Origin: Granulicella sp.
GTDB lineage: Bacteria > Acidobacteriota > Terriglobia > Terriglobales > Acidobacteriaceae
NCBI GenBank assembly: GCA_027339965.1
Contig: DAHWNL010000086.1
Coordinates: 1-59,932, forward strand
Length of the DNA: 59,932 nucleotides
Reading direction: 5' to 3'
Part shown: one piece after another, positions 1 through 59,932 of the stretch
Layout of the letters: the number at the start of each line of letters is the position of its first letter
Numbering within the stretch: the stretch's first letter is position 1
Made by a program: the position numbers and the translations under genes
The notes under the pieces: generated by a model
Told to the model about the DNA's origin: nothing
Database searches by the model: none
Seen by the model: only the letters and a program-made list of their open reading frames with translations

Positions 1-195
1 GAAAAAGCCTGGCCCAAGCTCAAGCACATCCTGCGCAAAGCCAAGGCAAGAAGCGAAGAGCTGCTCGATCAAGCCACGGGCGAGGCGCTGAAACTCATCA
101 CCCCGGAAGATGCCAGGGGATGGTTCCGGCTCTGCGCCACAGGTCTATCGTATTTTGCAGAATGCTCTCTGCTGCGCAACGGAAACTTGAACTAG
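1..195 (+). mobile_element. 3' end of IS630-family transposase (cut by window edge, probably degenerate)
   Basis: Frame 1 reads EKAWPKLKHILRKAKARSEELLDQATGEALKLITPEDARGWFRLC..., resembling the IS630/DDE_3 C-terminal pattern (IE.AWSKLK..LRK...R....L..A...AL..IT..DA.GWF..C); stop TAG at 193-195. Confidence 0.8.
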
Positions 196-388
196 CCGAG
201 GCGCCGTAACACAACGGGGTAAACTGCGCACCCGGCCGGGGATGCACAGGGCTCGAGTGCGGCTCCATTCTGCCAACGCTTTGCTGTAAAGTGCTGCGTG
301 CGATCCTGAGCAAGAAGGCCCCGGCGCGGTTCCGCATCCCGTACACTAAGCCTGTAGCGCCTCGGTCTGTGCCGGGAAAGGTGGTCTC

Positions 389-1390
389 ATGTCCGTCTAC
401 TTCATCCCCTCCATCGTCCTTGGCTTGCTGTTGCTCATCACCATTGCCAAAACCTACTACCAGGTGCGCACCTTCACCGCCGGGGTGGTGGAGCGGTTTG
501 GAAGGTTTGACCGCATCGTCCGGCCAGGCCCTCACCTGCTGATTCCGTTTGTCGAACGCATCTACTTCGTCGATCTGCAGGTGAAACAGGCCCAATTCTC
601 AGTGGAGACCAAAACCCGCGACAACGTCTTTGTGCAGATCCCGGTGAGCGTGCAGTACCAGGTGTTGGATGACCGCATCTACGATGCGTTCTACCGCCTC
701 TCCCAACCGAAGAAACAGATCGAGTCCTTTGTCTTCAACTCCATCCTCGGCCACGTCCCCAAACTCACCCTGGATGAAACCTTCGAGCAGCAGTCGGGCA
801 TCTCGGTTGCGGTGAAGAATGAGCTCGACCAGACCATGTCCGGCTTCGGCTTCAACATCCTCACCGCGCTGGTGACGGACATCGTGCCAGACGCCAAGGT
901 GAAGGCGGCGATGAATGATATCAACGCCGCGCAGCGAACACAGGTCGCCGCCCAGGCGCGCGGCGAGGCCGAAAAGATTCTGAAGGTCAAACAGGCTGAA
1001 GCCGAGGCCGAGTCCAAGGCTCTGCAAGGCAACGGCATCGCACGCGAGCGCCAGGCCATCATCGACGGCCTCTCCGCCTCCATCGAACACTTTCAGAAGG
1101 GCGTTCCCAGCACCTCGGCGGGTGAGGTCCTGGCCCTGGTCCTGCTCACCCAATACTTTGACACCTTGCGCGACATCGGCACCCGCGGCGGAACCAATAC
1201 CTTGTTCCTGCCCAACTCTCCCGGTTCCGCAGCCGACTTCCAGACCCAGATTCTGGCCGGCCTGCGTGGCGCACCCGTACCGCTGGAGAGCCTGAACCCA
1301 GCGCGCCCCGAAGAACCCCAGCGCCCTTTCGACCCTCCCGCCCCACCGGTTGGCACCCCGGGAACACCGGAAGCCTTTACCAGCCAATGA
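389..1390 (+). CDS. SPFH/band 7 domain membrane protein (HIR-like subfamily)
   Basis: N-terminal TM helix, ETKTRDNVFV motif, AEAEAESKALQG coiled coil, Pro-rich tail. Confidence 0.92.
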   Translation: MSVYFIPSIVLGLLLLITIAKTYYQVRTFTAGVVERFGRFDRIVRPGPHLLIPFVERIYFVDLQVKQAQFSVETKTRDNVFVQIPVSVQYQVLDDRIYDAFYRLSQPKKQIESFVFNSILGHVPKLTLDETFEQQSGISVAVKNELDQTMSGFGFNILTALVTDIVPDAKVKAAMNDINAAQRTQVAAQARGEAEKILKVKQAEAEAESKALQGNGIARERQAIIDGLSASIEHFQKGVPSTSAGEVLALVLLTQYFDTLRDIGTRGGTNTLFLPNSPGSAADFQTQILAGLRGAPVPLESLNPARPEEPQRPFDPPAPPVGTPGTPEAFTSQ

Positions 1391-1898
1391 GGAGGCCGGT
1401 GCGCTCTTCCACTGCCTGCTCCTTTTGGACTACAAGCTCGCCACGCAACATCATCGCAAGGTCATCGCGCTGGCCGCAGCCACGCTTCTCAGCATAGCTT
1501 GGACCCTCCTGTTCTTGCTCCGCCCTCCAGCGCCTCTGCCTTGCTCCGGCTGCATCTTCCAGCTACCGCTTTTCCGTGCCGATGGTCCGTGCCAATGGTG
1601 CTCCGGAAAAGAGGCTTGCGACGGCGATTTGATTGGCGAAGATGCCCGCAACGATCTTGGCTCTGCAACCGCCCTGCCTGGAAAAAGCCATCTCGACCCT
1701 GCTGAGCTTCTTCCTCGCCGTGAGCGCCGGCGCAGCCCGCCGACGCTCCGATCCATAGCGCTGTCCTGCCAGCTGCGATCGGTGAGGCGATGATCAAAAC
1801 CGGCAGGCCTGATGGGTTGGGACGCCACGGCTCATCGCCCGCCCTTCGCCAGAGGTTAAAGGTCTTGGAACCGCCAGCCGATAAGAAGAGGAGATAGT

Positions 1899-2180
1899 AT
1901 GGCCACTCTTATCCAACGCACATCCGAAGCAAAACGCCCGCAGAAGGCTCACCGCAAGCTGAGTGACCAATCACTCCCTGTCCGCCATGGATTGAAGGCA
2001 ACGCCGCGCTCAGGGGGCCTTCGCGGTGCGTTACGGACCATCGCCCACGCTATGCTGGCCCCCTTCCTGTTTACGGCTGGGCTCCTGGGCTTTGTCTGGG
2101 TGATGGCGGACCTGACGTGGTACCGCATGCGCAGCCTCCGCAAGAGCCGCTCCCAGCCAAGGGGCCTCTGGGATATCTGA
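1899..2180 (+). CDS. small hypothetical membrane protein
   Basis: GAGGAG SD 5 nt before ATG; one hydrophobic segment (APFLFTAGLLGFVWVMA). Confidence 0.6.
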   Translation: MATLIQRTSEAKRPQKAHRKLSDQSLPVRHGLKATPRSGGLRGALRTIAHAMLAPFLFTAGLLGFVWVMADLTWYRMRSLRKSRSQPRGLWDI

Positions 2181-2446
2181 ACCCCGCGCGCGTTGCCCGC
2201 CAGGCGAACCACCTCTCCAGCCCACAAGCGGAGCCCTCAGCCGCGTAATGGCTCACGCCGAGCCTGCTTCACGCAGGTTTTCAGATGTGCCAGCCACGCC
2301 CACTCTGGAGCACCATGGGCAGCGAACGGCATGAAACCGGACTTTCCCGAAGAGATTTTCCGCAAAGACGCGCCCTTGATTCTCCGGCCGGATCTCCGCG
2401 CCGCTCCGCTGCTCTTGGGCACCCGTATCCCAGAGGTCTGCCCGGG

Positions 2447-3565
2447 TTAGCAGTTGTAATTGATCTCTTCTTCTTCTTCGACCCCGTAGCGACGTAGCAG
2501 ATTGGGCAGGTTCTGGCTGAATGCCGCGCGCGGCATCACCACATCGCAACCCGCCTCGACGGCCTTGGCCTTCAGATCGCCCTGCAGGTGGGAGAGGAAA
2601 CCGATGATGGAGGCTGACTTCTTGAGCTTGGCCTTGAGCTTTGGAATCAGCGTCAGCGGCTTGGCGTTGGCATTGTTTAGATCGAAGACGATCAGCGCCG
2701 GCTTGTCCTTGTCTCCTTCGGTCAGCGCGGCTACGCTCTCCTTTTCGTTCTTCACGAACTCCACCTTCACGCCCAGCTTCTTGGCCGTCTCCTGGATCTT
2801 GGCCTGGAAAAACAGCTCTTCAATGAAGAAATAGATGTGCGTCTGGGCTCCCTCCGGGATTGGAATCGGCCGCGGCATCGAGCGGTCGATCGGCTGCGAA
2901 TCGCCAGTGTGTCGATGACCGCTGCGGCGCGTCTGTCCCGGCATCTGGATGGTGGACGGCGGGGTATCGCCAAACTCGCCCGCCTCACGATAGCTGTGAT
3001 CCATGGGGCCCACAAACCCACGCTCGCGCTGCTGGCTACCGCCGTTCTTTCCCTTGCGCTTGAAGCCGCCAATCTGGTTGCCGAAGTTGTCCGGACGATA
3101 GCCATTCCCTCCGCCGTAGGCGTTGGGCGAAGCGGCCTCGGCGCGCAAGTCATTGCCCGGATTCTCACCCCTGCCGGCGCTGCTCGTGCGGCGCTCGCGA
3201 TCCCGGAACTTCTTCTTCCAGCGTTTGCCTGCGGGCTGCTGGCCGGCAGCCGGCAGCTTTCGCGCTCCCTGTGTCCCAGCCGCCGCCAGCGCCAGGCTCT
3301 CGCCCTCCATCACCAGCGGAGCCAAAGGCAGAGCTGCATCACCCTCAGCGCCGGTCACGGCGGGGCCGTCACCGGCGATCTTGTTCTTGCGTTTGCGCCT
3401 CCGCCGCCGGCTGCTCTTGCTCTGGCCCATTCCCGGACCTGGCTGGCCTCCGTCGCTGGCGTTTATCGGCTCCTGTGAGCCGCACTCCTGATTGCCGTCG
3501 TCTCTGCTGCTGTAATCCTCTGCCGCGTCGTACGACGAGAAAGCTGCTATGTTCTGCTCTGACAT
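2447..3565 (-). CDS. Arg/Gly-rich disordered N-terminus fused to an atypical response-regulator receiver domain
   Basis: Start moved to MSEQNIAA (AAGGGG SD upstream). C-terminal ~120 aa has receiver-like layout (IVFDLN, GFLSH, AGCDVVMPR). N-terminal part is low-complexity, with SRRRRRKRK and KRWKKKFRDRERR. Confidence 0.8.
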   Translation of the reverse strand: MSEQNIAAFSSYDAAEDYSSRDDGNQECGSQEPINASDGGQPGPGMGQSKSSRRRRRKRKNKIAGDGPAVTGAEGDAALPLAPLVMEGESLALAAAGTQGARKLPAAGQQPAGKRWKKKFRDRERRTSSAGRGENPGNDLRAEAASPNAYGGGNGYRPDNFGNQIGGFKRKGKNGGSQQRERGFVGPMDHSYREAGEFGDTPPSTIQMPGQTRRSGHRHTGDSQPIDRSMPRPIPIPEGAQTHIYFFIEELFFQAKIQETAKKLGVKVEFVKNEKESVAALTEGDKDKPALIVFDLNNANAKPLTLIPKLKAKLKKSASIIGFLSHLQGDLKAKAVEAGCDVVMPRAAFSQNLPNLLRRYGVEEEEEINYNC

Positions 3566-3836
3566 GGTGCTTTGAATTCCCCTTGCGACTGAAGGCTTGA
3601 GACTCCTTGAACATGCGTCGGTGCCTGGTCCATCGCGACCCAACCGAAACCAGTTCGAAGGCGTGTCAATCGTCCTCTCTCAAGCGTTGACTTGTTGCTC
3701 CATCTGTGTCGATCTTCGGCGCCCTTCGGCGCCCATAGCCGATTGCGGTCCGCCCGCCGCACCCGGCAAACGGATCATGGCATCTTATGGACTTTCTCCA
3801 CTTCGTCTTCCCTGGAAAAACCAGGAAGCCCGTCTT

Positions 3837-3881
3837 TGATTCTTGGATCCCTGATTCTTGGATCCCCGATTCTTGGATCCC
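3837..3881. repeat. 15-bp tandem repeat x3 (YGATTCTTGGATCCC)
   Basis: Units at 3837-3851, 3852-3866 and 3867-3881. Confidence 0.95.
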
Positions 3882-4053
3882 CGACCCCCTCGGCCGAGAT
3901 CCTACTGGCGTTCGTCCGCTCCCAATCTATCGCCGTCCACCGCAATCGGGCATGTCCGCGCGCTCAGCAGATCAACCTCTTTCTTTCGTCTTTGCTGCGT
4001 TCATACGCTAGCGACTCTACCCTGTGCTCTTCGTCCACCCGGCCGGCTCTTTA

Positions 4054-4079
4054 TGGTTCCCTGCTCTGGTTCCCTGCTC
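4054..4079. repeat. 13-bp tandem repeat x2 (TGGTTCCCTGCTC)
   Basis: Units at 4054-4066 and 4067-4079. Confidence 0.9.
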
Positions 4080-4452
4080 TGGGATGCTAAGAATGGATTG
4101 GCGATCACTCACGATTCTGGGCTCGAAGTGGATGGCGTCCCCAAAGATCGTATCCATCCCGCGGAATCTTGCCTGTTCCAAGCTTCCCTCACATCGCCTT
4201 CGTGGCGCGATCTCCGCGACAGACTCTGGGTTCGCCCTGAATCATGATGTAGCGGTGACGGGCTACGCTCTTGGCACCCCTTGTTGATCGCTTCGTGGTA
4301 GTTCGGTATCTACAGAATCCGCGTTGGAGACCCAAGCTCGTGATCGGTTCCTGCTGAAACCCCCGCTTACTTGCTTTGGAGAGCCCACCGGGCATTGAAC
4401 CCACCGGACGGCTCAAAGTGCGCAAGTGACCCTTGGCCTGCGGAACACCTTG

Positions 4453-4481
4453 ATTCTACGCCGGAGAGAAGCTAAGCGCAA
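4453..4481 (-). promoter_or_regulatory. sigma70-type promoter TTGCGC-N17-TAGAAT
   Basis: -35 at 4481-4476, 17-nt spacer, -10 at 4458-4453; predicted +1 near G4446. Confidence 0.7.
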
Positions 4482-4592
4482 CTCCGTTTTGCACGGATGG
4501 TATTCGGATCAAGTTTGTCATTGCATAGACATCGGGCCACCTCCCCTCCCCGGAAGATGGCCCTAGCCCCTAATAGCCAGTCACTAGCCTCC

Positions 4593-4813
4593 CAAAGAGC
4601 CTCCCGAGGACGAAAGTCCCTGAAGAGACCTTGGCTTGACGGTAACCTCCCTCTTCGGGGAGGTTGAATCCCGCAAATCTCCGCCTCAATCCCTTTGCAG
4701 ATCTCGGGGCGTCATCGATTTAAGCGGCTTTCCCGCTTCAAGCAATAAGGAGATTCGAGCTCTGATCTGGTCTGCAACTTCGCACCCTGGACCACGCACC
4801 CACATCCCTACAG
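4593..4813 (-). ncRNA. putative sigma54-dependent structured small RNA (~215 nt; may extend to ~4534)
   Basis: Downstream of a -24/-12 motif. Helices at 4722-4727/4733-4738, 4644-4651/4658-4665 and 4675-4682/4749-4756; terminal G-U-rich hairpin 4598-4630 followed by CUUU. Confidence 0.45.
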
Positions 4814-4823
4814 CGTGAGAAGC

Positions 4824-4840
4824 TGCAATCCTGATACCAA
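4824..4840 (-). promoter_or_regulatory. sigma54 (-24/-12) promoter motif TTGGTATCAGGATTGCA
   Basis: Exact GG-N10-GC spacing with TTGCA at -12; A/T-tract-rich DNA upstream (4845-4940). Confidence 0.6.
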
Positions 4841-5301
4841 ACCGGAAACAACGATTTTTGCCCAAAATCCCAAATTTCGGCCGAATCAGGCCACCAAAAA
4901 TCGGAGTTTGAGTCGTCTCATCTCCGTTTTTCAGAAGAATCTTCGATCTGCCTCCCGGAGGATGCCGCAACCCGATTGGAGATCTGGGAGACCCAACGGC
5001 CCTCGGAAGGTTCGCCGCGAAGCGTCACGCCAGAACGCCAGCGGCAATCCACCCAGCCCAGCAGTCTATGTAGCCACGGACCGATCGTCGCGATGGCTCT
5101 GCTTCCAATTGGCTGAACTCCCGCCCGGCAGAATCTTCGCCTAATCTTCCTGGACACGCCCGGAGACACGCCTGATTTCTTCGGCCAACGAATCGATCCT
5201 CTCACCCTCTCTGGCGACCAAACAACCCGAGCAAGGCGAGGAAACGGGCGGCAGCAAGATTTTGAGCCGGCCAGTGGATTCCATAGAATGAGAGGGGCAA
5301 G

Positions 5302-6708
5302 ATGACCAAGCCAGTGCGTCCCGACCCATATCCACATCAACGTCCACCTCAGCGCCCCCTCTTTCACTCTCCCTGGGTGATCTTCTGGGTGGCTTTCGCA
5401 GTGCGGGTGGCCGTAATCCTGATAGGGCATACCTACCGGATTCGGACTATCGGGGAAAACTTCGACTTTGGTTTTGAGGCGGGCCGGATTGCGCGCTCGC
5501 TGGTAACCGGGCACGGCTACGGGAACCCGTTCAATGGAATGTCGGGACCCACCGCCATGGAACCCCCGCTCTATCCGCTTCTCCTGGCCGCCGCCTTCAA
5601 GTTGTTCGGCGTCTACACTCACGCTGCGGCGATAGCCGTCATGGTAGCCGACAGCGCGTTCTCCGCGCTGGTGGTTCCCGCCATCTATGAGATCGCGCAG
5701 CGCTGCTTTGATGCGCGCGGCATCGCGCGAAGGCGCTCCACCGCAGCGGCGCCGGTGGCGCTGTGGTCTGCCTGGGTGTGGGCCGTCTATCCCCCGGCGC
5801 TGCAGTACGCCGTGCATTGGATCTGGGAGATGTCGCTCACAGTCTGTTTGTTTAGCTGGGCTCTGGTGGTCACGCTGCGGCTACGCGGGGTGGGAGAGAG
5901 CCAACCGACCGGGACAGGGGAAGGATGTAATGGAACAGTCTCGCGGAACGCTCCTCTGCTGTGGTTTGTGCTGGGGGTGTTGTGGGGACTCGTGGCGCTC
6001 TCCAACTCCTCGCTGCTGCTCTGCCTACCCGCCTCCATGGTCTGGGTACTCTGGCCCCGGCTTCGAGCCGGCGGGCTGCGCCGTTCGGCCTTCTGGCAGA
6101 GGGCTATTGCCGGAGCCGCGTTGACCACCCTTGCGTTCTGCGCGGTGCTGGCCCCATGGGTGGTCAGAAATGAGCGTGTGATGCACGCCTTCATCCCCGC
6201 GCGCAGCAACTTTGGGCTGGAGTTGTACAACTCCACATTGCCGTCTTATGACGCATTCCCGTGGGGTGCCGTGCTGCCGCTATGGCCGGGAGACCCCGTC
6301 TTCCAGCAATATGTGCGCATGGGCGAGATCAAGTTCTCCCGCATGCGCCAGCGGCAAGCCATCGCCAACATCCGTTCAGAGCCGGGCCAGATCGCCCGTT
6401 GGACGTTGGATCGGTTTCTGTTCTTCTGGGAGGGTATGCCCCACGCGGCCAACGGCCGGCCCATGCTGGAATTTCTGCGTCAGTTCAGCTATTCCTTTAT
6501 CAGCGCCTGCGGCTTGCTCGGGCTGGCGCTCATGCTGCGCCGGAGGCTCGAAGGAGCGGGGTTGTTTGCCCTGGTCTTCGTGTTGGCTCCCGTGGTCTAT
6601 TACTTTGTCACCATGCAGTCCCGTTTTCGCCATCCGATCGAGCCGCTGATCGCAATTCTCGGCGTGTATCTGTTCCGCTCCACGGAGAAGTCAGAAAGGC
6701 GAGCCTGA
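5302..6708 (+). CDS. GT-C fold membrane glycosyltransferase (ArnT/PMT-like)
   Basis: Polytopic protein; E..RIARSL..GHGY, PTA.EPPLYP, PWVVRN and RFRHPIEP motifs; GAGGGG SD. Confidence 0.8.
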   Translation: MTKPVRPDPYPHQRPPQRPLFHSPWVIFWVAFAVRVAVILIGHTYRIRTIGENFDFGFEAGRIARSLVTGHGYGNPFNGMSGPTAMEPPLYPLLLAAAFKLFGVYTHAAAIAVMVADSAFSALVVPAIYEIAQRCFDARGIARRRSTAAAPVALWSAWVWAVYPPALQYAVHWIWEMSLTVCLFSWALVVTLRLRGVGESQPTGTGEGCNGTVSRNAPLLWFVLGVLWGLVALSNSSLLLCLPASMVWVLWPRLRAGGLRRSAFWQRAIAGAALTTLAFCAVLAPWVVRNERVMHAFIPARSNFGLELYNSTLPSYDAFPWGAVLPLWPGDPVFQQYVRMGEIKFSRMRQRQAIANIRSEPGQIARWTLDRFLFFWEGMPHAANGRPMLEFLRQFSYSFISACGLLGLALMLRRRLEGAGLFALVFVLAPVVYYFVTMQSRFRHPIEPLIAILGVYLFRSTEKSERRA

Positions 6709-6712
6709 AAAG

Positions 6713-7768
6713 ATGCGCACCGTCGAGGTACTCGTCACAGGCGGTTCGGGCTTTTTGGGCGGCGTGCTCAAGCGGCGTCTGCTGCAAGAGGGGTTTGCCG
6801 TCACGAATCTTGATCTGGTGCGCGACGAGGATGCGGGTGCTGAAGGGCTCACCAGCATACAGGGGGATATTCGCGATGCGGGTTTGTTGGCGAGGATCTT
6901 TGCCAACCACAGCTTCGCGGCGGTCTTCCATTGCGCCGCGATGCTGGCCCATGATGTGAAGGACGAGCGGAAGCTGTGGTCCAGCAACGTGGATGGAACC
7001 CGGCTGGTGGCCCAGGCGGCCATCTCCGCCGGCGTGATGAAGATGGTCAACATCTCGTCAAATTGCCTCTGGGCTAAAGGGTTTGCCAGACCAGTGACCG
7101 AGGCGGATGAGCCGGCGCCGGTGGAGTTGTACGGGAGATCCAAGCTTCAGGCGGAACGGGAGTTGCAAGCGCTCTGCGAGCGGCATTCGGAGTTCCGCGT
7201 CATCTCGCTGCGCTGCCCCACCATCATAGACAGCGGACGGCTGGGATTGTTGGCCATCCTGTTTGAGTTCATCCAGGACGGCAAGAAGGTCTGGGTGGTG
7301 GGGGATGGAACCAACCGATACCAGTTCATCTATGCGCAGGATCTGGCTGAAGCTTGTCTGCTGTGCCTGCGTTATGACAAGTCCAATGTGTTTCATATCG
7401 GCTCGGACGCAGTCCCGGCCATGCGCCAGCTGTATGAGAGCGTGATTCGCTCGGCGGGGAGCGCTTCCCGCGTAGCTTCGTTGCCGCGGAGACCGGCCAT
7501 CGCCGCCATGCGGTTGGCGCACAAGCTGAAACTTTCGCCGTTGGGACCGTACCATTACCGGATGATCGCCGAGAGCTTTGTCTTCGACACGCAGAAAATC
7601 CGCAAGGAGTTGGGCTGGAAACCTACGCTGACCAATGAGGCGATGATGCTGCGCGCCTTCTCCTACTATTGCGAAAACCGAAAGGCGATTTACGCCCGGA
7701 CCGACGTGTCTGCGCACTCCAAAGCTGCCCCGATGGGCGTGATCCGATTGTTGAAGTGGCTGTCTTGA
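6713..7768 (+). CDS. NAD-dependent epimerase/dehydratase (extended SDR)
   Basis: TGGSGFLG Rossmann motif; YGRSK catalytic YxxxK. Confidence 0.92.
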   Translation: MRTVEVLVTGGSGFLGGVLKRRLLQEGFAVTNLDLVRDEDAGAEGLTSIQGDIRDAGLLARIFANHSFAAVFHCAAMLAHDVKDERKLWSSNVDGTRLVAQAAISAGVMKMVNISSNCLWAKGFARPVTEADEPAPVELYGRSKLQAERELQALCERHSEFRVISLRCPTIIDSGRLGLLAILFEFIQDGKKVWVVGDGTNRYQFIYAQDLAEACLLCLRYDKSNVFHIGSDAVPAMRQLYESVIRSAGSASRVASLPRRPAIAAMRLAHKLKLSPLGPYHYRMIAESFVFDTQKIRKELGWKPTLTNEAMMLRAFSYYCENRKAIYARTDVSAHSKAAPMGVIRLLKWLS

Positions 7769-7811
7769 AGGCTGCAAGAAGATCGCGGCGGGGAAGCCGC
7801 AGAGAGACGAG

Positions 7812-8264
7812 ATGAAGATGGGACCAAAGATTCTGATACAGCGGTTGTTGGATTCGGCGCAGATGCCACGCTATGCGCATGCCGGAGCCTATGGAGATCT
7901 GGCGGCGGATCTGTTTGCCGCCGAAGCCGTAGTGCTCTCTCCGCTGGGCAAACCCGGGTCGACGCAAGCGGTCAGAACCGGCCTGGCGATGGAGTTGCCC
8001 TCCACCCACGGAGCACTGGTGGAAGACCGCTCCGGGCTGGCCATGCGCGGAGTGACCACGTTGGCCGGAGTCATCGACCCCGGCTATCGCGGCGAGCTCA
8101 AGATTGTGTTGACCAACCTCTCCAGCGAACCGCAGACCGTGGCGCCCGGGCATCGGATTGCGCAGTTGCGGATCGTAGAGAGGATTCAGGCCACCTTTGA
8201 AGAGACCAACATGCTGGCCGAAACGCCGCGTGGCGCCGGGGGCTTCGGTTCAACCGGGGTGTAG
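7812..8264 (+). CDS. dut: dUTP diphosphatase
   Basis: RSGLA, GVIDPGYRGE, RIAQL and RGAGGFGSTG motifs. Confidence 0.96.
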   Translation: MKMGPKILIQRLLDSAQMPRYAHAGAYGDLAADLFAAEAVVLSPLGKPGSTQAVRTGLAMELPSTHGALVEDRSGLAMRGVTTLAGVIDPGYRGELKIVLTNLSSEPQTVAPGHRIAQLRIVERIQATFEETNMLAETPRGAGGFGSTGV

Positions 8265-8403
8265 CGCCTTCTGCCGGGGAAGCGGAAACGCAGTGGATCG
8301 CCGGTCAGGAAAGCAACCGAATCGATTTGCAGAAGCGCATCCCGCTCCGGGAACCATTGGCAGGATCAGCTCGTATCTGTGATCCCCAAGAGTGCTCTGA
8401 TCC

Positions 8404-8790
8404 ATGGCAGAGAGCCTCTCACAATTCGATGGGAAAAGGAGAGTCTGCCACGCGTTCTCTCGCTCTCGCCCTGATTCTGGCTGCGCCTTGCCGCGCGCTT
8501 GCCTAAGCCCCCGCTACCATTCCCATCCCCAGTATCAGGATGTTGTTTGGAGTCTCCACCACCCGAAGAATCCGGATGTGATGGTCACCTTCATCAACCA
8601 TCCGCTGACAGACCGCGAGTTGGCGATCGGAAACCAGAAGGATGAAGTTGGCGATCTATCGAAACTGTCCCTGCTGGTTCCAATCGGAGATCCTGCATTT
8701 GTGTACAGTCAGAGGGACTCCAAGGGGAACGGGCCGGAGTTGATGCCTGCGGATGCAGAGGATCACGACCACGCCATCCTGCTGCAATAG
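8404..8790 (+). pseudogene. probable degraded secreted-protein gene
   Basis: A signal-peptide-like stretch (MGKGESATRSLALALILAAPCRALA) ends in TAA in one frame, while protein-like sequence continues in another frame to 8790. Confidence 0.3.
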
Positions 8791-9027
8791 CTTTGTGCTG
8801 CCACGGAGAGAGCTCCTATGGCCGCCTCCGGCTGGGGCCCAGATCCACGCAACCCGCCGTCGGACGCCCGCCTGGACAAGAAGACCAGCCGCGCATCCCG
8901 GTGTCCGGCCTCCGGCTGTCTGGCTTCCGGCTGTAGCGAGGCAGGCTGTAGCGAGGCAGAGGAAGCTGGCGTAAGATGGCTGTGGCGCGCTCCGCGCGCA
9001 AGAGAAACTGCCTGAAGGAGATCTCCC

Positions 9028-9591
9028 ATGCTTCAAAGAGGTTGGATTGCAGCAGGATGTGCCATGGGGCTGGCTGCTTGTTTTGGGCTGGCTCAACTGG
9101 CGCGGAGCAGGAACGTTTCAGCCGCCGCCGAGTTGCTGCCAATCGGAAGTGAGGCACCGAACTTCACCCTGCCCTCGCAGGAAAATACCCCGGTCTCGCT
9201 CGACCAGTTCCGAGGAAAGTGGGTGGTGCTGTACTTCTACCCCAAGGACCAGACCGCCGGCTGCACCATCGAAGCACACAACTTCGAGCGCGACCTGAAG
9301 AAGTATGATGCGCTCCATGCCGTGGTGCTGGGCGTCTCTCTGGATACCGTGAATAGCCACCAGGCATTCTGCGCCAAAGATTCGCTCACATTCAAGCTGC
9401 TGGCCGATCCCAACCACAAGGTGGTGGATGAGTACGGCGTGCCGGTAAAGTCGTTTGGCCCCATTCACTACGCCGAGCGTGACACCTTTCTGATCTCGCC
9501 TCAGGGCAAGATCGTCAAGGAGTGGGAGGTCAAGGACATTCAGGCCCACAGCGCCGAGGTGCTGGCGGCGATCCGGGACCAGGGAAGATAG
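9028..9591 (+). CDS. bcp: peroxiredoxin, BCP/PrxQ family, with N-terminal signal or anchor
   Basis: YFYPKDQTAGCTIEA active-site motif; AAGGAG SD. Confidence 0.9.
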   Translation: MLQRGWIAAGCAMGLAACFGLAQLARSRNVSAAAELLPIGSEAPNFTLPSQENTPVSLDQFRGKWVVLYFYPKDQTAGCTIEAHNFERDLKKYDALHAVVLGVSLDTVNSHQAFCAKDSLTFKLLADPNHKVVDEYGVPVKSFGPIHYAERDTFLISPQGKIVKEWEVKDIQAHSAEVLAAIRDQGR

Positions 9592-9747
9592 CCCTGACGA
9601 GGCACGGATCCGGACGAGGCGCGGGTGATGAAGAGCGGGTAAAGATCGCCCAGGAAGACCCAAAGACACGGCCCAAAGGGTGGGACGCAACAACTCGGCC
9701 CGCACCAGGGACCAAAGTGCAGCGGAGCGCCTCTGCCCCCGAGACGC

Positions 9748-9785
9748 AAAAATGCCCGGCTCTCAACGCGAGGCCGGGCACTTTT
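9748..9785. terminator. bidirectional intrinsic terminator
   Basis: AAAAA-TGCCCGGC...GCCGGGCA-CTTTT between convergent genes. Confidence 0.75.
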
Positions 9786-9818
9786 GCTTGCCTTGTACTG
9801 CGGTTGTGGCGTCCGAAG

Positions 9819-10475
9819 TTACTTCTTCGGCGCAGCCTTCTTGACAGCCTTCTTTGCGGCCTTCTTGACGGCCTTCTTCGCAGGCGCCTTCTTGACGGCC
9901 TTCTTCACAGCTTTCTTTGCAGCTTTCTTCGTTGCCAAGGTCTTACCTCTCATAGTCGATTTTTTACTGCTGGTGCTCTTGTTGCCGACTGCCTTTTTTG
10001 AGGCAGACTTACCGCCGCGCAGAGCACCCGTTGCTTTCGCGGCAGAACTTGAACTCTTTTTAGCGGCCTTCTTCGCCGCTACCTTGACGGCCTTCTTCGC
10101 CGGAGCCTTGGCTGCCTTCTTCGCCGGACCCTTGACGGCCTTCTTCGCCGGAGCCTTGGCTGCCTTCTTCGCCGGACCCTTGACGGCTTTCTTCGCCGGA
10201 GCCTTGACGGCCTTCTTCGCCGGAGCCTTTCTGGGAGGCCGGGGCGAAGTGCTGGGAGTTGGCGGCGCGGCCTGGGTAAAAGCCTCAGACGATGAGGTTC
10301 CCGCTGCGGGAGCGAAGAGTTCGGCTTCTTCCACGCGATTGACCGAGATCAGATTGAACTCTTCCTCTTCTTCTTCATCGAGCGAATTGATGTCGGCAGT
10401 CTCGCCAGCCTCATCTTCTTCTCCTTCTCCATAGCCCGCCGCATAAAGCTTGATGGTCTCTTCGTCCTGCAACAT
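9819..10475 (-). CDS. histone H1-like protein (acidic N-terminus, PAKKA repeats)
   Basis: GGGAGAGGA SD; E/D-rich N-terminus; repeated (A/G)PAKKA(V/A)K. Confidence 0.85.
   Translation of the reverse strand: MLQDEETIKLYAAGYGEGEEDEAGETADINSLDEEEEEEFNLISVNRVEEAELFAPAAGTSSSEAFTQAAPPTPSTSPRPPRKAPAKKAVKAPAKKAVKGPAKKAAKAPAKKAVKGPAKKAAKAPAKKAVKVAAKKAAKKSSSSAAKATGALRGGKSASKKAVGNKSTSSKKSTMRGKTLATKKAAKKAVKKAVKKAPAKKAVKKAAKKAVKKAAPKK
10082..10225. repeat. 24-bp coding tandem repeat x6 (APAKKAVK units)
   Basis: Consensus CCTTGACGGCCTTCTTCGCCGGAG; the first four units alternate between two variants. Confidence 0.9.
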
Positions 10476-10693
10476 AACGTCCTCTCCCAGCTACCGGATC
10501 TTTGTCTCTTGGCTTCTGTTGCTTGGCTTCTGTTGCCCGATCATCGTCTTCGGTTGAGTGACTCCATCGTCTGCCACCAGCATCTGTCCAAACTCTGTGA
10601 TGCCATGGAGACGTCTTGCAAGCTTGATGACAACAGAATTACGCGCGAAGAGAAGAAATAGCAAGCACCTTTTTTAGGGCAGTGCATTTTTTT

Positions 10694-12730
10694 CTACTGG
10701 GTCTGCTTCTTCTTTGCACTCTTTCGGGAAGCTCGACCATGGCTGGAGGGGTGCGCCGAGGCTTTGCCATGGGTGATCTTGCCTCGAGAGGCTGAGCTGG
10801 GGTGATGGACGGTTCTCCGCAACGGACGGCGATGGATCGAATGGCGGCGTATGCGAGGCGAGGAAGCCAGGCGGATCGGCTCGACGACATAGATCGAACG
10901 CCCCGGTCGAACGTAGTTGGAATGGAGGTGATTCCATCGCCGCAGTTGTTCTACGGAGACGCCAAACCGATCCGCAACCGTGACCAGCGTATCCTTTCTG
11001 CGCATCCGGTAACGCGTACCGGGCGTCAGCCGGCTGCTGGCTCGGAGTGGAATCACAAGTTCGTCGCCGGGCTGAACCGGGCCAGTGAGGTCATTGACGG
11101 AGGTAATCTGGCTGGCGCTGGCATGGAGCGAGGCCGCGATCTGCTCCAGATCTTCGCCATTCTGCACCACGTGAAAGCGCCAACGGGTGCGATCCTCCTC
11201 CGGGATGTTCTTCAGACGCGTCAGGAACATCTCGCGGCTCCCGGCAGGAATGTGCAGATCGTAAGGGATGTCCTGCGGCGTGGAAAGACGGAGCAGAGCG
11301 GGATTAAGCGACACGATCTCGGCCAGCGTGGAGTTGGTGAGGTCAGCCACCAGGCGCATGTCAATGGCATAGCTGGTGGTGACGTCATCAAAGAGCACCG
11401 GCGGGTCGGGCGTCATGTCAGCCAAGCCGTAGAGCTTGGGATTCTTGGCCATAATGGCGGCGGCGATGATGCTGGGCACGTAGGCCTTGGTCTCAGCCGG
11501 CAACGCATTGAGCTTGTAAAGTTCCCAGTAATCGGCGTAGCCGGTTCGGGCCACCGCGCGTTGCACGTTCCCGGGTCCCCAGTTGTAAGCCGCCATGGCC
11601 AGATACCAGTCGCCAAACTGGTCGTGGAGCTCCTTCATGTACCGGGCGTAGGCCAGCGTCGACTGTTCGGGATCAAATCGCTCGTCGAAGAATCCGTTGC
11701 GCTCCAGGCCATAGGGTCCACTGAAAGGCATGAACTGCCACATGCCGCCGGCACCGGAACTGGGGTTGACGGCCTGGGGCTGGAAGCCGGACTCGGCGAC
11801 GGCCAGGTAGATCAGATCCTGGGGAACGCCCTGAGCGGCCAGATCTTTGGAGATCATCGCGCTGTACCGTCCGGCGCGCTGCAGCGAACTCTCCAGATGG
11901 GCGTGACCGGAGCGCGAGTTGGTGAAGTAGTTGATCCAGCCGGCCACATAGTCATTCACCACCAGAGGAAGGTCGGACTTGGTGGTCTTCAACTGTGTAG
12001 CGATCTTGCCCACTAATTGAGGGTTGGCCGGGAAGGTCACCTCGTTGGCGGCCTGAGCGGGAGCTTCCTGGATCTGCTCGGAGAAGCCGCTGCCTTGCTT
12101 GAGTGCGAACATCTCCAGGGAGTTGATGGCGGAGAGCAGTTGGTCGAAGGCGTCGGCGAGCTGGGGATCGTTCTTGAGATCCATCCCGCTGGTAAGCATC
12201 GTATCCACGGCGAAGTCAAAGTCCTGGCGGGCCGCGTCCAAGCGGTTGTTGTTGTAGTTCTGTACCCCGGCCTGGTAGCTGGCTTCCGCTCGGGCGATCA
12301 GCTCCTGGACCCGCTGCTGGTGCTGCTCGGCTCTGCGCTGGCGAGCCGCTTTCTCAGCTTGAGCTTGCTGAGCCTGGGCCGCGCTCTGGCTTGAGTTCTG
12401 GATCAGACTCGAAGCCTGCGGGTGCAAGCCAGGCGCCGTGCTGTTGGCCGCCGCGTTGCCGGGAAAAGCGTAGCGCCGGCTACCCTGGCAGCCGGACAGC
12501 GCCAGGACCAGCAACGGCAAACAGACGGCGATGAGGGCGCCATGCCGGGAAAAGCACGTAGGGGTATCTCCGTGCGAGTGCAACCCAGCGCTTCGACGAT
12601 GCGAGACGTCTTTCCCAACCACCGGGGTCTCCGGCAAGCTTGCCTGCTGGAGCGGAATGGAAACGCCGCAGCAAACCCGCCGTGGGAGATCGATCTGCTC
12701 CGGATAAGCTACAACTCTCGGCTTCGGCAT
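10694..12730 (-). CDS. mltD: lipoprotein lytic transglycosylase with LysM domains (MltD-like); start uncertain
   Basis: Lipobox LSGC; SLT motifs AVAESGF, AGGMWQF, AAYNWG and ETKAYV; two LysM repeats. Confidence 0.88.
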   Translation of the reverse strand: MPKPRVVAYPEQIDLPRRVCCGVSIPLQQASLPETPVVGKDVSHRRSAGLHSHGDTPTCFSRHGALIAVCLPLLVLALSGCQGSRRYAFPGNAAANSTAPGLHPQASSLIQNSSQSAAQAQQAQAEKAARQRRAEQHQQRVQELIARAEASYQAGVQNYNNNRLDAARQDFDFAVDTMLTSGMDLKNDPQLADAFDQLLSAINSLEMFALKQGSGFSEQIQEAPAQAANEVTFPANPQLVGKIATQLKTTKSDLPLVVNDYVAGWINYFTNSRSGHAHLESSLQRAGRYSAMISKDLAAQGVPQDLIYLAVAESGFQPQAVNPSSGAGGMWQFMPFSGPYGLERNGFFDERFDPEQSTLAYARYMKELHDQFGDWYLAMAAYNWGPGNVQRAVARTGYADYWELYKLNALPAETKAYVPSIIAAAIMAKNPKLYGLADMTPDPPVLFDDVTTSYAIDMRLVADLTNSTLAEIVSLNPALLRLSTPQDIPYDLHIPAGSREMFLTRLKNIPEEDRTRWRFHVVQNGEDLEQIAASLHASASQITSVNDLTGPVQPGDELVIPLRASSRLTPGTRYRMRRKDTLVTVADRFGVSVEQLRRWNHLHSNYVRPGRSIYVVEPIRLASSPRIRRHSIHRRPLRRTVHHPSSASRGKITHGKASAHPSSHGRASRKSAKKKQTQ

Positions 12731-12946
12731 CAACCCTCCCATTGTAAGCGGTGCTTTCCCAGAGACCGCCGGCGATGGATCTGCGAGCGTTCCCCGAAGC
12801 TGCCGATGCCGCATGCGCACAGCAGCGAACCCGCAAAGCGTGGGGACCTCGGATGCCCGAGCAGCGGATGTTAAGATGGAGTCTGTACATCCCATTCCAC
12901 CCCGGCGCGCAGACATTGCCCGCCGGCGTGCCCGGCTTCACTCTCC

Positions 12947-14749
<1,803 letters not shown>

Positions 14750-14932
14750 GGAGAGCGGAGGCGGCAGCAAGACTCTCGCCCCGCGAAGCAGCAAGGAGTT
14801 CTGCCGGGGAAGAACAAGCAGACTTGCCGGGCCCGGCGCAGATAGGACAGGAAGCAAACAAGGAGCAAAGAGAAAGGAGACCTTCCGGCCTCCTTTCCCT
14901 TCATCGCAAAGCCGGCTTCTTCTTCGCTGTTA

Positions 14933-15592
14933 TTATCGCGGAGCTCCGGTCGGAGCAGCGTGCTGCGGCGTGGGAGCCGGCGGCGGCAACGGGGCTACCC
15001 CCGAGGCGGCGTTGTAGGCGTTAACCACGGCTTGTGTGATATCTGTCTCCTGCTGCCACCACAGGACGGTGGGAAGCCCCTGCGCGGCACCCTCATTCAG
15101 CAGTACGGTAAAGCCATGATCCTGAGCATACTTGACGGCTGTTCCGCCGAACTTCTGCGCAACCTTGCCGTAAGCCTGCTGAACGTCCTGATTGTAGGCG
15201 TTCTGAGCATCTTCAACGTTGCGCTGGAGCGCCTTTTCCTTGTCATCGATGTTCTTCAGGCGGGCCGCCCGCTCTTGGTCGGAGATGTTGGCCGGCAGCG
15301 CCTGATACTGCTTCTTCAGCGAGTCAACCTCGGTGGAGAGCGCCTCAATGGCGTCCTTCTTGGGCTCATACTTCTTCTGAATGTCGGCAACGGCGCGTTG
15401 ACCCTCATTGGTGGCGATCACTCCTTGCTCGAAAGCAATGATGGCAATCTTGGCGGGGATGGCTTGGGGATGTACCGCCGCGGGGGTAGCGTTGGCTGGC
15501 TTGGCAACGGCAGATTTGGTGGTCTGTGCGATGAGAGAGGAGGCTGCGAGGCCGGTCGCCAGCGCAGTAGCAAGGACAAGGGTACGGTTCAT
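14933..15592 (-). CDS. skp: OmpH/Skp periplasmic chaperone
   Basis: Signal peptide MNRTLVLATALA; KIAII, long coiled coil, DITQAVV C-terminal motif. Confidence 0.88.
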   Translation of the reverse strand: MNRTLVLATALATGLAASSLIAQTTKSAVAKPANATPAAVHPQAIPAKIAIIAFEQGVIATNEGQRAVADIQKKYEPKKDAIEALSTEVDSLKKQYQALPANISDQERAARLKNIDDKEKALQRNVEDAQNAYNQDVQQAYGKVAQKFGGTAVKYAQDHGFTVLLNEGAAQGLPTVLWWQQETDITQAVVNAYNAASGVAPLPPPAPTPQHAAPTGAPR

Positions 15593-15855
15593 GCGATGTG
15601 TAAGGCTCCTTGACAAGAATCCGGATTCCGGAGATTTCGGCTGGGTTGATCCCGGCGCCACGCGCCGCTGGGAGGGCTGCCGCACCTTACTTCCGCCCGT
15701 TGAAACACTCGAGAGTGCCGCCGGCTCGCTCCTTCTCAATGATCAAGTCTGAAGGAATAGGCTCGCGGGCGCGAGAGGACAGTAAGCTGAGCGTAATTAT
15801 AGGAGACTGGCTAGGCCGGGTCAATCTGCCCCCGGGCAGGGAACAGCCAAACTGT

Positions 15856-15885
15856 TTGACCAAGCCCCTCCTTCCCCGGTAAACT
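15856..15885 (+). promoter_or_regulatory. sigma70-type promoter for rplU-rpmA (TTGACC-N18-TAAACT)
   Basis: Near-consensus hexamers about 300 nt upstream of rplU. Confidence 0.55.
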
Positions 15886-16187
15886 CATAGAGTTTGGCGG
15901 TGTGGCGAGAGTCTCCCTCTCTCTGCTCAGGCAGACGCGCAGATGGACAGGGATCTCAGGCAGCTCTAGGAGTTCGCCCCGTCCAGATTCAGGTCGGCTT
16001 TGCGCCGCTCCCGACTTTGGTAGCGGTTCTTGGGGCCTTTTCTTCGCGTCCTTACAACTCCAACAACACATCCCTGCGAGCCCTCGGTTTTGCAGAATCC
16101 TGCAAGACGTTTGGTTGAACAAACGCAGAGAGGAAATTGAAAAGGCAGCGTTTGGCGCTTGGCCATCCTGCCATGAGGTTTGAAGCC

Positions 16188-16520
16188 ATGTATGCAGTGA
16201 TCAAGACTGGTGGAAAGCAGTACCGTGTCGCTCCCGGCGACACCGTCCGCATCGAGAAGTCTGCCCACGAGCAGGGTGCTATCACCTTCTCTGAAGTTCT
16301 GGCCGTCTCCAGCGAAGAGGGCAAGTTTGAGAGCGATCTCAACGGTGCCCGGGTCCTCGCCGAGGTTGTTCAGGAGGGCCGTGGAGACAAGATTCTGGTC
16401 TTCCACTACAAGCGCAAAAAGCAGTACAAAAAGCTTCAGGGCCACCGCCAGAGCTTTGTCGAGGTCAAGATCCAGGAGATCGTGGTCGGCGGCAGGAGCT
16501 TCAAAGCAAGCTCAAAGTAG
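16188..16520 (+). CDS. rplU: 50S ribosomal protein L21
   Basis: MYAVIKTGGKQYRV...GHRQ; GAGG SD. Confidence 0.98.
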   Translation: MYAVIKTGGKQYRVAPGDTVRIEKSAHEQGAITFSEVLAVSSEEGKFESDLNGARVLAEVVQEGRGDKILVFHYKRKKQYKKLQGHRQSFVEVKIQEIVVGGRSFKASSK

Positions 16521-16625
16521 CCTCCATGCAGCGCGCGATTTAGCCCCGCTGCGCGGACGCGCACCAAAGGGCAAAAGATATTCAGAAGATGCAGCGCCTC
16601 CGTGGGGCGCGAAAGGCGGATAGCA

Positions 16626-16895
16626 ATGGCACATAAAAAGGGTTTAGGGAGCTCCAAAAACGGCCGCGACTCCAATGCGCAGCGGCTCGGCGTCAAGCGC
16701 TTCGCCGGCGAGACCGTCAGCGGCGGCTCCATCCTCGTCCGGCAGCGTGGCACGCCGCTGAAGCCCGGCAAGAACGTCGGCTGCGGCTCCGACGATACTC
16801 TCTACGCCAAGATTGACGGCGTCGTGAAGTTCCAGAATCGCGGCCGGCAGGGCCGCTTCGTCTCCATCATCGCCAGCCAGTCCGCCTCCGCCTGA
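16626..16895 (+). CDS. rpmA: 50S ribosomal protein L27
   Basis: [24 protein letters not shown]. Confidence 0.99.
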
Positions 16896-16915
16896 CCTAT
16901 CTGCCCTGACGATCT

Positions 16916-16968
16916 AACCCCGGACCCCCAACGCGGCAATGCTTCCGCGTTGGGGGTCCGGAGGGGTT
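16916..16968. terminator. strong hairpin after rpmA (terminator or stabiliser)
   Basis: 17-bp perfect stem 16920-16936/16945-16961; weak U-tract. Confidence 0.6.
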
Positions 16969-17155
16969 GCCGTTTAGGGCGGAAGGAAAGGCCGCAACGA
17001 GCCCGTTTCGGCAGAGCCACCCACTCTCAAAACACGAAGGTGCGCTTCCTTGGCTGGCGGTCAGAGCCGTGCGCCAAGCTGGCTGCCGGCCTGAACTCCC
17101 TTGCCCAAGTCTTGCCCAGCTTGGAGTCCCGATGGTCTAGCCAAATCCCAATGCT

Positions 17156-17812
17156 TTAGCCCTTGCCCTCCAAGGGCCAGGTCAGCCGGTCGACCGAGAA
17201 GATGTCCCGGGTGGTGCAGTAACCGCCGGCGCCGTGCATCCTCCCAATCAGCCGCAGCTGGGCGGGATCAATGCGCAGATGCTCCAGATTCGCAAAGGCT
17301 GACTCCCGCACGTGCACATACAACACACGTCCCAGCGCAATCGTTCCACTTCCGCCGGGCTCAATCACCTCGAATATCTTGCACTCCAGCCCAACCGGCG
17401 ATCCCGCAATCCGAGGTACGTCCACCACCACACTCTTGGCCAGATCCAGCCCCGCCAGCTTGGTCTCATCGACCCCGCGCGGAGCATTGGCCGCCGTTAC
17501 GTTCATCGCCTGCGCCAGGTCCTCTGGCACCAGGTTCACCACAAACTCTCCGTTGGTCCTGATATTGGCCAGCGTGTCCTTGCCCTCCCGGTCTGGCGCG
17601 GCGGAAAAGCCAATGGCCACCAGCGGAGGGTCGGCGGACAGAATGTTGAAAAATGAAAAAGGCGCCGCATTCAGACGGCCTTCCCCATCCCGGCTCACCA
17701 CCCAGGCAATGGGACGAGGCAAAATCACCGAGGCCAGAAGCTTGTAGACATCCGGCTTCGGCATCTCCATCAGGTCAAAGTGAGCAAACCCATTCTTCAC
17801 GACGTAACTCAT
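17156..17812 (-). CDS. flavin reductase-like (FMN-binding split barrel) protein
   Basis: PRPIAWV, NAAPFSFFN, KDTLANI and EFVVN motifs. Confidence 0.9.
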   Translation of the reverse strand: MSYVVKNGFAHFDLMEMPKPDVYKLLASVILPRPIAWVVSRDGEGRLNAAPFSFFNILSADPPLVAIGFSAAPDREGKDTLANIRTNGEFVVNLVPEDLAQAMNVTAANAPRGVDETKLAGLDLAKSVVVDVPRIAGSPVGLECKIFEVIEPGGSGTIALGRVLYVHVRESAFANLEHLRIDPAQLRLIGRMHGAGGYCTTRDIFSVDRLTWPLEGKG

Positions 17813-17855
17813 GCAAAATCTCCTGTCTTCCTGCTGGTTGGCTTCCGAGCTTGCC

Positions 17856-18845
17856 TCATTCGACGGGGCCGGCTTCCGTCACCGCCGGCTTGCCCTTGTC
17901 ATTCCAGGCCACAAATGCCGCGGGAACCTGGTGGTCGTGGGTAAACAACACCAGCCACTGCTCCGGAATCGCCCTCGCCCAGAATCGCTTGCGCTCCTGA
18001 ATACAGGTTAATGGATCCAGGTCATAGCCCATCACCCAAGTAGCGTCCAGATGATGGTGAGTGGGCACCAAGTCGCTGACGTAACATGCATGGCGGACCG
18101 CTCCGCCGTGCGCCTTTGCCTCGATATGAACTCCCAGCAGGCTTAAGGTATGGCCGGGCAGATTCTCCACCGTCACGCCCGGCACGATCTGCAGCTCGGT
18201 CTGAATGCGCAGCGGAGGCAGCGTCCTGCCGGCCTCCGGCTTGAACCTTGGATCCCCTGGAGTAAAACCACCCCGTCCGCCGGGATCGATCAGCGTAAGC
18301 TGGCCGCTCTCAATCAGCGGGTCATAGTTTGGCCATAGATAGCTCACCCGGTCTCGCTCCAGTTGCAGGCGTCCGTGCGCGAGTTCGCCGGCCGGAGCAA
18401 AGTAGCGCGCGTTGGGGAAGGTCGGACGCGAGACTCCATCGGCTTCCAGCGTGGTATTCCATCCGCAGTGGTCAAAGTGCAGGTGGGTGTTCACCACGTG
18501 GGTGACCTCTTCCACCCGCACCCCCGCTGCCGCCAAGGAGGCCGGCAGGCGTTCCTGATTCTGGTGAATTTCACGTAGCTTGGCTGGCTGCTTGTTCCCA
18601 ATGCCGGTCTCAATCAGGACCACGGCCGCGCCGGTTCTCACCACCACGGTGTTCAGCCCCAGCAAGATCCGATTCTGCTCATCGGCGGGCGTGCGCTTCT
18701 CCCACATCGGCTTGGGCACCACGCCAAACATCGCCCCGCCATCCAGCATGTAGGTTCCATCGCTGCAGATGATCAGCTCCAAATCTCCCAGCGGCCGCCG
18801 CAGCCGCACCAATTCATCGTCTTGTTTTGTAGAAGCCGGATGCAT
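17856..18845 (-). CDS. MBL-fold metallo-hydrolase (YtnP-like)
   Basis: LDGGAMFGVVPK, THLHFDHCG, PGHT and FTHD motifs. Confidence 0.92.
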   Translation of the reverse strand: MHPASTKQDDELVRLRRPLGDLELIICSDGTYMLDGGAMFGVVPKPMWEKRTPADEQNRILLGLNTVVVRTGAAVVLIETGIGNKQPAKLREIHQNQERLPASLAAAGVRVEEVTHVVNTHLHFDHCGWNTTLEADGVSRPTFPNARYFAPAGELAHGRLQLERDRVSYLWPNYDPLIESGQLTLIDPGGRGGFTPGDPRFKPEAGRTLPPLRIQTELQIVPGVTVENLPGHTLSLLGVHIEAKAHGGAVRHACYVSDLVPTHHHLDATWVMGYDLDPLTCIQERKRFWARAIPEQWLVLFTHDHQVPAAFVAWNDKGKPAVTEAGPVE

Positions 18846-18927
18846 TGAGCGAGTATACGTCGCACGCCAGGCAGCCTGCGGCTGCGGGAAGACCCATAAT
18901 CGCTCGGCGACTTGGCCCGTCGCGCGG

Positions 18928-19413
18928 CTACCGCGCCTTGGTCGCTCTCATCGCCTGATCGTGAGCCGGCTCGCCTTCCGGCATCAGCACACGGGGTGTC
19001 TGGGCGATCATCTCCATGGCCGCAGGTCCGGCAGCGCCCAGCGCCACCGAAGCAGGCTCTTTAGCCTGAGGGGGCGCACCACTCCCCGCCGGCACCGCCT
19101 CCGGCGACGTCTGCTTCATCTGGAAGCAGGAGCGGCAGAGCACCGGGCGCCCCTGCGTGGGCTTGAACGGCACGGTGGTTTCAATCCCGCATGCCGAACA
19201 TGTCGTCCGCGTCTCAGTTCGAGAGAAGGGCAAAACCGGCGTTCCGCTGCCAGTCACTGCCCGGCCCACACCGGCCCGCTTCGCCTTGCAAAGCTTACAG
19301 CGCTTGGGGTCGTTCTTGAATTGCTTGTCGTAGAAGAAAATCTGTTCCCCGGCAGTGAACATGAAATCCTGTCCACAGTCGGAGCACTTCAGCAATCGAT
19401 CGACGAATTGCAT
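18928..19413 (-). CDS. double zinc-ribbon protein (zf-trcl plus CxxC-x17-CxxC)
   Basis: CSDCGQDFMFTAGEQIFF...PKRCKLC and CSACG...VPFKPTQGRPVLCRSCF. Confidence 0.9.
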   Translation of the reverse strand: MQFVDRLLKCSDCGQDFMFTAGEQIFFYDKQFKNDPKRCKLCKAKRAGVGRAVTGSGTPVLPFSRTETRTTCSACGIETTVPFKPTQGRPVLCRSCFQMKQTSPEAVPAGSGAPPQAKEPASVALGAAGPAAMEMIAQTPRVLMPEGEPAHDQAMRATKAR

Positions 19414-19760
19414 TGCGGCTTCTCCCATCCTGCGGGATTGGGATGAATCGCAGCCGGAACCATCAAACCATCAATGGATAAAGCGTCTTCTTGGAATGGC
19501 CACAGACCCCCTGCCAACAGCAGGGGGTCACTTCGTGAAGAGAGCGCCACGAAGGATGGGTATCTCCGTGACAGGCAAAGACGCCTCGAACAATGGATGC
19601 GTTCAAACCTGGATTGATCTGCTACAAGGGCCCGGTGGTGCCGCCACAGGTTCTCTCACCAAACTCCGAGGAGCCTGCGGCATTCGACGGGAGACAGATG
19701 GCCAAGACCGGCATCCGCTCCCCGTCGAGCCTCTCTTACCTGCTCAGCTCAAGACGCCGA
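19414..19760 (-). promoter_or_regulatory. structured 5' leader (candidate cis-regulatory RNA) of the zinc-ribbon gene
   Basis: Five consecutive hairpins, three with minus-strand G-U pairs, plus a hairpin that sequesters the SD. Confidence 0.5.
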
Positions 19761-19979
19761 TTGCCGCACCAGTTCGACTCTGGCGGAACTTGCCCTCAGC
19801 ATCTCTTTTCCTGACTGCTTCCAACAAATGCACTTCCCCGAAGCAAATCGGTGTTCCAAATCTGCTGCGAACCATCTCCCCGTTCGCATCAGATCTGCTT
19901 CTCCGTTTCGCTTCGCCGTGGTTGGCGCCCTGACCGGTGAAATCGCCGGCCAGGGCGCTTTTAGCTAGAACACTCCGGC

Positions 19980-20177
19980 TTACTCTTGCTCTTTGCGCAC
20001 CTTTTTGCGGTTTCGCTTGCGCGCCAGCGCCTCTTTCACTCGCTTCTTTTCGCCCGGTTTCAGGTAAAAGGAGTGACGCTTGACCTCTTTGATGATGTCT
20101 TCGGTCTGCACCTTCCGCTTGAAACGGCGAAGAGCATTCTCCAAGGGCTCGCCCTCTTGAACACGTACCTCTGCCAA
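19980..20177 (-). CDS. rpsU: 30S ribosomal protein S21
   Basis: TTG start after GGAGGT SD; EGEPLENALRRFKRKV...FYLKPGEKKR. Confidence 0.97.
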   Translation of the reverse strand: MAEVRVQEGEPLENALRRFKRKVQTEDIIKEVKRHSFYLKPGEKKRVKEALARKRNRKKVRKEQE

Positions 20178-20515
20178 GATGAAATACACCTCCCGACCTG
20201 CCAAGACGGCTATCTCATCAGCATAGCCCCTCTCTCTGCTTTTGGCACAGGAAAATCTCCATCTTCCAACGCTTTCGCCCCAGCCGACAGATCGCCTCAG
20301 CGAAAGAAAGCGTTGCAATCCGATGAGAAGCTCCGGTTCAAGCACTCTGGCCCATCTTCCAAGCTGGGGTTCCCGCAGCAACCGTCTGCGGACGGAAGAT
20401 GGTTGTTCAGGCGGCTCAAGCTGGCCCCCAAGGTTCCCCGCCGGGCCGCGCGGCGAGGAGCGATTCTGAGCCACCCGCAAGGATTGCTCGCAAAGAGCCT
20501 TTTATACTCATCCTC

Positions 20516-21034
20516 ATGGTCCGTCCTTATCGTGATGTCTGGCCCACGATCGCCCCTGGCTGCTACATCGACCCCTCGGCTCAGCTCATCGGCGACGTTC
20601 ATCTCGGTCCTCGCTCTTCCCTGTGGCCCAACGCCGTCGTCCGCGGCGACGTTCACCTCATCCGCATCGGCGCCAAAACCAACATCCAGGACTGCGCCGT
20701 CCTGCACGGTATGCGCAACCTGCATCCGGTTCTGATCGGCGATCGCGTCAGCATCGGCCACAACGCCACGGTCCACGGCTGCACCGTTGAGGACGACATT
20801 CTGATCGGCATCGGCGCCATCGTCCTGAATGGAGCTCATATCGGCTCAGGCAGCATCATTGCGGCCGGCGCCCTGGTTCAAGAGGGCACCACCATCCCCC
20901 CAAACTCTCTGGTCGCCGGCGTGCCCGGCAAGATCCGCCGCTCCACCACCCCGGCCGACATCGCCCTCATCCAGTCCACCGCCAACAACTATCTGGACTA
21001 CATCCTCGCCCATCAGGCCGAACCGGCCGTCTGA
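20516..21034 (+). CDS. gamma-carbonic anhydrase-like hexapeptide-repeat protein
   Basis: LIGDV, VRGDV, TNIQDCAVLH and IGHNATVHGC motifs. Confidence 0.92.
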   Translation: MVRPYRDVWPTIAPGCYIDPSAQLIGDVHLGPRSSLWPNAVVRGDVHLIRIGAKTNIQDCAVLHGMRNLHPVLIGDRVSIGHNATVHGCTVEDDILIGIGAIVLNGAHIGSGSIIAAGALVQEGTTIPPNSLVAGVPGKIRRSTTPADIALIQSTANNYLDYILAHQAEPAV

Positions 21035-21248
21035 CCTTGCGGCGGCGTCCCTTGCGGCGGCTTCCCTTCCGGCGGATTCAGGATCCATCCCTTATAGCAT
21101 TTTCAGTGTTGATGGGTGTCCCAAAGAGGGCTTGCAGTGGCGTTTTCATTGGGGAAAACGCCCATTGAAGTCGAGGCATGGGGTACACCTACACTGAAAC
21201 TGCTGTAGCGCCAGGTTCGATGGTGGAGCCCTCCAGAGCCTGCGGCTC

Positions 21249-22376
21249 TCACCTCTGGCCTGCATCAGCCGCATTAAGGAACTGCGCCACCTGAGCGCCG
21301 ATCACCGGTTCGCTCAAGCGGTCTCTCCAAAACGCCAGCCCGGCCTGGCGATAGTGCTCCAGCGCATCCAGATCGCGGGCATATCGCTTCATCAAAGCGG
21401 GAAGCACCTTCCAATGGTCCACCTGGATCACAGGAGCATCCTTCAGAAAAGGCTCGTCCGGCAGCATATTGGTAATCACCAGGCAACCGGCTCGCAATCC
21501 TTCGTACATGCGGAAGGTTTCGTCGACGGTGCCCCGCGGCGCCAGGCAGACCCGGGTGTTCATCATCCGCTGGGAGTAACTGTTGAACAACGGTGTCTTC
21601 GGGCCATCATGGCCGCCCGAAATGTCAGCCATCTCGATCCGCCACTCCGAATTCTTCTTCAGCTCCAGCATCGCATCCCAAAGCTGCAGCCGGGACTGGG
21701 TCTTGGAGTCCGAAGTCCAGTGCCGATAGTCGAGCCACCGAGTCTGGGTTCGCAATTCCCCGGTAAAAAACGCATCCAGATTGCGCTCCGCCATGGGGAT
21801 CTGCGGCAGTTCCTCCTGACTGTGATAACCCAGCGGAATGGTAAGCACACTCGGGGAGTTGTGAATGCGCGCCGGCCAATCCGCCGGCGGAGAGCTGACG
21901 TGGTATCGGGAACGCCAATGGGTCACGTGATCCCGAACATACTGGAAGCAGAGCACGGCCTCATATTTGTTGATCCCCAGACGCGGATGAAAGCCCAGAA
22001 AAGGCCTGTCACGCAGGCAACGAATCACCCCACGCACATGTCTCGCATAGCGGGGAATCTTGCATCGCTCCTCCTGCCACACCACCGCAACGATGTGATT
22101 CCCATACTCCGGCAGCTCATTGGGGTTTTTGGTGAGGTAAAACCGTAACCTCTCCCCCTCCAAGCGCTTCGCTGCCTCCGCCAGCACCTTCAGCGGATAC
22201 CTCCACTCCGCGTTCATCGTCTCGTCGCGTTCCGGCCCAGGTGGCAACTCAACCCGCGGCCCGTGCATCGGGCCTCGCCAGCGGAAGTACTCAGGCTCAA
22301 TCGCGGCCGTTGTGCGATTCGAGGATCGATTTTGCGTGAATCCTGGGGATTCGCTTCCAGTCTCTGATCTGTGCAT
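21249..22376 (-). CDS. exostosin/GT47-like glycosyltransferase; start uncertain
   Basis: YSQRMMNTRVCLAPRG...TFRMYEGLRAGCLVI resembles the exostosin C-terminal motif. Confidence 0.6.
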   Translation of the reverse strand: MHRSETGSESPGFTQNRSSNRTTAAIEPEYFRWRGPMHGPRVELPPGPERDETMNAEWRYPLKVLAEAAKRLEGERLRFYLTKNPNELPEYGNHIVAVVWQEERCKIPRYARHVRGVIRCLRDRPFLGFHPRLGINKYEAVLCFQYVRDHVTHWRSRYHVSSPPADWPARIHNSPSVLTIPLGYHSQEELPQIPMAERNLDAFFTGELRTQTRWLDYRHWTSDSKTQSRLQLWDAMLELKKNSEWRIEMADISGGHDGPKTPLFNSYSQRMMNTRVCLAPRGTVDETFRMYEGLRAGCLVITNMLPDEPFLKDAPVIQVDHWKVLPALMKRYARDLDALEHYRQAGLAFWRDRLSEPVIGAQVAQFLNAADAGQR

Positions 22377-22854
22377 GCGCAAACAGCTTGAATGGTACCA
22401 GAACGTGACCCAACACAGACCTCGAGGAAATCCAGGAACTGTGTTCCATACCGCGCGTAGTTCGATCAGCGAGCCGACTGGCGCAGGGTTTTCCCTGCCC
22501 TCGATTGCACCGCGCCAAAGGCTGAACTCGGGCAGTACTTTCGGCGGTACCGCGCGCCGTATTCATCGTCTCCTCCTCTTCCGGTCTTGCGCGCGGTTCC
22601 GTGTGGCTCGTGCATCGGGACGGACCAGCAGAACCATTCCGCAACCTTCGAGCGGCTGTGGCATGCCGCGTCCATTCCTTTGGCAATGATCCGAAGTCCC
22701 CTTCTCCACCCTCCACCAGTCCATAATGGGCAAGGCGGGATGCCTGAGAAACCGCGGTGTGCATGGTTGGCCGCAGGATCGATGCCTCCCCGTCGGGGGA
22801 AGTTCCTCTGCACGGAGAAAGCTGTATAATTCCGGTTCGAACGGGTGATAGCTT

Positions 22855-22986
22855 ATGTGGACGGCCTCCAATCCGACCATGAACCTGCGTGAGATGTTGC
22901 GGCGCTCCAGGCGGCAGGTTCATCTTTCGACGCATTCGCGCCCTCTGCCCAGTAGCTTGCGGCCCAATCTGTTCTCCGGCGATTAG
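22855..22986 (+). other. possible 43-aa upstream ORF in the long leader of the aminotransferase operon
   Basis: ATG about 25 nt after TATAAT (22825-22830); MWTASNPTMNLREMLRRSRRQ...; overlaps a 10-bp stem. Confidence 0.25.
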
Positions 22987-23208
22987 ACTACCTGCCTTGC
23001 CGCCCCTGTTGCGAGCCTCCTTGCCGGCGGAGCAGCCTTCCACGCCACGCCGGGAAGGTTTTAGGCTCCTTGGGCTCTCCGCACTTTTCCGTAAAGCAAC
23101 GCCTGCGAGCATGAGCCCTTTCAGCTTGACGAGCGGCATGGCCACGCCCATCCGGCTCGCTTTGGGACGCCACGAAGCACGCGCCGGCGCGGGCTTTCGC
23201 CATGCAGG

Positions 23209-24609
23209 ATGAGAGAGAACTTCATGAACAGCCAGATGCCTCCAGTTCAACGCCAAGCAACTCCGGAGATGCACGCGCGCTTCGGACCCAAGTTTGTCGG
23301 AGCCGTGCCCGGTCCTTGTGCCCAGGCGGTAGTCGCTGAGGACGGCCGTTACATCTCCCCGAGCTATACACGCGGCTATCCGCTGGTGGTCAAGCGCGGC
23401 TCAGGGTGCCGCATTGAAGACGTGGACGGCAATGAGTTCCTGGACGTGACGGCAGGGATCGCTGTCACCTCCACCGGTCACTGTCACCCGGAGGTCGTGA
23501 AAGCGGTACAGGAGCAGGCCACGCGGCTTCTGCATATGTCCGGGACGGATTTTTACTATGACCTGATGCCTAGGGTTGCGGAGCGGCTTTCGGCCACTGC
23601 CCCTATGCCGGGGCCGCATCGCATCTACTACGGCAACTCCGGCGCGGAGGCCATTGAGTGCGCCATCAAGCTGGCGCGTTACCACACGGGCCGGCAAAAC
23701 ATCATCAGCTTTGTGGGCAGCTTCCACGGCAGAACCATGGGAGCTCTTTCGCTCACTGCCTCCAAGGTGCAGCAAAAGCGCCGTTTCGGGCCGTTCGTTC
23801 CCGGAGCGACTCAGGTGCGCTACCCGTACGCCTACCGCGGATGCAGTGGAGGTCCGCAGGAAGAGCAGGCTTTTGCCCTGGGTTGCGCCCGGTATATCGA
23901 AGACAAGCTGTTCAAGACTGTGCTGGCACCGGAGGAGGTCGCGGCGATCTTCGTTGAGCCCATCCAGGGTGAGGGGGGCTACGTGGTGGCTCCGAATATC
24001 TTTCTGCAGGAGATTCGCCGGATCTGCGATCGTCATGGAATCCTGATGGTTGTCGATGAGATTCAGTCCGGTGCCGGCCGCACGGGAAAGTGGTGGGCGA
24101 TCGAGCACTCTGGGGTGCAACCGGACATCGTATGCATGGCCAAAGGCATCGCCTCCGGTATGCCGCTGGGGGTTTGTCTGGCGCGAGCCGAGGTGATGGA
24201 CTGGACGCCTGGCTCCCACGCCAGCACCTTTGGCGGCAATCCCGTCTGCCTGGCCGCAGCATTGGCCACAATCGACATCATCCAGCGCGAGGCCATGGCC
24301 AATGCGGCTGCCGTGGGGACGGCGGCGCTGCAACGGCTGGGAAGCTGGGTCGAACAATATCCCATCGTCGGCGAAGTGCGCGGGCGCGGGCTGATGATCG
24401 GCGTTGAGATCGTCACGGACCAGCAGAGTCGAGAGGCCGCCAGCGATCTGCGCGACAAGATCGTCGATCTGGCCTTCGAGCGCGGCCTGCTTTTACTGGG
24501 CTGCGGGGCTAACACCCTGCGCATCTGCCCGCCGCTGGTGATCTCGCCAGAGGAGATGGAGGTGGCGCTGGATCTGCTGGAGGAGTGCGTGGTGCGGGCG
24601 ATGCAGTAG
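23209..24609 (+). CDS. class III PLP aminotransferase (GABA/acetylornithine/omega-amino type)
   Basis: NSGAEA, SFHGRT, EPIQGEGG and DEIQSGAGRTG...MAKGIASG motifs. Confidence 0.95.
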   Translation: MRENFMNSQMPPVQRQATPEMHARFGPKFVGAVPGPCAQAVVAEDGRYISPSYTRGYPLVVKRGSGCRIEDVDGNEFLDVTAGIAVTSTGHCHPEVVKAVQEQATRLLHMSGTDFYYDLMPRVAERLSATAPMPGPHRIYYGNSGAEAIECAIKLARYHTGRQNIISFVGSFHGRTMGALSLTASKVQQKRRFGPFVPGATQVRYPYAYRGCSGGPQEEQAFALGCARYIEDKLFKTVLAPEEVAAIFVEPIQGEGGYVVAPNIFLQEIRRICDRHGILMVVDEIQSGAGRTGKWWAIEHSGVQPDIVCMAKGIASGMPLGVCLARAEVMDWTPGSHASTFGGNPVCLAAALATIDIIQREAMANAAAVGTAALQRLGSWVEQYPIVGEVRGRGLMIGVEIVTDQQSREAASDLRDKIVDLAFERGLLLLGCGANTLRICPPLVISPEEMEVALDLLEECVVRAMQ

Positions 24610-24704
24610 ACCTGGATCAGCCCGCCAGCCTGTCCTGGGCGGCGCTGACGATCGGCGCAGAGGGCGCTCGATGCCCGCACAAGGAAGAGATGGAAGGAGA
24701 TGAG

Positions 24705-26324
24705 ATGGCGCTAAATTCGATTGTCGTGGAAGAGCCTTCGCCGCGCGAGGAGGTTCATTGCTTGCTCACGCGGCTGGGAGTGACGGAGTTGTTGACCAGG
24801 CTGGCTGGGAGCGCAGATCCGTCTTCCGCAACGGAGATCGAGGTGCGAACGCCGATCACCGGGCAGGTGTTGGCGCGGCTGCGGGAGACCTGCGAATCGG
24901 ATGCGCGCGAGGCGATCGAGGCGGCGCATCGCGCGTTTCTGGTCTGGCGCAGCGTGCCGCCGCCCCGGCGCGGTGAGCTGGTGCGTGCGCTCGGAGAGGA
25001 GCTGCGCGCGGGGGCGGAAGGGCTGGGGCGGCTGGTCACGCTGGAGACCGGCAAGATCCTTTCCGAGGGTCTGGGCGAGGTGCAGGAGATGATCGATATC
25101 TGCGCCTTTGCCATCGGGCTCTCGCGGCAGTTGGAAGGGCGAACCATCGCCTCCGAGCGCGCTGACCATCGCATGATGGAGACCTGGCATCCGCTGGGCG
25201 TGGTGGGCGTGATTTCAGCGTTCAACTTCCCGGTGGCGGTCTGGTCGTGGAACGCGGCGCTGGCCCTGGTCTGCGGGGACGCCGTGGTGTGGAAGCCGTC
25301 CGAGAAGGCGCCGTTGACGGCACTGGCGGTGCAGGCTCTGTTTCTGCGCGCGGCGGAGAAGGTGGGTGGCGTCCCAGAGAGTTTGTGCTCCGTGTTGCTG
25401 GGCGGCGCCAGGCTGGGGGAGTTATTGGTGGACTCGCCGCGGATTGCGCTGCTCTCGGCCACCGGCTCGACGGCGATGGGCCGGGCTGTGGGGCCCCGCC
25501 TGGCCAGCCGGTTTGCGCGCGGGTTGCTGGAGTTGGGCGGCAACAATGCGGCTATCGTCTGCCCCAGCGCGGATCTGGACCTTACCCTGCGCGCGGTCGC
25601 CTTTGCCGCCCTGGGAACCGCCGGCCAGCGCTGCACCACGCTGCGCCGCCTGATCGTCCACGAGTCGGTCTACGCGGATCTGATCTCGCGTTTGAAGCGG
25701 GTGTATCGCTCGGTGATGGTGGGGGATCCGCGCGCTGCCGGAACGCTGGTCGGCCCCCTGATCGACGAGCGCGCCTTTGCCGCCATGCAAGCCGCGCTGG
25801 AGGAGGCGCGCAGCTCCGAAGCCGAGATCTCCGGTGGCGAGCGGATCGAGATGGAAGCCGCGGGCGGAGAATCCGCCTTCTATGTGCGGCCCGCTCTGGT
25901 GGAGGTCGCGGCGCAGCTCCCGGTGGTGAAGCGTGAGACCTTTGCGCCCATCCTCTACGTGATGAGGTACCGCGATCTGGAGGAAGCCATTGCGCTGCAT
26001 AACGACGTGTCGCAGGGCCTTTCGTCGTCGATCTTTACCTTGAACATCCGGGAGGCGGAGCGGTTTCTCTCCGCCTCCTGATCGGACTGCGGAATCGCCA
26101 ACGTCAACATCGGCACGTCAGGCGCGGAGATTGGCGGGGCGTTTGGCGGGGAGAAGGAGACCGGCGGCGGTCGCGAGTCCGGCTCCGATGCCTGGAAGCA
26201 GTACATGCGGCGCGCCACCAATACCATCAACTATGGGACCAAGCTGCCTCTCGCTCAGGGCGTGAGCTTTGAGATTGTGCCGGCAGAACGTGGGGGACAA
26301 AGTAGCTTTGCAACGCGGGAGTGA
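24705..26324 (+). pseudogene. ALDH7 (alpha-aminoadipate semialdehyde / P6C dehydrogenase-like) with in-frame TGA at 26079-26081
   Basis: SAFNFPVAVWSWN, ELGGNN and AGQRCTT motifs; after the TGA the same frame continues [44 protein letters not shown]...LPLAQGVSF to TGA at 26322-26324. Confidence 0.9.
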
Positions 26325-26496
26325 CGTCAGGAGTTGTGAGCTGGCGGCAAGTCTGGTCCGCGGACCAGGGGATCCTGTGGGGCAGGGCTCTCCGCGAGTG
26401 CCGGGCATGAAATCGGATGCGAGGCCGAGAGGTGGAGCGCAAAGAATGAGCCGCCCGGATGGCGGAGGAACAGGCGGGCAGAGTAAAGTAAGCGAC

Positions 26497-28077
26497 ATGA
26501 GCTTGCAACGTTTCTCTCTCCTCAAATCGCTTCTTAGTCCGCTCCCGGCGTTGCTGTGGAGACCGGTGTTGCTGTCCAGCGTCTTCCTGGCTGCGGCCTT
26601 GCCACTGGCGGCGCAGCATCCGCGCGCAGACGCGCAGAGTGGACCTGCGTCGGCGCAGCCTGCCACAGAGCTGACGCCGGCGGAGATCAAGGCTATCGAA
26701 CTGCCACCCGACAAGTCTGTGGAGCAGACGATTACGGTGCATGGCAAGACCCTGCACTATACAGCAACGGTTGGAACCATCCGGCTGACGGATGACAAGG
26801 GAAAGCCGACCGGAGACGTGATGTACACGTCCTATGTTCTGGATCACGAGAAGGGCGCTGCGGACCGGCCAGTGCTGTTTGCAGTGAATGGAGGACCGGG
26901 CGCTTCCAGCGTGTATCTGAACATGGGGGCGATCGGCCCCAAGCACCTGGCGTTTGCCGACCAGGGCGACTCGGCCAGCGATCCGGCGACACTGACCGAT
27001 AATCCAGGAACCTGGCTGGACTTTACGGATGAAGTGTTCATCGACCCCATCGGTACAGGGTTCTCCCGGGCTCTGGTACCTGAGGCGCAGGCCAAAAAGC
27101 TGTTCTACTCTCCGACGCCGGATATTCAGTACTTGTCGCTGGTGATCTACAAGTGGCTGGTCAAGAATGACCGGCTTCTGGACAAGAAGTATCTGATCGG
27201 CGAGAGCTATGGCGGGTATCGCGTGCCGCGGATGACGCACTACATGCAGTCGACGCTGGGCGTGGCGATGGATGGAATCTTCCTGGTGAGCCCGTATTTG
27301 AATCCATCGTTCGGCAATGGCAACTTATCGCCCATTCCGTGGATGATCACGCTGCCTTCCATTACGGCGGCGTACCTGGAGCGACAGCACAAGCTAACCG
27401 ACGCGGCCATGCAGCCGGTGATTGCCTATACCGAGGGCGATTATGCCGAAGCGCTCATCAAAGGACCGGCGGACAAGACAGCTACGGACGCCATGATCGC
27501 CAAAGTGACGCAGATGACCGGGCTGGACCCCGACTTCGTGAAGTACTCTGGCGGACGCCTGAGTACGCAGGCGTATCTGCGCGAGGTACACCGGGAGCAA
27601 GGAACGATCGGCAGCGTGTATGACTCGAATGTGACCCTGCCTGATCCCTTTCCGTATGCGCCCTATCAACAGTCCAACGATCCCATTCTGGAGAGCATCG
27701 TCGCTCCGGTGACGACGGCGATGGTGAATTTTATTACCAACACGGTGGGATGGAAGACCGACGCGCAGTACTATGCGCTCTCCTACCAGGTCAACCGCGA
27801 TTGGGACCGGTCCGGTTCCACGCTGCGCCAAGGCGCGGTGGATGATCTGCGCGAGGCGATGGCGGCCGACCCCAAGATGGATGTGCTGGTGGTGCATGGA
27901 TGGGATGATCTGTCCTGCCCGTTCATGGGGACGTTGCTGACCCAAAATGAGCTGCCGGTGAAGATCGCCAGCCAGCTCTCGGTGCATGAGTTTCCGGGCG
28001 GGCATATGTTCTACACGCGGTGGTCGAATGGAGAAAAGCTGCATGCGTTGGGCGAGCGTCTCGTAGAAAATCACTGA
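26497..28077 (+). CDS. secreted serine carboxypeptidase, peptidase S10 family
   Basis: Signal peptide; NGGPGASS, IDPIGTGFS, GESYGG nucleophile and GHMFY motifs. Confidence 0.93.
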   Translation: MSLQRFSLLKSLLSPLPALLWRPVLLSSVFLAAALPLAAQHPRADAQSGPASAQPATELTPAEIKAIELPPDKSVEQTITVHGKTLHYTATVGTIRLTDDKGKPTGDVMYTSYVLDHEKGAADRPVLFAVNGGPGASSVYLNMGAIGPKHLAFADQGDSASDPATLTDNPGTWLDFTDEVFIDPIGTGFSRALVPEAQAKKLFYSPTPDIQYLSLVIYKWLVKNDRLLDKKYLIGESYGGYRVPRMTHYMQSTLGVAMDGIFLVSPYLNPSFGNGNLSPIPWMITLPSITAAYLERQHKLTDAAMQPVIAYTEGDYAEALIKGPADKTATDAMIAKVTQMTGLDPDFVKYSGGRLSTQAYLREVHREQGTIGSVYDSNVTLPDPFPYAPYQQSNDPILESIVAPVTTAMVNFITNTVGWKTDAQYYALSYQVNRDWDRSGSTLRQGAVDDLREAMAADPKMDVLVVHGWDDLSCPFMGTLLTQNELPVKIASQLSVHEFPGGHMFYTRWSNGEKLHALGERLVENH

Positions 28078-28346
28078 GCGGGATGGCAGCCGGAGCGCTG
28101 GAGAGGAAAGCGAACCCTTTCCAGCCCCGGCCTGTCCGTCTAGTGGATTTGGAGCTGGTTTGGCTCGGGGATGGGCTGCGCCTGTTGAAAGCGGCCAAGA
28201 GCTCAAGCGGAGAAGGGTCCGACCAACCGGCGCCCGGAGGGCCTCGACCTTGGAAGGAGGCCTCTGATAGAACGATAGGCAAGGGTCCTTGGCGGCCAAG
28301 CCGTGGTCGGCGAACGGAACACAGCGGAGAGGAGGAAGAGGCTGGG

Positions 28347-28850
28347 GTGATTCTTTCGTATGTTTTGTTGGGAATTACGGTGGGGCTGCGATCCATGACA
28401 GCCATGGCGGTCATCTGTTGGTTTGCGTGGCTGCGCCTGTTGCCTCAGTCGGGATGGGCGCTCTGGGTGGGGAGCCTGGTGGCGGTGATCTTCTTCACGA
28501 TGGCTGCACTGGGTGAGTATGTGGGAGACACCTTGCCGCAGGCACCCAAGCGCACGGCGCCGCTGGGTCTCATGGCGCGCTTTGTGTTGGGGGCGATGGC
28601 GGGGGCCCTGGCCGCGCGCGCAGTCTTTGAGCCGGTTGCGGGCGGAGTTCTTTTTGGCCTGATCGGAGCGAGCATCGGGGCTTTTGGTGGGTACCGTGTG
28701 CGGATGTTTTGGTCGAAGGCGTTGGGCAGAGATCTGCCGGTGGCGCTGATGGAGTCCGCAATCGCTCTGGGGCTGGCGGTATTCGGATGCTGGCAGTTGC
28801 ATCAGTCACTGCTGAGCATCCTGTCGTCGCTGCCGCAGGCCGGCCAATAG
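28347..28850 (+). CDS. membrane protein (DUF4126-like)
   Basis: GTG start after GGAGG; GLRSMTA, GEYVGDTLP..PKRT and DLPVALME motifs. Confidence 0.7.
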   Translation: MILSYVLLGITVGLRSMTAMAVICWFAWLRLLPQSGWALWVGSLVAVIFFTMAALGEYVGDTLPQAPKRTAPLGLMARFVLGAMAGALAARAVFEPVAGGVLFGLIGASIGAFGGYRVRMFWSKALGRDLPVALMESAIALGLAVFGCWQLHQSLLSILSSLPQAGQ

Positions 28851-28912
28851 GACGCTGGTTTCTCGGCGCGGCCACTTCGCAGTGCGGCGGCGCAAGGGAG
28901 CGAGCCGGGCAG

Positions 28913-29776
28913 TCAGCCCCGGCTCGCCAAAGCGATGCGAGGAATCTGGGCGTAATCGTTCTGGATGCGCAGGTCCGTCCAGGGTCTGTTGGATGACTTT
29001 TCGAACAATCTGCGAATGGGATCGCTCTGCCCATAGCCGATCTCCAGAGCCAGCAAACCGCCCGGCTTCAGAGCTTGGTGCGCCGCAGGAATCAGGCGCT
29101 GATAGATCTCCAAACCGGAGGGACCGGCGAAGAGAGCCGTATGCGGCTCATGCTGCAGAACCTCTTCCTGCATGGTGGCCGCTTCGTAAATCGAGATGTA
29201 GGGCGGGTTGCAGACGATGACGTCAAACGGCGGCGCTGCGGCGAAGTGCGGCGCGCCGAGCAGGTCGGACTGAAGAAACAGAATTCGATCCGCCAGCCCC
29301 AGCCTCCCGGCGGTGTGCTCGGCGATCGAAAGAGGCTTGGGATAGAGGTCCGTCGCGGTGATCGCCGCCGCCGGAAGATGGGTGGCCAGCGCGATGGCAA
29401 TCGCGCCAGTTCCGGTTCCAACGTCCAGGATGCGCAGCGGTTGCCGCGGCGAGCGCAGATCGGGCTGGCCGGCAATCCACTCGAGCACGGCTTCCACCAG
29501 TAGCTCCGTCTCAGGACGCGGGATCAGCGTGTCGCGGGTTACGCGCAGGTTGATGCCGAAGAACTCCTGCGCCCCAGTGAGGTACTGGATGGGCTCACGA
29601 GCGGCGCGGCGCATCACCAGAGAGCGGTAGGAGCGCTGCAGCGTGGCGGAGAGCTCCGTCTCCGCATGCGCGATCAGCCAGGGACGGTCCCGGAAGAGGA
29701 GATGCGCCAGCAGCGTCTCGGCCTCGCGGCGAGGGATGGAGGCTGAGGCTTCGGTGAGAGCTTCGCGTAGGGTCAT
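28913..29776 (-). CDS. prmC: release factor glutamine methyltransferase
   Basis: EPIQYLTG, LIPRPETE, LDVGTGTG, NPPY and EIGYGQ motifs. Confidence 0.95.
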   Translation of the reverse strand: MTLREALTEASASIPRREAETLLAHLLFRDRPWLIAHAETELSATLQRSYRSLVMRRAAREPIQYLTGAQEFFGINLRVTRDTLIPRPETELLVEAVLEWIAGQPDLRSPRQPLRILDVGTGTGAIAIALATHLPAAAITATDLYPKPLSIAEHTAGRLGLADRILFLQSDLLGAPHFAAAPPFDVIVCNPPYISIYEAATMQEEVLQHEPHTALFAGPSGLEIYQRLIPAAHQALKPGGLLALEIGYGQSDPIRRLFEKSSNRPWTDLRIQNDYAQIPRIALASRG

Positions 29777-29962
29777 AAGACAGCGGGTGGACCACCTTCC
29801 AGCCGGCGGAGCAAAAACTTCAGTTCTTACCGGGGCGCTTCCCGCCAAGATACGTCCGCAGCGCCACTACGGAATCCCCAAATCCCCGGAAGAGTGGCGG
29901 GAGGGGCAAGAAGGCTTCGAGATTTAGCATAGACGTTTTGCGCGCCACGGTGGGCTGGATCT

Positions 29963-30463
29963 GTGGTCTGGCCGACTGACGGCCGACAGCAAGGGGCGAA
30001 CCTCGGCAGGGTGAGCGGCAACAGCGGCGCGGTGGCGAAGAATATGCACTTTATGGTGGTGCGCAGTTATAAGTACCCAAGGCCGGGGATGTACAGCATG
30101 GCAAATGTGGACGCCTACCGTCAGAAGCTGCGGTCTGGAGACTGGAACTGCTTTCTTCATAACTATGAAAGCGAAGATCAATCGTCGACAGACATCTGCA
30201 ACCGGGCGCTGCCCAACAAGCAAGGCCGCGAGATGGTCATCATGGAGGTGAAGCCGACGAAGCTGACCTTCATCCACATCAGCGGCCAGGGGTCGCTGGC
30301 CGGTCTGGGTTCGTTGGGCGCGCTGGGCGGACTGCTGGGCCAGCCGCCCACGCCGCATCCATACCCCACTTGTGACTGGATCGTGTATGCGTCAGGAGTC
30401 CGGTTCGCAACGGAGGATTTACGGTGCAACGAAGGCGGCGCATGGCGAAGGCCCCGGCGTTGA
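29963..30463 (+). pseudogene. 5'-truncated DUF4252-like gene fragment
   Basis: VVRSYKY...VDAYRQKL..GDW, EMVIMEV.P..LTFIHISG.GSL resemble DUF4252 proteins; no signal peptide or clear start. Confidence 0.45.
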
Positions 30464-30526
30464 AGCAGAGAATCTGGTGGCAGCGGCTGGGGATGGAAGA
30501 CACTGCCCCCTCTACAATGGGGGGCG

Positions 30527-31681
30527 ATGTCTCTTTTCTTCAAGATCGCCGCCGGCAGCGCGGCGGGCGGACGGCGGGCGGAGCTGGCGCTGCCCCATGG
30601 GGTGGTTCAGACCCCGGTGTTCATGCCGGTGGGAACCGCGGCCACGGTGAAGGCTGTGGAGCAGGGAGTGCTCGAGAGCCTGAACGCCGAGATCATCTTA
30701 GCCAACACCTATCACCTCTATCTTCGGCCCGGCCATGAGATGATTCGGCGGCTGGGCGGGGTGCATCGGTTCATGAGCTGGGAACGGCCGATGCTGACCG
30801 ACTCGGGAGGCTTTCAGGTCTTCTCCCTGGCCAACCTGCGCAAGATCTCTCCGGACGGCGTGGAGTTTCGCTCTCACCTGGATGGCAGCCTCCATTTTTT
30901 CTCTCCCGAGCACTCCATGGCTGTGCAGATTGCGCTTGGCGCCGACGTGATGATGGTCTTCGACGAGTGCGTGGAGACGCCAGCGAGCTGGGAGCGCACC
31001 CGGGACTCGATGGCCCTGACCCATGCCTGGGCGGAGCGCTCCAGGCAGTATTGGCTGGAACACCGGCACGAGACGCCGTGGGCGCAGCCAGGCCTTGCCC
31101 GCGAGGGCCGGCACCAGGCCCTGTTCGGGATCGTGCAGGGTGGCATGTATGCCGACTTGCGCCGGGAGAGCGCGCTGCGGCTGGTGGAGATGGATCTGCC
31201 CGGCTATGCCATCGGCGGGCTGGCCGTGGGTGAGCCGCGCGAGGTCACCCGGGAGATGATCGCCCGGACACTCGAGCATCTGCCTGCGGACAAGCCGCGC
31301 TATGTGATGGGCGTGGGGTATCCCGATGAGATTGAAGAGTACGCTCGCATGGGCGTGGATATGATGGACTGCGTTCTACCCACGCGCGCCGGCCGGCACG
31401 GGCTGGTCTTTGTGCGTGAGGATCCGCGGGATCGCAGCAGCGCGGTGCGGCGAGTGAACGTGAAGAAGCTGGAGAACGCTGAAGACCAGCGGCCGCTGGA
31501 CGAGGGCTGCGGCTGCATGGTCTGCCGCAGGTACACCCGCGCCTATCTGCGCCACCTCTTCTCCAGCGGAGAGCCGCTGGGGGCGACGCTGAACTCGGTG
31601 CACAACCTGGCGTTCTATCTGGAGACCATGGAGCGGGTGCGATCCTACGCGGACGGCGAACGGCTTCGCATGGCGGAGTAA
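30527..31681 (+). CDS. tgt: tRNA guanosine(34) transglycosylase
   Basis: TPVFMPVGT, NTYHL, DSGGFQVFSL, GIVQGG, DMMDCVLPTR and the CGCMVC zinc site. Confidence 0.98.
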   Translation: MSLFFKIAAGSAAGGRRAELALPHGVVQTPVFMPVGTAATVKAVEQGVLESLNAEIILANTYHLYLRPGHEMIRRLGGVHRFMSWERPMLTDSGGFQVFSLANLRKISPDGVEFRSHLDGSLHFFSPEHSMAVQIALGADVMMVFDECVETPASWERTRDSMALTHAWAERSRQYWLEHRHETPWAQPGLAREGRHQALFGIVQGGMYADLRRESALRLVEMDLPGYAIGGLAVGEPREVTREMIARTLEHLPADKPRYVMGVGYPDEIEEYARMGVDMMDCVLPTRAGRHGLVFVREDPRDRSSAVRRVNVKKLENAEDQRPLDEGCGCMVCRRYTRAYLRHLFSSGEPLGATLNSVHNLAFYLETMERVRSYADGERLRMAE

Positions 31682-31864
31682 AGCGTGGTGAGCTCCGCGA
31701 TGCTTCGGGGTGGATGAGGGGATTTGGAGGGCCCGGTTGCGGCGTTGCGGCGTGCAGATCTCGGTAGAGATTGGGTTTGGCAAGACGTTGCCGTGGATCG
31801 AGAGGAGGGCCTGCGCCGGTCGTGGCGCGGGTGCATACTGGCCATACGGAAGGGGAAGAGCGGG

Positions 31865-34036
31865 ATGGCGGCGTTGCGGCAGCATGACGTTCTGACATTG
31901 CAGAAGAGGCGATGGGTGCGGATGGTCTGCGTTGTTGCGCTGCTGCTTCTGCAGGCGCTGCAACTGGTGCATGTCGCCCGGGCGACCTCCTCGAGCTGGG
32001 ATGAGCCGCATCATCTGCTGGACGGCTACACCATCTGGAAGTTCGATGATTATCGTCTGAACCCCGAGGTACCGCCGCTGATCAAGCTGACCGCAGCATT
32101 GCCTCTGCTGCGGATGCGTCTCACGGTGCCGCCGAATCTGGGGCGAGAGGATCCGACCGAGGCTTTTCTAGATGGCAAGGCCTTTGTCTTTGGCAACGGG
32201 GGCGACCGCGTGCTCTTCCCCGCGCGGATGGCGGCGATGAGTTACGCCCTGGCGCTGGGCCTGCTGATCTATCTATTTGCGGAGGAGATGTTCGGGTTTG
32301 TGGCCGGGATCTGTGCGCTGGCGATGTTTGTCTTTGACCCCAACTTTCTGGCTCACGGAGCGATGGTCACCACGGATGTGGGAGCGGCGTGCTGCTTCCT
32401 GGCTTCGGTGTTCAGCTTTTACAGGTATTGTCAACGGCGGGGTCTGGCGCGGCTTGTGGTGACGGGCGTGGCGCTGGGGCTGGCGCTCTCGGCCAAGTAC
32501 ACGGGGATCTTTCTGCTGCCGATCCTGGCCCTGATCGTGTTGCTGGAGGCGGTGCTGTCGGCGGTGCGGAGACCGGCTACTCTCCAGAAGCAGGGATCGG
32601 AAGCAGCGGAGAAGGGTCGGGCGGCGCAGGGCTGGGACGTGCTGTGGCGCAGGAGCGAGGCGCTGCTGGCGGTAGGGTTGATCGCCTGGGTGGTGGTGTG
32701 GAGCTTCTACGGGTTTCGCTACCGGGCGGCTCCGGCGGGGAAGGATCTGAATCCGCCCCTGGCGGAGTATCTGACCCAGATGCGGGACAAGCGCGATGCC
32801 CGCATGCTGGGGTTGCTGGCGCGCTACAAGGTATTACCGGAGGGGTATCTGTGGGGTTTGGAGAACACCCAACAGATCGCCTACGACGACACCAGCTACT
32901 TCTGGGGCAAGGTCTACCCACACGGCAACTGGGAGTACTTTCCGGTGGCGTTGCTGATCAAGTCTACGCTGCCGTTTTTGATGCTGCTGGGTCTGACGCC
33001 GCTGGCTTGGCGATGGGGGCGAAGGCGGATCCTTGCAGCGCCGGCGGGCGCTGGAGGCGAAGCCGGCGCTGGATCTGAAGTCAAATTTGCGGCCGGGGAT
33101 CTGATCTTTCTGCTCTCGCCGATCGCCGTGTACCTGGCGATCTCGATGAGCGCGAACATGGACATCGGCATACGCCATATGCTGCCGGTGTATGCGTTCC
33201 TGTATGTACTGGTAGGCGGCACGGCGATGCTTTTGCTGCGCTGGGATCTGCGCTGGGCCTGGCTGCTGGCTGCGCTGCTGGTCTGGCAGGTGGTCACCTC
33301 GGTGCAGATATCGCCGGCCTACATGGCGTACGGCAATCGCGCCTGGGGTGGGCCGGACAAGGTGGATCGCTATCTGGGCGACGCGAATACGGATTGGGGC
33401 CAGCAGTTGAAGGCAGTGAAAGCCTATCTGGACCAGAGGCACATCACCGACTGCTGGTTTGTGTACTTTCCGGATGGTTCGATCGACCCGATCGATTATG
33501 GGATTCCCTGCCGTCGGCTACCGACGGCCAACCTTCTCTGGTGGCTCGATCTGCCCGTGCAGATGCCTCCCGTCATCAGCGGCACGGTGCTGATCAGCGC
33601 CTCCGATCTGGAAGGAATCGAATTTGGCGACGGCAAGCTGAATCCTTATGGACCGTTCACGAAGATCAAGCCGGTGGCGGTGATTCAGCATGGTGTCTAT
33701 GTCTATCAGGGTACGTTCAGGATGCCGCTGGCCGCGGCGCTGGCGGAGGCGCAGGAGGCGGAGGACCTGAGCGACGATGGCCAGTCGGCAGCAGCCCTGG
33801 CCAAGGCCGAGGACGCGGAGCGGCTGGCGCCGGATTCGGGCCAGGTGGCGGACACGCTGGGCGACGTGCTGGCTGCCGATGGACAGAAGGCCGCCGCGCT
33901 GGCCGAGTATCAAAGGGCGCTGCAGCTTCGCCAGAGCGTTCGCCCGGACTTGCAGGTAGAAGATATTGCGCAACTGAAGGAAAAGATCGCGCAGCTCCAA
34001 GGCACTGCCGGGGCTCTGCCGGCTCGCCGTAGATGA
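31865..34036 (+). CDS. GT-C membrane glycosyltransferase (PMT_2/ArnT-like) with C-terminal TPR
   Basis: SWDEPHH, LNPEVPPLIK, VTTD, IGIRHMLP and DWGQ motifs; helical TPR-like tail. Confidence 0.82.
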   Translation: MAALRQHDVLTLQKRRWVRMVCVVALLLLQALQLVHVARATSSSWDEPHHLLDGYTIWKFDDYRLNPEVPPLIKLTAALPLLRMRLTVPPNLGREDPTEAFLDGKAFVFGNGGDRVLFPARMAAMSYALALGLLIYLFAEEMFGFVAGICALAMFVFDPNFLAHGAMVTTDVGAACCFLASVFSFYRYCQRRGLARLVVTGVALGLALSAKYTGIFLLPILALIVLLEAVLSAVRRPATLQKQGSEAAEKGRAAQGWDVLWRRSEALLAVGLIAWVVVWSFYGFRYRAAPAGKDLNPPLAEYLTQMRDKRDARMLGLLARYKVLPEGYLWGLENTQQIAYDDTSYFWGKVYPHGNWEYFPVALLIKSTLPFLMLLGLTPLAWRWGRRRILAAPAGAGGEAGAGSEVKFAAGDLIFLLSPIAVYLAISMSANMDIGIRHMLPVYAFLYVLVGGTAMLLLRWDLRWAWLLAALLVWQVVTSVQISPAYMAYGNRAWGGPDKVDRYLGDANTDWGQQLKAVKAYLDQRHITDCWFVYFPDGSIDPIDYGIPCRRLPTANLLWWLDLPVQMPPVISGTVLISASDLEGIEFGDGKLNPYGPFTKIKPVAVIQHGVYVYQGTFRMPLAAALAEAQEAEDLSDDGQSAAALAKAEDAERLAPDSGQVADTLGDVLAADGQKAAALAEYQRALQLRQSVRPDLQVEDIAQLKEKIAQLQGTAGALPARRR

Positions 34037-34102
34037 ACCGCCGTGAAGCCGGCTGCTGGATAACCGCCTGAGCACCGCCTTCTGCAGCGGGCGACGCTCA
34101 GG

Positions 34103-35293
34103 CTAATAGGCGGCGATGCCGGTGACGCTCTGGCCGATAATCAGGGTGTGGATGTCCTGAGTGCCCTCGTAGGTTTTGACCGATTCCAGGTTCATCATGT
34201 GGCGCATGATTGGGTAGTCGTCGGCGATGCCGTTGGCGCCCAGGATCTCGCGCGAGAGCCGGGCGCACTCCAGGGCCATCCAGACGTTGTTGCGCTTGGC
34301 CATGGAGATGTGCTGGAAGCCGGCCTTGCCCTGGTCCTTGAGGCGGCCCACCTGCAAGGCGAGGAGCTGGGCCTTGGTGATCTCGGTGATCATCCAGGCC
34401 AGCTTTTCCTGCACCAGTTGGTGGCTGGCAATGGGCTGGTTGCGGAACTGCTTGCGCTGGCCGGCGTACTGCAGCGCGGTGTCATAACAGGCCATGGCGG
34501 CGCCGATGGCGCCCCAGGCGATGCCGTAGCGCGCTTGGCTGAGGCACTCCAGAGGCGATTTCAGCCCATCACTGCCAGGCAGCAGGTTGGCCGCAGGAAT
34601 GCGAACGTTCTGCAGTGAGAGGCCGGAGGTGACCGAGGCGCGCAGCGACCACTTGCCATGGACGTCCTGCGCGGAGAAACCAGGGCGATCGGTCTCCACC
34701 AGAAAGCCGCGGATGCGCGGCTCTCTCTCCGTCGAGGGATCTTCCAGTTTCGCCCAGATCACCGCCATGTCGGCGATGCTGCCGGAGGTGATCCACATCT
34801 TCTCGCCGTTCAGGATGTACTCATCTCCCTGCATGCGCACCCGCGTCCGCATCCCGCCGGGATTGGAGCCGAAGTCCGGCTCGGTGAGACCGAAGCAACC
34901 CACCTTCTCTCCCGTAGCCAGTTGGGGCAGCCACTGCGCTTTCTGCTCTGCGGAACCAAAGGCGTGAATAGGAAACATCACTAGGGCGGATTGAACGCTG
35001 GCGAAGCTGCGGACGCCGGAGTCGCCCCGCTCCAGCTCCTGATAGAGCAGGCCCGCCTCGACATTGCTCATGCCGGCGCAGCCGTAGTCCGACAGGGTGG
35101 CGCCAAAGAAGCCAAGTTCACCCATGGGCCGGATGAGTTCGCGGGGAAAACGGCCCTCCCGGTTGCAGGACTCGATGATGGGAGTTACGCGATCTTCGAC
35201 GAAGGCGCGCGTGTTGTTGCGAACCAGAAGCTCATCTTCCGAAAGCAGAGAGTCCAAGGAGATAAAGTCAACACCCTGAAACTTAAATGCCAT
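34103..35293 (-). CDS. gcdH: glutaryl-CoA dehydrogenase-like acyl-CoA dehydrogenase
   Basis: ERGDSGVRSFASVQS, GCFGLTEPDFGSNP and RHMMNLESVKTYEGT motifs typical of GCD. Confidence 0.85.
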   Translation of the reverse strand: MAFKFQGVDFISLDSLLSEDELLVRNNTRAFVEDRVTPIIESCNREGRFPRELIRPMGELGFFGATLSDYGCAGMSNVEAGLLYQELERGDSGVRSFASVQSALVMFPIHAFGSAEQKAQWLPQLATGEKVGCFGLTEPDFGSNPGGMRTRVRMQGDEYILNGEKMWITSGSIADMAVIWAKLEDPSTEREPRIRGFLVETDRPGFSAQDVHGKWSLRASVTSGLSLQNVRIPAANLLPGSDGLKSPLECLSQARYGIAWGAIGAAMACYDTALQYAGQRKQFRNQPIASHQLVQEKLAWMITEITKAQLLALQVGRLKDQGKAGFQHISMAKRNNVWMALECARLSREILGANGIADDYPIMRHMMNLESVKTYEGTQDIHTLIIGQSVTGIAAY

Positions 35294-35516
35294 AGCCCAG
35301 CCATTGTAGATCAGGAGACCCCTCCGGTGAGCCGCGGGGTCTTTTGCAGTGCTTGGCGTCACGGTCTTTCTGAGACCAAGGCAAACTGCACCGGCCTTTG
35401 AGGAGGCTTGCGCCGCAGCCGCGCCGCAGGAGCTCCTCAGGCCATCGCACAACCCGGGCGCGTTGCAAGCGGATGGCCAGTCAAAACGCTAAAATAAGGG
35501 AAGCCCATATCAAGGC

Positions 35517-36473
35517 ATGAGGAACTCATCCATGACATCCACGCAACTCAATTCGGCGCTGGAGACGGTCGCTCGCAACGCCGGCCTGAACCTGGCACCC
35601 ACAGGGACGGGCACAGACTTTACCGGCGCGCCCACTGCGCGCTTCCTCCTGATGCCGGCCGATAGCGCCGCTCGCGGTCCCGGCGCGACCGCAGAGGGGC
35701 TGCTAGAACTAAGCCAGGGTTTTGACGCCGCGGATTCAAAGTTCGTCGCGCCGCTGGCCGCCTACTTCCAGGAGACGGCCCAGCGGATGCGCAATCCACG
35801 CCCAGAGGTTCACCTGACCCTGCACGGCCTGCCGATCAGCTTTGGCCACTTCGGCTGGCCTTTCCATAGCTCAACCTCCGGAGCCGATACCTTCATCGTG
35901 CATGGAAAGATCAAGCTGGAAGATGGACGGGACAGCAAGCTGCACGCCGAGGTCTCCGCATCCATGACGCAGACCTTCGCCTCCGTTCTCGTGGCGATGG
36001 AGCAGCCGTTTGCCGAAGGGGTGATCTACAACGCCGTGCGCAAGACCCTGGATCAGGGCCAACTGGAGCTGGTTCAGTCCGGCAACCGCCAGCCGGTGCC
36101 GGTGACCACGCGTTATTACTCGATGAAGCAGCAGGTCTTCGTCTTCAATGACACCACCGAGCAACAGCGCCACGACTATCTCTTGGCCAAGGTCTTCTGG
36201 CTCTCGCATGTTCTAGGAGGCGGTTCTCCGGTCTGGCTCACCGATCCCCGCGACGCGCAGTATCTCAACTGCGGCGTTGCCGATCTCAAGCGCACGGCGC
36301 AGGCGCTCTCTGGCGAAGGCCATCTGCTTCTGGACGGCCGGGGCGAGTGGGCCACGGCGAGCGAGCGTCTGCGCGGTCAAGAAGAGTTCTATCGCACTCA
36401 GTTGGAAGAGGCCCTGGCTTTTATCAAGCCCAGCTTCAATGAGGCTATGCGCCACGGGCACACCAACATGTAA
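35517..36473 (+). CDS. hypothetical protein
   Basis: 318-aa ORF with coding-like GC3 bias, divergent from gcdH; TAAAAT upstream. Confidence 0.8.
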   Translation: MRNSSMTSTQLNSALETVARNAGLNLAPTGTGTDFTGAPTARFLLMPADSAARGPGATAEGLLELSQGFDAADSKFVAPLAAYFQETAQRMRNPRPEVHLTLHGLPISFGHFGWPFHSSTSGADTFIVHGKIKLEDGRDSKLHAEVSASMTQTFASVLVAMEQPFAEGVIYNAVRKTLDQGQLELVQSGNRQPVPVTTRYYSMKQQVFVFNDTTEQQRHDYLLAKVFWLSHVLGGGSPVWLTDPRDAQYLNCGVADLKRTAQALSGEGHLLLDGRGEWATASERLRGQEEFYRTQLEEALAFIKPSFNEAMRHGHTNM

Positions 36474-36606
36474 ACGCTCGGGGGCGAAGGCTCCGAATGG
36501 AGAGATCACGTCCCGCCGGGAACGCAACGTACCCCTTTCGTATGCGTCCGGCGGCCAGAGCCCGTCGCCGGAGGCGCCCGGCGGACTTGGCCCGGCGAAG
36601 CGCAGG

Positions 36607-37680
36607 TCAGGCGTGGGAAAGCTCCATCTCCAACTGCACAAAGGCATCCCAGGCACTATCTTCCACGGCAACGCCCCGCAGCATGCTCTCTTCGCGGGTG
36701 CGCAGGGTTCCTTCGCCGGGATAACGGACCGGTTCGCCGGAATGGATTGGCTTGGCGGCATGCAGGGCGTCAATGGAGCGCTGCGCAACACCGGCTCCCT
36801 GAGCAAAGCGGCTTAGCTCTTCAATGGTCTCCACAAAGGCCGGAGCGATGGCCAGAAAGACCTGAGATTGCCCTACCTCCTGGAGCGGATCTGGAGAAAG
36901 ATCGTGGGTTGCCAGGCCTCCGCTCAGCATGGCCGCCAGCACATCCAACACAAAGGCCAGGCCCGAGCCCTTCCAGTAGCCAATGGGCAGGGCGCGCTGG
37001 GAGCGTTCGATAGCAGCCGCATCCGTCGTCAGCCGGCCGTACTCGTTGTAGCCCCCCGGAACCGGCAGAGGCTCGCCGCGGACTCGGTAGGAGGCCAACG
37101 TCCCGTAGGAGAACTGGCTCATGGCCATATCCAGCACGATGGGTGCGGAATGTCCTTGACCTTCCCCGGGTGAAAGAACGCGGCGCGGGATGGCAATAAC
37201 CAGCGGATTGTTGCCCAAGGCGGCGCTGCCCGCTCCCCATGGCGGCATATTGGGTAAGGTATTGGACCAGCAAAGCGCAGCGAAGCCCGCGTCCGCGGCC
37301 TGCCATCCGTAGGTTCCACCGCGCATCCAATGCGAGGTGTCGGCCAGGGCCACGCACCCCAGTCCATGCTCCCGGGCAAGCTCCATAGCGCGTTGCATGG
37401 CGGAGTAGGCTGCCAGATTGCCAGGACCGCGCCTTCCTGTCCAACGCTCGAGAGCTCCGAAGCCTGCCACCTTCTCCGGGCCGGCACGGGGATCGATCAG
37501 CCCGCTTTTGACCCACTGCGAAAAGCGCGGAAGCCGCGCGATGCCGTGCGTCCGCACGCCGTCGCGATCCGTCTCCGCGATCAGTCTTGCCCCAAGGGCG
37601 GCGCGAGCCGGGGCAACACCCAGCGCCAGCAGAACCAGCTCCATTCGCCCTTGCAGTTCTGCAAATTCTACACGCCTCAT
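36607..37680 (-). CDS. yiaK: 3-dehydro-L-gulonate 2-dehydrogenase (Ldh_2 family)
   Basis: GVRTHG, HWMRGGTYGWQAA, LDMAMSQFSYG and LPIGYWKGSGL motifs. Confidence 0.88.
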   Translation of the reverse strand: MRRVEFAELQGRMELVLLALGVAPARAALGARLIAETDRDGVRTHGIARLPRFSQWVKSGLIDPRAGPEKVAGFGALERWTGRRGPGNLAAYSAMQRAMELAREHGLGCVALADTSHWMRGGTYGWQAADAGFAALCWSNTLPNMPPWGAGSAALGNNPLVIAIPRRVLSPGEGQGHSAPIVLDMAMSQFSYGTLASYRVRGEPLPVPGGYNEYGRLTTDAAAIERSQRALPIGYWKGSGLAFVLDVLAAMLSGGLATHDLSPDPLQEVGQSQVFLAIAPAFVETIEELSRFAQGAGVAQRSIDALHAAKPIHSGEPVRYPGEGTLRTREESMLRGVAVEDSAWDAFVQLEMELSHA

Positions 37681-37792
37681 AGGTTACCCTGCTCCCCATG
37701 CGCCGTCTTGGCAATCAGTCTACACATCCGAGATACACTCGTCAGCAGATGCGCAAGGAAAATCAGTTGATTCTCACTGCGAGGCGCCTGCT

Positions 37793-39361
37793 TTGAAATC
37801 TCCCTTTCTTCTATCCCTGGCCGGCCTGCTCGGCCTAGCTCCGCTGGCCGTTGCCTCTGCGGCCCCATCCGGCCCCGCAAGTTCCACCTCCCAAACAACC
37901 GTGCCGGTGCTGATGCTCTCCGATATTCATTTGGATCCGTTTCACGATCCGGCTAAATTTGCCCAGCTTCGCTCCACGCCCGCCAGCGGCTGGGCTGCCA
38001 TCCTCTCTGCCCCTGCCTCGCCGGACCAGGCTGCGGCGTTTGCCAGGCTACAGGCCGGCTGCCACGCCAGAGGCATGGACACGCCGCCGGCGCTGCTGGC
38101 CTCCAGCCTGCGCGGCGAAGAGGCGCAGCAGGCAGATCCGCTGTTTGTTACCGTCTCCGGCGATCTTCTGGCTCACCAGTTCGATTGCCGCTTCCATGCC
38201 CTGGCTCCTGATGCTGGAGCCGCCGAACTCTCCTCCTTCGCCGCGCGTACGGTAGCTTTCATCGCATTGCAGTTGCGCGCCGCCTTCCCGCACTCTCCCA
38301 TCTACTTCGCTCTGGGAAATAACGACTCCGGCTGCCATGATTACAGCGAGGATCCAGGGAGCGTCTTTCTCCAAGCTGCTGCCGAGAGCTTTGCCGCCAC
38401 GGTTCTCTCTGCGGCGAACCATTCGGCTATCCTGCAAACCTATCCTCGAATGGGAGACGTCGTCCTGACGCTGCCGGCCCCGATGCAAGCCGCCCGGCTC
38501 ATCATTTTGCAGGATCTGTTCCAGTCCGGCCACTACTCCCAGTGCGATGGGGCAGTAAAGACGGAGGCCGCCGCAGAGCAGATTCAATGGCTCCGCGCCC
38601 AACTTCAGGCCGCCCGGGCTGCGCATCAACAGGTCTGGATCATGGCCCATATTCCGCCGGGCATCGAGGTGTACCGCACCTTGGCTACCGCCCGCGACGT
38701 TTGCGCCGGCCAGGAACCGGAGGAGTTCCTTCGCTCTGCAGATCTGGCGCAGGCCATCGCAGCCTATCCCGATGTGATTCGTCTTGCGCTCTTTGGCCAT
38801 ACCCACATGGACGAATTTCGTGTATTCAGAGGCTATGGCGGCAGTGGCGCCGCAACCTTCGTCCCCGCAAAGCTGGTTCCCTCCATCTCCCCGGTTGACG
38901 GTAACCATCCTGCCTTCACCCTCGCCCAGGTGGACCCGAAGACCGCCGTGCTGACGGACTATACGGTCTATATCGCCAGTAACAAGACGGGGGAACAGAC
39001 GATCTGGAGCAGGGAGTACAGCTACTCGGCCACCTATCACCTTGCGAGTCTCTCCGGCCGCGCACTGGCGCAACTCACCAGCAAGTTTCTCGCCGACCCC
39101 ACGGGCCAAAGCCAGGCCAGCCACTCCTATCAGAGCTACTTTTACCCTGGAGCGCGGAGCAGCGGCACGGCCCGGATCAGCGAGCTAGGCGCGCTATCGA
39201 AGGCGAAAAAGATCCGGACGCTAGAGGCTATCGCCTGGCCTCTGTACGCCTGCGCCATGGCCAACCAGGGAGCGGCGAGCTTCCGCGACTGCGTCTGCCG
39301 AGCAACCCCAGTGCCCGGCCCAGCAGCGCCAGGGCGAGGAACTGCCCCGCAAGATCCATGA
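37793..39361 (+). CDS. secreted acid sphingomyelinase-like metallophosphoesterase
   Basis: TTG start and signal peptide; SDIHLD, SGDLLAH, GNND, HIPPG, GHTH and PSISP..GNHPAF motifs. Confidence 0.85.
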   Translation: MKSPFLLSLAGLLGLAPLAVASAAPSGPASSTSQTTVPVLMLSDIHLDPFHDPAKFAQLRSTPASGWAAILSAPASPDQAAAFARLQAGCHARGMDTPPALLASSLRGEEAQQADPLFVTVSGDLLAHQFDCRFHALAPDAGAAELSSFAARTVAFIALQLRAAFPHSPIYFALGNNDSGCHDYSEDPGSVFLQAAAESFAATVLSAANHSAILQTYPRMGDVVLTLPAPMQAARLIILQDLFQSGHYSQCDGAVKTEAAAEQIQWLRAQLQAARAAHQQVWIMAHIPPGIEVYRTLATARDVCAGQEPEEFLRSADLAQAIAAYPDVIRLALFGHTHMDEFRVFRGYGGSGAATFVPAKLVPSISPVDGNHPAFTLAQVDPKTAVLTDYTVYIASNKTGEQTIWSREYSYSATYHLASLSGRALAQLTSKFLADPTGQSQASHSYQSYFYPGARSSGTARISELGALSKAKKIRTLEAIAWPLYACAMANQGAASFRDCVCRATPVPGPAAPGRGTAPQDP

Positions 39362-39722
39362 CCCGGCCCGCCAGGCCGCTGAACAACTTCGCTGGACTGC
39401 CGTGAGGTGAGGCCACGAGCGAGCGATGCATCCAAAGCGAGCGCTTGGATAACGCCGTGGACCGGGAGTGGAGACATGGCGGCATGAAGTCTCAAGGCGC
39501 AGGCGCTTGGGAGCGAGGGTCTTTCGCACGAAGGTCTTCAGCGCTTCCGTTAAAGGCGGTGGATGCGGTAACCGCGCAAAAGAATCGACCCGGGAGGCTC
39601 AGGATTTGACTTTCGTTGGCGTCGGATTCGAGGATGAAACTCCCGGGGTAATCAAGATCACTGTCAGGGGTTCGAGCAACGCTGTCAACTTGGTCTTTCC
39701 TGTTCGGCGAGGGGGAAAAGGG

Positions 39723-40721
39723 ATGCATGAGACGCTGCAATCCGCTACGGCAGGAGGGAGGTTGCGCGCGGCCGTCGAGGCCGAACACCCCTTGCAGTTA
39801 GTGGGCGCCATCAACGCCTACCATGCGCTGATGGCGCAACGGGTGGGCTACCGCGCACTGTATCTCTCCGGGGGCGGCGTCGCCGCCGGCTCGCTGGGCA
39901 TGCCGGATCTAGGGATCTCCACCCTGGACGACGTGGTCACCGATGTGCGCCGCATTACCGACGTCTGCCCGTTGCCTCTTCTGGTGGACATCGATACCGG
40001 TTTCGGCGGTGCATTCAACCTGGCTCGCTCGGTGCGTTCGTTGATCAAGTTTGGCGCCGCAGGCTGCCACATTGAGGATCAGGTGCAGGCGAAGCGCTGT
40101 GGTCACAGGCCCAACAAGCAGATCGTCTCCACGGCGGAGATGATTGACCGCATCAAGGCGGCAGTAGACGCCCGGACGGACCCCTCCTTTGTGATCATGG
40201 CGCGCACCGACGCACTAGCCTCAGAGGGCCTGAACGCGGCGCTGGACCGCGCTGCTGCCTGTGTCGAAGCCGGCGCGGATATGGTCTTTCCGGAGGCGGT
40301 TACAGAACTGGCCCAGTATCGCGCCTTCGCGCGGCGCACTGGGGTTCCCATTTTGGCCAACATCACGGAGTTCGGATCCACGCCACTGTTTCCGCTCGAC
40401 CAACTGCGCAGCGCGGAGGTCTCCCTGGCACTGTATCCGCTCTCCGCGTTTCGCGCCATGAACGCCGCCGCCCTCAATGTTTATAAGCACATTCGCTCGG
40501 ACGGAACCCAGCAACAGGTGGTCAACACCATGCAGACGCGGACCGAACTCTACGACTTTCTTGGCTACCACGCCTACGAACAGAAGCTCGATCAGCTCTT
40601 TGCCAGGGAGGTGACCGAGAAAAAGGAAGCAAACAGTAAAGCGGACGCGAAGAGAATAACAGGACCGGGAAAGAGAGACCGAGCGCCGAAAGAGAAGAGA
40701 AGCCAGACCCCAGAGCGGTAG
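39723..40721 (+). CDS. prpB: 2-methylisocitrate lyase
   Basis: [28 protein letters not shown] and ANITEFG motifs. Confidence 0.97.
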
Positions 40722-40854
40722 AGGAAGACTCGATCCAAGTAGCCAGGTCTTGCGGTTGACATGGCGAATGCCGAGCGGAGGCCAGTACAGGCGGCTTGAT
40801 CTGGAGCAAAAGCGACCGGATGGATTCCCCGGCCTTCTACAGGAGGAGAAGAAG

Positions 40855-42039
40855 ATGAGCACTGCTGCGCATACGGAGACCCAAGGCGGGGGCGCTGCCT
40901 CTGGGTTCAAGCCCAAAAAGTCAGTCGCCCTCTCCGGCGTAGCGGCCGGCAACACAGCTCTCTGCACGGTGGGTCGCAGCGGCAACGATCTGCACTATCG
41001 CGGCTACGACATCCTGGACCTGGCTACTCACTGCGAGTTCGAAGAGGTAGCCCATCTTTTGCTCTATGGCAAGCTCCCCACCGAGCAGGAGCTGGGGCAC
41101 TACAAGCAACGTCTGGCCAGCCTACGCGGTTTGCCGCAGCCTGTAAAGGTGGCTCTTGAGCAGGTTCCGGCAAGCGCGCATCCTATGGACGTGCTGCGAG
41201 TGGGCGTCTCCATGCTGGCCACGGTAGAGACCGAGCCTCAGCCTTATACCCAAGCCTCCGCGCTTTATATCGCCGATCGGCTGATGGCCTCGCTGGGCTC
41301 CATGCTGCTCTACTGGTACCACTACTCGCACCGCGGACATCGCATCGAAGTGGAAACCAGCGATGACAGCATCGGCGGCCATTTTCTGCATCTGCTGCAT
41401 GGCAAGCCGGCCGGCGCGGAATGGGTTCGCGCCATGCATACCTCGCTGATTCTCTATGCAGAGCATGAATTCAACGCGTCTACGTTCACGGCTCGAGTGA
41501 TTGCCGGGACAGGTTCCGACATGCACTCCTGCATCGCTGGAGCAATTGGAGCGTTGAAGGGGCCAAAACATGGCGGCGCCAACGAGGTTGCACTGGAGAT
41601 TCAACAGCGCTACATCTCCCCTGACCAGGCCGAGGCGGATATTCGCCGGCGCATCGAGAACAAGGAGGTCATCATCGGCTTTGGCCACCCTGTTTACACC
41701 ATCAGCGATCCGCGCAACGTGGTCATTAAGAAGGTCGCGCATCATCTGTCCGCAGCCACCGCTGACCAGCGAATTTACAACATCGCTGAGCGGTTGGAGG
41801 CGGTGCTGTGGGAGGTGAAGCGCATGTTCCCAAACCTGGATTGGTTCTCTGCCGCCGCCTATCATGCCATGGGCATCCCGACGGCGATGTTCACTCCCAT
41901 CTTCTCTATGGCGCGCACCAGCGGCTGGTCAGCCCATGTGATGGAGCAGCGTGCTGACGGCAAGATCATCCGCCCCAGCGCCAACTATACGGGTCCGGAA
42001 GAGATTCCCTTTGTTCCTATCGCCCAGCGCGGCACCTAG
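40855..42039 (+). CDS. prpC: 2-methylcitrate synthase
   Basis: [37 protein letters not shown] and GFGHPVY motifs; AGGAGG SD. Confidence 0.97.
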
Positions 42040-42147
42040 CTTGGCGGCGCGGCTGGAAAGTCCCTGACGATCCTTGCGTGGCTCTATTCTTTCCCGCTTT
42101 CTTGGTTAGAAAAATTGAACCTCTCCACCTGCACCTTCGAGGAGCTT

Positions 42148-43596
42148 ATGTCCGCACCGCAGTCGCATGCTCGCCCTCCCTTTGATCAGCCTATCGTCGA
42201 TATCGTCGATTACGCTCTCGACTACAAGATCACCAGTCAACTGGCTTTTGCAACGGCTCGCCTTTGTCTGCTGGACACGCTGGGTTGCGGGTTACACGCG
42301 CTGGAATTTCCCGCCTGCACCAAACTTCTGGGACCGCTGGTTCCGGGCCTTACCATGCATCATGGAGCGCGGGTTCCGGGAACGTCCTACCGGCTGGATC
42401 CAGTACAGGCTGCCTTCAATATCGGCGCGATGATTCGCTGGCTGGACTACAACGACACATGGCTCGCCGCCGAGTGGGGCCATCCCTCGGATAATCTGGG
42501 CGCTATCCTGGCCGTGGCCGACTGGCTGGGCCGCAATGGCCATCCACTGAAGATGCGCGACGTGCTGACGGCGATGATCAAGGCCCACGAGATCCAGGGC
42601 TGCATCGCGCTGGAGAACTCCTTCAACCGGGTGGGACTTGATCATGTGATTCTAGTAAAAGTAGCCTCCACGGCGGTGGTCTGCCAGTTGCTTGGATTAA
42701 CCCGCGAGCAGACCCTCAACGCGGTCTCGCTGGCCTTTGTGGATGGCCAGTCGCTGCGCACCTACCGGCACGCCCCCAATACCGGATCAAGGAAATCCTG
42801 GGCGGCCGGCGATGCCACCTCGCGCGCGGTTCGCCTGGCTTTGATCGCTAGCACCGGAGAGATGGGCTATCCTACGGCGCTCACGGCCAAGACCTGGGGC
42901 TTTTACGACGTCAGCTTCAAGGGTCAGCCATTCAAGTTCCAGCGCCCCTATGGCTCGTACGTGATGGAAAACGTTCTGTTCAAGATCTCGTTTCCTGCCG
43001 AGTTTCACGCCCAGACCGCCGTGGAAGCGGCCATCCGGCTGCACCATCAGTTGGCCGCCGCGGGCAAGTCCGCCGCGGATATCCAGAGCGTGACCATTCG
43101 CACGCACTCGGCTTGCATGCGCATCATCGACAAGCAAGGGCCACTGAACAATCCGGCCGATCGCGATCACTGCATTCAATACATGGTGGCCGTGGCGCTG
43201 ATCACCGGCGCTCTGACCGCGGAGGACTATGAGGACTCCGCAGCTTACGAACCCGTGCAAGGCCGGCAGATTGACTCTCTCCGTTCTCGGATCCGCTGTG
43301 TTGAGGAGGAGAGCTTCACACGGGACTACTACGATCCCGACAAGCGTTCCATCGCCAACGGCCTGAGCATTGAGACCACCGACGGCGCTCGTCTTCCCGA
43401 GGTGCTGGTCGAATATCCCATCGGACATCGGCTACGCCGCGGCGACGGAATTCCTTTGTTGCTGGACAAGTTCCGGGCGAACCTCGATCGCCGCTTCTCC
43501 CCGGAGGTCCGCGATCGAATTCTGAACGCATCGCTTGACCAGACCACCCTGGAAGCCACACCCGTGGATCAGTACGTGAGCCTGTACGTGGTGTGA
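42148..43596 (+). CDS. prpD: 2-methylcitrate dehydratase
   Basis: RWLDYNDTWLAAEWGHPSDN and FKISFPAEFHAQT motifs; GAGGAG SD. Confidence 0.97.
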   Translation: MSAPQSHARPPFDQPIVDIVDYALDYKITSQLAFATARLCLLDTLGCGLHALEFPACTKLLGPLVPGLTMHHGARVPGTSYRLDPVQAAFNIGAMIRWLDYNDTWLAAEWGHPSDNLGAILAVADWLGRNGHPLKMRDVLTAMIKAHEIQGCIALENSFNRVGLDHVILVKVASTAVVCQLLGLTREQTLNAVSLAFVDGQSLRTYRHAPNTGSRKSWAAGDATSRAVRLALIASTGEMGYPTALTAKTWGFYDVSFKGQPFKFQRPYGSYVMENVLFKISFPAEFHAQTAVEAAIRLHHQLAAAGKSAADIQSVTIRTHSACMRIIDKQGPLNNPADRDHCIQYMVAVALITGALTAEDYEDSAAYEPVQGRQIDSLRSRIRCVEEESFTRDYYDPDKRSIANGLSIETTDGARLPEVLVEYPIGHRLRRGDGIPLLLDKFRANLDRRFSPEVRDRILNASLDQTTLEATPVDQYVSLYVV

Positions 43597-43828
43597 GGCC
43601 AGAGGGCCGAGCAAGGCAAAGCGAAGGTGCGCAAGCAGCTATGGATGCTCACTCGCATCCTCCTCCTTATCGACCAGGCCGTTGCCATCGCCGCTTGCGA
43701 TAGGTTCAGCGATTATCCTGGGAAGACGCTGCGCAACGGCAAACAGCGGCCTCCGCCTTTGGAAAGCCAACCGTGGATCCACAGACTGAACCCGCCAGAG
43801 ATCTCTTGCTCGTGACAGCGCGATGGCT

Positions 43829-45739
43829 CTATTGCAAAGGAAGATCGATGACCTCAATGGTCAACGCCGGAACGGTGTGTTGCAGTACGGTTCCGGTGAA
43901 GTGCAGCGAGCTCTGCACGGGGTGAATCGCCAGCGGATTGCGCAGCGTGTTGGTGGCCTCGAAGGTGGCACCGTGAAGAGAGTAGGCCGTGGCTACGTGG
44001 GCGCCCGCTCCGGCGCCTTGCAGGGCAATCTGCAGCGGGTGGGCCAGGGTGGTGGCGTTGACCAGCTTCAGGTGGAGCAGCCGCTCGCGCCGCGACTCCG
44101 TGACCGAGTAGAAGAACCGCGCCGAGGGGTTGAGTCCCGTGAGGCTGTTCTGGGGAATCGCATCGCCCATGTGCGCCGCAAAGAGGCACTGCGCATAGTA
44201 ACTCGGCGATCCATAGCTGGAGAGTGCGTCATAGCCGATGAGGTTGGTCCTCCAGACGGCGTTTCTTACATTGACGAAGAGGGGCGCGTAGCTGGCCATC
44301 TTGATCAAATCGCTGTTGCGCTCCATGCCCGTCATCCAGGCAGCGTCTCCCAGAGCGTCGCCGAAGTCCGGCGTGGGCGTTGCCGAGACCGTGGCCCACT
44401 CGCCCACAAGGACCTTGGGGCCGGTCCGCGGTGCGGCGTCATAGTGATGCACCAGTGCAAACATCTGCTCGGGCGACTTGTAATAGTGGTCGTCCAGCAG
44501 GTCTGGCACATCACCGGGTTTGGCCGGACTCTGCGGAATCGGCGCGGTGGCAATCAGCTTGTACTGCGGATACTTCTTGCGCAGCGCCTGGGCAAACTGC
44601 GCAAAGCGAGCGGGATAGCTGCCGCTGCGGTCAAACGAATCCTCATTGCCGATCTCGATGTAGTGCAGCGGAAAGGGAGCGGGATGACCGTCCCGAACTC
44701 GTTGGGCGCCCCATGGGGTGTGTGCGTCACCGGTGACGTACTCCACCTCATGGAGCGCACTCTGTACATATGGTTCCAGGTCCGGGCCTGGGGTCACATG
44801 TTTGCCCTTCAGCGAGTAGCCTGCGTAGACGGCCAACACAGGCTCCACGTGCAGTTGCTGCGTCCACTCCAGAAACTCCAGCAGCCCAAACTGATCGGTT
44901 GACCAGTAGCCCCATGGACCCTGGTGGCCGGGCCGGTCCGCCAGCGGCCCAATTGTCTTCTCCCAGTCAAAGCGATCCTCGATTCTGTTCCCTTCCAAGT
45001 AGTTGCCGCCGGGAAGGCGGATGAAGTTGGGGTGCATCGCGGCCAGCTTCTCCATCAGATCCGGCCGGTTGCCGTTGGGCTGATCGTCAAAGGTCGGCGG
45101 GAACAAAGTGACCAGTTGCAGATGCAGCGTACCGGGATGAGCCACGGTGAGCTCAAAGTGATTTTCAGCAGAGCTTGCTTCCTGACCAGAGCGAAGCTGG
45201 AAGCTGTAACTTCGCCAGCCAGCGCCGGCCAGAGCCACCTGCGTGGATGCCAGCACAGCGCCAGTCTGGTTGGCTATCAGGCGTATGGTGACGGGGCCGA
45301 TTGCTGGGTTCGCCTCAGCGTAGAACGAGCCGGTGTAGGTAGTGTGCGGACGCACAGCGATGCCCCAGTATCCTGGGTTGCTGAGTCCTGCCGGGCTCGC
45401 TGGCGAGGCCGAGGCTACGTTCAACTCCAGGCTCTCCGGCAGGGCTGGGCTGGGGCCGTCCTTTGGATCCAGACTGGAGGTTGCCACGGCATCGCCCTTC
45501 AGCGCCAAACCCCACTGCGCGATGCTCATCCAGTTGCCGCGGAAGGTATCGTTGCTGAGCAACTCCGCATACAAGCCTCCCTCATACGAGTGGTTGATCT
45601 CCTCGGTCATCAGGCCGTACATCCTGGGGCTGGCCTGTCGGACAATTTTGCCGGCGTCAATCTGCAGATGGGCTACCGGCTGCTGCGCCGCGGCCGGAAG
45701 GAACGGAAGGGCGAGACGGAGAAGGAGAAGAAGGCGCAT
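43829..45739 (-). CDS. secreted alpha-L-arabinofuranosidase, GH51
   Basis: Signal peptide; EEINHSYEGGLYAE, RLPGGNYLEG, EIGNE, VGEW and MASYAPL motifs. Confidence 0.93.
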   Translation of the reverse strand: MRLLLLLRLALPFLPAAAQQPVAHLQIDAGKIVRQASPRMYGLMTEEINHSYEGGLYAELLSNDTFRGNWMSIAQWGLALKGDAVATSSLDPKDGPSPALPESLELNVASASPASPAGLSNPGYWGIAVRPHTTYTGSFYAEANPAIGPVTIRLIANQTGAVLASTQVALAGAGWRSYSFQLRSGQEASSAENHFELTVAHPGTLHLQLVTLFPPTFDDQPNGNRPDLMEKLAAMHPNFIRLPGGNYLEGNRIEDRFDWEKTIGPLADRPGHQGPWGYWSTDQFGLLEFLEWTQQLHVEPVLAVYAGYSLKGKHVTPGPDLEPYVQSALHEVEYVTGDAHTPWGAQRVRDGHPAPFPLHYIEIGNEDSFDRSGSYPARFAQFAQALRKKYPQYKLIATAPIPQSPAKPGDVPDLLDDHYYKSPEQMFALVHHYDAAPRTGPKVLVGEWATVSATPTPDFGDALGDAAWMTGMERNSDLIKMASYAPLFVNVRNAVWRTNLIGYDALSSYGSPSYYAQCLFAAHMGDAIPQNSLTGLNPSARFFYSVTESRRERLLHLKLVNATTLAHPLQIALQGAGAGAHVATAYSLHGATFEATNTLRNPLAIHPVQSSLHFTGTVLQHTVPALTIEVIDLPLQ

Positions 45740-46351
45740 GAAAGTTTTGGCTCGCAGTGAGGCAGTTAATGAAATGGGCGACGCCTGAAGTGTAATTCAG
45801 GAGTCGTTTTCTATAGGAGCGAAAGCTGCTTTTATGCCGGACGAGAGCACCGGACGAAAGGGTGATGGCCTCTCCGGTTGGGGGCAGAGGGCGAACTGTC
45901 TGTGAGAGCGCCGGTCAGCCCGGCTTTGCCCGGCCACCGGATCAAGAGATCTCCGGCACGCGCTTCCCGGTCGTCTTCAAGCTAAGATCCAGGACTGACG
46001 GTGCAACGCGGCAGGTCTCCTCGCCGGGAGGGGGTGCCGGGAGGGCGGGAGGGCACCGGGAGGAGATAGAATCGGCCAGTTGCTGGGGAGCGACAAGGGT
46101 CCAGGCAGGGGCGCTGAAGGCCTGCTGGAAGCAGCGTGCATCCGTTGCCCCACACTTCGCTGGGCCGCCCTCTGCGAGCTCTGGCCGGCCCCTATCCCCT
46201 TACCCGGAATCCGCCGGCCCGATGGGCGTGCCGGCGGGACCCCGAGCTGGCAACCCAGGTGGCCCATGTGGCTTGGCCGCGGCAGGCACAACGTGAGCCT
46301 GAGCATCGTGCATCTCATGCTTGGCATCAAATCTTGAAAGGAGATTTTTTA

Positions 46352-46777
46352 ATGGATCGCAAAGCAACCGCCCTATGGAATGGCGACCTCAAGGCTGGAC
46401 ACGGTAGCCTTTCCACCCAGAGCAAGACGCTGCACAACACTCCCTACAGCTTCAAGTCCCGCTTTGAGGAGGGCAGTGGCTCCAACCCCGAGGAACTCGT
46501 CGCAGCCGCTCATGCGGGCTGCTTCTCCATGGCCTTCGCCAATGAACTGGCCAAGGCGGGTCATACCGCAACTTCTGTAGAGACCACCGCAACAGTGACG
46601 CTGGAGATGCTTCCCAGCGGTCCCACCGTGACCAGGATCCATCTCTCCAACAAGTCCGCGGTGCCGGGAATCGAAAAGGCTAAGTTCGATGAGATTGCGG
46701 CTGCGGCCAAGGTCAACTGTCCGATCTCCAGACTGTTGAAGGCGGCCGAGATCACTCTCGACACGAAGCTGAACTAA
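46352..46777 (+). CDS. osmC: OsmC peroxiredoxin
   Basis: NPEELVAAAHAGCFSMA and AKVNCPIS motifs; AAGGAG SD. Confidence 0.96.
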   Translation: MDRKATALWNGDLKAGHGSLSTQSKTLHNTPYSFKSRFEEGSGSNPEELVAAAHAGCFSMAFANELAKAGHTATSVETTATVTLEMLPSGPTVTRIHLSNKSAVPGIEKAKFDEIAAAAKVNCPISRLLKAAEITLDTKLN

Positions 46778-46807
46778 CCTTACGAGACGAACGCCTCTGC
46801 ATCCTCC

Positions 46808-46845
46808 ACGGCTTCCTTCTTCTGGAATCGAAGGGGAAGCCGTTT
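46808..46845 (+). terminator. intrinsic terminator after osmC
   Basis: ACGGCTTCC...GGAAGCCGT stem followed by TT. Confidence 0.6.
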
Positions 46846-47013
46846 ACATCCGGAGGGCCTGCTTTCCTTCCGTCGGCGCTGAGCCCCGAACCGGAAAGAC
46901 CAACCAAGCGTCAACACGGAAGGCCGTCACTGCCGGGGCGGGGCTATTGCCGGGACCCATGAGAGCCGGATGCAGCAGCTTGATCAGGTGCTGCCCCATG
47001 CATGCCGCTTCCA

Positions 47014-47484
47014 TCACTTTCCGGCGACGCATGCTCCCTGATAGGTTCCTTTGGAGAGCATGGTTGCGGTCGCTGTGTTGGAAGCGCCTCCCGGCATGCT
47101 GGTGGTCGTGGTGGTGCTACCCGTGGCCGTGAAAGACCTTCCATTCTGGGAGAAGATCTCGGTGACATCCGATTGCATCTTCCATGAAATCGGTCCAGTG
47201 CTACCTTGGCAGGCGAGCCGGACATGGACGCCACCCGGGGCGGAGGTCATCGCGGGAGCATCGCACTGCATCCCAAGGCGCTGCTGCTTCCAGAAGTCGG
47301 ACGCACCCTGGGCGCAGACGCTCTGTTGCAGAGATACCGTCCGTCCGTCGGCGGACACGGTGGAGTTGACCTGCCATTCACCGTGCTGGAACGAGAAGCT
47401 GCCGCTCTGACCGTGCGCGGTCGGAATGAGCATGGCGACGGCGAATGGCAGGGTGGATAGGTTCCGCAAAGGACGCATATCCAT
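47014..47484 (-). CDS. small secreted beta-rich protein (DUF3617-like)
   Basis: Signal peptide; GEWQV, four Cys, C-terminal GTYQGAC. Confidence 0.7.
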   Translation of the reverse strand: MDMRPLRNLSTLPFAVAMLIPTAHGQSGSFSFQHGEWQVNSTVSADGRTVSLQQSVCAQGASDFWKQQRLGMQCDAPAMTSAPGGVHVRLACQGSTGPISWKMQSDVTEIFSQNGRSFTATGSTTTTTSMPGGASNTATATMLSKGTYQGACVAGK

Positions 47485-48306
47485 ACGATGCTAGCATAGC
47501 CATTGTCTGAACCAGCCGCTGGCGCAAGCGGAACGGTTGTCGATCCGCCAAGGTGCAATGGTTGTTCGAGTGGTCCGGAGGCGATCTTTCCACCTTGGCG
47601 TCCAGGAAGGCATTCGGGAAGCGGACGTCCAGAGTGTTTTCTGACTGAGCCGGGCGAGTGCAGCGCTGTGGATGGACAAGCGGAGAAGCGGATTGCCTGC
47701 CCAGGTGATCTTCCCCGGAACCGGTCGCTTGCTCACATTGAGCTCGGGGGAGGCAAGCGATCTGGTGCATCCAGACCCGGCTCCGCAGCCGATTTGGAGT
47801 GGACCCGTTCCAGGGGATCGCTCTCGGTCCGCATCTGCCGGGACTTGCGGAGGACGCTGCGCTCGCTCCGCAGGCGGAGGGGCCGGAGACCTGTTTATTG
47901 CGAGACTTGTGCCGGAGCTTCGTCTCTCATTGGCCGTTTCATCTTCAGAGCTGGAAAAGACACCGAACCGCAGCGGGACGCTTCGTCTCGCACAAGAGGT
48001 TTTCGCCTTGCGCGACATCGATGTAGCTAGGAAGCGATAGACTGATGAACCGCGAGGAGGCTCAACAAACCTCTTCCCATCCGTTGCCCGAAGGAAACCC
48101 GCTGCTGAGTGGCCAGGGGGATCCGTCCGACCAGCGCAAACCAGACAGTGACTCCCGGCAAGAGGTCCCCGCCGAGAAGCGGGCCTCCGACTCCGGCAAA
48201 TCCAGAGGCGATCCTGCGCAGCCCAGTGTTCTGCGGGCTTTGGTCGCCTCAGAAAATGTAGATACCCGCCGAAAGAGCAAACCGGCAATCTTGATTCCGC
48301 AATTCC

Positions 48307-49092
48307 TTACTGTGTAGACAACGCCTTTTGAATCGCTTCTTCCGCCAATGGCGTCATGACACGATATCCTTCAGCCGTTGGATGCACTCCGTCAGAGGAA
48401 TATCCTTCGCGCATACCGCCTTGAGAATCAACCATGGAGTCGTAATAATCAAGGTAAACAAGGCCATTTTGAGCACAGAATTGCTTCAGCCACCGGTTTA
48501 CCGTTCGAATCTCATCCGCAGGGTGAATGGCCGGACTCCAGGAGTAATGGCTGGCCGGGAGAATGGAAGCGATGACCATGCGAATGCCGCTTTGCTTCGC
48601 AATGGCCGCCATAGAAGCGAAGTTGTCCTCGATCATCTCCGGTGTCGACTGACCCGTATTCCCCGCAATGTCATTGGTGCCCGCCAGCACGACGACCACT
48701 GCCGGATGCAAATGAACGACATCCTGCTGGAACCGGACCAGCATCTGCGGTGTCGTTTGACCGGAAATGCCTCTGTTCACGTAGGGCTTACCCGGGAAGA
48801 AGGAACCCGTGCTTCGTCCCCAACTGTCCGTGATGGAATCTCCATAAAAGACGACTCGCTGCTTACTGTCGGACGTCTGAGCAAGTTTACCATCCTCACT
48901 GCGATACCGATGCAGATCCGCCCAGTCTCCAAGCTCGGCATCCATCTGATGTACCTGCTCTCCGAGAGCGGATACCATCGCCTCTCGGCGCTGCGCATCC
49001 GCCGCCTCCCGGCCGAGCGGCGCTGCATTCGATTGAGACCATAACGGTACAACGCTAAACACTATCGTCAACAGAAAGGTGATTTGCTTCAT
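48307..49092 (-). CDS. secreted SGNH/GDSL hydrolase
   Basis: GDSIT, NRGISGQTT, AGTND and DGVHP motifs; signal peptide. Confidence 0.93.
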   Translation of the reverse strand: MKQITFLLTIVFSVVPLWSQSNAAPLGREAADAQRREAMVSALGEQVHQMDAELGDWADLHRYRSEDGKLAQTSDSKQRVVFYGDSITDSWGRSTGSFFPGKPYVNRGISGQTTPQMLVRFQQDVVHLHPAVVVVLAGTNDIAGNTGQSTPEMIEDNFASMAAIAKQSGIRMVIASILPASHYSWSPAIHPADEIRTVNRWLKQFCAQNGLVYLDYYDSMVDSQGGMREGYSSDGVHPTAEGYRVMTPLAEEAIQKALSTQ

Positions 49093-49560
49093 ACTGTGCT
49101 CTACTCCTCGCCGGCGTTGAATGCAGAAGATCATGCTTGTACTTGTCTGGGCGCTCGTCAAAAATCGACCGGCGGGAGATCTCAAGCCGAGATGGGCCGA
49201 ATTTGCTCGTCGCCTCAATGTACAAAATGTAGCATCACCGGCTTCTCCATGAATCATGGAGTAACGCTCGTTGTTCTGGTTGTCCGCGTAAGCGAGTATG
49301 CCTTGACCCCAGGGGAGCGCCGAACTACTGGAAAACCATAGCCATAGATGGCCAGCGCGGCGGCGTCTGGATCGCCTTTACCCGCTCTTTTACGACAACA
49401 TCGGGCAAGAGGAGGTTTGCCTGTTTTGTGAGAGCCACTGCCCTCCTTCTCCGCGCCGCTCATCGTGCTGCTGGGCAACTCTTCGACACTCCAAGGCCAA
49501 CCCGTCGACTAGCCTCGAGCCGTTCTCGGACATTCCCTCCGCAGGAGCTCGGGACGGCGC

Positions 49561-51084
49561 TCAGGAACGCATCTTCCCAAGGAGCCGTTTCAGCCCAGCC
49601 CAACGCGGCCCCAAGCCCCTGCCGTACAAGACTTGGACCAAGCCCGCGTAAGCCTCGGCGTCCAGGCCGCGCGGCGCGTTCAGATGCAGCTTCACGCCCC
49701 CGCGCTGGACAAGCATGGTCTTCACCGCGGTCATCTCCAACAGTCCCTCAGCGCCACGCGTCACTCCATAGCCACTCTCCCCGCGGCCGCCGAAGGGAAC
49801 TCGTGGATCGGCCGTAGGCACAATGATGTCGTTGATCAGCAGCGAGCCGGCGTTGAGCATACCGCCCAGCAGGCGCGCCATCTTCTCCTGCTTCCTGTCA
49901 CAGAAGATAGCGGCGGTCAGACCGTAGGCGCACTCTGCATAGAGCTCCGGGACGTGCAGCATGGACTCAGCCTCAATCAACGAGATCACCGGAGCAAAGA
50001 GATCGCTCCGGGCAACCGTCATGCGAGCGGAGGCCCGGTCCACCAGCAGCGGTCGTTGCGCCTGGGGCTGAAGCGCGCCCCTGAGCATCGCACCCTGACT
50101 CACCGCTTCGTCCAGAAGCGCGCTCAGGCGCTGCGCGGTTCCTGGCTCCAAGGCCACGGCTGGAACTGTCGCCAGCGCAGCGTCCAGCAAGGGCCTTAGC
50201 GCGGCCATGGTGGTGGGCGTGGCAAACAGCCGCCGCGGGGACATGCACACCGAGGCGCCGTTCAAGCGCAACCCAAAGGCCACTGTTTTCGCCACCTCCT
50301 GGAGGTCCGCCGAGGGAGTCACAACGATGGCATCGGCTCCGGAGAGCTCCATGACGGCGGGTATCGCGCCCTCCGCCAGCATCCTCAGCAGGTGATGCCC
50401 GGTACGGGAAGATCCCGTGAAAACAACTTTGTCGGGGTGGGTTGCCAAAGCCTCTTCCGCCGCCGCCACACTCTCTTCGGTTACGGTAAGCGTTCCCTCG
50501 GGCAGCCCCGCATCGGCCAGCGCTAGCGCCACCAGCAGGGCGACGGCTTTGCCGCCCACTCCCGGCTTCCAGGTAACGCGATTGCCCGCGGCGAGCGCCT
50601 GCAAGACTTGCGACCCGGGGATGTAAAGAGGAAAGTTGGAAGGACCAATGACCAGAACATGGCCCAAAGGGACTCGCAGAATCTCCGCAGCCAACCCCGT
50701 CAGCCACACCGGCCTCCCGCTTCTGCCCAGTCTTTGCGGAGAGAGAATTCGTGCTGCGTTGCGCTCCAGAAATCTGCATCCGGCCAGCAGTGGCAGGAGC
50801 TCCGTTGTCAACGTATCGCTCTTGCTGCGAGCCAGATGGGGCGAGATCGCCTCCGGGAACTCCAGTGCCCGCTCAGCCAACCGTCCTCTCGCAGCGCGCA
50901 GAACACGCATTCGTCCAGCCACGGACAGCGCTGCCCAGCGCTGCGGGCCGCTCTCCGGCGAAGGAACCTGATGCAAGGAGCAGACTCCCGCCGGGGGCAA
51001 GGATGAGAGCGGCAGCGGCGGATCTTCCGCAAGCCGCGCCGTGACGTTCGTCAAGCGGTTGTCAGAATGCGATTCATGATTCAT
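49561..51084 (-). CDS. aldehyde dehydrogenase (resembles C30-carotenoid aldehyde dehydrogenases)
   Basis: IGPSNFP, WKPG, FTGS, MELSG, catalytic Cys (SVCM) and PFGGRGESGYG motifs. Confidence 0.85.
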   Translation of the reverse strand: MNHESHSDNRLTNVTARLAEDPPLPLSSLPPAGVCSLHQVPSPESGPQRWAALSVAGRMRVLRAARGRLAERALEFPEAISPHLARSKSDTLTTELLPLLAGCRFLERNAARILSPQRLGRSGRPVWLTGLAAEILRVPLGHVLVIGPSNFPLYIPGSQVLQALAAGNRVTWKPGVGGKAVALLVALALADAGLPEGTLTVTEESVAAAEEALATHPDKVVFTGSSRTGHHLLRMLAEGAIPAVMELSGADAIVVTPSADLQEVAKTVAFGLRLNGASVCMSPRRLFATPTTMAALRPLLDAALATVPAVALEPGTAQRLSALLDEAVSQGAMLRGALQPQAQRPLLVDRASARMTVARSDLFAPVISLIEAESMLHVPELYAECAYGLTAAIFCDRKQEKMARLLGGMLNAGSLLINDIIVPTADPRVPFGGRGESGYGVTRGAEGLLEMTAVKTMLVQRGGVKLHLNAPRGLDAEAYAGLVQVLYGRGLGPRWAGLKRLLGKMRS

Positions 51085-51143
51085 GGCAAACTCCCGAATC
51101 CGTCGCCAGGCTCCGTCTCGGAGCGAGGTCGCCAAGCCATCTG

Positions 51144-51590
51144 TCAGAGCATTCCGCGAAGAACGCCTCGCACTTGCTCCGCAACCACTCCGGAGACAAG
51201 ATGGATGGAGGATTCGCTGCCGGCCGGCTCCGGCGGGAGCTCGATCTTGGGAGCTGCGGTCTCCTCGGTGAGGATCATCAGGACAAGACCAAAGATAGCA
51301 CCTTGGCTCTGGGTCGCGGCGGGATAAAACTCGGCCAATGCCCCGTAAGCCGCTCCCACCAATGCGCCAACTCCCCACGGGATCGTCCTGCTCGCTCTTG
51401 TGGGCTGGGTTGGCTCCAGGCCAGGCTCCGTCGGCTTGTCCGCGGTCAGGTGATCCGATTCGGGATCCTGAGCCATGCGCGGAGGATCAAGTGCCCGCGC
51501 AACAGACTGTGCCGCTGCCGCCGCCAGACCGGCCACCAGACCCGCCAACAGCCCCTTGACCAGGGAGCGCTCTGATTCAATCTCGCTCAC
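51144..51590 (-). CDS. DUF1440-like membrane protein
   Basis: KGLLAGLVAGL and W..GA..GAAYGALAEFYP motifs. Confidence 0.6.
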   Translation of the reverse strand: MSEIESERSLVKGLLAGLVAGLAAAAAQSVARALDPPRMAQDPESDHLTADKPTEPGLEPTQPTRASRTIPWGVGALVGAAYGALAEFYPAATQSQGAIFGLVLMILTEETAAPKIELPPEPAGSESSIHLVSGVVAEQVRGVLRGML

Positions 51591-51857
51591 CGCATCCCCC
51601 CATAGCGTCTCAGCATCCGCGCCAGCCCGCCCGGCCGGCGCGCCCTGTCGATCGGGACGCAGAGCGCTGCGGCTCCCGCCAAGGCAAACGAGAGCCGGGT
51701 GGCTATCCGACTAAGTGACCTCTTGGCTCGGCGCGTCAGCCTGGGCCATCCGAATCGGCGCTGGCGGGAGCAGAGCCCTGGAGATTCGATGCGGATCGGG
51801 AGCCATCGGAGATGGGCAGAGATGCTTCGCTCTGCGTAGTACGAGATCGAGGACTTC

Positions 51858-53390
51858 TCACGCTTTGACCGGAACATCTTCATCCTCAAAAGACCGCAGT
51901 TGTCCACGGTCAGGCGGCGCCGTCATCAAGCTGGTCACAAAAAGGCTCAGCAGCGAGACGATCAGTGCGGGCACGATCGCATCGGTTGCCGCCAATCCTG
52001 CGGGAAGGTGCGGCGTCATCCAGTCCCAGCTCATCGTGATCACAGTGCCTGCCGCGATGCTGGCCACAGCTCCCTTGCCCGTAGCCCGCGGCCAGAAAAA
52101 AGCCGCCAGAATCACGGGGGTCAGGGCCGCAGAGTAGATCGTATACGCGTAGAGCGACTTCTGCAGCACGGAGCTGGTGCCCAACGACTGAAAGAGCGCC
52201 CAGGCCCCCAGAACTCCCACCGTCAGGCGGCTCACCAGCAACACCTCACGGTTGCCCGCTTGGGGCCTCAAATAGCGCACAAAGAGATCGTTGACCAGAT
52301 TGGTCGCGGGTGAAAACAGATAGTTGTTCGCAGTGGATACGACCTTGGCGAAGATCGCCCCTACCAGCAGAGCTCCCAGGAGTGCCAGAAAGTTTGATCC
52401 AGACCAGGCTCCGCTCCAGCCACCAAAGGCATGAATCGCAGTATAGGCCAGAACCTCGCGCGGCCGAGCCTGCACCTCCCCGCTCTTGAACAGCGCTGAG
52501 CCTACCACCGCGATCGCCACGATGATCGACTCCAGAATCACCGTGCCGATGATCCATCCCACGGTGGCCCGCCGCGCCGCCTGCTCGCTTCTGGCTGAAA
52601 AGAACTTCTGATACATGGACTGATTGCCGAGCATCAGCAGGCAGGTGGGCAGAAAAATTGCAAATGCCGACTGCACCTTCTGCGGCGCTGCTCCCGCGAT
52701 GGCCGGCGCAGCGTAGTAGCTGCGAAAGGGGCGCAGGTCGCCAAACACCTGGAAGTGGGATGCCGGCAGAGCTGCCCGAACCTGGCTCCAGCCGCCGCCA
52801 AGGTGAATCAGCACGGGCAGAGCGGCGATCATGGTGAACGTCGCCAGCAGGCCGATCACCACGTCCATGTAGGCCACCGAACTCATCCCTGCAATCGCCG
52901 TGAATAGGGTGACAAAGCACGCCAGAATCACCTGCCCACTGCGAGCCGTAACCTGGGGAAAGATCATGTGAAGAATATCTCCGCCCCCGATGAACTGGTA
53001 ACTGGTAATGGCGGTATAGGTGAACAGAACAGCGATCACACCCAATACTCGCGCCGTCTGGTTATAGCGCAACTCCAGGAGGTCGGGGATCGTGAACTGC
53101 GCGAACTTTCTCGCTCGTGGCGCGATGAAGTAGATCAGCAACAAGCCGGCCCACCCACCGCCCGCTTGCCACAAAGCGGCAAAGCCATGCTTGTAGGCAT
53201 TCTCTGCTCCGCCCAGCAGCGAGCCTGACCCAATCCAGCTCGAAAGCAAGGTGAACACCAGCACAAAGGCTGAGAGTGAACGCCCTGCGACCAGATAGTC
53301 CGCCTTGGTCTTCACGCTGCCCAGCCTGGCCAGCGACACGCTCAACAACGTCAAGACGATCAAGCCGAGAACGATGGCGTAGAGGAGCAT
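51858..53390 (-). CDS. sodium:solute symporter family transporter
   Basis: DYLVAGRSL, TIPDLLELRY and YQKFFSA motifs; about 13 TM segments. Confidence 0.93.
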   Translation of the reverse strand: MLLYAIVLGLIVLTLLSVSLARLGSVKTKADYLVAGRSLSAFVLVFTLLSSWIGSGSLLGGAENAYKHGFAALWQAGGGWAGLLLIYFIAPRARKFAQFTIPDLLELRYNQTARVLGVIAVLFTYTAITSYQFIGGGDILHMIFPQVTARSGQVILACFVTLFTAIAGMSSVAYMDVVIGLLATFTMIAALPVLIHLGGGWSQVRAALPASHFQVFGDLRPFRSYYAAPAIAGAAPQKVQSAFAIFLPTCLLMLGNQSMYQKFFSARSEQAARRATVGWIIGTVILESIIVAIAVVGSALFKSGEVQARPREVLAYTAIHAFGGWSGAWSGSNFLALLGALLVGAIFAKVVSTANNYLFSPATNLVNDLFVRYLRPQAGNREVLLVSRLTVGVLGAWALFQSLGTSSVLQKSLYAYTIYSAALTPVILAAFFWPRATGKGAVASIAAGTVITMSWDWMTPHLPAGLAATDAIVPALIVSLLSLFVTSLMTAPPDRGQLRSFEDEDVPVKA

Positions 53391-53596
53391 GAGTGGGATA
53401 ATTTTATCTGAGGCCGGATTGGGTCGGTTTGGAGCCTGGCTCAGGGATTGCTATACTTGAGATTCGACGTTCTCGAAGGCCTCGCCGAACGGCGGGACCA
53501 CGGTTCCCTTCCACCCAGGCAGGCGAAGCTGAGACGCAGGAGCCCGGCAGACGAACTTGGCTGTCAGCAGGGCAGGTTTGTGCATGGCAGTGCCAA

Positions 53597-53671
53597 GGCC
53601 AGATAGCTCAGTGGTAGAGCGCGGCCCTGAAAAGGCCGGCGTCGGCGGTTCGATCCCGTCTCTGGCCACCA
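53597..53671 (+). tRNA. tRNA-Phe (GAA)
   Basis: Acceptor stem GGCCAGA/TCTGGCC, encoded CCA, anticodon arm CGGCC-CTGAAAA-GGCCG, GGTTCGATCC T-arm; TGcTATACT extended -10 about 140 nt upstream. Confidence 0.98.
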
Positions 53672-54677
53672 CCTCCCAAAATTCAAGCAGTTCCAGACAG
53701 AGGGGCGACGAGAGGGTTTAACGCTTCAAGCAACCGCGTCTGCGATCATACGCCGAAGAGCGAAAGCGGTGCTTGTGGCCAACACGAACCGCACGAGGTT
53801 TCGATCGACCCGAATGCGAAGCAACCGGGGCCAAGCGCCCTGAAGCCTCTTCTGAGGCTCGGCCCCTATCACCATTCCGATCCATCTTTTCCCGCTTCTT
53901 GAGCCAGGCCCAGAGCAGAGTCGTCCTCACCCTGGACAGTTTGCTGATGCGCCACGCTGAGACGATGAAGAATAACAATGACTTGCGAAAGGTGAGGAGA
54001 GCATGGCCTTGCCGCGTCTGCCCTACGACCGGCTGAAGCTTTGCCCGGCTCTGCCGGAAGCCGCTCGCCGGGAGCGCTCGATCTCCAAGGTAGCGCTCGA
54101 TCTCCAAGATGCCGTGCCGAATCACCCCGAAGCCCAGTCGCCCGTGGACGCATCGCAAAGGATTGTCAAGCGCCGAACCTTGATTCCAGCGATGGATTGA
54201 GACTGCCGGAGAACTGATTTGGCGCTACGAAAGCTTAGAAACTGGCCGGATTCGCCATGCTTCCTTCATCGGCACGTCTGGCGTTGCATCTTCCAACGGA
54301 GAGAGCATCGGAAGGAGGGAACTGTCTTGCTCCATGGCTGATCCTCACTCCACTTTCGGCGCCGGCGAGGGAATCCTGGGGGGAATGCGGCTGTACCTCC
54401 ACCCACGGGAAAACCCGACCCTATAAAAGTCGCTCTAATAAACTATTCATGTGCCGCATCCCCTCGCCCCTTCCGCGTGCGGCTGGCATCAAGCCAAGCG
54501 GCTGGTCCCTCCCCGGGGAAGCGCTGCGTTGGTTGCAGAGCGGGGGTGGCACAATGCAAGACTTCCCGGAAAGTCGGGCTCCGGCGGGCATCCATCTTTG
54601 GGCGCGGCCCGAACAGGGGATCTCTCGGATGGAGGAACTGCTGTTTGAGAAGAGATGATTTGACGCAAAGACCGATC

Positions 54678-55703
54678 ATGGGGAAGGTGCTGGTGGTGCT
54701 TCTCTGCCTCACGATGACGTGTCTCTCGGCTCATGCGGCCGTGGCTCTGTTGATGGAAGAACCTTATGGATTCTTCGGAGCAGTCAACCCGACCGGACAC
54801 GCGGCAATCTATCTCAATCATGTCTGCGCGGAGACTCCCCTCCAGCTTCGGCCTTGCCATGATGGCGAGTATGGCGTGGTCATCAGCCGTTATCACAAGA
54901 TCGACGGCTATGACTGGATCGCCATCCCCTTGCTGGGCTACCTCTACTCGGTCGATCACCTGGACCAGATCCCGGCAACCGCGAATCGCGCACAGATGTT
55001 GACCCTCCAGAATGCCTATCGCAGAGAGCACCTGCTGAAGCTCGCTCCAGATCATCAGGGCCATGCTCCCGGGGGCGAGTGGGTCCAGTTGGTTGGCGAG
55101 TCTTATCTGCGAACCATCTACGGCTTCCAGTTTGACAGTACGCCGGAAGAGGACGAGAGGTTTATCGCGCTCTTCAATGACCGCAGAAATATTGGACACT
55201 TCAATCTTTTCTTTCACAACTGCGCGGACTTCTCGCGTGTCGTGCTGAATACCTACATGCCGCGCTCGGTCCATCGCAACTTCATCGCCGATATCGGGCT
55301 GATGACCCCTAAGCAGGTGGCGCGGTCTCTGATGGAGTACGACCGGAAGAATCCTCAGCTTCGCCTTCAGGTATTTGTCATTCCGCAGGTACCCGGGACG
55401 ATTCCCCGCAGCCACCCCGTGGATGGCGTGGCCGAGTCGCTGGTCAAGAGCAAGAAGTACATCATCCCTCTGGCGGTCCTGAACCCCGAGCTAGCCGGCG
55501 GAGCGGTGGTGGCGTACCTGGCCGATGGGCGCATGCAGTTGCCCGCCGGTGCCACGGTCTTTCACCCCGCCGACGAGAGAGTGAGCGGAGTGCCGGACCC
55601 TCCCGCAAGGCCGCCGCTGGTGACGGCTTTGCCTGAGGTGACCGCCGAGACGGCCTATCAGGCTGGCAATTCTCTCTGGACGAGCGGCTTCGCGCTGCCT
55701 TGA
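54678..55703 (+). CDS. secreted hypothetical protein, possible permuted papain-like (His...Asn-Cys) hydrolase
   Basis: Signal peptide; TGHAAIYL near the N-terminus and FNLFFHNCADF later. Confidence 0.75.
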   Translation: MGKVLVVLLCLTMTCLSAHAAVALLMEEPYGFFGAVNPTGHAAIYLNHVCAETPLQLRPCHDGEYGVVISRYHKIDGYDWIAIPLLGYLYSVDHLDQIPATANRAQMLTLQNAYRREHLLKLAPDHQGHAPGGEWVQLVGESYLRTIYGFQFDSTPEEDERFIALFNDRRNIGHFNLFFHNCADFSRVVLNTYMPRSVHRNFIADIGLMTPKQVARSLMEYDRKNPQLRLQVFVIPQVPGTIPRSHPVDGVAESLVKSKKYIIPLAVLNPELAGGAVVAYLADGRMQLPAGATVFHPADERVSGVPDPPARPPLVTALPEVTAETAYQAGNSLWTSGFALP

Positions 55704-56104
55704 TGCGGACAGGGGAGAGGATACTGACAGTCGCGCCGGCGTAATGCAAACGACGCAGCATCTTTTCAGGCGGCGAGCACTGATCCGGCAGCGAATGGAG
55801 ACGCTTGTCCTGTCCGGACTCCTCCGGGCCAGGCGCTGATTTTCGGCAGCCGCGCCGATCTCGTCTGCCGGTATTCCAGCCTCGCTCGGCGTGAGCTCAG
55901 CCATCCCTCTCAGCCCGATGGCTGAGCTTTCAGATCCCGTCCGGCCTCTCCTTGCGGGGAAACTGCCCTAGAATGCTCTCCAGGGGGCTTGCGCGGAAGC
56001 TGCTGGCCTGGAGGGGTTGAAACTGAGGGATGGCCGCCGGAGAGTCTGATCTGTGCCGGTCCTCGCTCCGAACTGTCCCCTCCATGATCACGAGGACGAG
56101 CCAG

Positions 56105-56959
56105 ATGGACCTCAAAGCGAAATCGCAGATGCTGCAATCCAGGCTGGGAGAGCTGGCGTCTCTTCTGGTGGCCTACTCCGGAGGGACGGACTCGGCTTAT
56201 CTGGCCTTCGCCGCGCACCAGGTCCTGGGCCAGCGCATGCTAGCGGTGATTGCAGACTCACCATCCCTTCCCCGCCGCGAGCTGGAAGACGCCCTGGCCT
56301 TTGCCCGGCATCATGGGATTCCAGTCCAGTCCCTCAAGACCGGCGAGATGGAAGATCCGGCCTATACCCGCAATGACACGCAGCGCTGCTTCCGCTGCAA
56401 GAGCGAGTTGTTTACCCAGATGGAGGAGGCGCGCCGGCAGATGGGATTCCACCACCTGGCCTATGGCATGAACCTGGATGATTGCGGCGAGTTCCGGCCC
56501 GGCCGGCGGGCCGCCGAGGCCTTTGGAGTCCTGGCTCCGTTGGCGGAGGCTGAACTGCGCAAGGCGGATATTCGAATCCTGGCGCGGCAGGCCGGGCTGG
56601 AGATCGCCGACAAGCCAGCCAGCGCCTGTCTGTCCTCGCGCATCGAATATGGCCGCGCCGTCACTGCGGAGAATCTTGCTCAGGTGGAGCGCGCCGAGGG
56701 GGCTTTGCACGCCCTGGGGTTTGCTCAGGTGAGGGTTCGCCATCACGGCCCGCTGGCGCGTGTGGAGATCGCGCGCCTGGATCTTCCCCGAGCCTTGTCG
56801 CTCTCTGTGCTGGATGACATTACCGAAGCGGTGCGCAGCGCAGGCTTCCTCTACGTCACCCTGGATACCCAGGGCTATCGTTCCGGGTCGATGAACGATG
56901 TGCTGCTGGTCTCCGCCCTCGCCACGCCGGCAAGGACGACGCCCGAAGAACCGCTATAG
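56105..56959 (+). CDS. larE: ATP-dependent sulfur transferase LarE
   Basis: AYSGGTDS PP-loop; CFRCK, RPGRRAA, SACLSSR and GYRSGSMN motifs. Confidence 0.93.
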   Translation: MDLKAKSQMLQSRLGELASLLVAYSGGTDSAYLAFAAHQVLGQRMLAVIADSPSLPRRELEDALAFARHHGIPVQSLKTGEMEDPAYTRNDTQRCFRCKSELFTQMEEARRQMGFHHLAYGMNLDDCGEFRPGRRAAEAFGVLAPLAEAELRKADIRILARQAGLEIADKPASACLSSRIEYGRAVTAENLAQVERAEGALHALGFAQVRVRHHGPLARVEIARLDLPRALSLSVLDDITEAVRSAGFLYVTLDTQGYRSGSMNDVLLVSALATPARTTPEEPL

Positions 56960-57018
56960 TGAGGAGAGCACGCCGGAGCGGCGGAGAAGATCACCGCACC
57001 ACCCGTGAGAGAGAGTTC

Positions 57019-58485
57019 ATGCGGATTGCATATCTTGATTGTTTCGCCGGCATCTCCGGCGATATGTTTCTGGGCGCGCTGCTGGACGCGGGTGCTCCGG
57101 CCGAGGCTCTGGAGCAGGCGGTTGCGGCTCTAGACATCGGGGCCAGTCTCCGCATCGAGCGAGTGGATCGAAGCGGGATCTCTTGCACCCGGGTACGCGT
57201 GCTGGAGGGGGGGCAGCCGGTCGAACCCAGTGAGCCTCTCCCTGAACAAGCTGACTCCGTTGCGCACATCCAACCCCATGCGCATCCTCACCCCCATGCC
57301 CACTCCCACAGCGACACTTCTGCGCATGATCACGCTCACGCTGCGCAGCGTACTCCAGCCGGCGGCTCCGCGCCAGATCACTCGCATGCTCATGGACACT
57401 CACATGCTCATGGACGCTCGCTGAGAGTGATTCGCGATCTGATCCAGCGATCTCCGCTGACCAAGCCGGTGCAGCTTCGGGCGGTACGCGCCTTCGAGCT
57501 GCTCGCGGCCTCTGAGTCCAGGATTCACAACGTCGGCCTGGAAGAGATTCACTTTCATGAGGTGGGCGCGGTCGATGCGATCGCCGACATCGTCGCCTGC
57601 TGTGCTGGGATCGAAGCTCTGCAGATCGATGCCTGGTACTGCTCGGATCTCAACGTGGGCTCTGGGACCGTGATGTGCGCTCACGGAAGATTCCCGGTTC
57701 CAGCGCCGGCCACGGCGGATCTGCTGCGCGGCCTCCCGACCTACTCCGCCCACGTACAGCAGGAGATGGTGACCCCGACCGGTGCGGCATTACTGCGGAC
57801 CCTGGAGCCCGTCTTTGGAGAGCAACCTCGCATGCGGGTGTCGCAGATTGGTTACGGCGCCGGCTCACGCAATCCCGCAAAGTTTCCCAATGTGCTCCGC
57901 CTCAGCCTGGGTGAGGCTGCCGAACCCCACATGCCGCGGGACGCCACAATCCAAACAGCTTCGCACCGCGCCGACGTCAGCGTCCTGGAGACCGCCCTCG
58001 ACGATCTCTCTCCGCAGATCCTCTCCTGGGTAGCCGAGTCGGCGCTGGCCGCTGGAGCGCTCGATGTGATGCTGACCCCGGTCATCATGAAAAAGGGAAG
58101 GCCCGGCACTCTGCTCACCGTGCTGTGCCGCCCGGAGCAGAGCCAGGCCTTGGAACAGTTGCTGCTCCGCCAGACCAGCACCCTGGGGGTGCGCGTACGC
58201 CAGGACCAGAGGCTGAGCCTGGAACGGCGCCACATTGCCGTGTCCACACCCTACGGCGAGATCCGCATCAAGGTGGGGGAGCAGGCGGGCGAGGAGCTGA
58301 ACGCAGCCCCGGAGTTTGAGGACTGCCGCGCAGCGGCCGAGCGTTGCCAGGCTCCGCTGAAGATCGTGCAGCAGGCTGCCATCGCCGCCTATGTCGAGCG
58401 GATGCGCTCCCCGCAGGCTCCCAGCGATCCCAGCATGACCAGCGCTGCGAACCGGACTCAGCCGGGAGGCAACTCCGGCCTATGA
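57019..58485 (+). CDS. larC: nickel insertion protein LarC (single fused ORF, His-rich insert)
   Basis: [40 protein letters not shown] and PEFEDC motifs. Confidence 0.95.
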
Positions 58486-59285
58486 CTCCCGTGGCGTTGT
58501 TGCAGCTTCTTTCTGCCGTGGAACGCGGCGAGGTCTCCTCCGCCGATGCCGCGCAGCGTCTCTCCCGGCTTCCGTTTGAAGATCTGGGCGACGCGCGCGT
58601 CGATCATCATCGCAGCCTGCGCAGCGGGCTCCCGGAGGTGATCTTTGCCCAGGGCAAGACCCGGGAGCAGACCGTGGCCATCTTCCAAAGCCTGCTCGGC
58701 GACGGCGTGGATGTGCTGGCCACTCGCGTGGATCCTGAAACGGCGAGGGAGCTGATCGGCAGATTTCCGGGCGCGGTACATCATCCCGCGGCGCGCGCCG
58801 TCAGCCTTCGTCAGACCGCAGCGCCCGCGGCGGATGCCGAGCGCGGCAAGGCCGGCGCGGGTAGCATCGCCGTCGTCTGCGCTGGAACCAGCGATCTGCC
58901 GGTAGGGGAGGAGGCGGCCGTCACGGCGGAGACCTTCGGGGCGCGTGTGGCCCGCATCTATGATGTCGGCGTGGCCGGCCTGCACCGCCTGCTGGCCGCG
59001 CGCGAGAGTCTGCTGTCCGCCGATGTGGTGGTGGTCTGTGCCGGCATGGAGGGTGCGCTGCCCTCGGTGGTGGGCGGCTTGGTGGGGGTACCCGTGATCG
59101 CGGTGCCGACCTCGGTCGGATACGGCGGATCCTTCGGTGGCGCCACGGCGCTGCTGGGGATGCTGAACTCCTGCAGTCCGAATGTGGTGGTGGTGAACAT
59201 CGATAACGGCTTTGGCGCCGCCTACAGCGCCGTGCTCATGGCGCGCGGGGCGCAGGCCCGGGCAGGATCTCCTTATCGGGGATGA
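58482..59285 (+). CDS. larB: NPN biosynthesis carboxylase/hydrolase LarB
   Basis: ATGA overlap with lar[36 protein letters not shown] and VNIDNGFGA motifs. Confidence 0.95.
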
Positions 59286-59790
59286 GCTTTGGAGCGGCTA
59301 CCCGGCATGGCAGCAGGTGAACGCCGCCGGCGCCCCAAGCTCAAGACGATGCGGCGGGATGCGTCCACGCTGGAAGAGCCGCGCAAGCCCCACCCCATAG
59401 GCCGCACAGTGGATGGGTGAGCCGAACAAGCCATCGAGCGCCTGGCATCGCACCGTTGCCTGCAACGTGATTCTGCTGGCCTGCAATACCGGCAGGAGGC
59501 CAGCAGCGATGAAGGATCTCCGCTGACGCCGCATCATGCCTGCCAACGATCGCGAGGGCCGCGAGATCGTTGTCTTGTTCGTGCGGGGTAAAGGCGAATC
59601 CGCAAGCGGGTCGCGCCCAAGGGCGCCGGAGATGATCTGGAACGCATCCACGCAATCTCCAAAGCCACGCAGCGGGAGAATAAAGTCCTTACCAACATCA
59701 CGGGCAGGCCCGCAAAGGCTCTCTACAACTCCCTGATGGCCTTCCTCAACCGCGCCGCCGAGGTTCCCCGAATGTCCCTTCTTCTAATCT
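59282..59790 (+). pseudogene. decayed tyrosine recombinase/integrase fragment
   Basis: Joined across frames: PKLKTMRRDASTLEE / WHRTVACNVILLACNTGRRPAAMKDLR*RRI...EIVVLFVRGKG / RKRVAPK...LERIHAISKAT. TGA at 59524-59526; frameshifts near 59400 and 59600. Confidence 0.65.
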
Positions 59791-59792
59791 TC

Positions 59793-59932
59793 TAAGGGCC
59801 TGTTTACGATCTCTTGAGCAGGAGCCTGAGGAATGCCAGGTGGACCATTTGCAGGCTGGTGTTCAGTTTGCGCTCGCAGTTCTTCCATAGCCGGCGGCAT
59901 TTTCCCAGCCAGGCGAAGCTGCGTTGGACGAT
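59793..59932 (-). mobile_element. right end of an IS5-family element (transposase C-terminus, terminal IR, TAA target)
   Basis: IVQRSFAWLGKCRRLWKNCERKLNTSLQMVHLAFLRLLLKRS* (stop at 59804-59806); end sequence TAA-GGGCCTGTTTACGA. Confidence 0.88.

What the first reader, a model, noticed from the sequence alone, without database searches (positions are those of the whole stretch)
3566..4481. Candidate ~880-nt multi-domain structured RNA of unrecognised family behind a canonical sigma70 promoter
Seen: the minus-strand promoter TTGCGC-N17-TAGAAT is followed by a sequence that pairs extensively up to the next ATG (3565). 5' hairpin: 4369-4427 (ACUUGC/GCAAGU, CUUUG/CAAAG, GAGCC/GGCUC). Domain 2 is closed by 4340-4346/4102-4108 and 4314-4323/4160-4169; it contains hairpins GGAUGG/CCAUCC (4130-4159), GUAG/CUAC, GUAGC/GCUAC and GAUUC-A-GGG-CGAA-CCC-A-GAGUC. 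Domain 3 is closed by a perfect 11-bp helix whose strands lie 200 nt apart (3939-3949/3739-3749). It abuts an 11-bp hairpin (3749-3774) whose three U-G pairs exist only on the minus strand. Possible pseudoknot: 4442-4447 with 4174-4179. Tandem-repeat expansions at 3837-3881 and 4054-4079 fall between helices, as expected for variable linkers. Established: structured bacterial ncRNAs of this size (OLE, ROOL, GOLLD) are rare. Inference: this is an undescribed large ncRNA or giant riboregulatory leader.
Basis: partly seen in the sequence, partly recalled or inferred. Interest (0 to 1): 0.9.

Follow-up and report, generated by a model that had tools for sequence, protein, structure and literature searches.

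The report
Long gene leader beside RNA sponge
The long stretch flagged as a giant structured RNA is most likely just an unusually long, fast-changing front end of an ordinary messenger RNA, but right next to it lies a small, apparently undescribed RNA whose conserved core is the mirror image of a second small RNA elsewhere in the genome, suggesting one soaks up the other in these soil bacteria.

Summary
The promoter and the listed pairings are in the sequence, but the 880-nt 'ornate RNA' is not supported. Perfect helices are no more frequent than in shuffles, the domain-closing helices are broken in the five closest relatives, and length varies from 305 to 881 nt in 56 relatives. The stretch is a long 5' leader: a conserved sigma70 promoter, then straight into the ribosome site of a family-wide gene (Arg-rich disordered arm plus atypical receiver domain). 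Only local hairpins are kept. The better finding lies just upstream (4523-4813, minus): a sigma54-promoter, enhancer-flanked, terminator-ended small RNA with a covarying terminator, matched by one metatranscriptome contig. Its conserved core is the reverse complement of the invariant seed of a second, unannotated small RNA (G000:C49:111549-111569). All 27 family genomes in which I found the first RNA also hold the second. Neither is in Rfam. Best reading: a sigma54-induced RNA sponge for an Hfq-type sRNA, like CrfA/SisA; pairing in vivo is untested.

The parts
4894..4936 (.). Tandem enhancer-like sites upstream of the sigma54 promoter (putative binding sites of a bacterial enhancer-binding protein)
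   Evidence: A strict pattern for the distal site hits 19 of 50 loci, 17 of them 95-97 bp upstream of the -24 box; both sites are visible in many more rows. Activator not identified.
4825..4839 (-). sigma54 (-24/-12) promoter
   Evidence: Pattern in 51 of 64 loci against 1% of shuffles; rpoN present in the genome; promoter moves with the RNA when relocated.
4523..4813 (-). sigma54-driven small RNA, about 290 nt here (164-320 nt in 51 relatives); candidate RNA sponge
   Evidence: one metatranscriptome contig, 217 nt, no mismatches, at 4589-4805; model R1 finds one copy in 21 of 121 family genomes.
4580..4593 (-). Conserved core (consensus GGAGGCCAGUGAC), reverse complement of the partner sRNA seed at G000:C49:111549-111569
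   Evidence: (duplex -31.4 kcal/mol).
4523..4563 (-). Terminator-like hairpin of the small RNA (U tail weak in this genome, clear in most relatives)
   Evidence: 7 of 12 pairs change on both sides, 0 of 500 shuffles reach this; not picked up by the simple scan in the window.
4453..4481 (-). sigma70 promoter (-35 at 4476-4481, -10 at 4453-4458); predicted start near 4446
   Evidence: Conserved in alignments; 56 of 64 loci; like pattern in 31 of 40 loci from across the family.
3566..4446 (-). Long non-coding 5' leader, 881 nt, the longest of 56 measured (305-881)
   Evidence: identity to G005 0.84 against 0.66 for the spacer and 0.77 upstream.
3838..3884 (-). 15-nt triplication, private insertion
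3749..3774 (-). Locally conserved hairpin
   Evidence: 93% of cells paired in 17 sequences, one pair changed on both sides.
3595..3685 (-).
   Evidence: Outer helix 90% and inner helix 82% paired in 17 sequences, four inner pairs changed on both sides; whole-structure controls weak (44 and 25 of 500).
3579..3584 (-). Shine-Dalgarno sequence
   Evidence: Invariant in 19 of 19 aligned leaders.
2447..3565 (-). 372-aa protein: disordered N-terminal arm with an invariant RRRR stretch and PMDHSYR motif, C-terminal atypical receiver (REC) domain
   Evidence: 116 of 121 family genomes; alignment; REC model pLDDT 84 matches response-regulator receivers, best E 1.2e-6; no Pfam family at cut-off.

Best explanation
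Two transcription units lie in tandem. (1) The flagged stretch is the 5' untranslated leader of a single-copy, family-wide gene for an Arg-rich-arm receiver protein. It is transcribed from the conserved sigma70 promoter, runs without a terminator into the ribosome site, grows and shrinks by insertions, and keeps only local hairpins (one at the 5' end that differs by lineage, one at 3749-3774, one beside the ribosome site). Shown: promoter, non-coding nature, length variation, loss of the long-range helices. Inferred (about 0.35): the hairpins set translation or stability of the message, most simply by feedback from the protein's own Arg-rich arm. (2) Upstream, an enhancer-dependent sigma54 promoter makes a 164-320-nt RNA ending in a terminator. 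Its conserved core pairs over 13-15 nt with the invariant, anti-Shine-Dalgarno-containing seed of a second sRNA (about 110-120 nt, own -10 box, terminator, long U tail). Shown: both genes' anatomy, complementarity, co-occurrence. Inferred (about 0.7): when the activator fires, the sigma54 RNA binds the partner on Hfq and lifts its repression of target mRNAs, as CrfA does to SisA-D.
For: Leader: lengths 305-881 in 56 close loci, 186-470 in 31 of 40 family loci; mean folding z -0.66 sense, -0.47 antisense, 22 leaders; lineage-specific 5' hairpins, whose model finds 3 further loci of its own lineage at E<1e-6 and none of the window's lineage among 31 sources. Sponge: promoter 51 of 64; terminator covariation; RNA contig; promoter, core and terminator relocated together in G276 and G332; partner 20-mer exact in 28 of 121 family genomes plus one variant with terminator, reversed-pattern control 1 hit; all 21 model hits and 6 more found by pattern lie in those 29 genomes; 44 distinct partner loci carry hairpin plus 6-9 U; five loci (L089, L182, L185, L204, L325) lose the core's own hairpin yet keep the partner-complementary half; mid-lineage RNAs carry a second partial copy at their 5' end; Hfq present, CsrA not found.
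Against: No start site is mapped. The RNA evidence is one contig in 1 of 3 runs of one study; contigs give no strand or ends and may hold DNA. The leader is better conserved than four-fold sites in 8 of 8 pairs, though within the range of 20 crudely defined intergenic segments (median 0.81), so undetected structure may remain. Co-occurrence is within one sub-clade, so genomes are not independent. The partner seed is invariant where the two pair, so no compensatory change could be seen; 7 of 86 cores carry a U-to-C change that makes an A-C mismatch and 8 lose the first G (core positions 3-9 were selected by the search pattern). In 2 of 29 partner genomes (G302, G328) no clear sigma54 RNA was found. 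The core also folds into its own small hairpin, which would compete. No evidence was obtained that the protein binds RNA.
Confidence: 0.7

Rival explanations
1. The 880 nt are a stand-alone large ornate ncRNA (OLE/ROOL/GOLLD-like).
For: No Rfam match; sense strand folds somewhat better than antisense (z -1.92 against -0.32); conservation above four-fold sites.
Against: Named helices lost in the closest relatives; consensus fold of 19 leaders only -19.5 kcal/mol with covariation term 0.08; length 305-881; no terminator before the ATG (alignments 21, 22).
Confidence: 0.05
2. The leader is a ligand-sensing riboswitch or attenuator.
For: Conserved 5' hairpins right at +1 in two other lineages (covariation score 0 of 500 shuffles in one, 87 of 500 in the other); conserved hairpin beside the ribosome site.
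Against: The 5' motifs differ between lineages and one model does not find the others; no shared aptamer; no intrinsic terminator in the leader; the downstream gene is not metabolic.
Confidence: 0.1
3. The leader is mostly tolerated filler between a distant promoter and the gene, with no regulatory role.
For: Private repeat expansions and frequent indels; folding near shuffle level; identity within the range of other intergenic segments.
Against: A leader of at least 186 nt is kept in all 31 family loci where a promoter was called; identity 0.84 against 0.66 in the adjacent spacer; local hairpins kept.
Confidence: 0.2
4. The sigma54 RNA is not a sponge: the shared motif is a DNA site used in two places, or the RNA acts on mRNAs or titrates a protein, and the complementarity is a by-product of common origin.
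For: The core is nearly palindromic; no compensatory change seen.
Against: In both genes the motif lies a fixed short distance before a terminator on the strand that makes the two transcripts complementary; the commonest change (C to U, 14 of 86) keeps a G-U pair; only two other exact matches to an 11-nt complement exist in G000, both within long ORFs.
Confidence: 0.25

Closest known systems
CrfA sponge and SisA-D sRNAs of Caulobacter crescentus (PMC12559287; abstract and section 7 read)
   Same: An independently transcribed RNA whose G/A-rich stretch pairs with the conserved, CCUCC-containing single-stranded core of a terminator-ended sRNA.
   Different: Different sequences and phylum; one partner copy here, not four; sigma54 promoter with enhancer-like sites; here the pairing is predicted only.
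QrrX sponge and Qrr1-4 of Vibrio cholerae (PMC9732341; abstract and outline seen)
   Same: Stand-alone sponge with its own activator that inactivates base-pairing sRNAs.
   Different: QrrX is activated by a LysR-type regulator; here the candidate sponge has the sigma54 promoter.
sigma54-dependent sRNAs such as NrsZ (PMC4253122; search listing only) and CrcZ (recalled)
   Same: Small RNA under a -24/-12 promoter needing an enhancer-binding activator.
   Different: No Rfam match; those act on mRNAs or proteins, not on another sRNA's seed.
OLE, ROOL, GOLLD (PMC12286853; passages read)
   Same: Size range and absence of coding capacity.
   Different: That paper reports all their stems supported by covariation; here the long-range stems are lost in close relatives and the region is contiguous with an ORF.
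Long autoregulatory leaders such as E. coli rne or rho (recalled, not looked up)
   Same: Long leader in front of a protein with an Arg-rich disordered region; local conserved hairpins.
   Different: The protein is a receiver-domain protein, not a nuclease or helicase; feedback not shown.

Membership tests
OLE/ROOL/GOLLD large ncRNAs | Match to the family model | tested here: not met
   No Rfam 15 hit at gathering score in the window except a tRNA; only chance hits at E<=10.
OLE/ROOL/GOLLD large ncRNAs | Multi-stem architecture kept with covariation | tested here: not met
OLE/ROOL/GOLLD large ncRNAs | Discrete transcript with its own 3' end | tested here: inconclusive
   No minus-strand terminator in the scan, which also missed the upstream terminator; no end-mapping data.
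RNase P RNA, 6S RNA, tmRNA | Being the genome's copy of the housekeeping RNA | tested here: not met
   Each lies elsewhere in G000: C34, C24, C49.
Acido-1 RNA (RF01686) | Match over the gathering score | tested here: not met
   Best 18.6 bits against 50, on other contigs.
Riboswitch | Aptamer conserved across lineages upstream of the same gene | tested here: not met
   Model R2 hits only its own lineage.
Riboswitch | Ligand-dependent folding | not testable with these tools
   Needs in-line probing.
sRNA sponge (CrfA/QrrX type) | Own promoter and terminator, separable from neighbours | tested here: met
sRNA sponge (CrfA/QrrX type) | Conserved complementarity to the seed of an sRNA | tested here: met
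sRNA sponge (CrfA/QrrX type) | Compensatory changes between the two RNAs | tested here: inconclusive
   Partner seed invariant over the paired part.
sRNA sponge (CrfA/QrrX type) | Hfq binding and antagonism in vivo | not testable with these tools
   hfq homologues present; no experiment.
CsrB/RsmY-type protein decoys | A CsrA/RsmA partner in the genome | tested here: not met
   PF02599 not found in G000, 98.9% complete.
Canonical response-regulator receiver | (beta-alpha)5 fold with the beta3 aspartate | tested here: met
   (D invariant).
Canonical response-regulator receiver | Conserved lysine at the end of beta5 (canonical residue recalled) | tested here: not met
   The motif reads Pro-Arg there in the alignment; below Pfam and NCBIfam cut-offs.

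The most novel reading that the evidence does not exclude
The locus is one regulatory module: the Arg-rich-arm receiver protein is a new kind of RNA-binding response regulator that binds its own long leader, and it is wired to the neighbouring sigma54-induced sponge and its partner sRNA in a signal-gated RNA circuit. The sponge-partner part alone I put at about 0.7; the link to the protein rests only on adjacency (19 of 21 model hits lie beside the gene) and the invariant RRRR motif.
Probability: 0.12. Interest if true: 0.8.

Novelty: new member of a known kind. Interest (0 to 1): 0.48.

Why it matters
Acidobacteria are abundant soil bacteria for which my searches found no described base-pairing sRNA circuit. 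A conserved sRNA with a 20-nt invariant seed and a sigma54-controlled antagonist gives a defined, directly testable regulatory pair in cultured genera, found from sequence alone. The negative result also matters: hand-found helices in a GC-rich 880-nt leader are at chance level and should not be counted as a new ornate RNA.

Tried and rejected
Rfam on the window, on 13 relatives and on 15 sRNA loci gave only tRNA, tmRNA, rRNA and one Acido-Lenti-1 hit about 3 kb from the gene. Small ORFs in the leader: none with a ribosome site, indels break frames. The metatranscriptome contigs did not cover the leader or the ORF, and 2 of 3 runs laid nothing; this is no evidence of silence. Short-pattern searches for the core were too noisy and were replaced by model R1. 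The class draw gave hits only inside the family (7 of 121) and the partner pattern only inside the family (11 of 201 phylum genomes). The partner seed does not target the downstream gene's start region (rank 3031 of 3846 crude genes); the top-ranked predicted targets rest on crude gene calls and were not checked for conservation. The G271 partner-pattern hit has no terminator and was dropped as chance, as was the L214 core hit. Single-sequence structure prediction of the full protein was uninformative (pLDDT 43). Leader length tracks the length of the protein's disordered arm (rho 0.74, 31 loci), but this follows lineage and is not used as evidence. Four look-ups in earlier findings returned nothing.

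Full report
Setting. The window is contig C87 of genome G000. The gene at 2447-3565 (minus) has a match in 41 of 41 relatives and 116 of 121 family genomes; record titles of the 80 best loci are mostly Granulicella and other Acidobacteriaceae. These tallies include genomes flagged unpublished (G029, G034, G035, G036, G038, G040; G242, G258; also G038, G242, G367), and two of the 15 rows behind the structure model come from G034 and G040; none of the RNA conclusions depends on them.

Observation. The promoter, the ATG and the listed helices are in the sequence. They are not above chance: counts of perfect helices equal shuffle means, and 78 of 400 random genome windows of this length hold a perfect 11-bp helix. 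Folding z is -1.92 and -1.57, with 4 of 60 shuffles as stable. The 13 local windows over the 5' hairpin and domain 2 run from -1.10 to +1.37. Over 22 of the 23 leaders given (the script stopped on time) mean z is -0.66 sense and -0.47 antisense. Rfam has no match; RNase P RNA, 6S RNA and tmRNA lie elsewhere in the genome.

Comparative test. A DNA search found the region in 6 of 41 genomes, counting G000. In the five closest leaders D2a keeps 2-4 of 7 pairs, D2b 5-7 of 10, D3 3-6 of 10, the pseudoknot 3-6 of 6. In the 19-row alignment D3 reaches 6 and 8 of 10 in the two nearest rows, so the count depends on the alignment, but it is 0 of 10 in 11 of the 13 further rows. Kept are the hairpin at 3749-3774 and a long hairpin before the ribosome site (88% paired in 17 rows, but 44 and 25 of 500 shuffles reach the covariation measures). 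The sigma70 pattern is found in 56 of 64 loci that had both a start and the upstream landmark (of 81 examined), against 9% of shuffles. Leader length is 305-881 nt in those 56, the window being the longest, and 186-470 nt in 31 of 40 loci picked from across the family. Two other lineages have their own 5' hairpins, and a model of one does not find the window's lineage. 69 of 74 indels are not multiples of three. The leader is more conserved than four-fold sites in 8 of 8 pairs after a neutral simulation; against G005 it is 0.84 identical, the spacer 0.66, the upstream DNA 0.77, and 20 crudely called intergenic segments have a median of 0.81, some of them probably small genes. Conclusion: a long, partly constrained 5' leader, not an ornate RNA.

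The gene. The protein has a disordered arm with invariant RRRR and PMDHSYR motifs in 11 of 11 aligned rows and a receiver fold with the beta3 aspartate but Pro-Arg where the canonical lysine is expected (canonical residues recalled). Feedback of the Arg-rich arm on the leader is my inference only.

The upstream RNA. The best-conserved non-coding block of the whole intergenic region is 4534-4600, hit in 54 of 80 loci against 3-7 for most of the leader. It is the 3' end of a unit that starts at a sigma54 promoter (51 of 64 loci, 1% of shuffles) with tandem enhancer-like sites about 96 bp upstream. rpoN is present. The terminator covaries (7 of 12 pairs, 0 of 500 shuffles, 26 rows; relatedness can inflate this). 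One contig of a public metatranscriptome, 217 nt without mismatch, lies at 4589-4805, starting 8 nt inside the predicted start; it is 1 contig in 1 of 3 runs and gives no strand. Model R1 finds one copy in 21 of 121 family genomes (several were in the training set), 19 of them beside the gene; in G276 and G332 promoter, core and terminator sit elsewhere together. None was found outside the family in a class draw of 121.

The partner. A scan of G000 for the complement of the core found an intergenic site on contig C49 directly before a terminator with a 7-U tail. This element is matched at E<1e-7 in 20 of 24 same-genus genomes. Its 20-nt seed is exact in 28 of 121 family genomes, with two 2-mismatch hits, one real (G071, terminator present) and one chance (G271), and one hit for the reversed control. 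44 distinct loci show seed, hairpin and 6-9 U, most with a -10 box 60-95 nt upstream. It has no Rfam match. All 21 model hits, four more found by pattern (G099, G274, G326, G338) and two more (G071, G300) lie in the 29 partner genomes; G328 has only a divergent copy and G302 no clear one. The pattern check covered only the 40 fetched upstream regions and a few more, not all 92 partner-free genomes. The seed pairs with the window's core at -31.4 kcal/mol and at -22.9 to -32.4 with the cores printed (one row, L070, picked a wrong site). Five loci lose the core's own hairpin but keep the complementary half. Against this: one sub-clade, no compensatory change, 7 of 86 cores with a mismatch.

Mechanism and comparison. 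The partner has the anatomy of an Hfq-dependent repressor sRNA (invariant CCUCC-containing seed, terminator, U tail; Hfq present; CsrA not found). The sigma54 RNA has the anatomy of its sponge. This works like CrfA and SisA-D in Caulobacter, where a G/A-rich stretch pairs with a CCUCC core (PMC12559287, abstract and section 7) and like QrrX (PMC9732341, abstract), without sequence kinship shown. For OLE, ROOL and GOLLD all stems are reported as covariation-supported (PMC12286853, passages), which the leader fails.

Novelty. Eight literature searches listed nothing on these RNAs. Term searches in the main text of three motif surveys found no acidobacterial names (PMC11109978, PMC8632094, PMC5737381), and passages of PMC2864571 list only Acido-1 and Acido-Lenti-1. 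Their supplements were not opened and could hold these motifs; subscription journals are not covered. Verdict: the flagged ornate RNA is not supported; the neighbouring sponge-sRNA pair is a probable new member of a known kind. Interest 0.48.

Noticed in passing
L242:2970-3106 (+) = G000:C49:about 111470-111605: Unannotated sRNA of about 110-120 nt with an invariant 20-nt seed, terminator and U tail, between the glmU-like operon and the tmRNA gene; candidate partner of the sigma54 RNA.
   Followed up: yes
L183:1636-1699 (+) and 11 aligned loci (A7): Conserved 5' leader hairpin with an internal loop in one lineage of the family, with some covariation; not compared with Rfam on its own beyond three whole loci.
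   Followed up: partly
L194:2132-2199 (+) and 13 aligned loci (A8): A different two-hairpin motif at +1 of the short (about 220 nt) leaders; 98% paired, little covariation.
   Followed up: partly
G000:C70, C27, C17: Three Hfq-family matches in one genome.
   Followed up: no
window 9819-10475 (-): 218-aa ORF with an acidic N-terminus and many PAKKA repeats, histone H1-like by eye.
   Followed up: no
window 389-1390 (+), 5302-7768 (+), 12947-14749 (+), 53597-53671 (+): Ordinary neighbours: SPFH/Band 7 protein and NAD-dependent epimerase, a membrane protein with a weak STT3-like hit, a LepA-like GTPase by eye, tRNA-Phe.
   Followed up: no
L053:701-745 (-): Acido-Lenti-1 RNA match about 3 kb upstream of the gene in one relative.
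   Followed up: no

Follow-up and report, generated by a model that had tools for sequence, protein, structure and literature searches.

In a gene-free gap of the window, by which we mean the whole stretch of 59,932 nucleotides of Granulicella sp. DNA analysed here, the minus strand very probably encodes a stand-alone small RNA under the control of a sigma-54 promoter. As to what this RNA does, we tentatively favor, at slightly below even likelihood, an sRNA that acts in trans by presenting a GGGAGG-hairpin module to a protein. The promoter element, its conservation and a pair of sites upstream of it were observed directly, and the RNA stretch is present as a single copy in its own genome. An earlier note on this DNA had proposed a sigma-54-controlled sRNA at this place, a proposal well supported by the conserved element, the activator-like sites, the presence of rpoN with about eight enhancer-binding proteins, RNA-derived contigs and the terminators found in other genera. 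The predicted transcript is bounded on both sides and lies apart from the neighboring genes (Table 1), with a start placed 12 nt below the −12 C and an end, a prediction within the genus, placed after the extended hairpin B.

Table 1. Positions of the predicted small RNA, its control elements and the flanking genes, counted from the first letter of the window
Feature	Position	Strand	Basis or remark
P0001, membrane-protein gene	5302-6708	plus	other side of gap
Gene-free gap, 1.74 kb	3566-5301		between P0003 (minus) and P0001 (plus)
Upstream activator-site-like word pair	4939-4891	minus	alignment of 40 unique genus loci
Activator-like word 1, TTCTTCTGAAAAACGGAG	4939-4922	minus	begins 96 nt upstream of −24 TGG
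Activator-like word 2, CTCCGATTTTTGGTGG	4906-4891	minus	begins 66 nt upstream of −24 TGG
A/T-tract spacer between activator-like sites and promoter	4845..4890	minus	sequence
Sigma-54 −24/−12 element, TTGGTATCAGGATTGCA	4840-4824	minus	sequence and conservation
Predicted small RNA, ~290 nt	4522..4813	minus	both ends predicted
Hairpin AAGCGG-GAAAG-CCGCUU	4722..4738	minus	single-sequence fold and 6-sequence consensus; limited to the window's clade
Hairpin AACCUCCC-CGAAGA-GGGAGGUU	4644..4665	minus	single-sequence and consensus fold
G-U-rich hairpin ahead of invariant module	4598..4630	minus	consensus fold
Family hallmark: U-rich lead-in, GGGAGG (4593-4588), hairpin A	4575..4597	minus	
Hairpin A, GGCUAGUGACUGGCU	4589-4575	minus	paired in 41/41 genus sequences
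Outer helix extending hairpin B, AGGGGC (4571-4566) with GUCUAU (4530-4525)	4525..4571	minus	consensus folds
Hairpin B, 12-bp stem, loop GGGGAG	4534..4563	minus	paired cells 99.6%; kept in 41/41 genus sequences
Sigma-70-like promoter TTGCGC-N17-TAGAAT (4481-4453) and GUUCC leader start of P0003	4442..4481	minus	outside the sRNA
P0003, arginine-rich receiver-like protein gene, 372 aa	2447..3565	minus	downstream context

A conserved sigma-54 promoter and its upstream sites

The −24/−12 motif reported by the earlier note at 4840-4824 on the minus strand was confirmed, with TGGTATCAGGATTGCA at 4839-4824 carrying GG at −24 and GC at −12 in a 10-nt spacing that resembles TGGCAC-N5-TTGCW. The pattern TGGYAY-N5-TTGCW matched once in the 59.9-kb window, where 0.16 matches were expected. 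Given that 14 of 100 shuffles also reached at least one match, the motif by itself is not significant and its weight rests on conservation. Upstream of the hairpin, 39 of 40 unique genus loci and 24 of 31 loci from other genera carried the strict pattern in the sense orientation, compared with one locus of each set on the antisense strand and with 3, 0, 0 and 1 matches in control windows (3 and 0 being the genus controls). A looser GG-N8-YTGC pattern was found in all 40 genus and all 31 other-genera loci, against 3-8 matches in the controls.

Sigma-54 promoters are usually served by activator sites some 80-150 nt further upstream, and an IHF site or a DNA bend frequently separates the two. The alignment of genus loci revealed two words of the form TCTTCCG-AAAAA-CGGAG and TCCGR-TTTTTGG, about 20 nt apart, and related words stand at the equivalent upstream position in other genera. 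Judged from these words, the pair at 4939-4891 may well be occupied by an enhancer-binding protein. It was found nowhere else in its own genome, so a regulon could not be drawn. The A/T tracts previously described upstream of the promoter are present at 4900-4845. An exact IHF-consensus word, YAANNNNTTGAWW, appeared in 11 of 24 other-genera loci, at a constant 30 nt ahead of the −24 TGG (5 of 1060 in shuffles), and in none of 29 genus loci, which have A/T tracts instead. The genome itself contains rpoN, with one RpoN DNA-binding-domain match at 196 bits, together with 13 matches to PF00158, of which 8 score 133-239 bits and correspond to about eight enhancer-binding proteins; genes for such proteins were found neither on the RNA's own contig nor, as far as seen, in the flanks of relatives.

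Conserved hairpins assign the RNA to the minus strand

The helices that the earlier note had drawn at 4722-4738, 4644-4665, 4598-4630 and 4534-4563 all reappear when the six closest sequences are folded to a consensus. In relatives, the hairpin at 4644..4665 includes U-G pairs that would become C-A mismatches on the plus strand, while the one at 4598..4630 shows changes on both sides at 3 pairs in the same consensus. Two other proposals stood only in part. The helix 4749-4756/4675-4682 was recovered in the single-sequence fold but not in the consensus, where its 3' strand pairs instead with a related sequence lying some 35 nt closer to the RNA's 3' end. The 7-bp crossing helix between 4771-4777 and 4695-4701, read as a pseudoknot or alternative fold, is present in the window but, as we read the alignment, non-complementary in three of the five relatives (L004, L005 and L006), and is probably a chance match. 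Finally, the CUUU placed after the 4598-4630 hairpin turned out to be the U-rich lead-in of an invariant hairpin at 4589-4575, hairpin A, which had been missing from the list.

The window's copy of hairpin A differs from an 18-mer that tracks the family by 2 mismatches (GGCU.. and ..GGCU), both of which create G-U pairs. Hairpin B is invariant in the genus and occupies the position of a classical terminator in other genera; the conservation in relatives that had been proposed as a check was observed for the 12-bp stem at 4534-4563 in 41 of 41 genus sequences, as it was for the promoter motif. When the 18 pairs of both hairpins were scored over 41 unique sequences, 735 of 737 cells paired on the minus sense, 78 of them as G-U, compared with 657 on the plus sense, on which the 78 G-U pairs turn into A-C mismatches. 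We assigned the RNA to the minus strand on this difference, which also settles in favor of the minus strand the doubt expressed in the earlier note. Pairing amounted to 99.7%, compared with 35-59% for slid partners. Compensatory changes were seen at only 1 pair, and their near-absence follows from a module that hardly varies.

That a transcript might instead run on the plus strand, or that the region might be a purely DNA-level regulatory region of divergent genes, is an idea to which we attach hardly any credence. Two loops read GAAA and UUCG on the plus strand and the contigs described below are strandless, but a plus-strand RNA would have to accommodate the A-C mismatches just described, and in 63 of 71 loci promoter and terminators point in the minus-strand direction, compared with 2 of 71 for the antisense. 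A role confined to DNA is further opposed by an upstream neighbor that is exchanged from clade to clade beside a persisting element: the window's clade has P0001, most of the genus a secreted-protein gene, and other genera an ORF, taken by us to be mutM-like, with a CxxC zinc-finger-like word at its end.

The 3' end and the downstream gene

Hairpin B with its outer helix is terminator-like, weakly so in the genus, where AGGGG of the outer helix pairs with the following CUUU. The GUCUAU of the window reads GUCUUU or GGCUUU in relatives. In 33 of 40 genus loci a hairpin followed by a run of at least three U lies 63-70 nt beyond hairpin A, and in two more the distance is 84 and 100 nt; of the 31 other-genera loci, 23 have a hairpin with a U-run 49-103 nt beyond hairpin A. 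A stricter terminator tool scanned over 4300-5000 called no terminator in the window, whose U-run is broken (GUCUAU). The claim of a terminator is accordingly based on conservation across loci, not on the tool scan.

The earlier note had stated that no protein gene lies downstream. This holds for about 960 nt, but beyond that distance the gene of P0003 starts at 3565 behind its own sigma-70-like promoter. P0003 consists of an arginine run, a low-complexity stretch and a receiver-like domain; it is labeled 'response regulator' or 'CheY-like' in some sources and has no match in Pfam. All 44 genus loci long enough to tell, a count that includes locus L164 from a genome (G054) marked unpublished, have a P0003 homologue downstream on the same strand, as do 25 of 30 other-genera loci. 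L164 may also be among the loci counted for the IHF word, the promoter and terminators, and the sigma-70-like promoter, and its removal would shift each of these counts by at most 1. The pattern TTGCAY-N17-TAnnnT followed by GTTCC occurs in 22 of 41 unique genus loci. Given that a stricter consensus promoter scan over 4300-5000 left the sigma-70-like promoter unscored, its assignment, too, depends on conservation rather than on a tool scan.

The constant same-strand position upstream of P0003 raises the possibility that the sigma-54 promoter is an alternative promoter of this gene, and that the sRNA is a start, processing or attenuation product of a ~1.25-kb leader with a role in cis. The short U-run of hairpin B in the genus and the lack of a called terminator in the window also fit this explanation. 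By contrast, strong classical terminators follow hairpin A in other genera, a separate conserved sigma-70-like promoter stands between the RNA and P0003, RNA contigs from three species are limited to the sRNA body, with none reaching the leader or the gene, and in 5 genera without the sRNA the P0003 gene still has a promoter and leader of its own. We therefore consider a cis-acting leader product unlikely. The ~1.25-kb RNA from an alternative upstream start, which the earlier note had offered as a second option, is likewise not supported, with a terminator-position hairpin and the sigma-70-like promoter intervening and no RNA contig entering the leader, although weak read-through would be compatible with the contigs.

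The genera without the sRNA also bear on the relation between the RNA and the protein. In 5 of 5 motif-negative genera examined, a P0003-type protein with its arginine block was found with no sRNA upstream, so the protein does not need the RNA. The idea of the sRNA as an obligatory partner of P0003 is weakened by this result.

RNA-library contigs confined to the RNA body

In metatranscriptome run X1 (mine drainage), a discrete 217-nt contig with a depth of 12.5 is 100% identical to the window and maps whole to 4589-4805, within the RNA body; no other contig of this run covered 3400-5500, leaving both flanks bare. At 80% likeness, X1 yielded two further contigs of 229 and 187 nt, starting at 4575 and 4568, respectively, the longer of which reaches about 4803. 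Their non-matching ends resemble the copies of relatives L003 and L005. Three species thus each contribute one discrete contig, 187-229 nt long, that does not extend beyond the RNA body. On the 5' side the contigs reach to 4805 (about 4803 in a relative), 8-10 nt downstream of the predicted start at 4813, with which this limit is compatible. These data are assembled contigs, strandless and not giving true ends, and they are compatible with weak read-through; all three break within the invariant core (4568-4589), which is identical between species and in which the assembly graph must branch. The X2 and X3 runs from that study contained no contig of the stretch, which is not evidence of absence.

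An uncatalogued RNA family of the Acidobacteriaceae

Using the whole gap as query, we obtained matches in 20 of 24 same-genus genomes and in 0 of 16 genomes of a sister family, and the piece common to all genus matches corresponds to window 4534-4596. Every locus with enough DNA shows four elements in fixed order on the minus strand: a promoter of the form TGG(C/T)R-N5-ATTGC(A/T), a body that varies and spans 150-260 nt, the words UUUNGGAGG with hairpin A (GGCCAGUGACUGGCC), and the 12-bp hairpin B with its GGGGAG loop. Among the matches listed, the hairpin B word is present as one exact copy in 28 of 32 genus genomes; of the remaining genomes, 2 have it with one mismatch and 2, which are 54-59% complete, have only 2-mismatch matches. 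Extra 2-mismatch matches occurred at about the control rate. A BLAST search with the core recovered the full module in the genus only, plus two partial matches, whose loci have an equivalent layout with a classical terminator replacing hairpin B.

Beyond the genus, the family is recognized by a hallmark consisting of UUUNGGGAGG and the hairpin GGCCAGUGAYUGGCC. Allowing at most one mismatch, the 18-mer GGAGGCCAGTGAYTGGCC was found in 73 of 401 Acidobacteriaceae genomes sampled and 28 of 142 genera, with 1 control match, and nearly always as one copy per genome. In a phylum-wide sample this 18-mer occurred in 14 of 33 Acidobacteriaceae genomes and in 1 of 367 genomes outside, with 6 control matches. 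Among the genomes searched, the family is confined to Acidobacteriaceae, and matches outside are at the control rate. Over the 28 genera, hairpin A varies neither in its two arms nor in its loop, except for stem changes that lead to G-U pairs. The 5' end of the RNA in other genera contains GCCAG(C/A)GACG, a repeat of the 5' arm and loop of hairpin A. A scan of the genome collection with a 17-mer was discarded; the pattern was too short, with 20 real cases among the at least 119 stretches listed.

The RNA is new in Rfam terms and represents an uncatalogued family. At the gathering threshold, Rfam gave no match at the RNA, the only match in the window being a tRNA elsewhere, and no match in 8 genus loci; at E ≤10, only two chance-level matches appeared in 3400-5500. 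At E ≤0.1, 20 other-genera loci produced one sub-threshold match, to isrD, at 30 bits (cut-off 37). The gathering threshold was likewise not reached by the RNA in Rfam 15, which includes GlmY and GlmZ (presumably RF00128 and RF00083).

Protein recognition or base pairing

According to the reading we prefer, an enhancer-binding protein at 4939-4891 would activate the sigma-54 polymerase on some signal, and the transcript would extend from about 4813 to a point past hairpin B, at about 4522. Function would reside in the 22-nt invariant module (4597-4575), and the folded hairpin A may be recognized by a protein, making the RNA a decoy or adaptor in the manner of GlmY rather than a multi-site sponge. 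Across 28 genera a closed G+C hairpin has stayed unchanged in its loop as well as in its two arms, and searches of the RNA's own genome and of the neighboring P0003 leader yielded no complementary partner. On these grounds recognition by a protein is favored over base pairing, a choice we make cautiously and at somewhat less than an even chance. The fixed synteny with an arginine-rich protein gene is a further point for protein binding. Candidate partners are P0003, a RapZ-like protein encoded beside rpoN in the same genome, and Hfq, whose gene is also present there.

The same stand-alone sigma-54-dependent sRNA could, however, be an Hfq-assisted base-pairing regulator, which is possible and nearly as likely as the protein mode. 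The Shine-Dalgarno-like UUUNGGGAGG before hairpin A would then be a seed for C-rich sites, such as a CCUCCC that masks a ribosome-binding site, and would alter translation, while hairpin A and the terminator would merely be an Hfq-binding module. Most trans-encoded sRNAs act by base pairing, and a U-rich stretch, a hairpin and a U-tailed terminator are the usual layout of Hfq-dependent sRNAs; this layout is seen in other genera, with U-tailed terminators in 23 of 31 loci and a short, broken U-run in the window, and the presence of Hfq also agrees with pairing. By contrast, the invariant stretch is mostly closed in a 6-bp G+C hairpin, and conservation of both arms and the loop exceeds what a seed needs. 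Pairing with the leader or start of the P0003 gene gave duplex energies mostly no better than those of 50 shuffled seeds over 33 loci, with scattered sites, and CCUCCC-type words are not conserved there. Complement scans of the RNA's own genome (blastn-short, 9-10-mers, and GCCUCCC before start codons) also returned matches at chance level only. The best-looking GCCUCCC-type site, a hairpin at C50:15184, was dropped as a target; the translation of the adjoining ORF seems to us to be an antisense read.

Three readings in which the RNA acts as a sponge or as part of a signalling pair were weighed against recognition of hairpin A by a protein in trans. The earlier note had suggested a CsrA-type sponge, titrating CsrA in the manner of CsrB/RsmZ via many GGA motifs. 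The window RNA does contain five GGAGG words, and GGA is mildly over-represented in the genus (7.75 vs 5.57 in shuffles). However, PF02599 had 0 matches in the 98.86%-complete genome in a search in which the controls did respond, and without CsrA in the genome the idea fails. Furthermore, RNAs of other genera average 1.29 GGAGG, essentially just the single site that is invariant across the family, and their GGA count (5.13) is near that of shuffles (4.64). The CsrA sponge is close to excluded.

Second, the G-rich loop of hairpin B (GGGGAGGGGAGG) would fit a C-rich seed of the anti-Shine-Dalgarno type, so the RNA might be a sponge for a second small RNA with a mirror-image core. We regard this as very improbable. 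No second locus like hairpin A or B was found on either strand of the same genome (at most 3 substitutions in 19-20-mers, at most 6 in a 30-mer), blastn-short matches were 13-17 nt long, at chance level, and in coding ORFs or a riboswitch-like leader, and the genus counts of hairpin B given above show a single exact copy in 28 of 32 genomes among the matches listed.

Third, by analogy with boxB and lambda N, the arginine-rich N-terminus of P0003 could bind hairpin A, and the RNA and P0003 would form an RNA-protein signalling pair, in which sigma-54 would make the RNA on a signal and either the RNA or P0003 would switch or sequester the other. Such a pair, which we find improbable, would mean that a response-regulator-like protein is controlled by a small RNA, instead of or beside phosphorylation.

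Significance and comparison with known systems

Acidobacteria are among the most abundant soil bacteria, and full-text literature searches returned no paper on a sigma-54-dependent, or on any characterised, sRNA of Acidobacteriaceae. The family described here offers a complete and testable regulatory unit, comprising activator sites, a sigma-54 promoter, an RNA, a terminator and a fixed neighbor gene, which is conserved over at least 28 genera and present in environmental RNA. Naming the activator would reveal the signal that the RNA answers, and naming the partner of hairpin A would show post-transcriptional control in this phylum; should the partner be the arginine-rich receiver protein, it would represent an unusual link between two-component-type proteins and sRNAs.

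Several known RNAs share parts of this layout. Sponges of the CsrB/RsmY/RsmZ type carry G-rich GGA motifs in or beside hairpin loops, and G-rich GGA-containing motifs are found at hairpins here as well; unlike those systems, the genome here has no CsrA gene and the family no repeated array shared by all its members. The boxB element of phage lambda is a short invariant hairpin RNA bound by the N protein through an arginine-rich motif. The likeness, as an analogy only, lies in a short invariant hairpin RNA adjoining a gene for a protein with an arginine run, whereas P0003 is a receiver-like cellular protein that also occurs in genera without the RNA, and its binding to the RNA here is hypothetical.

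The RNAs CrcZ and CrcY depend on RpoN and CbrB and contain arrays of repeated A-rich motifs. The family here differs in its single invariant site and, outside the genus, in the lack of a repeated array. Qrr RNAs measure about 100 nt, often occur in several copies, adjoin luxO, and pair in an Hfq-dependent manner via a conserved single-stranded seed. By contrast, the RNA here is ~200-290 nt long, single-copy and without an activator gene nearby, and its conserved part is a closed hairpin. CrcZ and CrcY of Pseudomonas and Azotobacter are described as antagonists of the RNA-binding proteins Hfq and Crc and were studied in relation to RpoN (PMC5113210, PMC6292655), and transcription of the Vibrio Qrr sRNAs is described as dependent on sigma-54 and an enhancer-binding protein (PMC10162802). 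In that last respect the RNA here is alike, standing behind a sigma-54 promoter with predicted activator dependence.

The comparison closest to the reading preferred here is with GlmY/GlmZ of Enterobacteriaceae. IHF is required at E. coli glmY according to Gopel et al. 2010 (PMC3045617), and GlmY is described as a protein decoy for RapZ (PMC7073468, PMC4152352). Compared with these RNAs, the one here lacks an Rfam sequence or structure match, belongs to a different phylum and is present in one copy rather than as a homologous pair; the words at its upstream sites differ, and no activator gene adjoins it. Both systems nevertheless comprise conserved hairpin RNAs with a terminator end, and a RapZ-like gene lies beside rpoN here too.

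Promoter, leader and product of the receiver-like gene

On the minus strand, downstream of the sigma-70-like promoter preceding P0003, the gene for a receiver-like protein, a predicted leader of about 880 nucleotides opens with a conserved GUUCC and reaches down to position 3566, and the beginning of this leader is still retained in genera that are devoid of the sRNA. Conservation at the nucleotide level was also found around the P0003 translation start, and in other genera a 4-bp hairpin (GCAC-CAGGAA-GUGC) carries the ribosome site in its loop. The protein itself is composed, in order, of a run of 5-8 arginines, a low-complexity stretch rich in Q, G and N, the conserved FVGPMDHSYR and a receiver-like domain. 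Repeats were observed in this part of the locus as well: three tandem copies of GATTCTTGGATCCC lie within the long leader (3838-3885, plus strand), and a series of GGGGCTAGGG-type repeats followed by an inverted copy of these repeats was seen at about 915-1030 in L204 (G127:C3), upstream of that genome's P0003 homologue.

Features of the receiver-like gene and its promoter
Feature	Position in window	Strand	Evidence
Sigma-70-like promoter TTGCGC-N17-TAGAAT with GUUCC start, conserved	4442-4481	minus	sequence conservation
P0003, atypical receiver-like protein	2447-3565	minus	

The upstream region in related loci

In L007, L009, L013, L153 and other sRNA loci of the genus, a conserved block of about 120 nucleotides, GGCTGCCGCACCTTCCTCCGCCCGTTGG ... 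TCGCGGGCGCGAGAGGACAGTCGGCTGA, is positioned about 150-330 nucleotides upstream of the sigma-54 promoter and precedes a divergent gene whose product is a secreted protein of about 250 amino acids. Rfam gave no match to this block. The clade of the window itself lacks the block and has P0001, the plus-strand membrane-protein gene, in its place. Typical genus-type sRNA copies, promoter included, also occur in metagenome bins labelled Verrucomicrobiae and Acetobacteraceae (L037 and L048), the contigs of which are probably mis-binned Acidobacteriaceae DNA.

Other loci of the same genome

A chance 16-nucleotide match to the sRNA core came from G000:C34:57600-57900 (minus strand), the leader of a 995-aa ORF, which we take, from its motif, to resemble a cobalamin riboswitch. 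At G000:C17:43574-45886, about 1.4 kb separates the match to the rpoN DNA-binding domain from the RapZ-like gene after it, and the rpoN cluster of Proteobacteria has the same arrangement.
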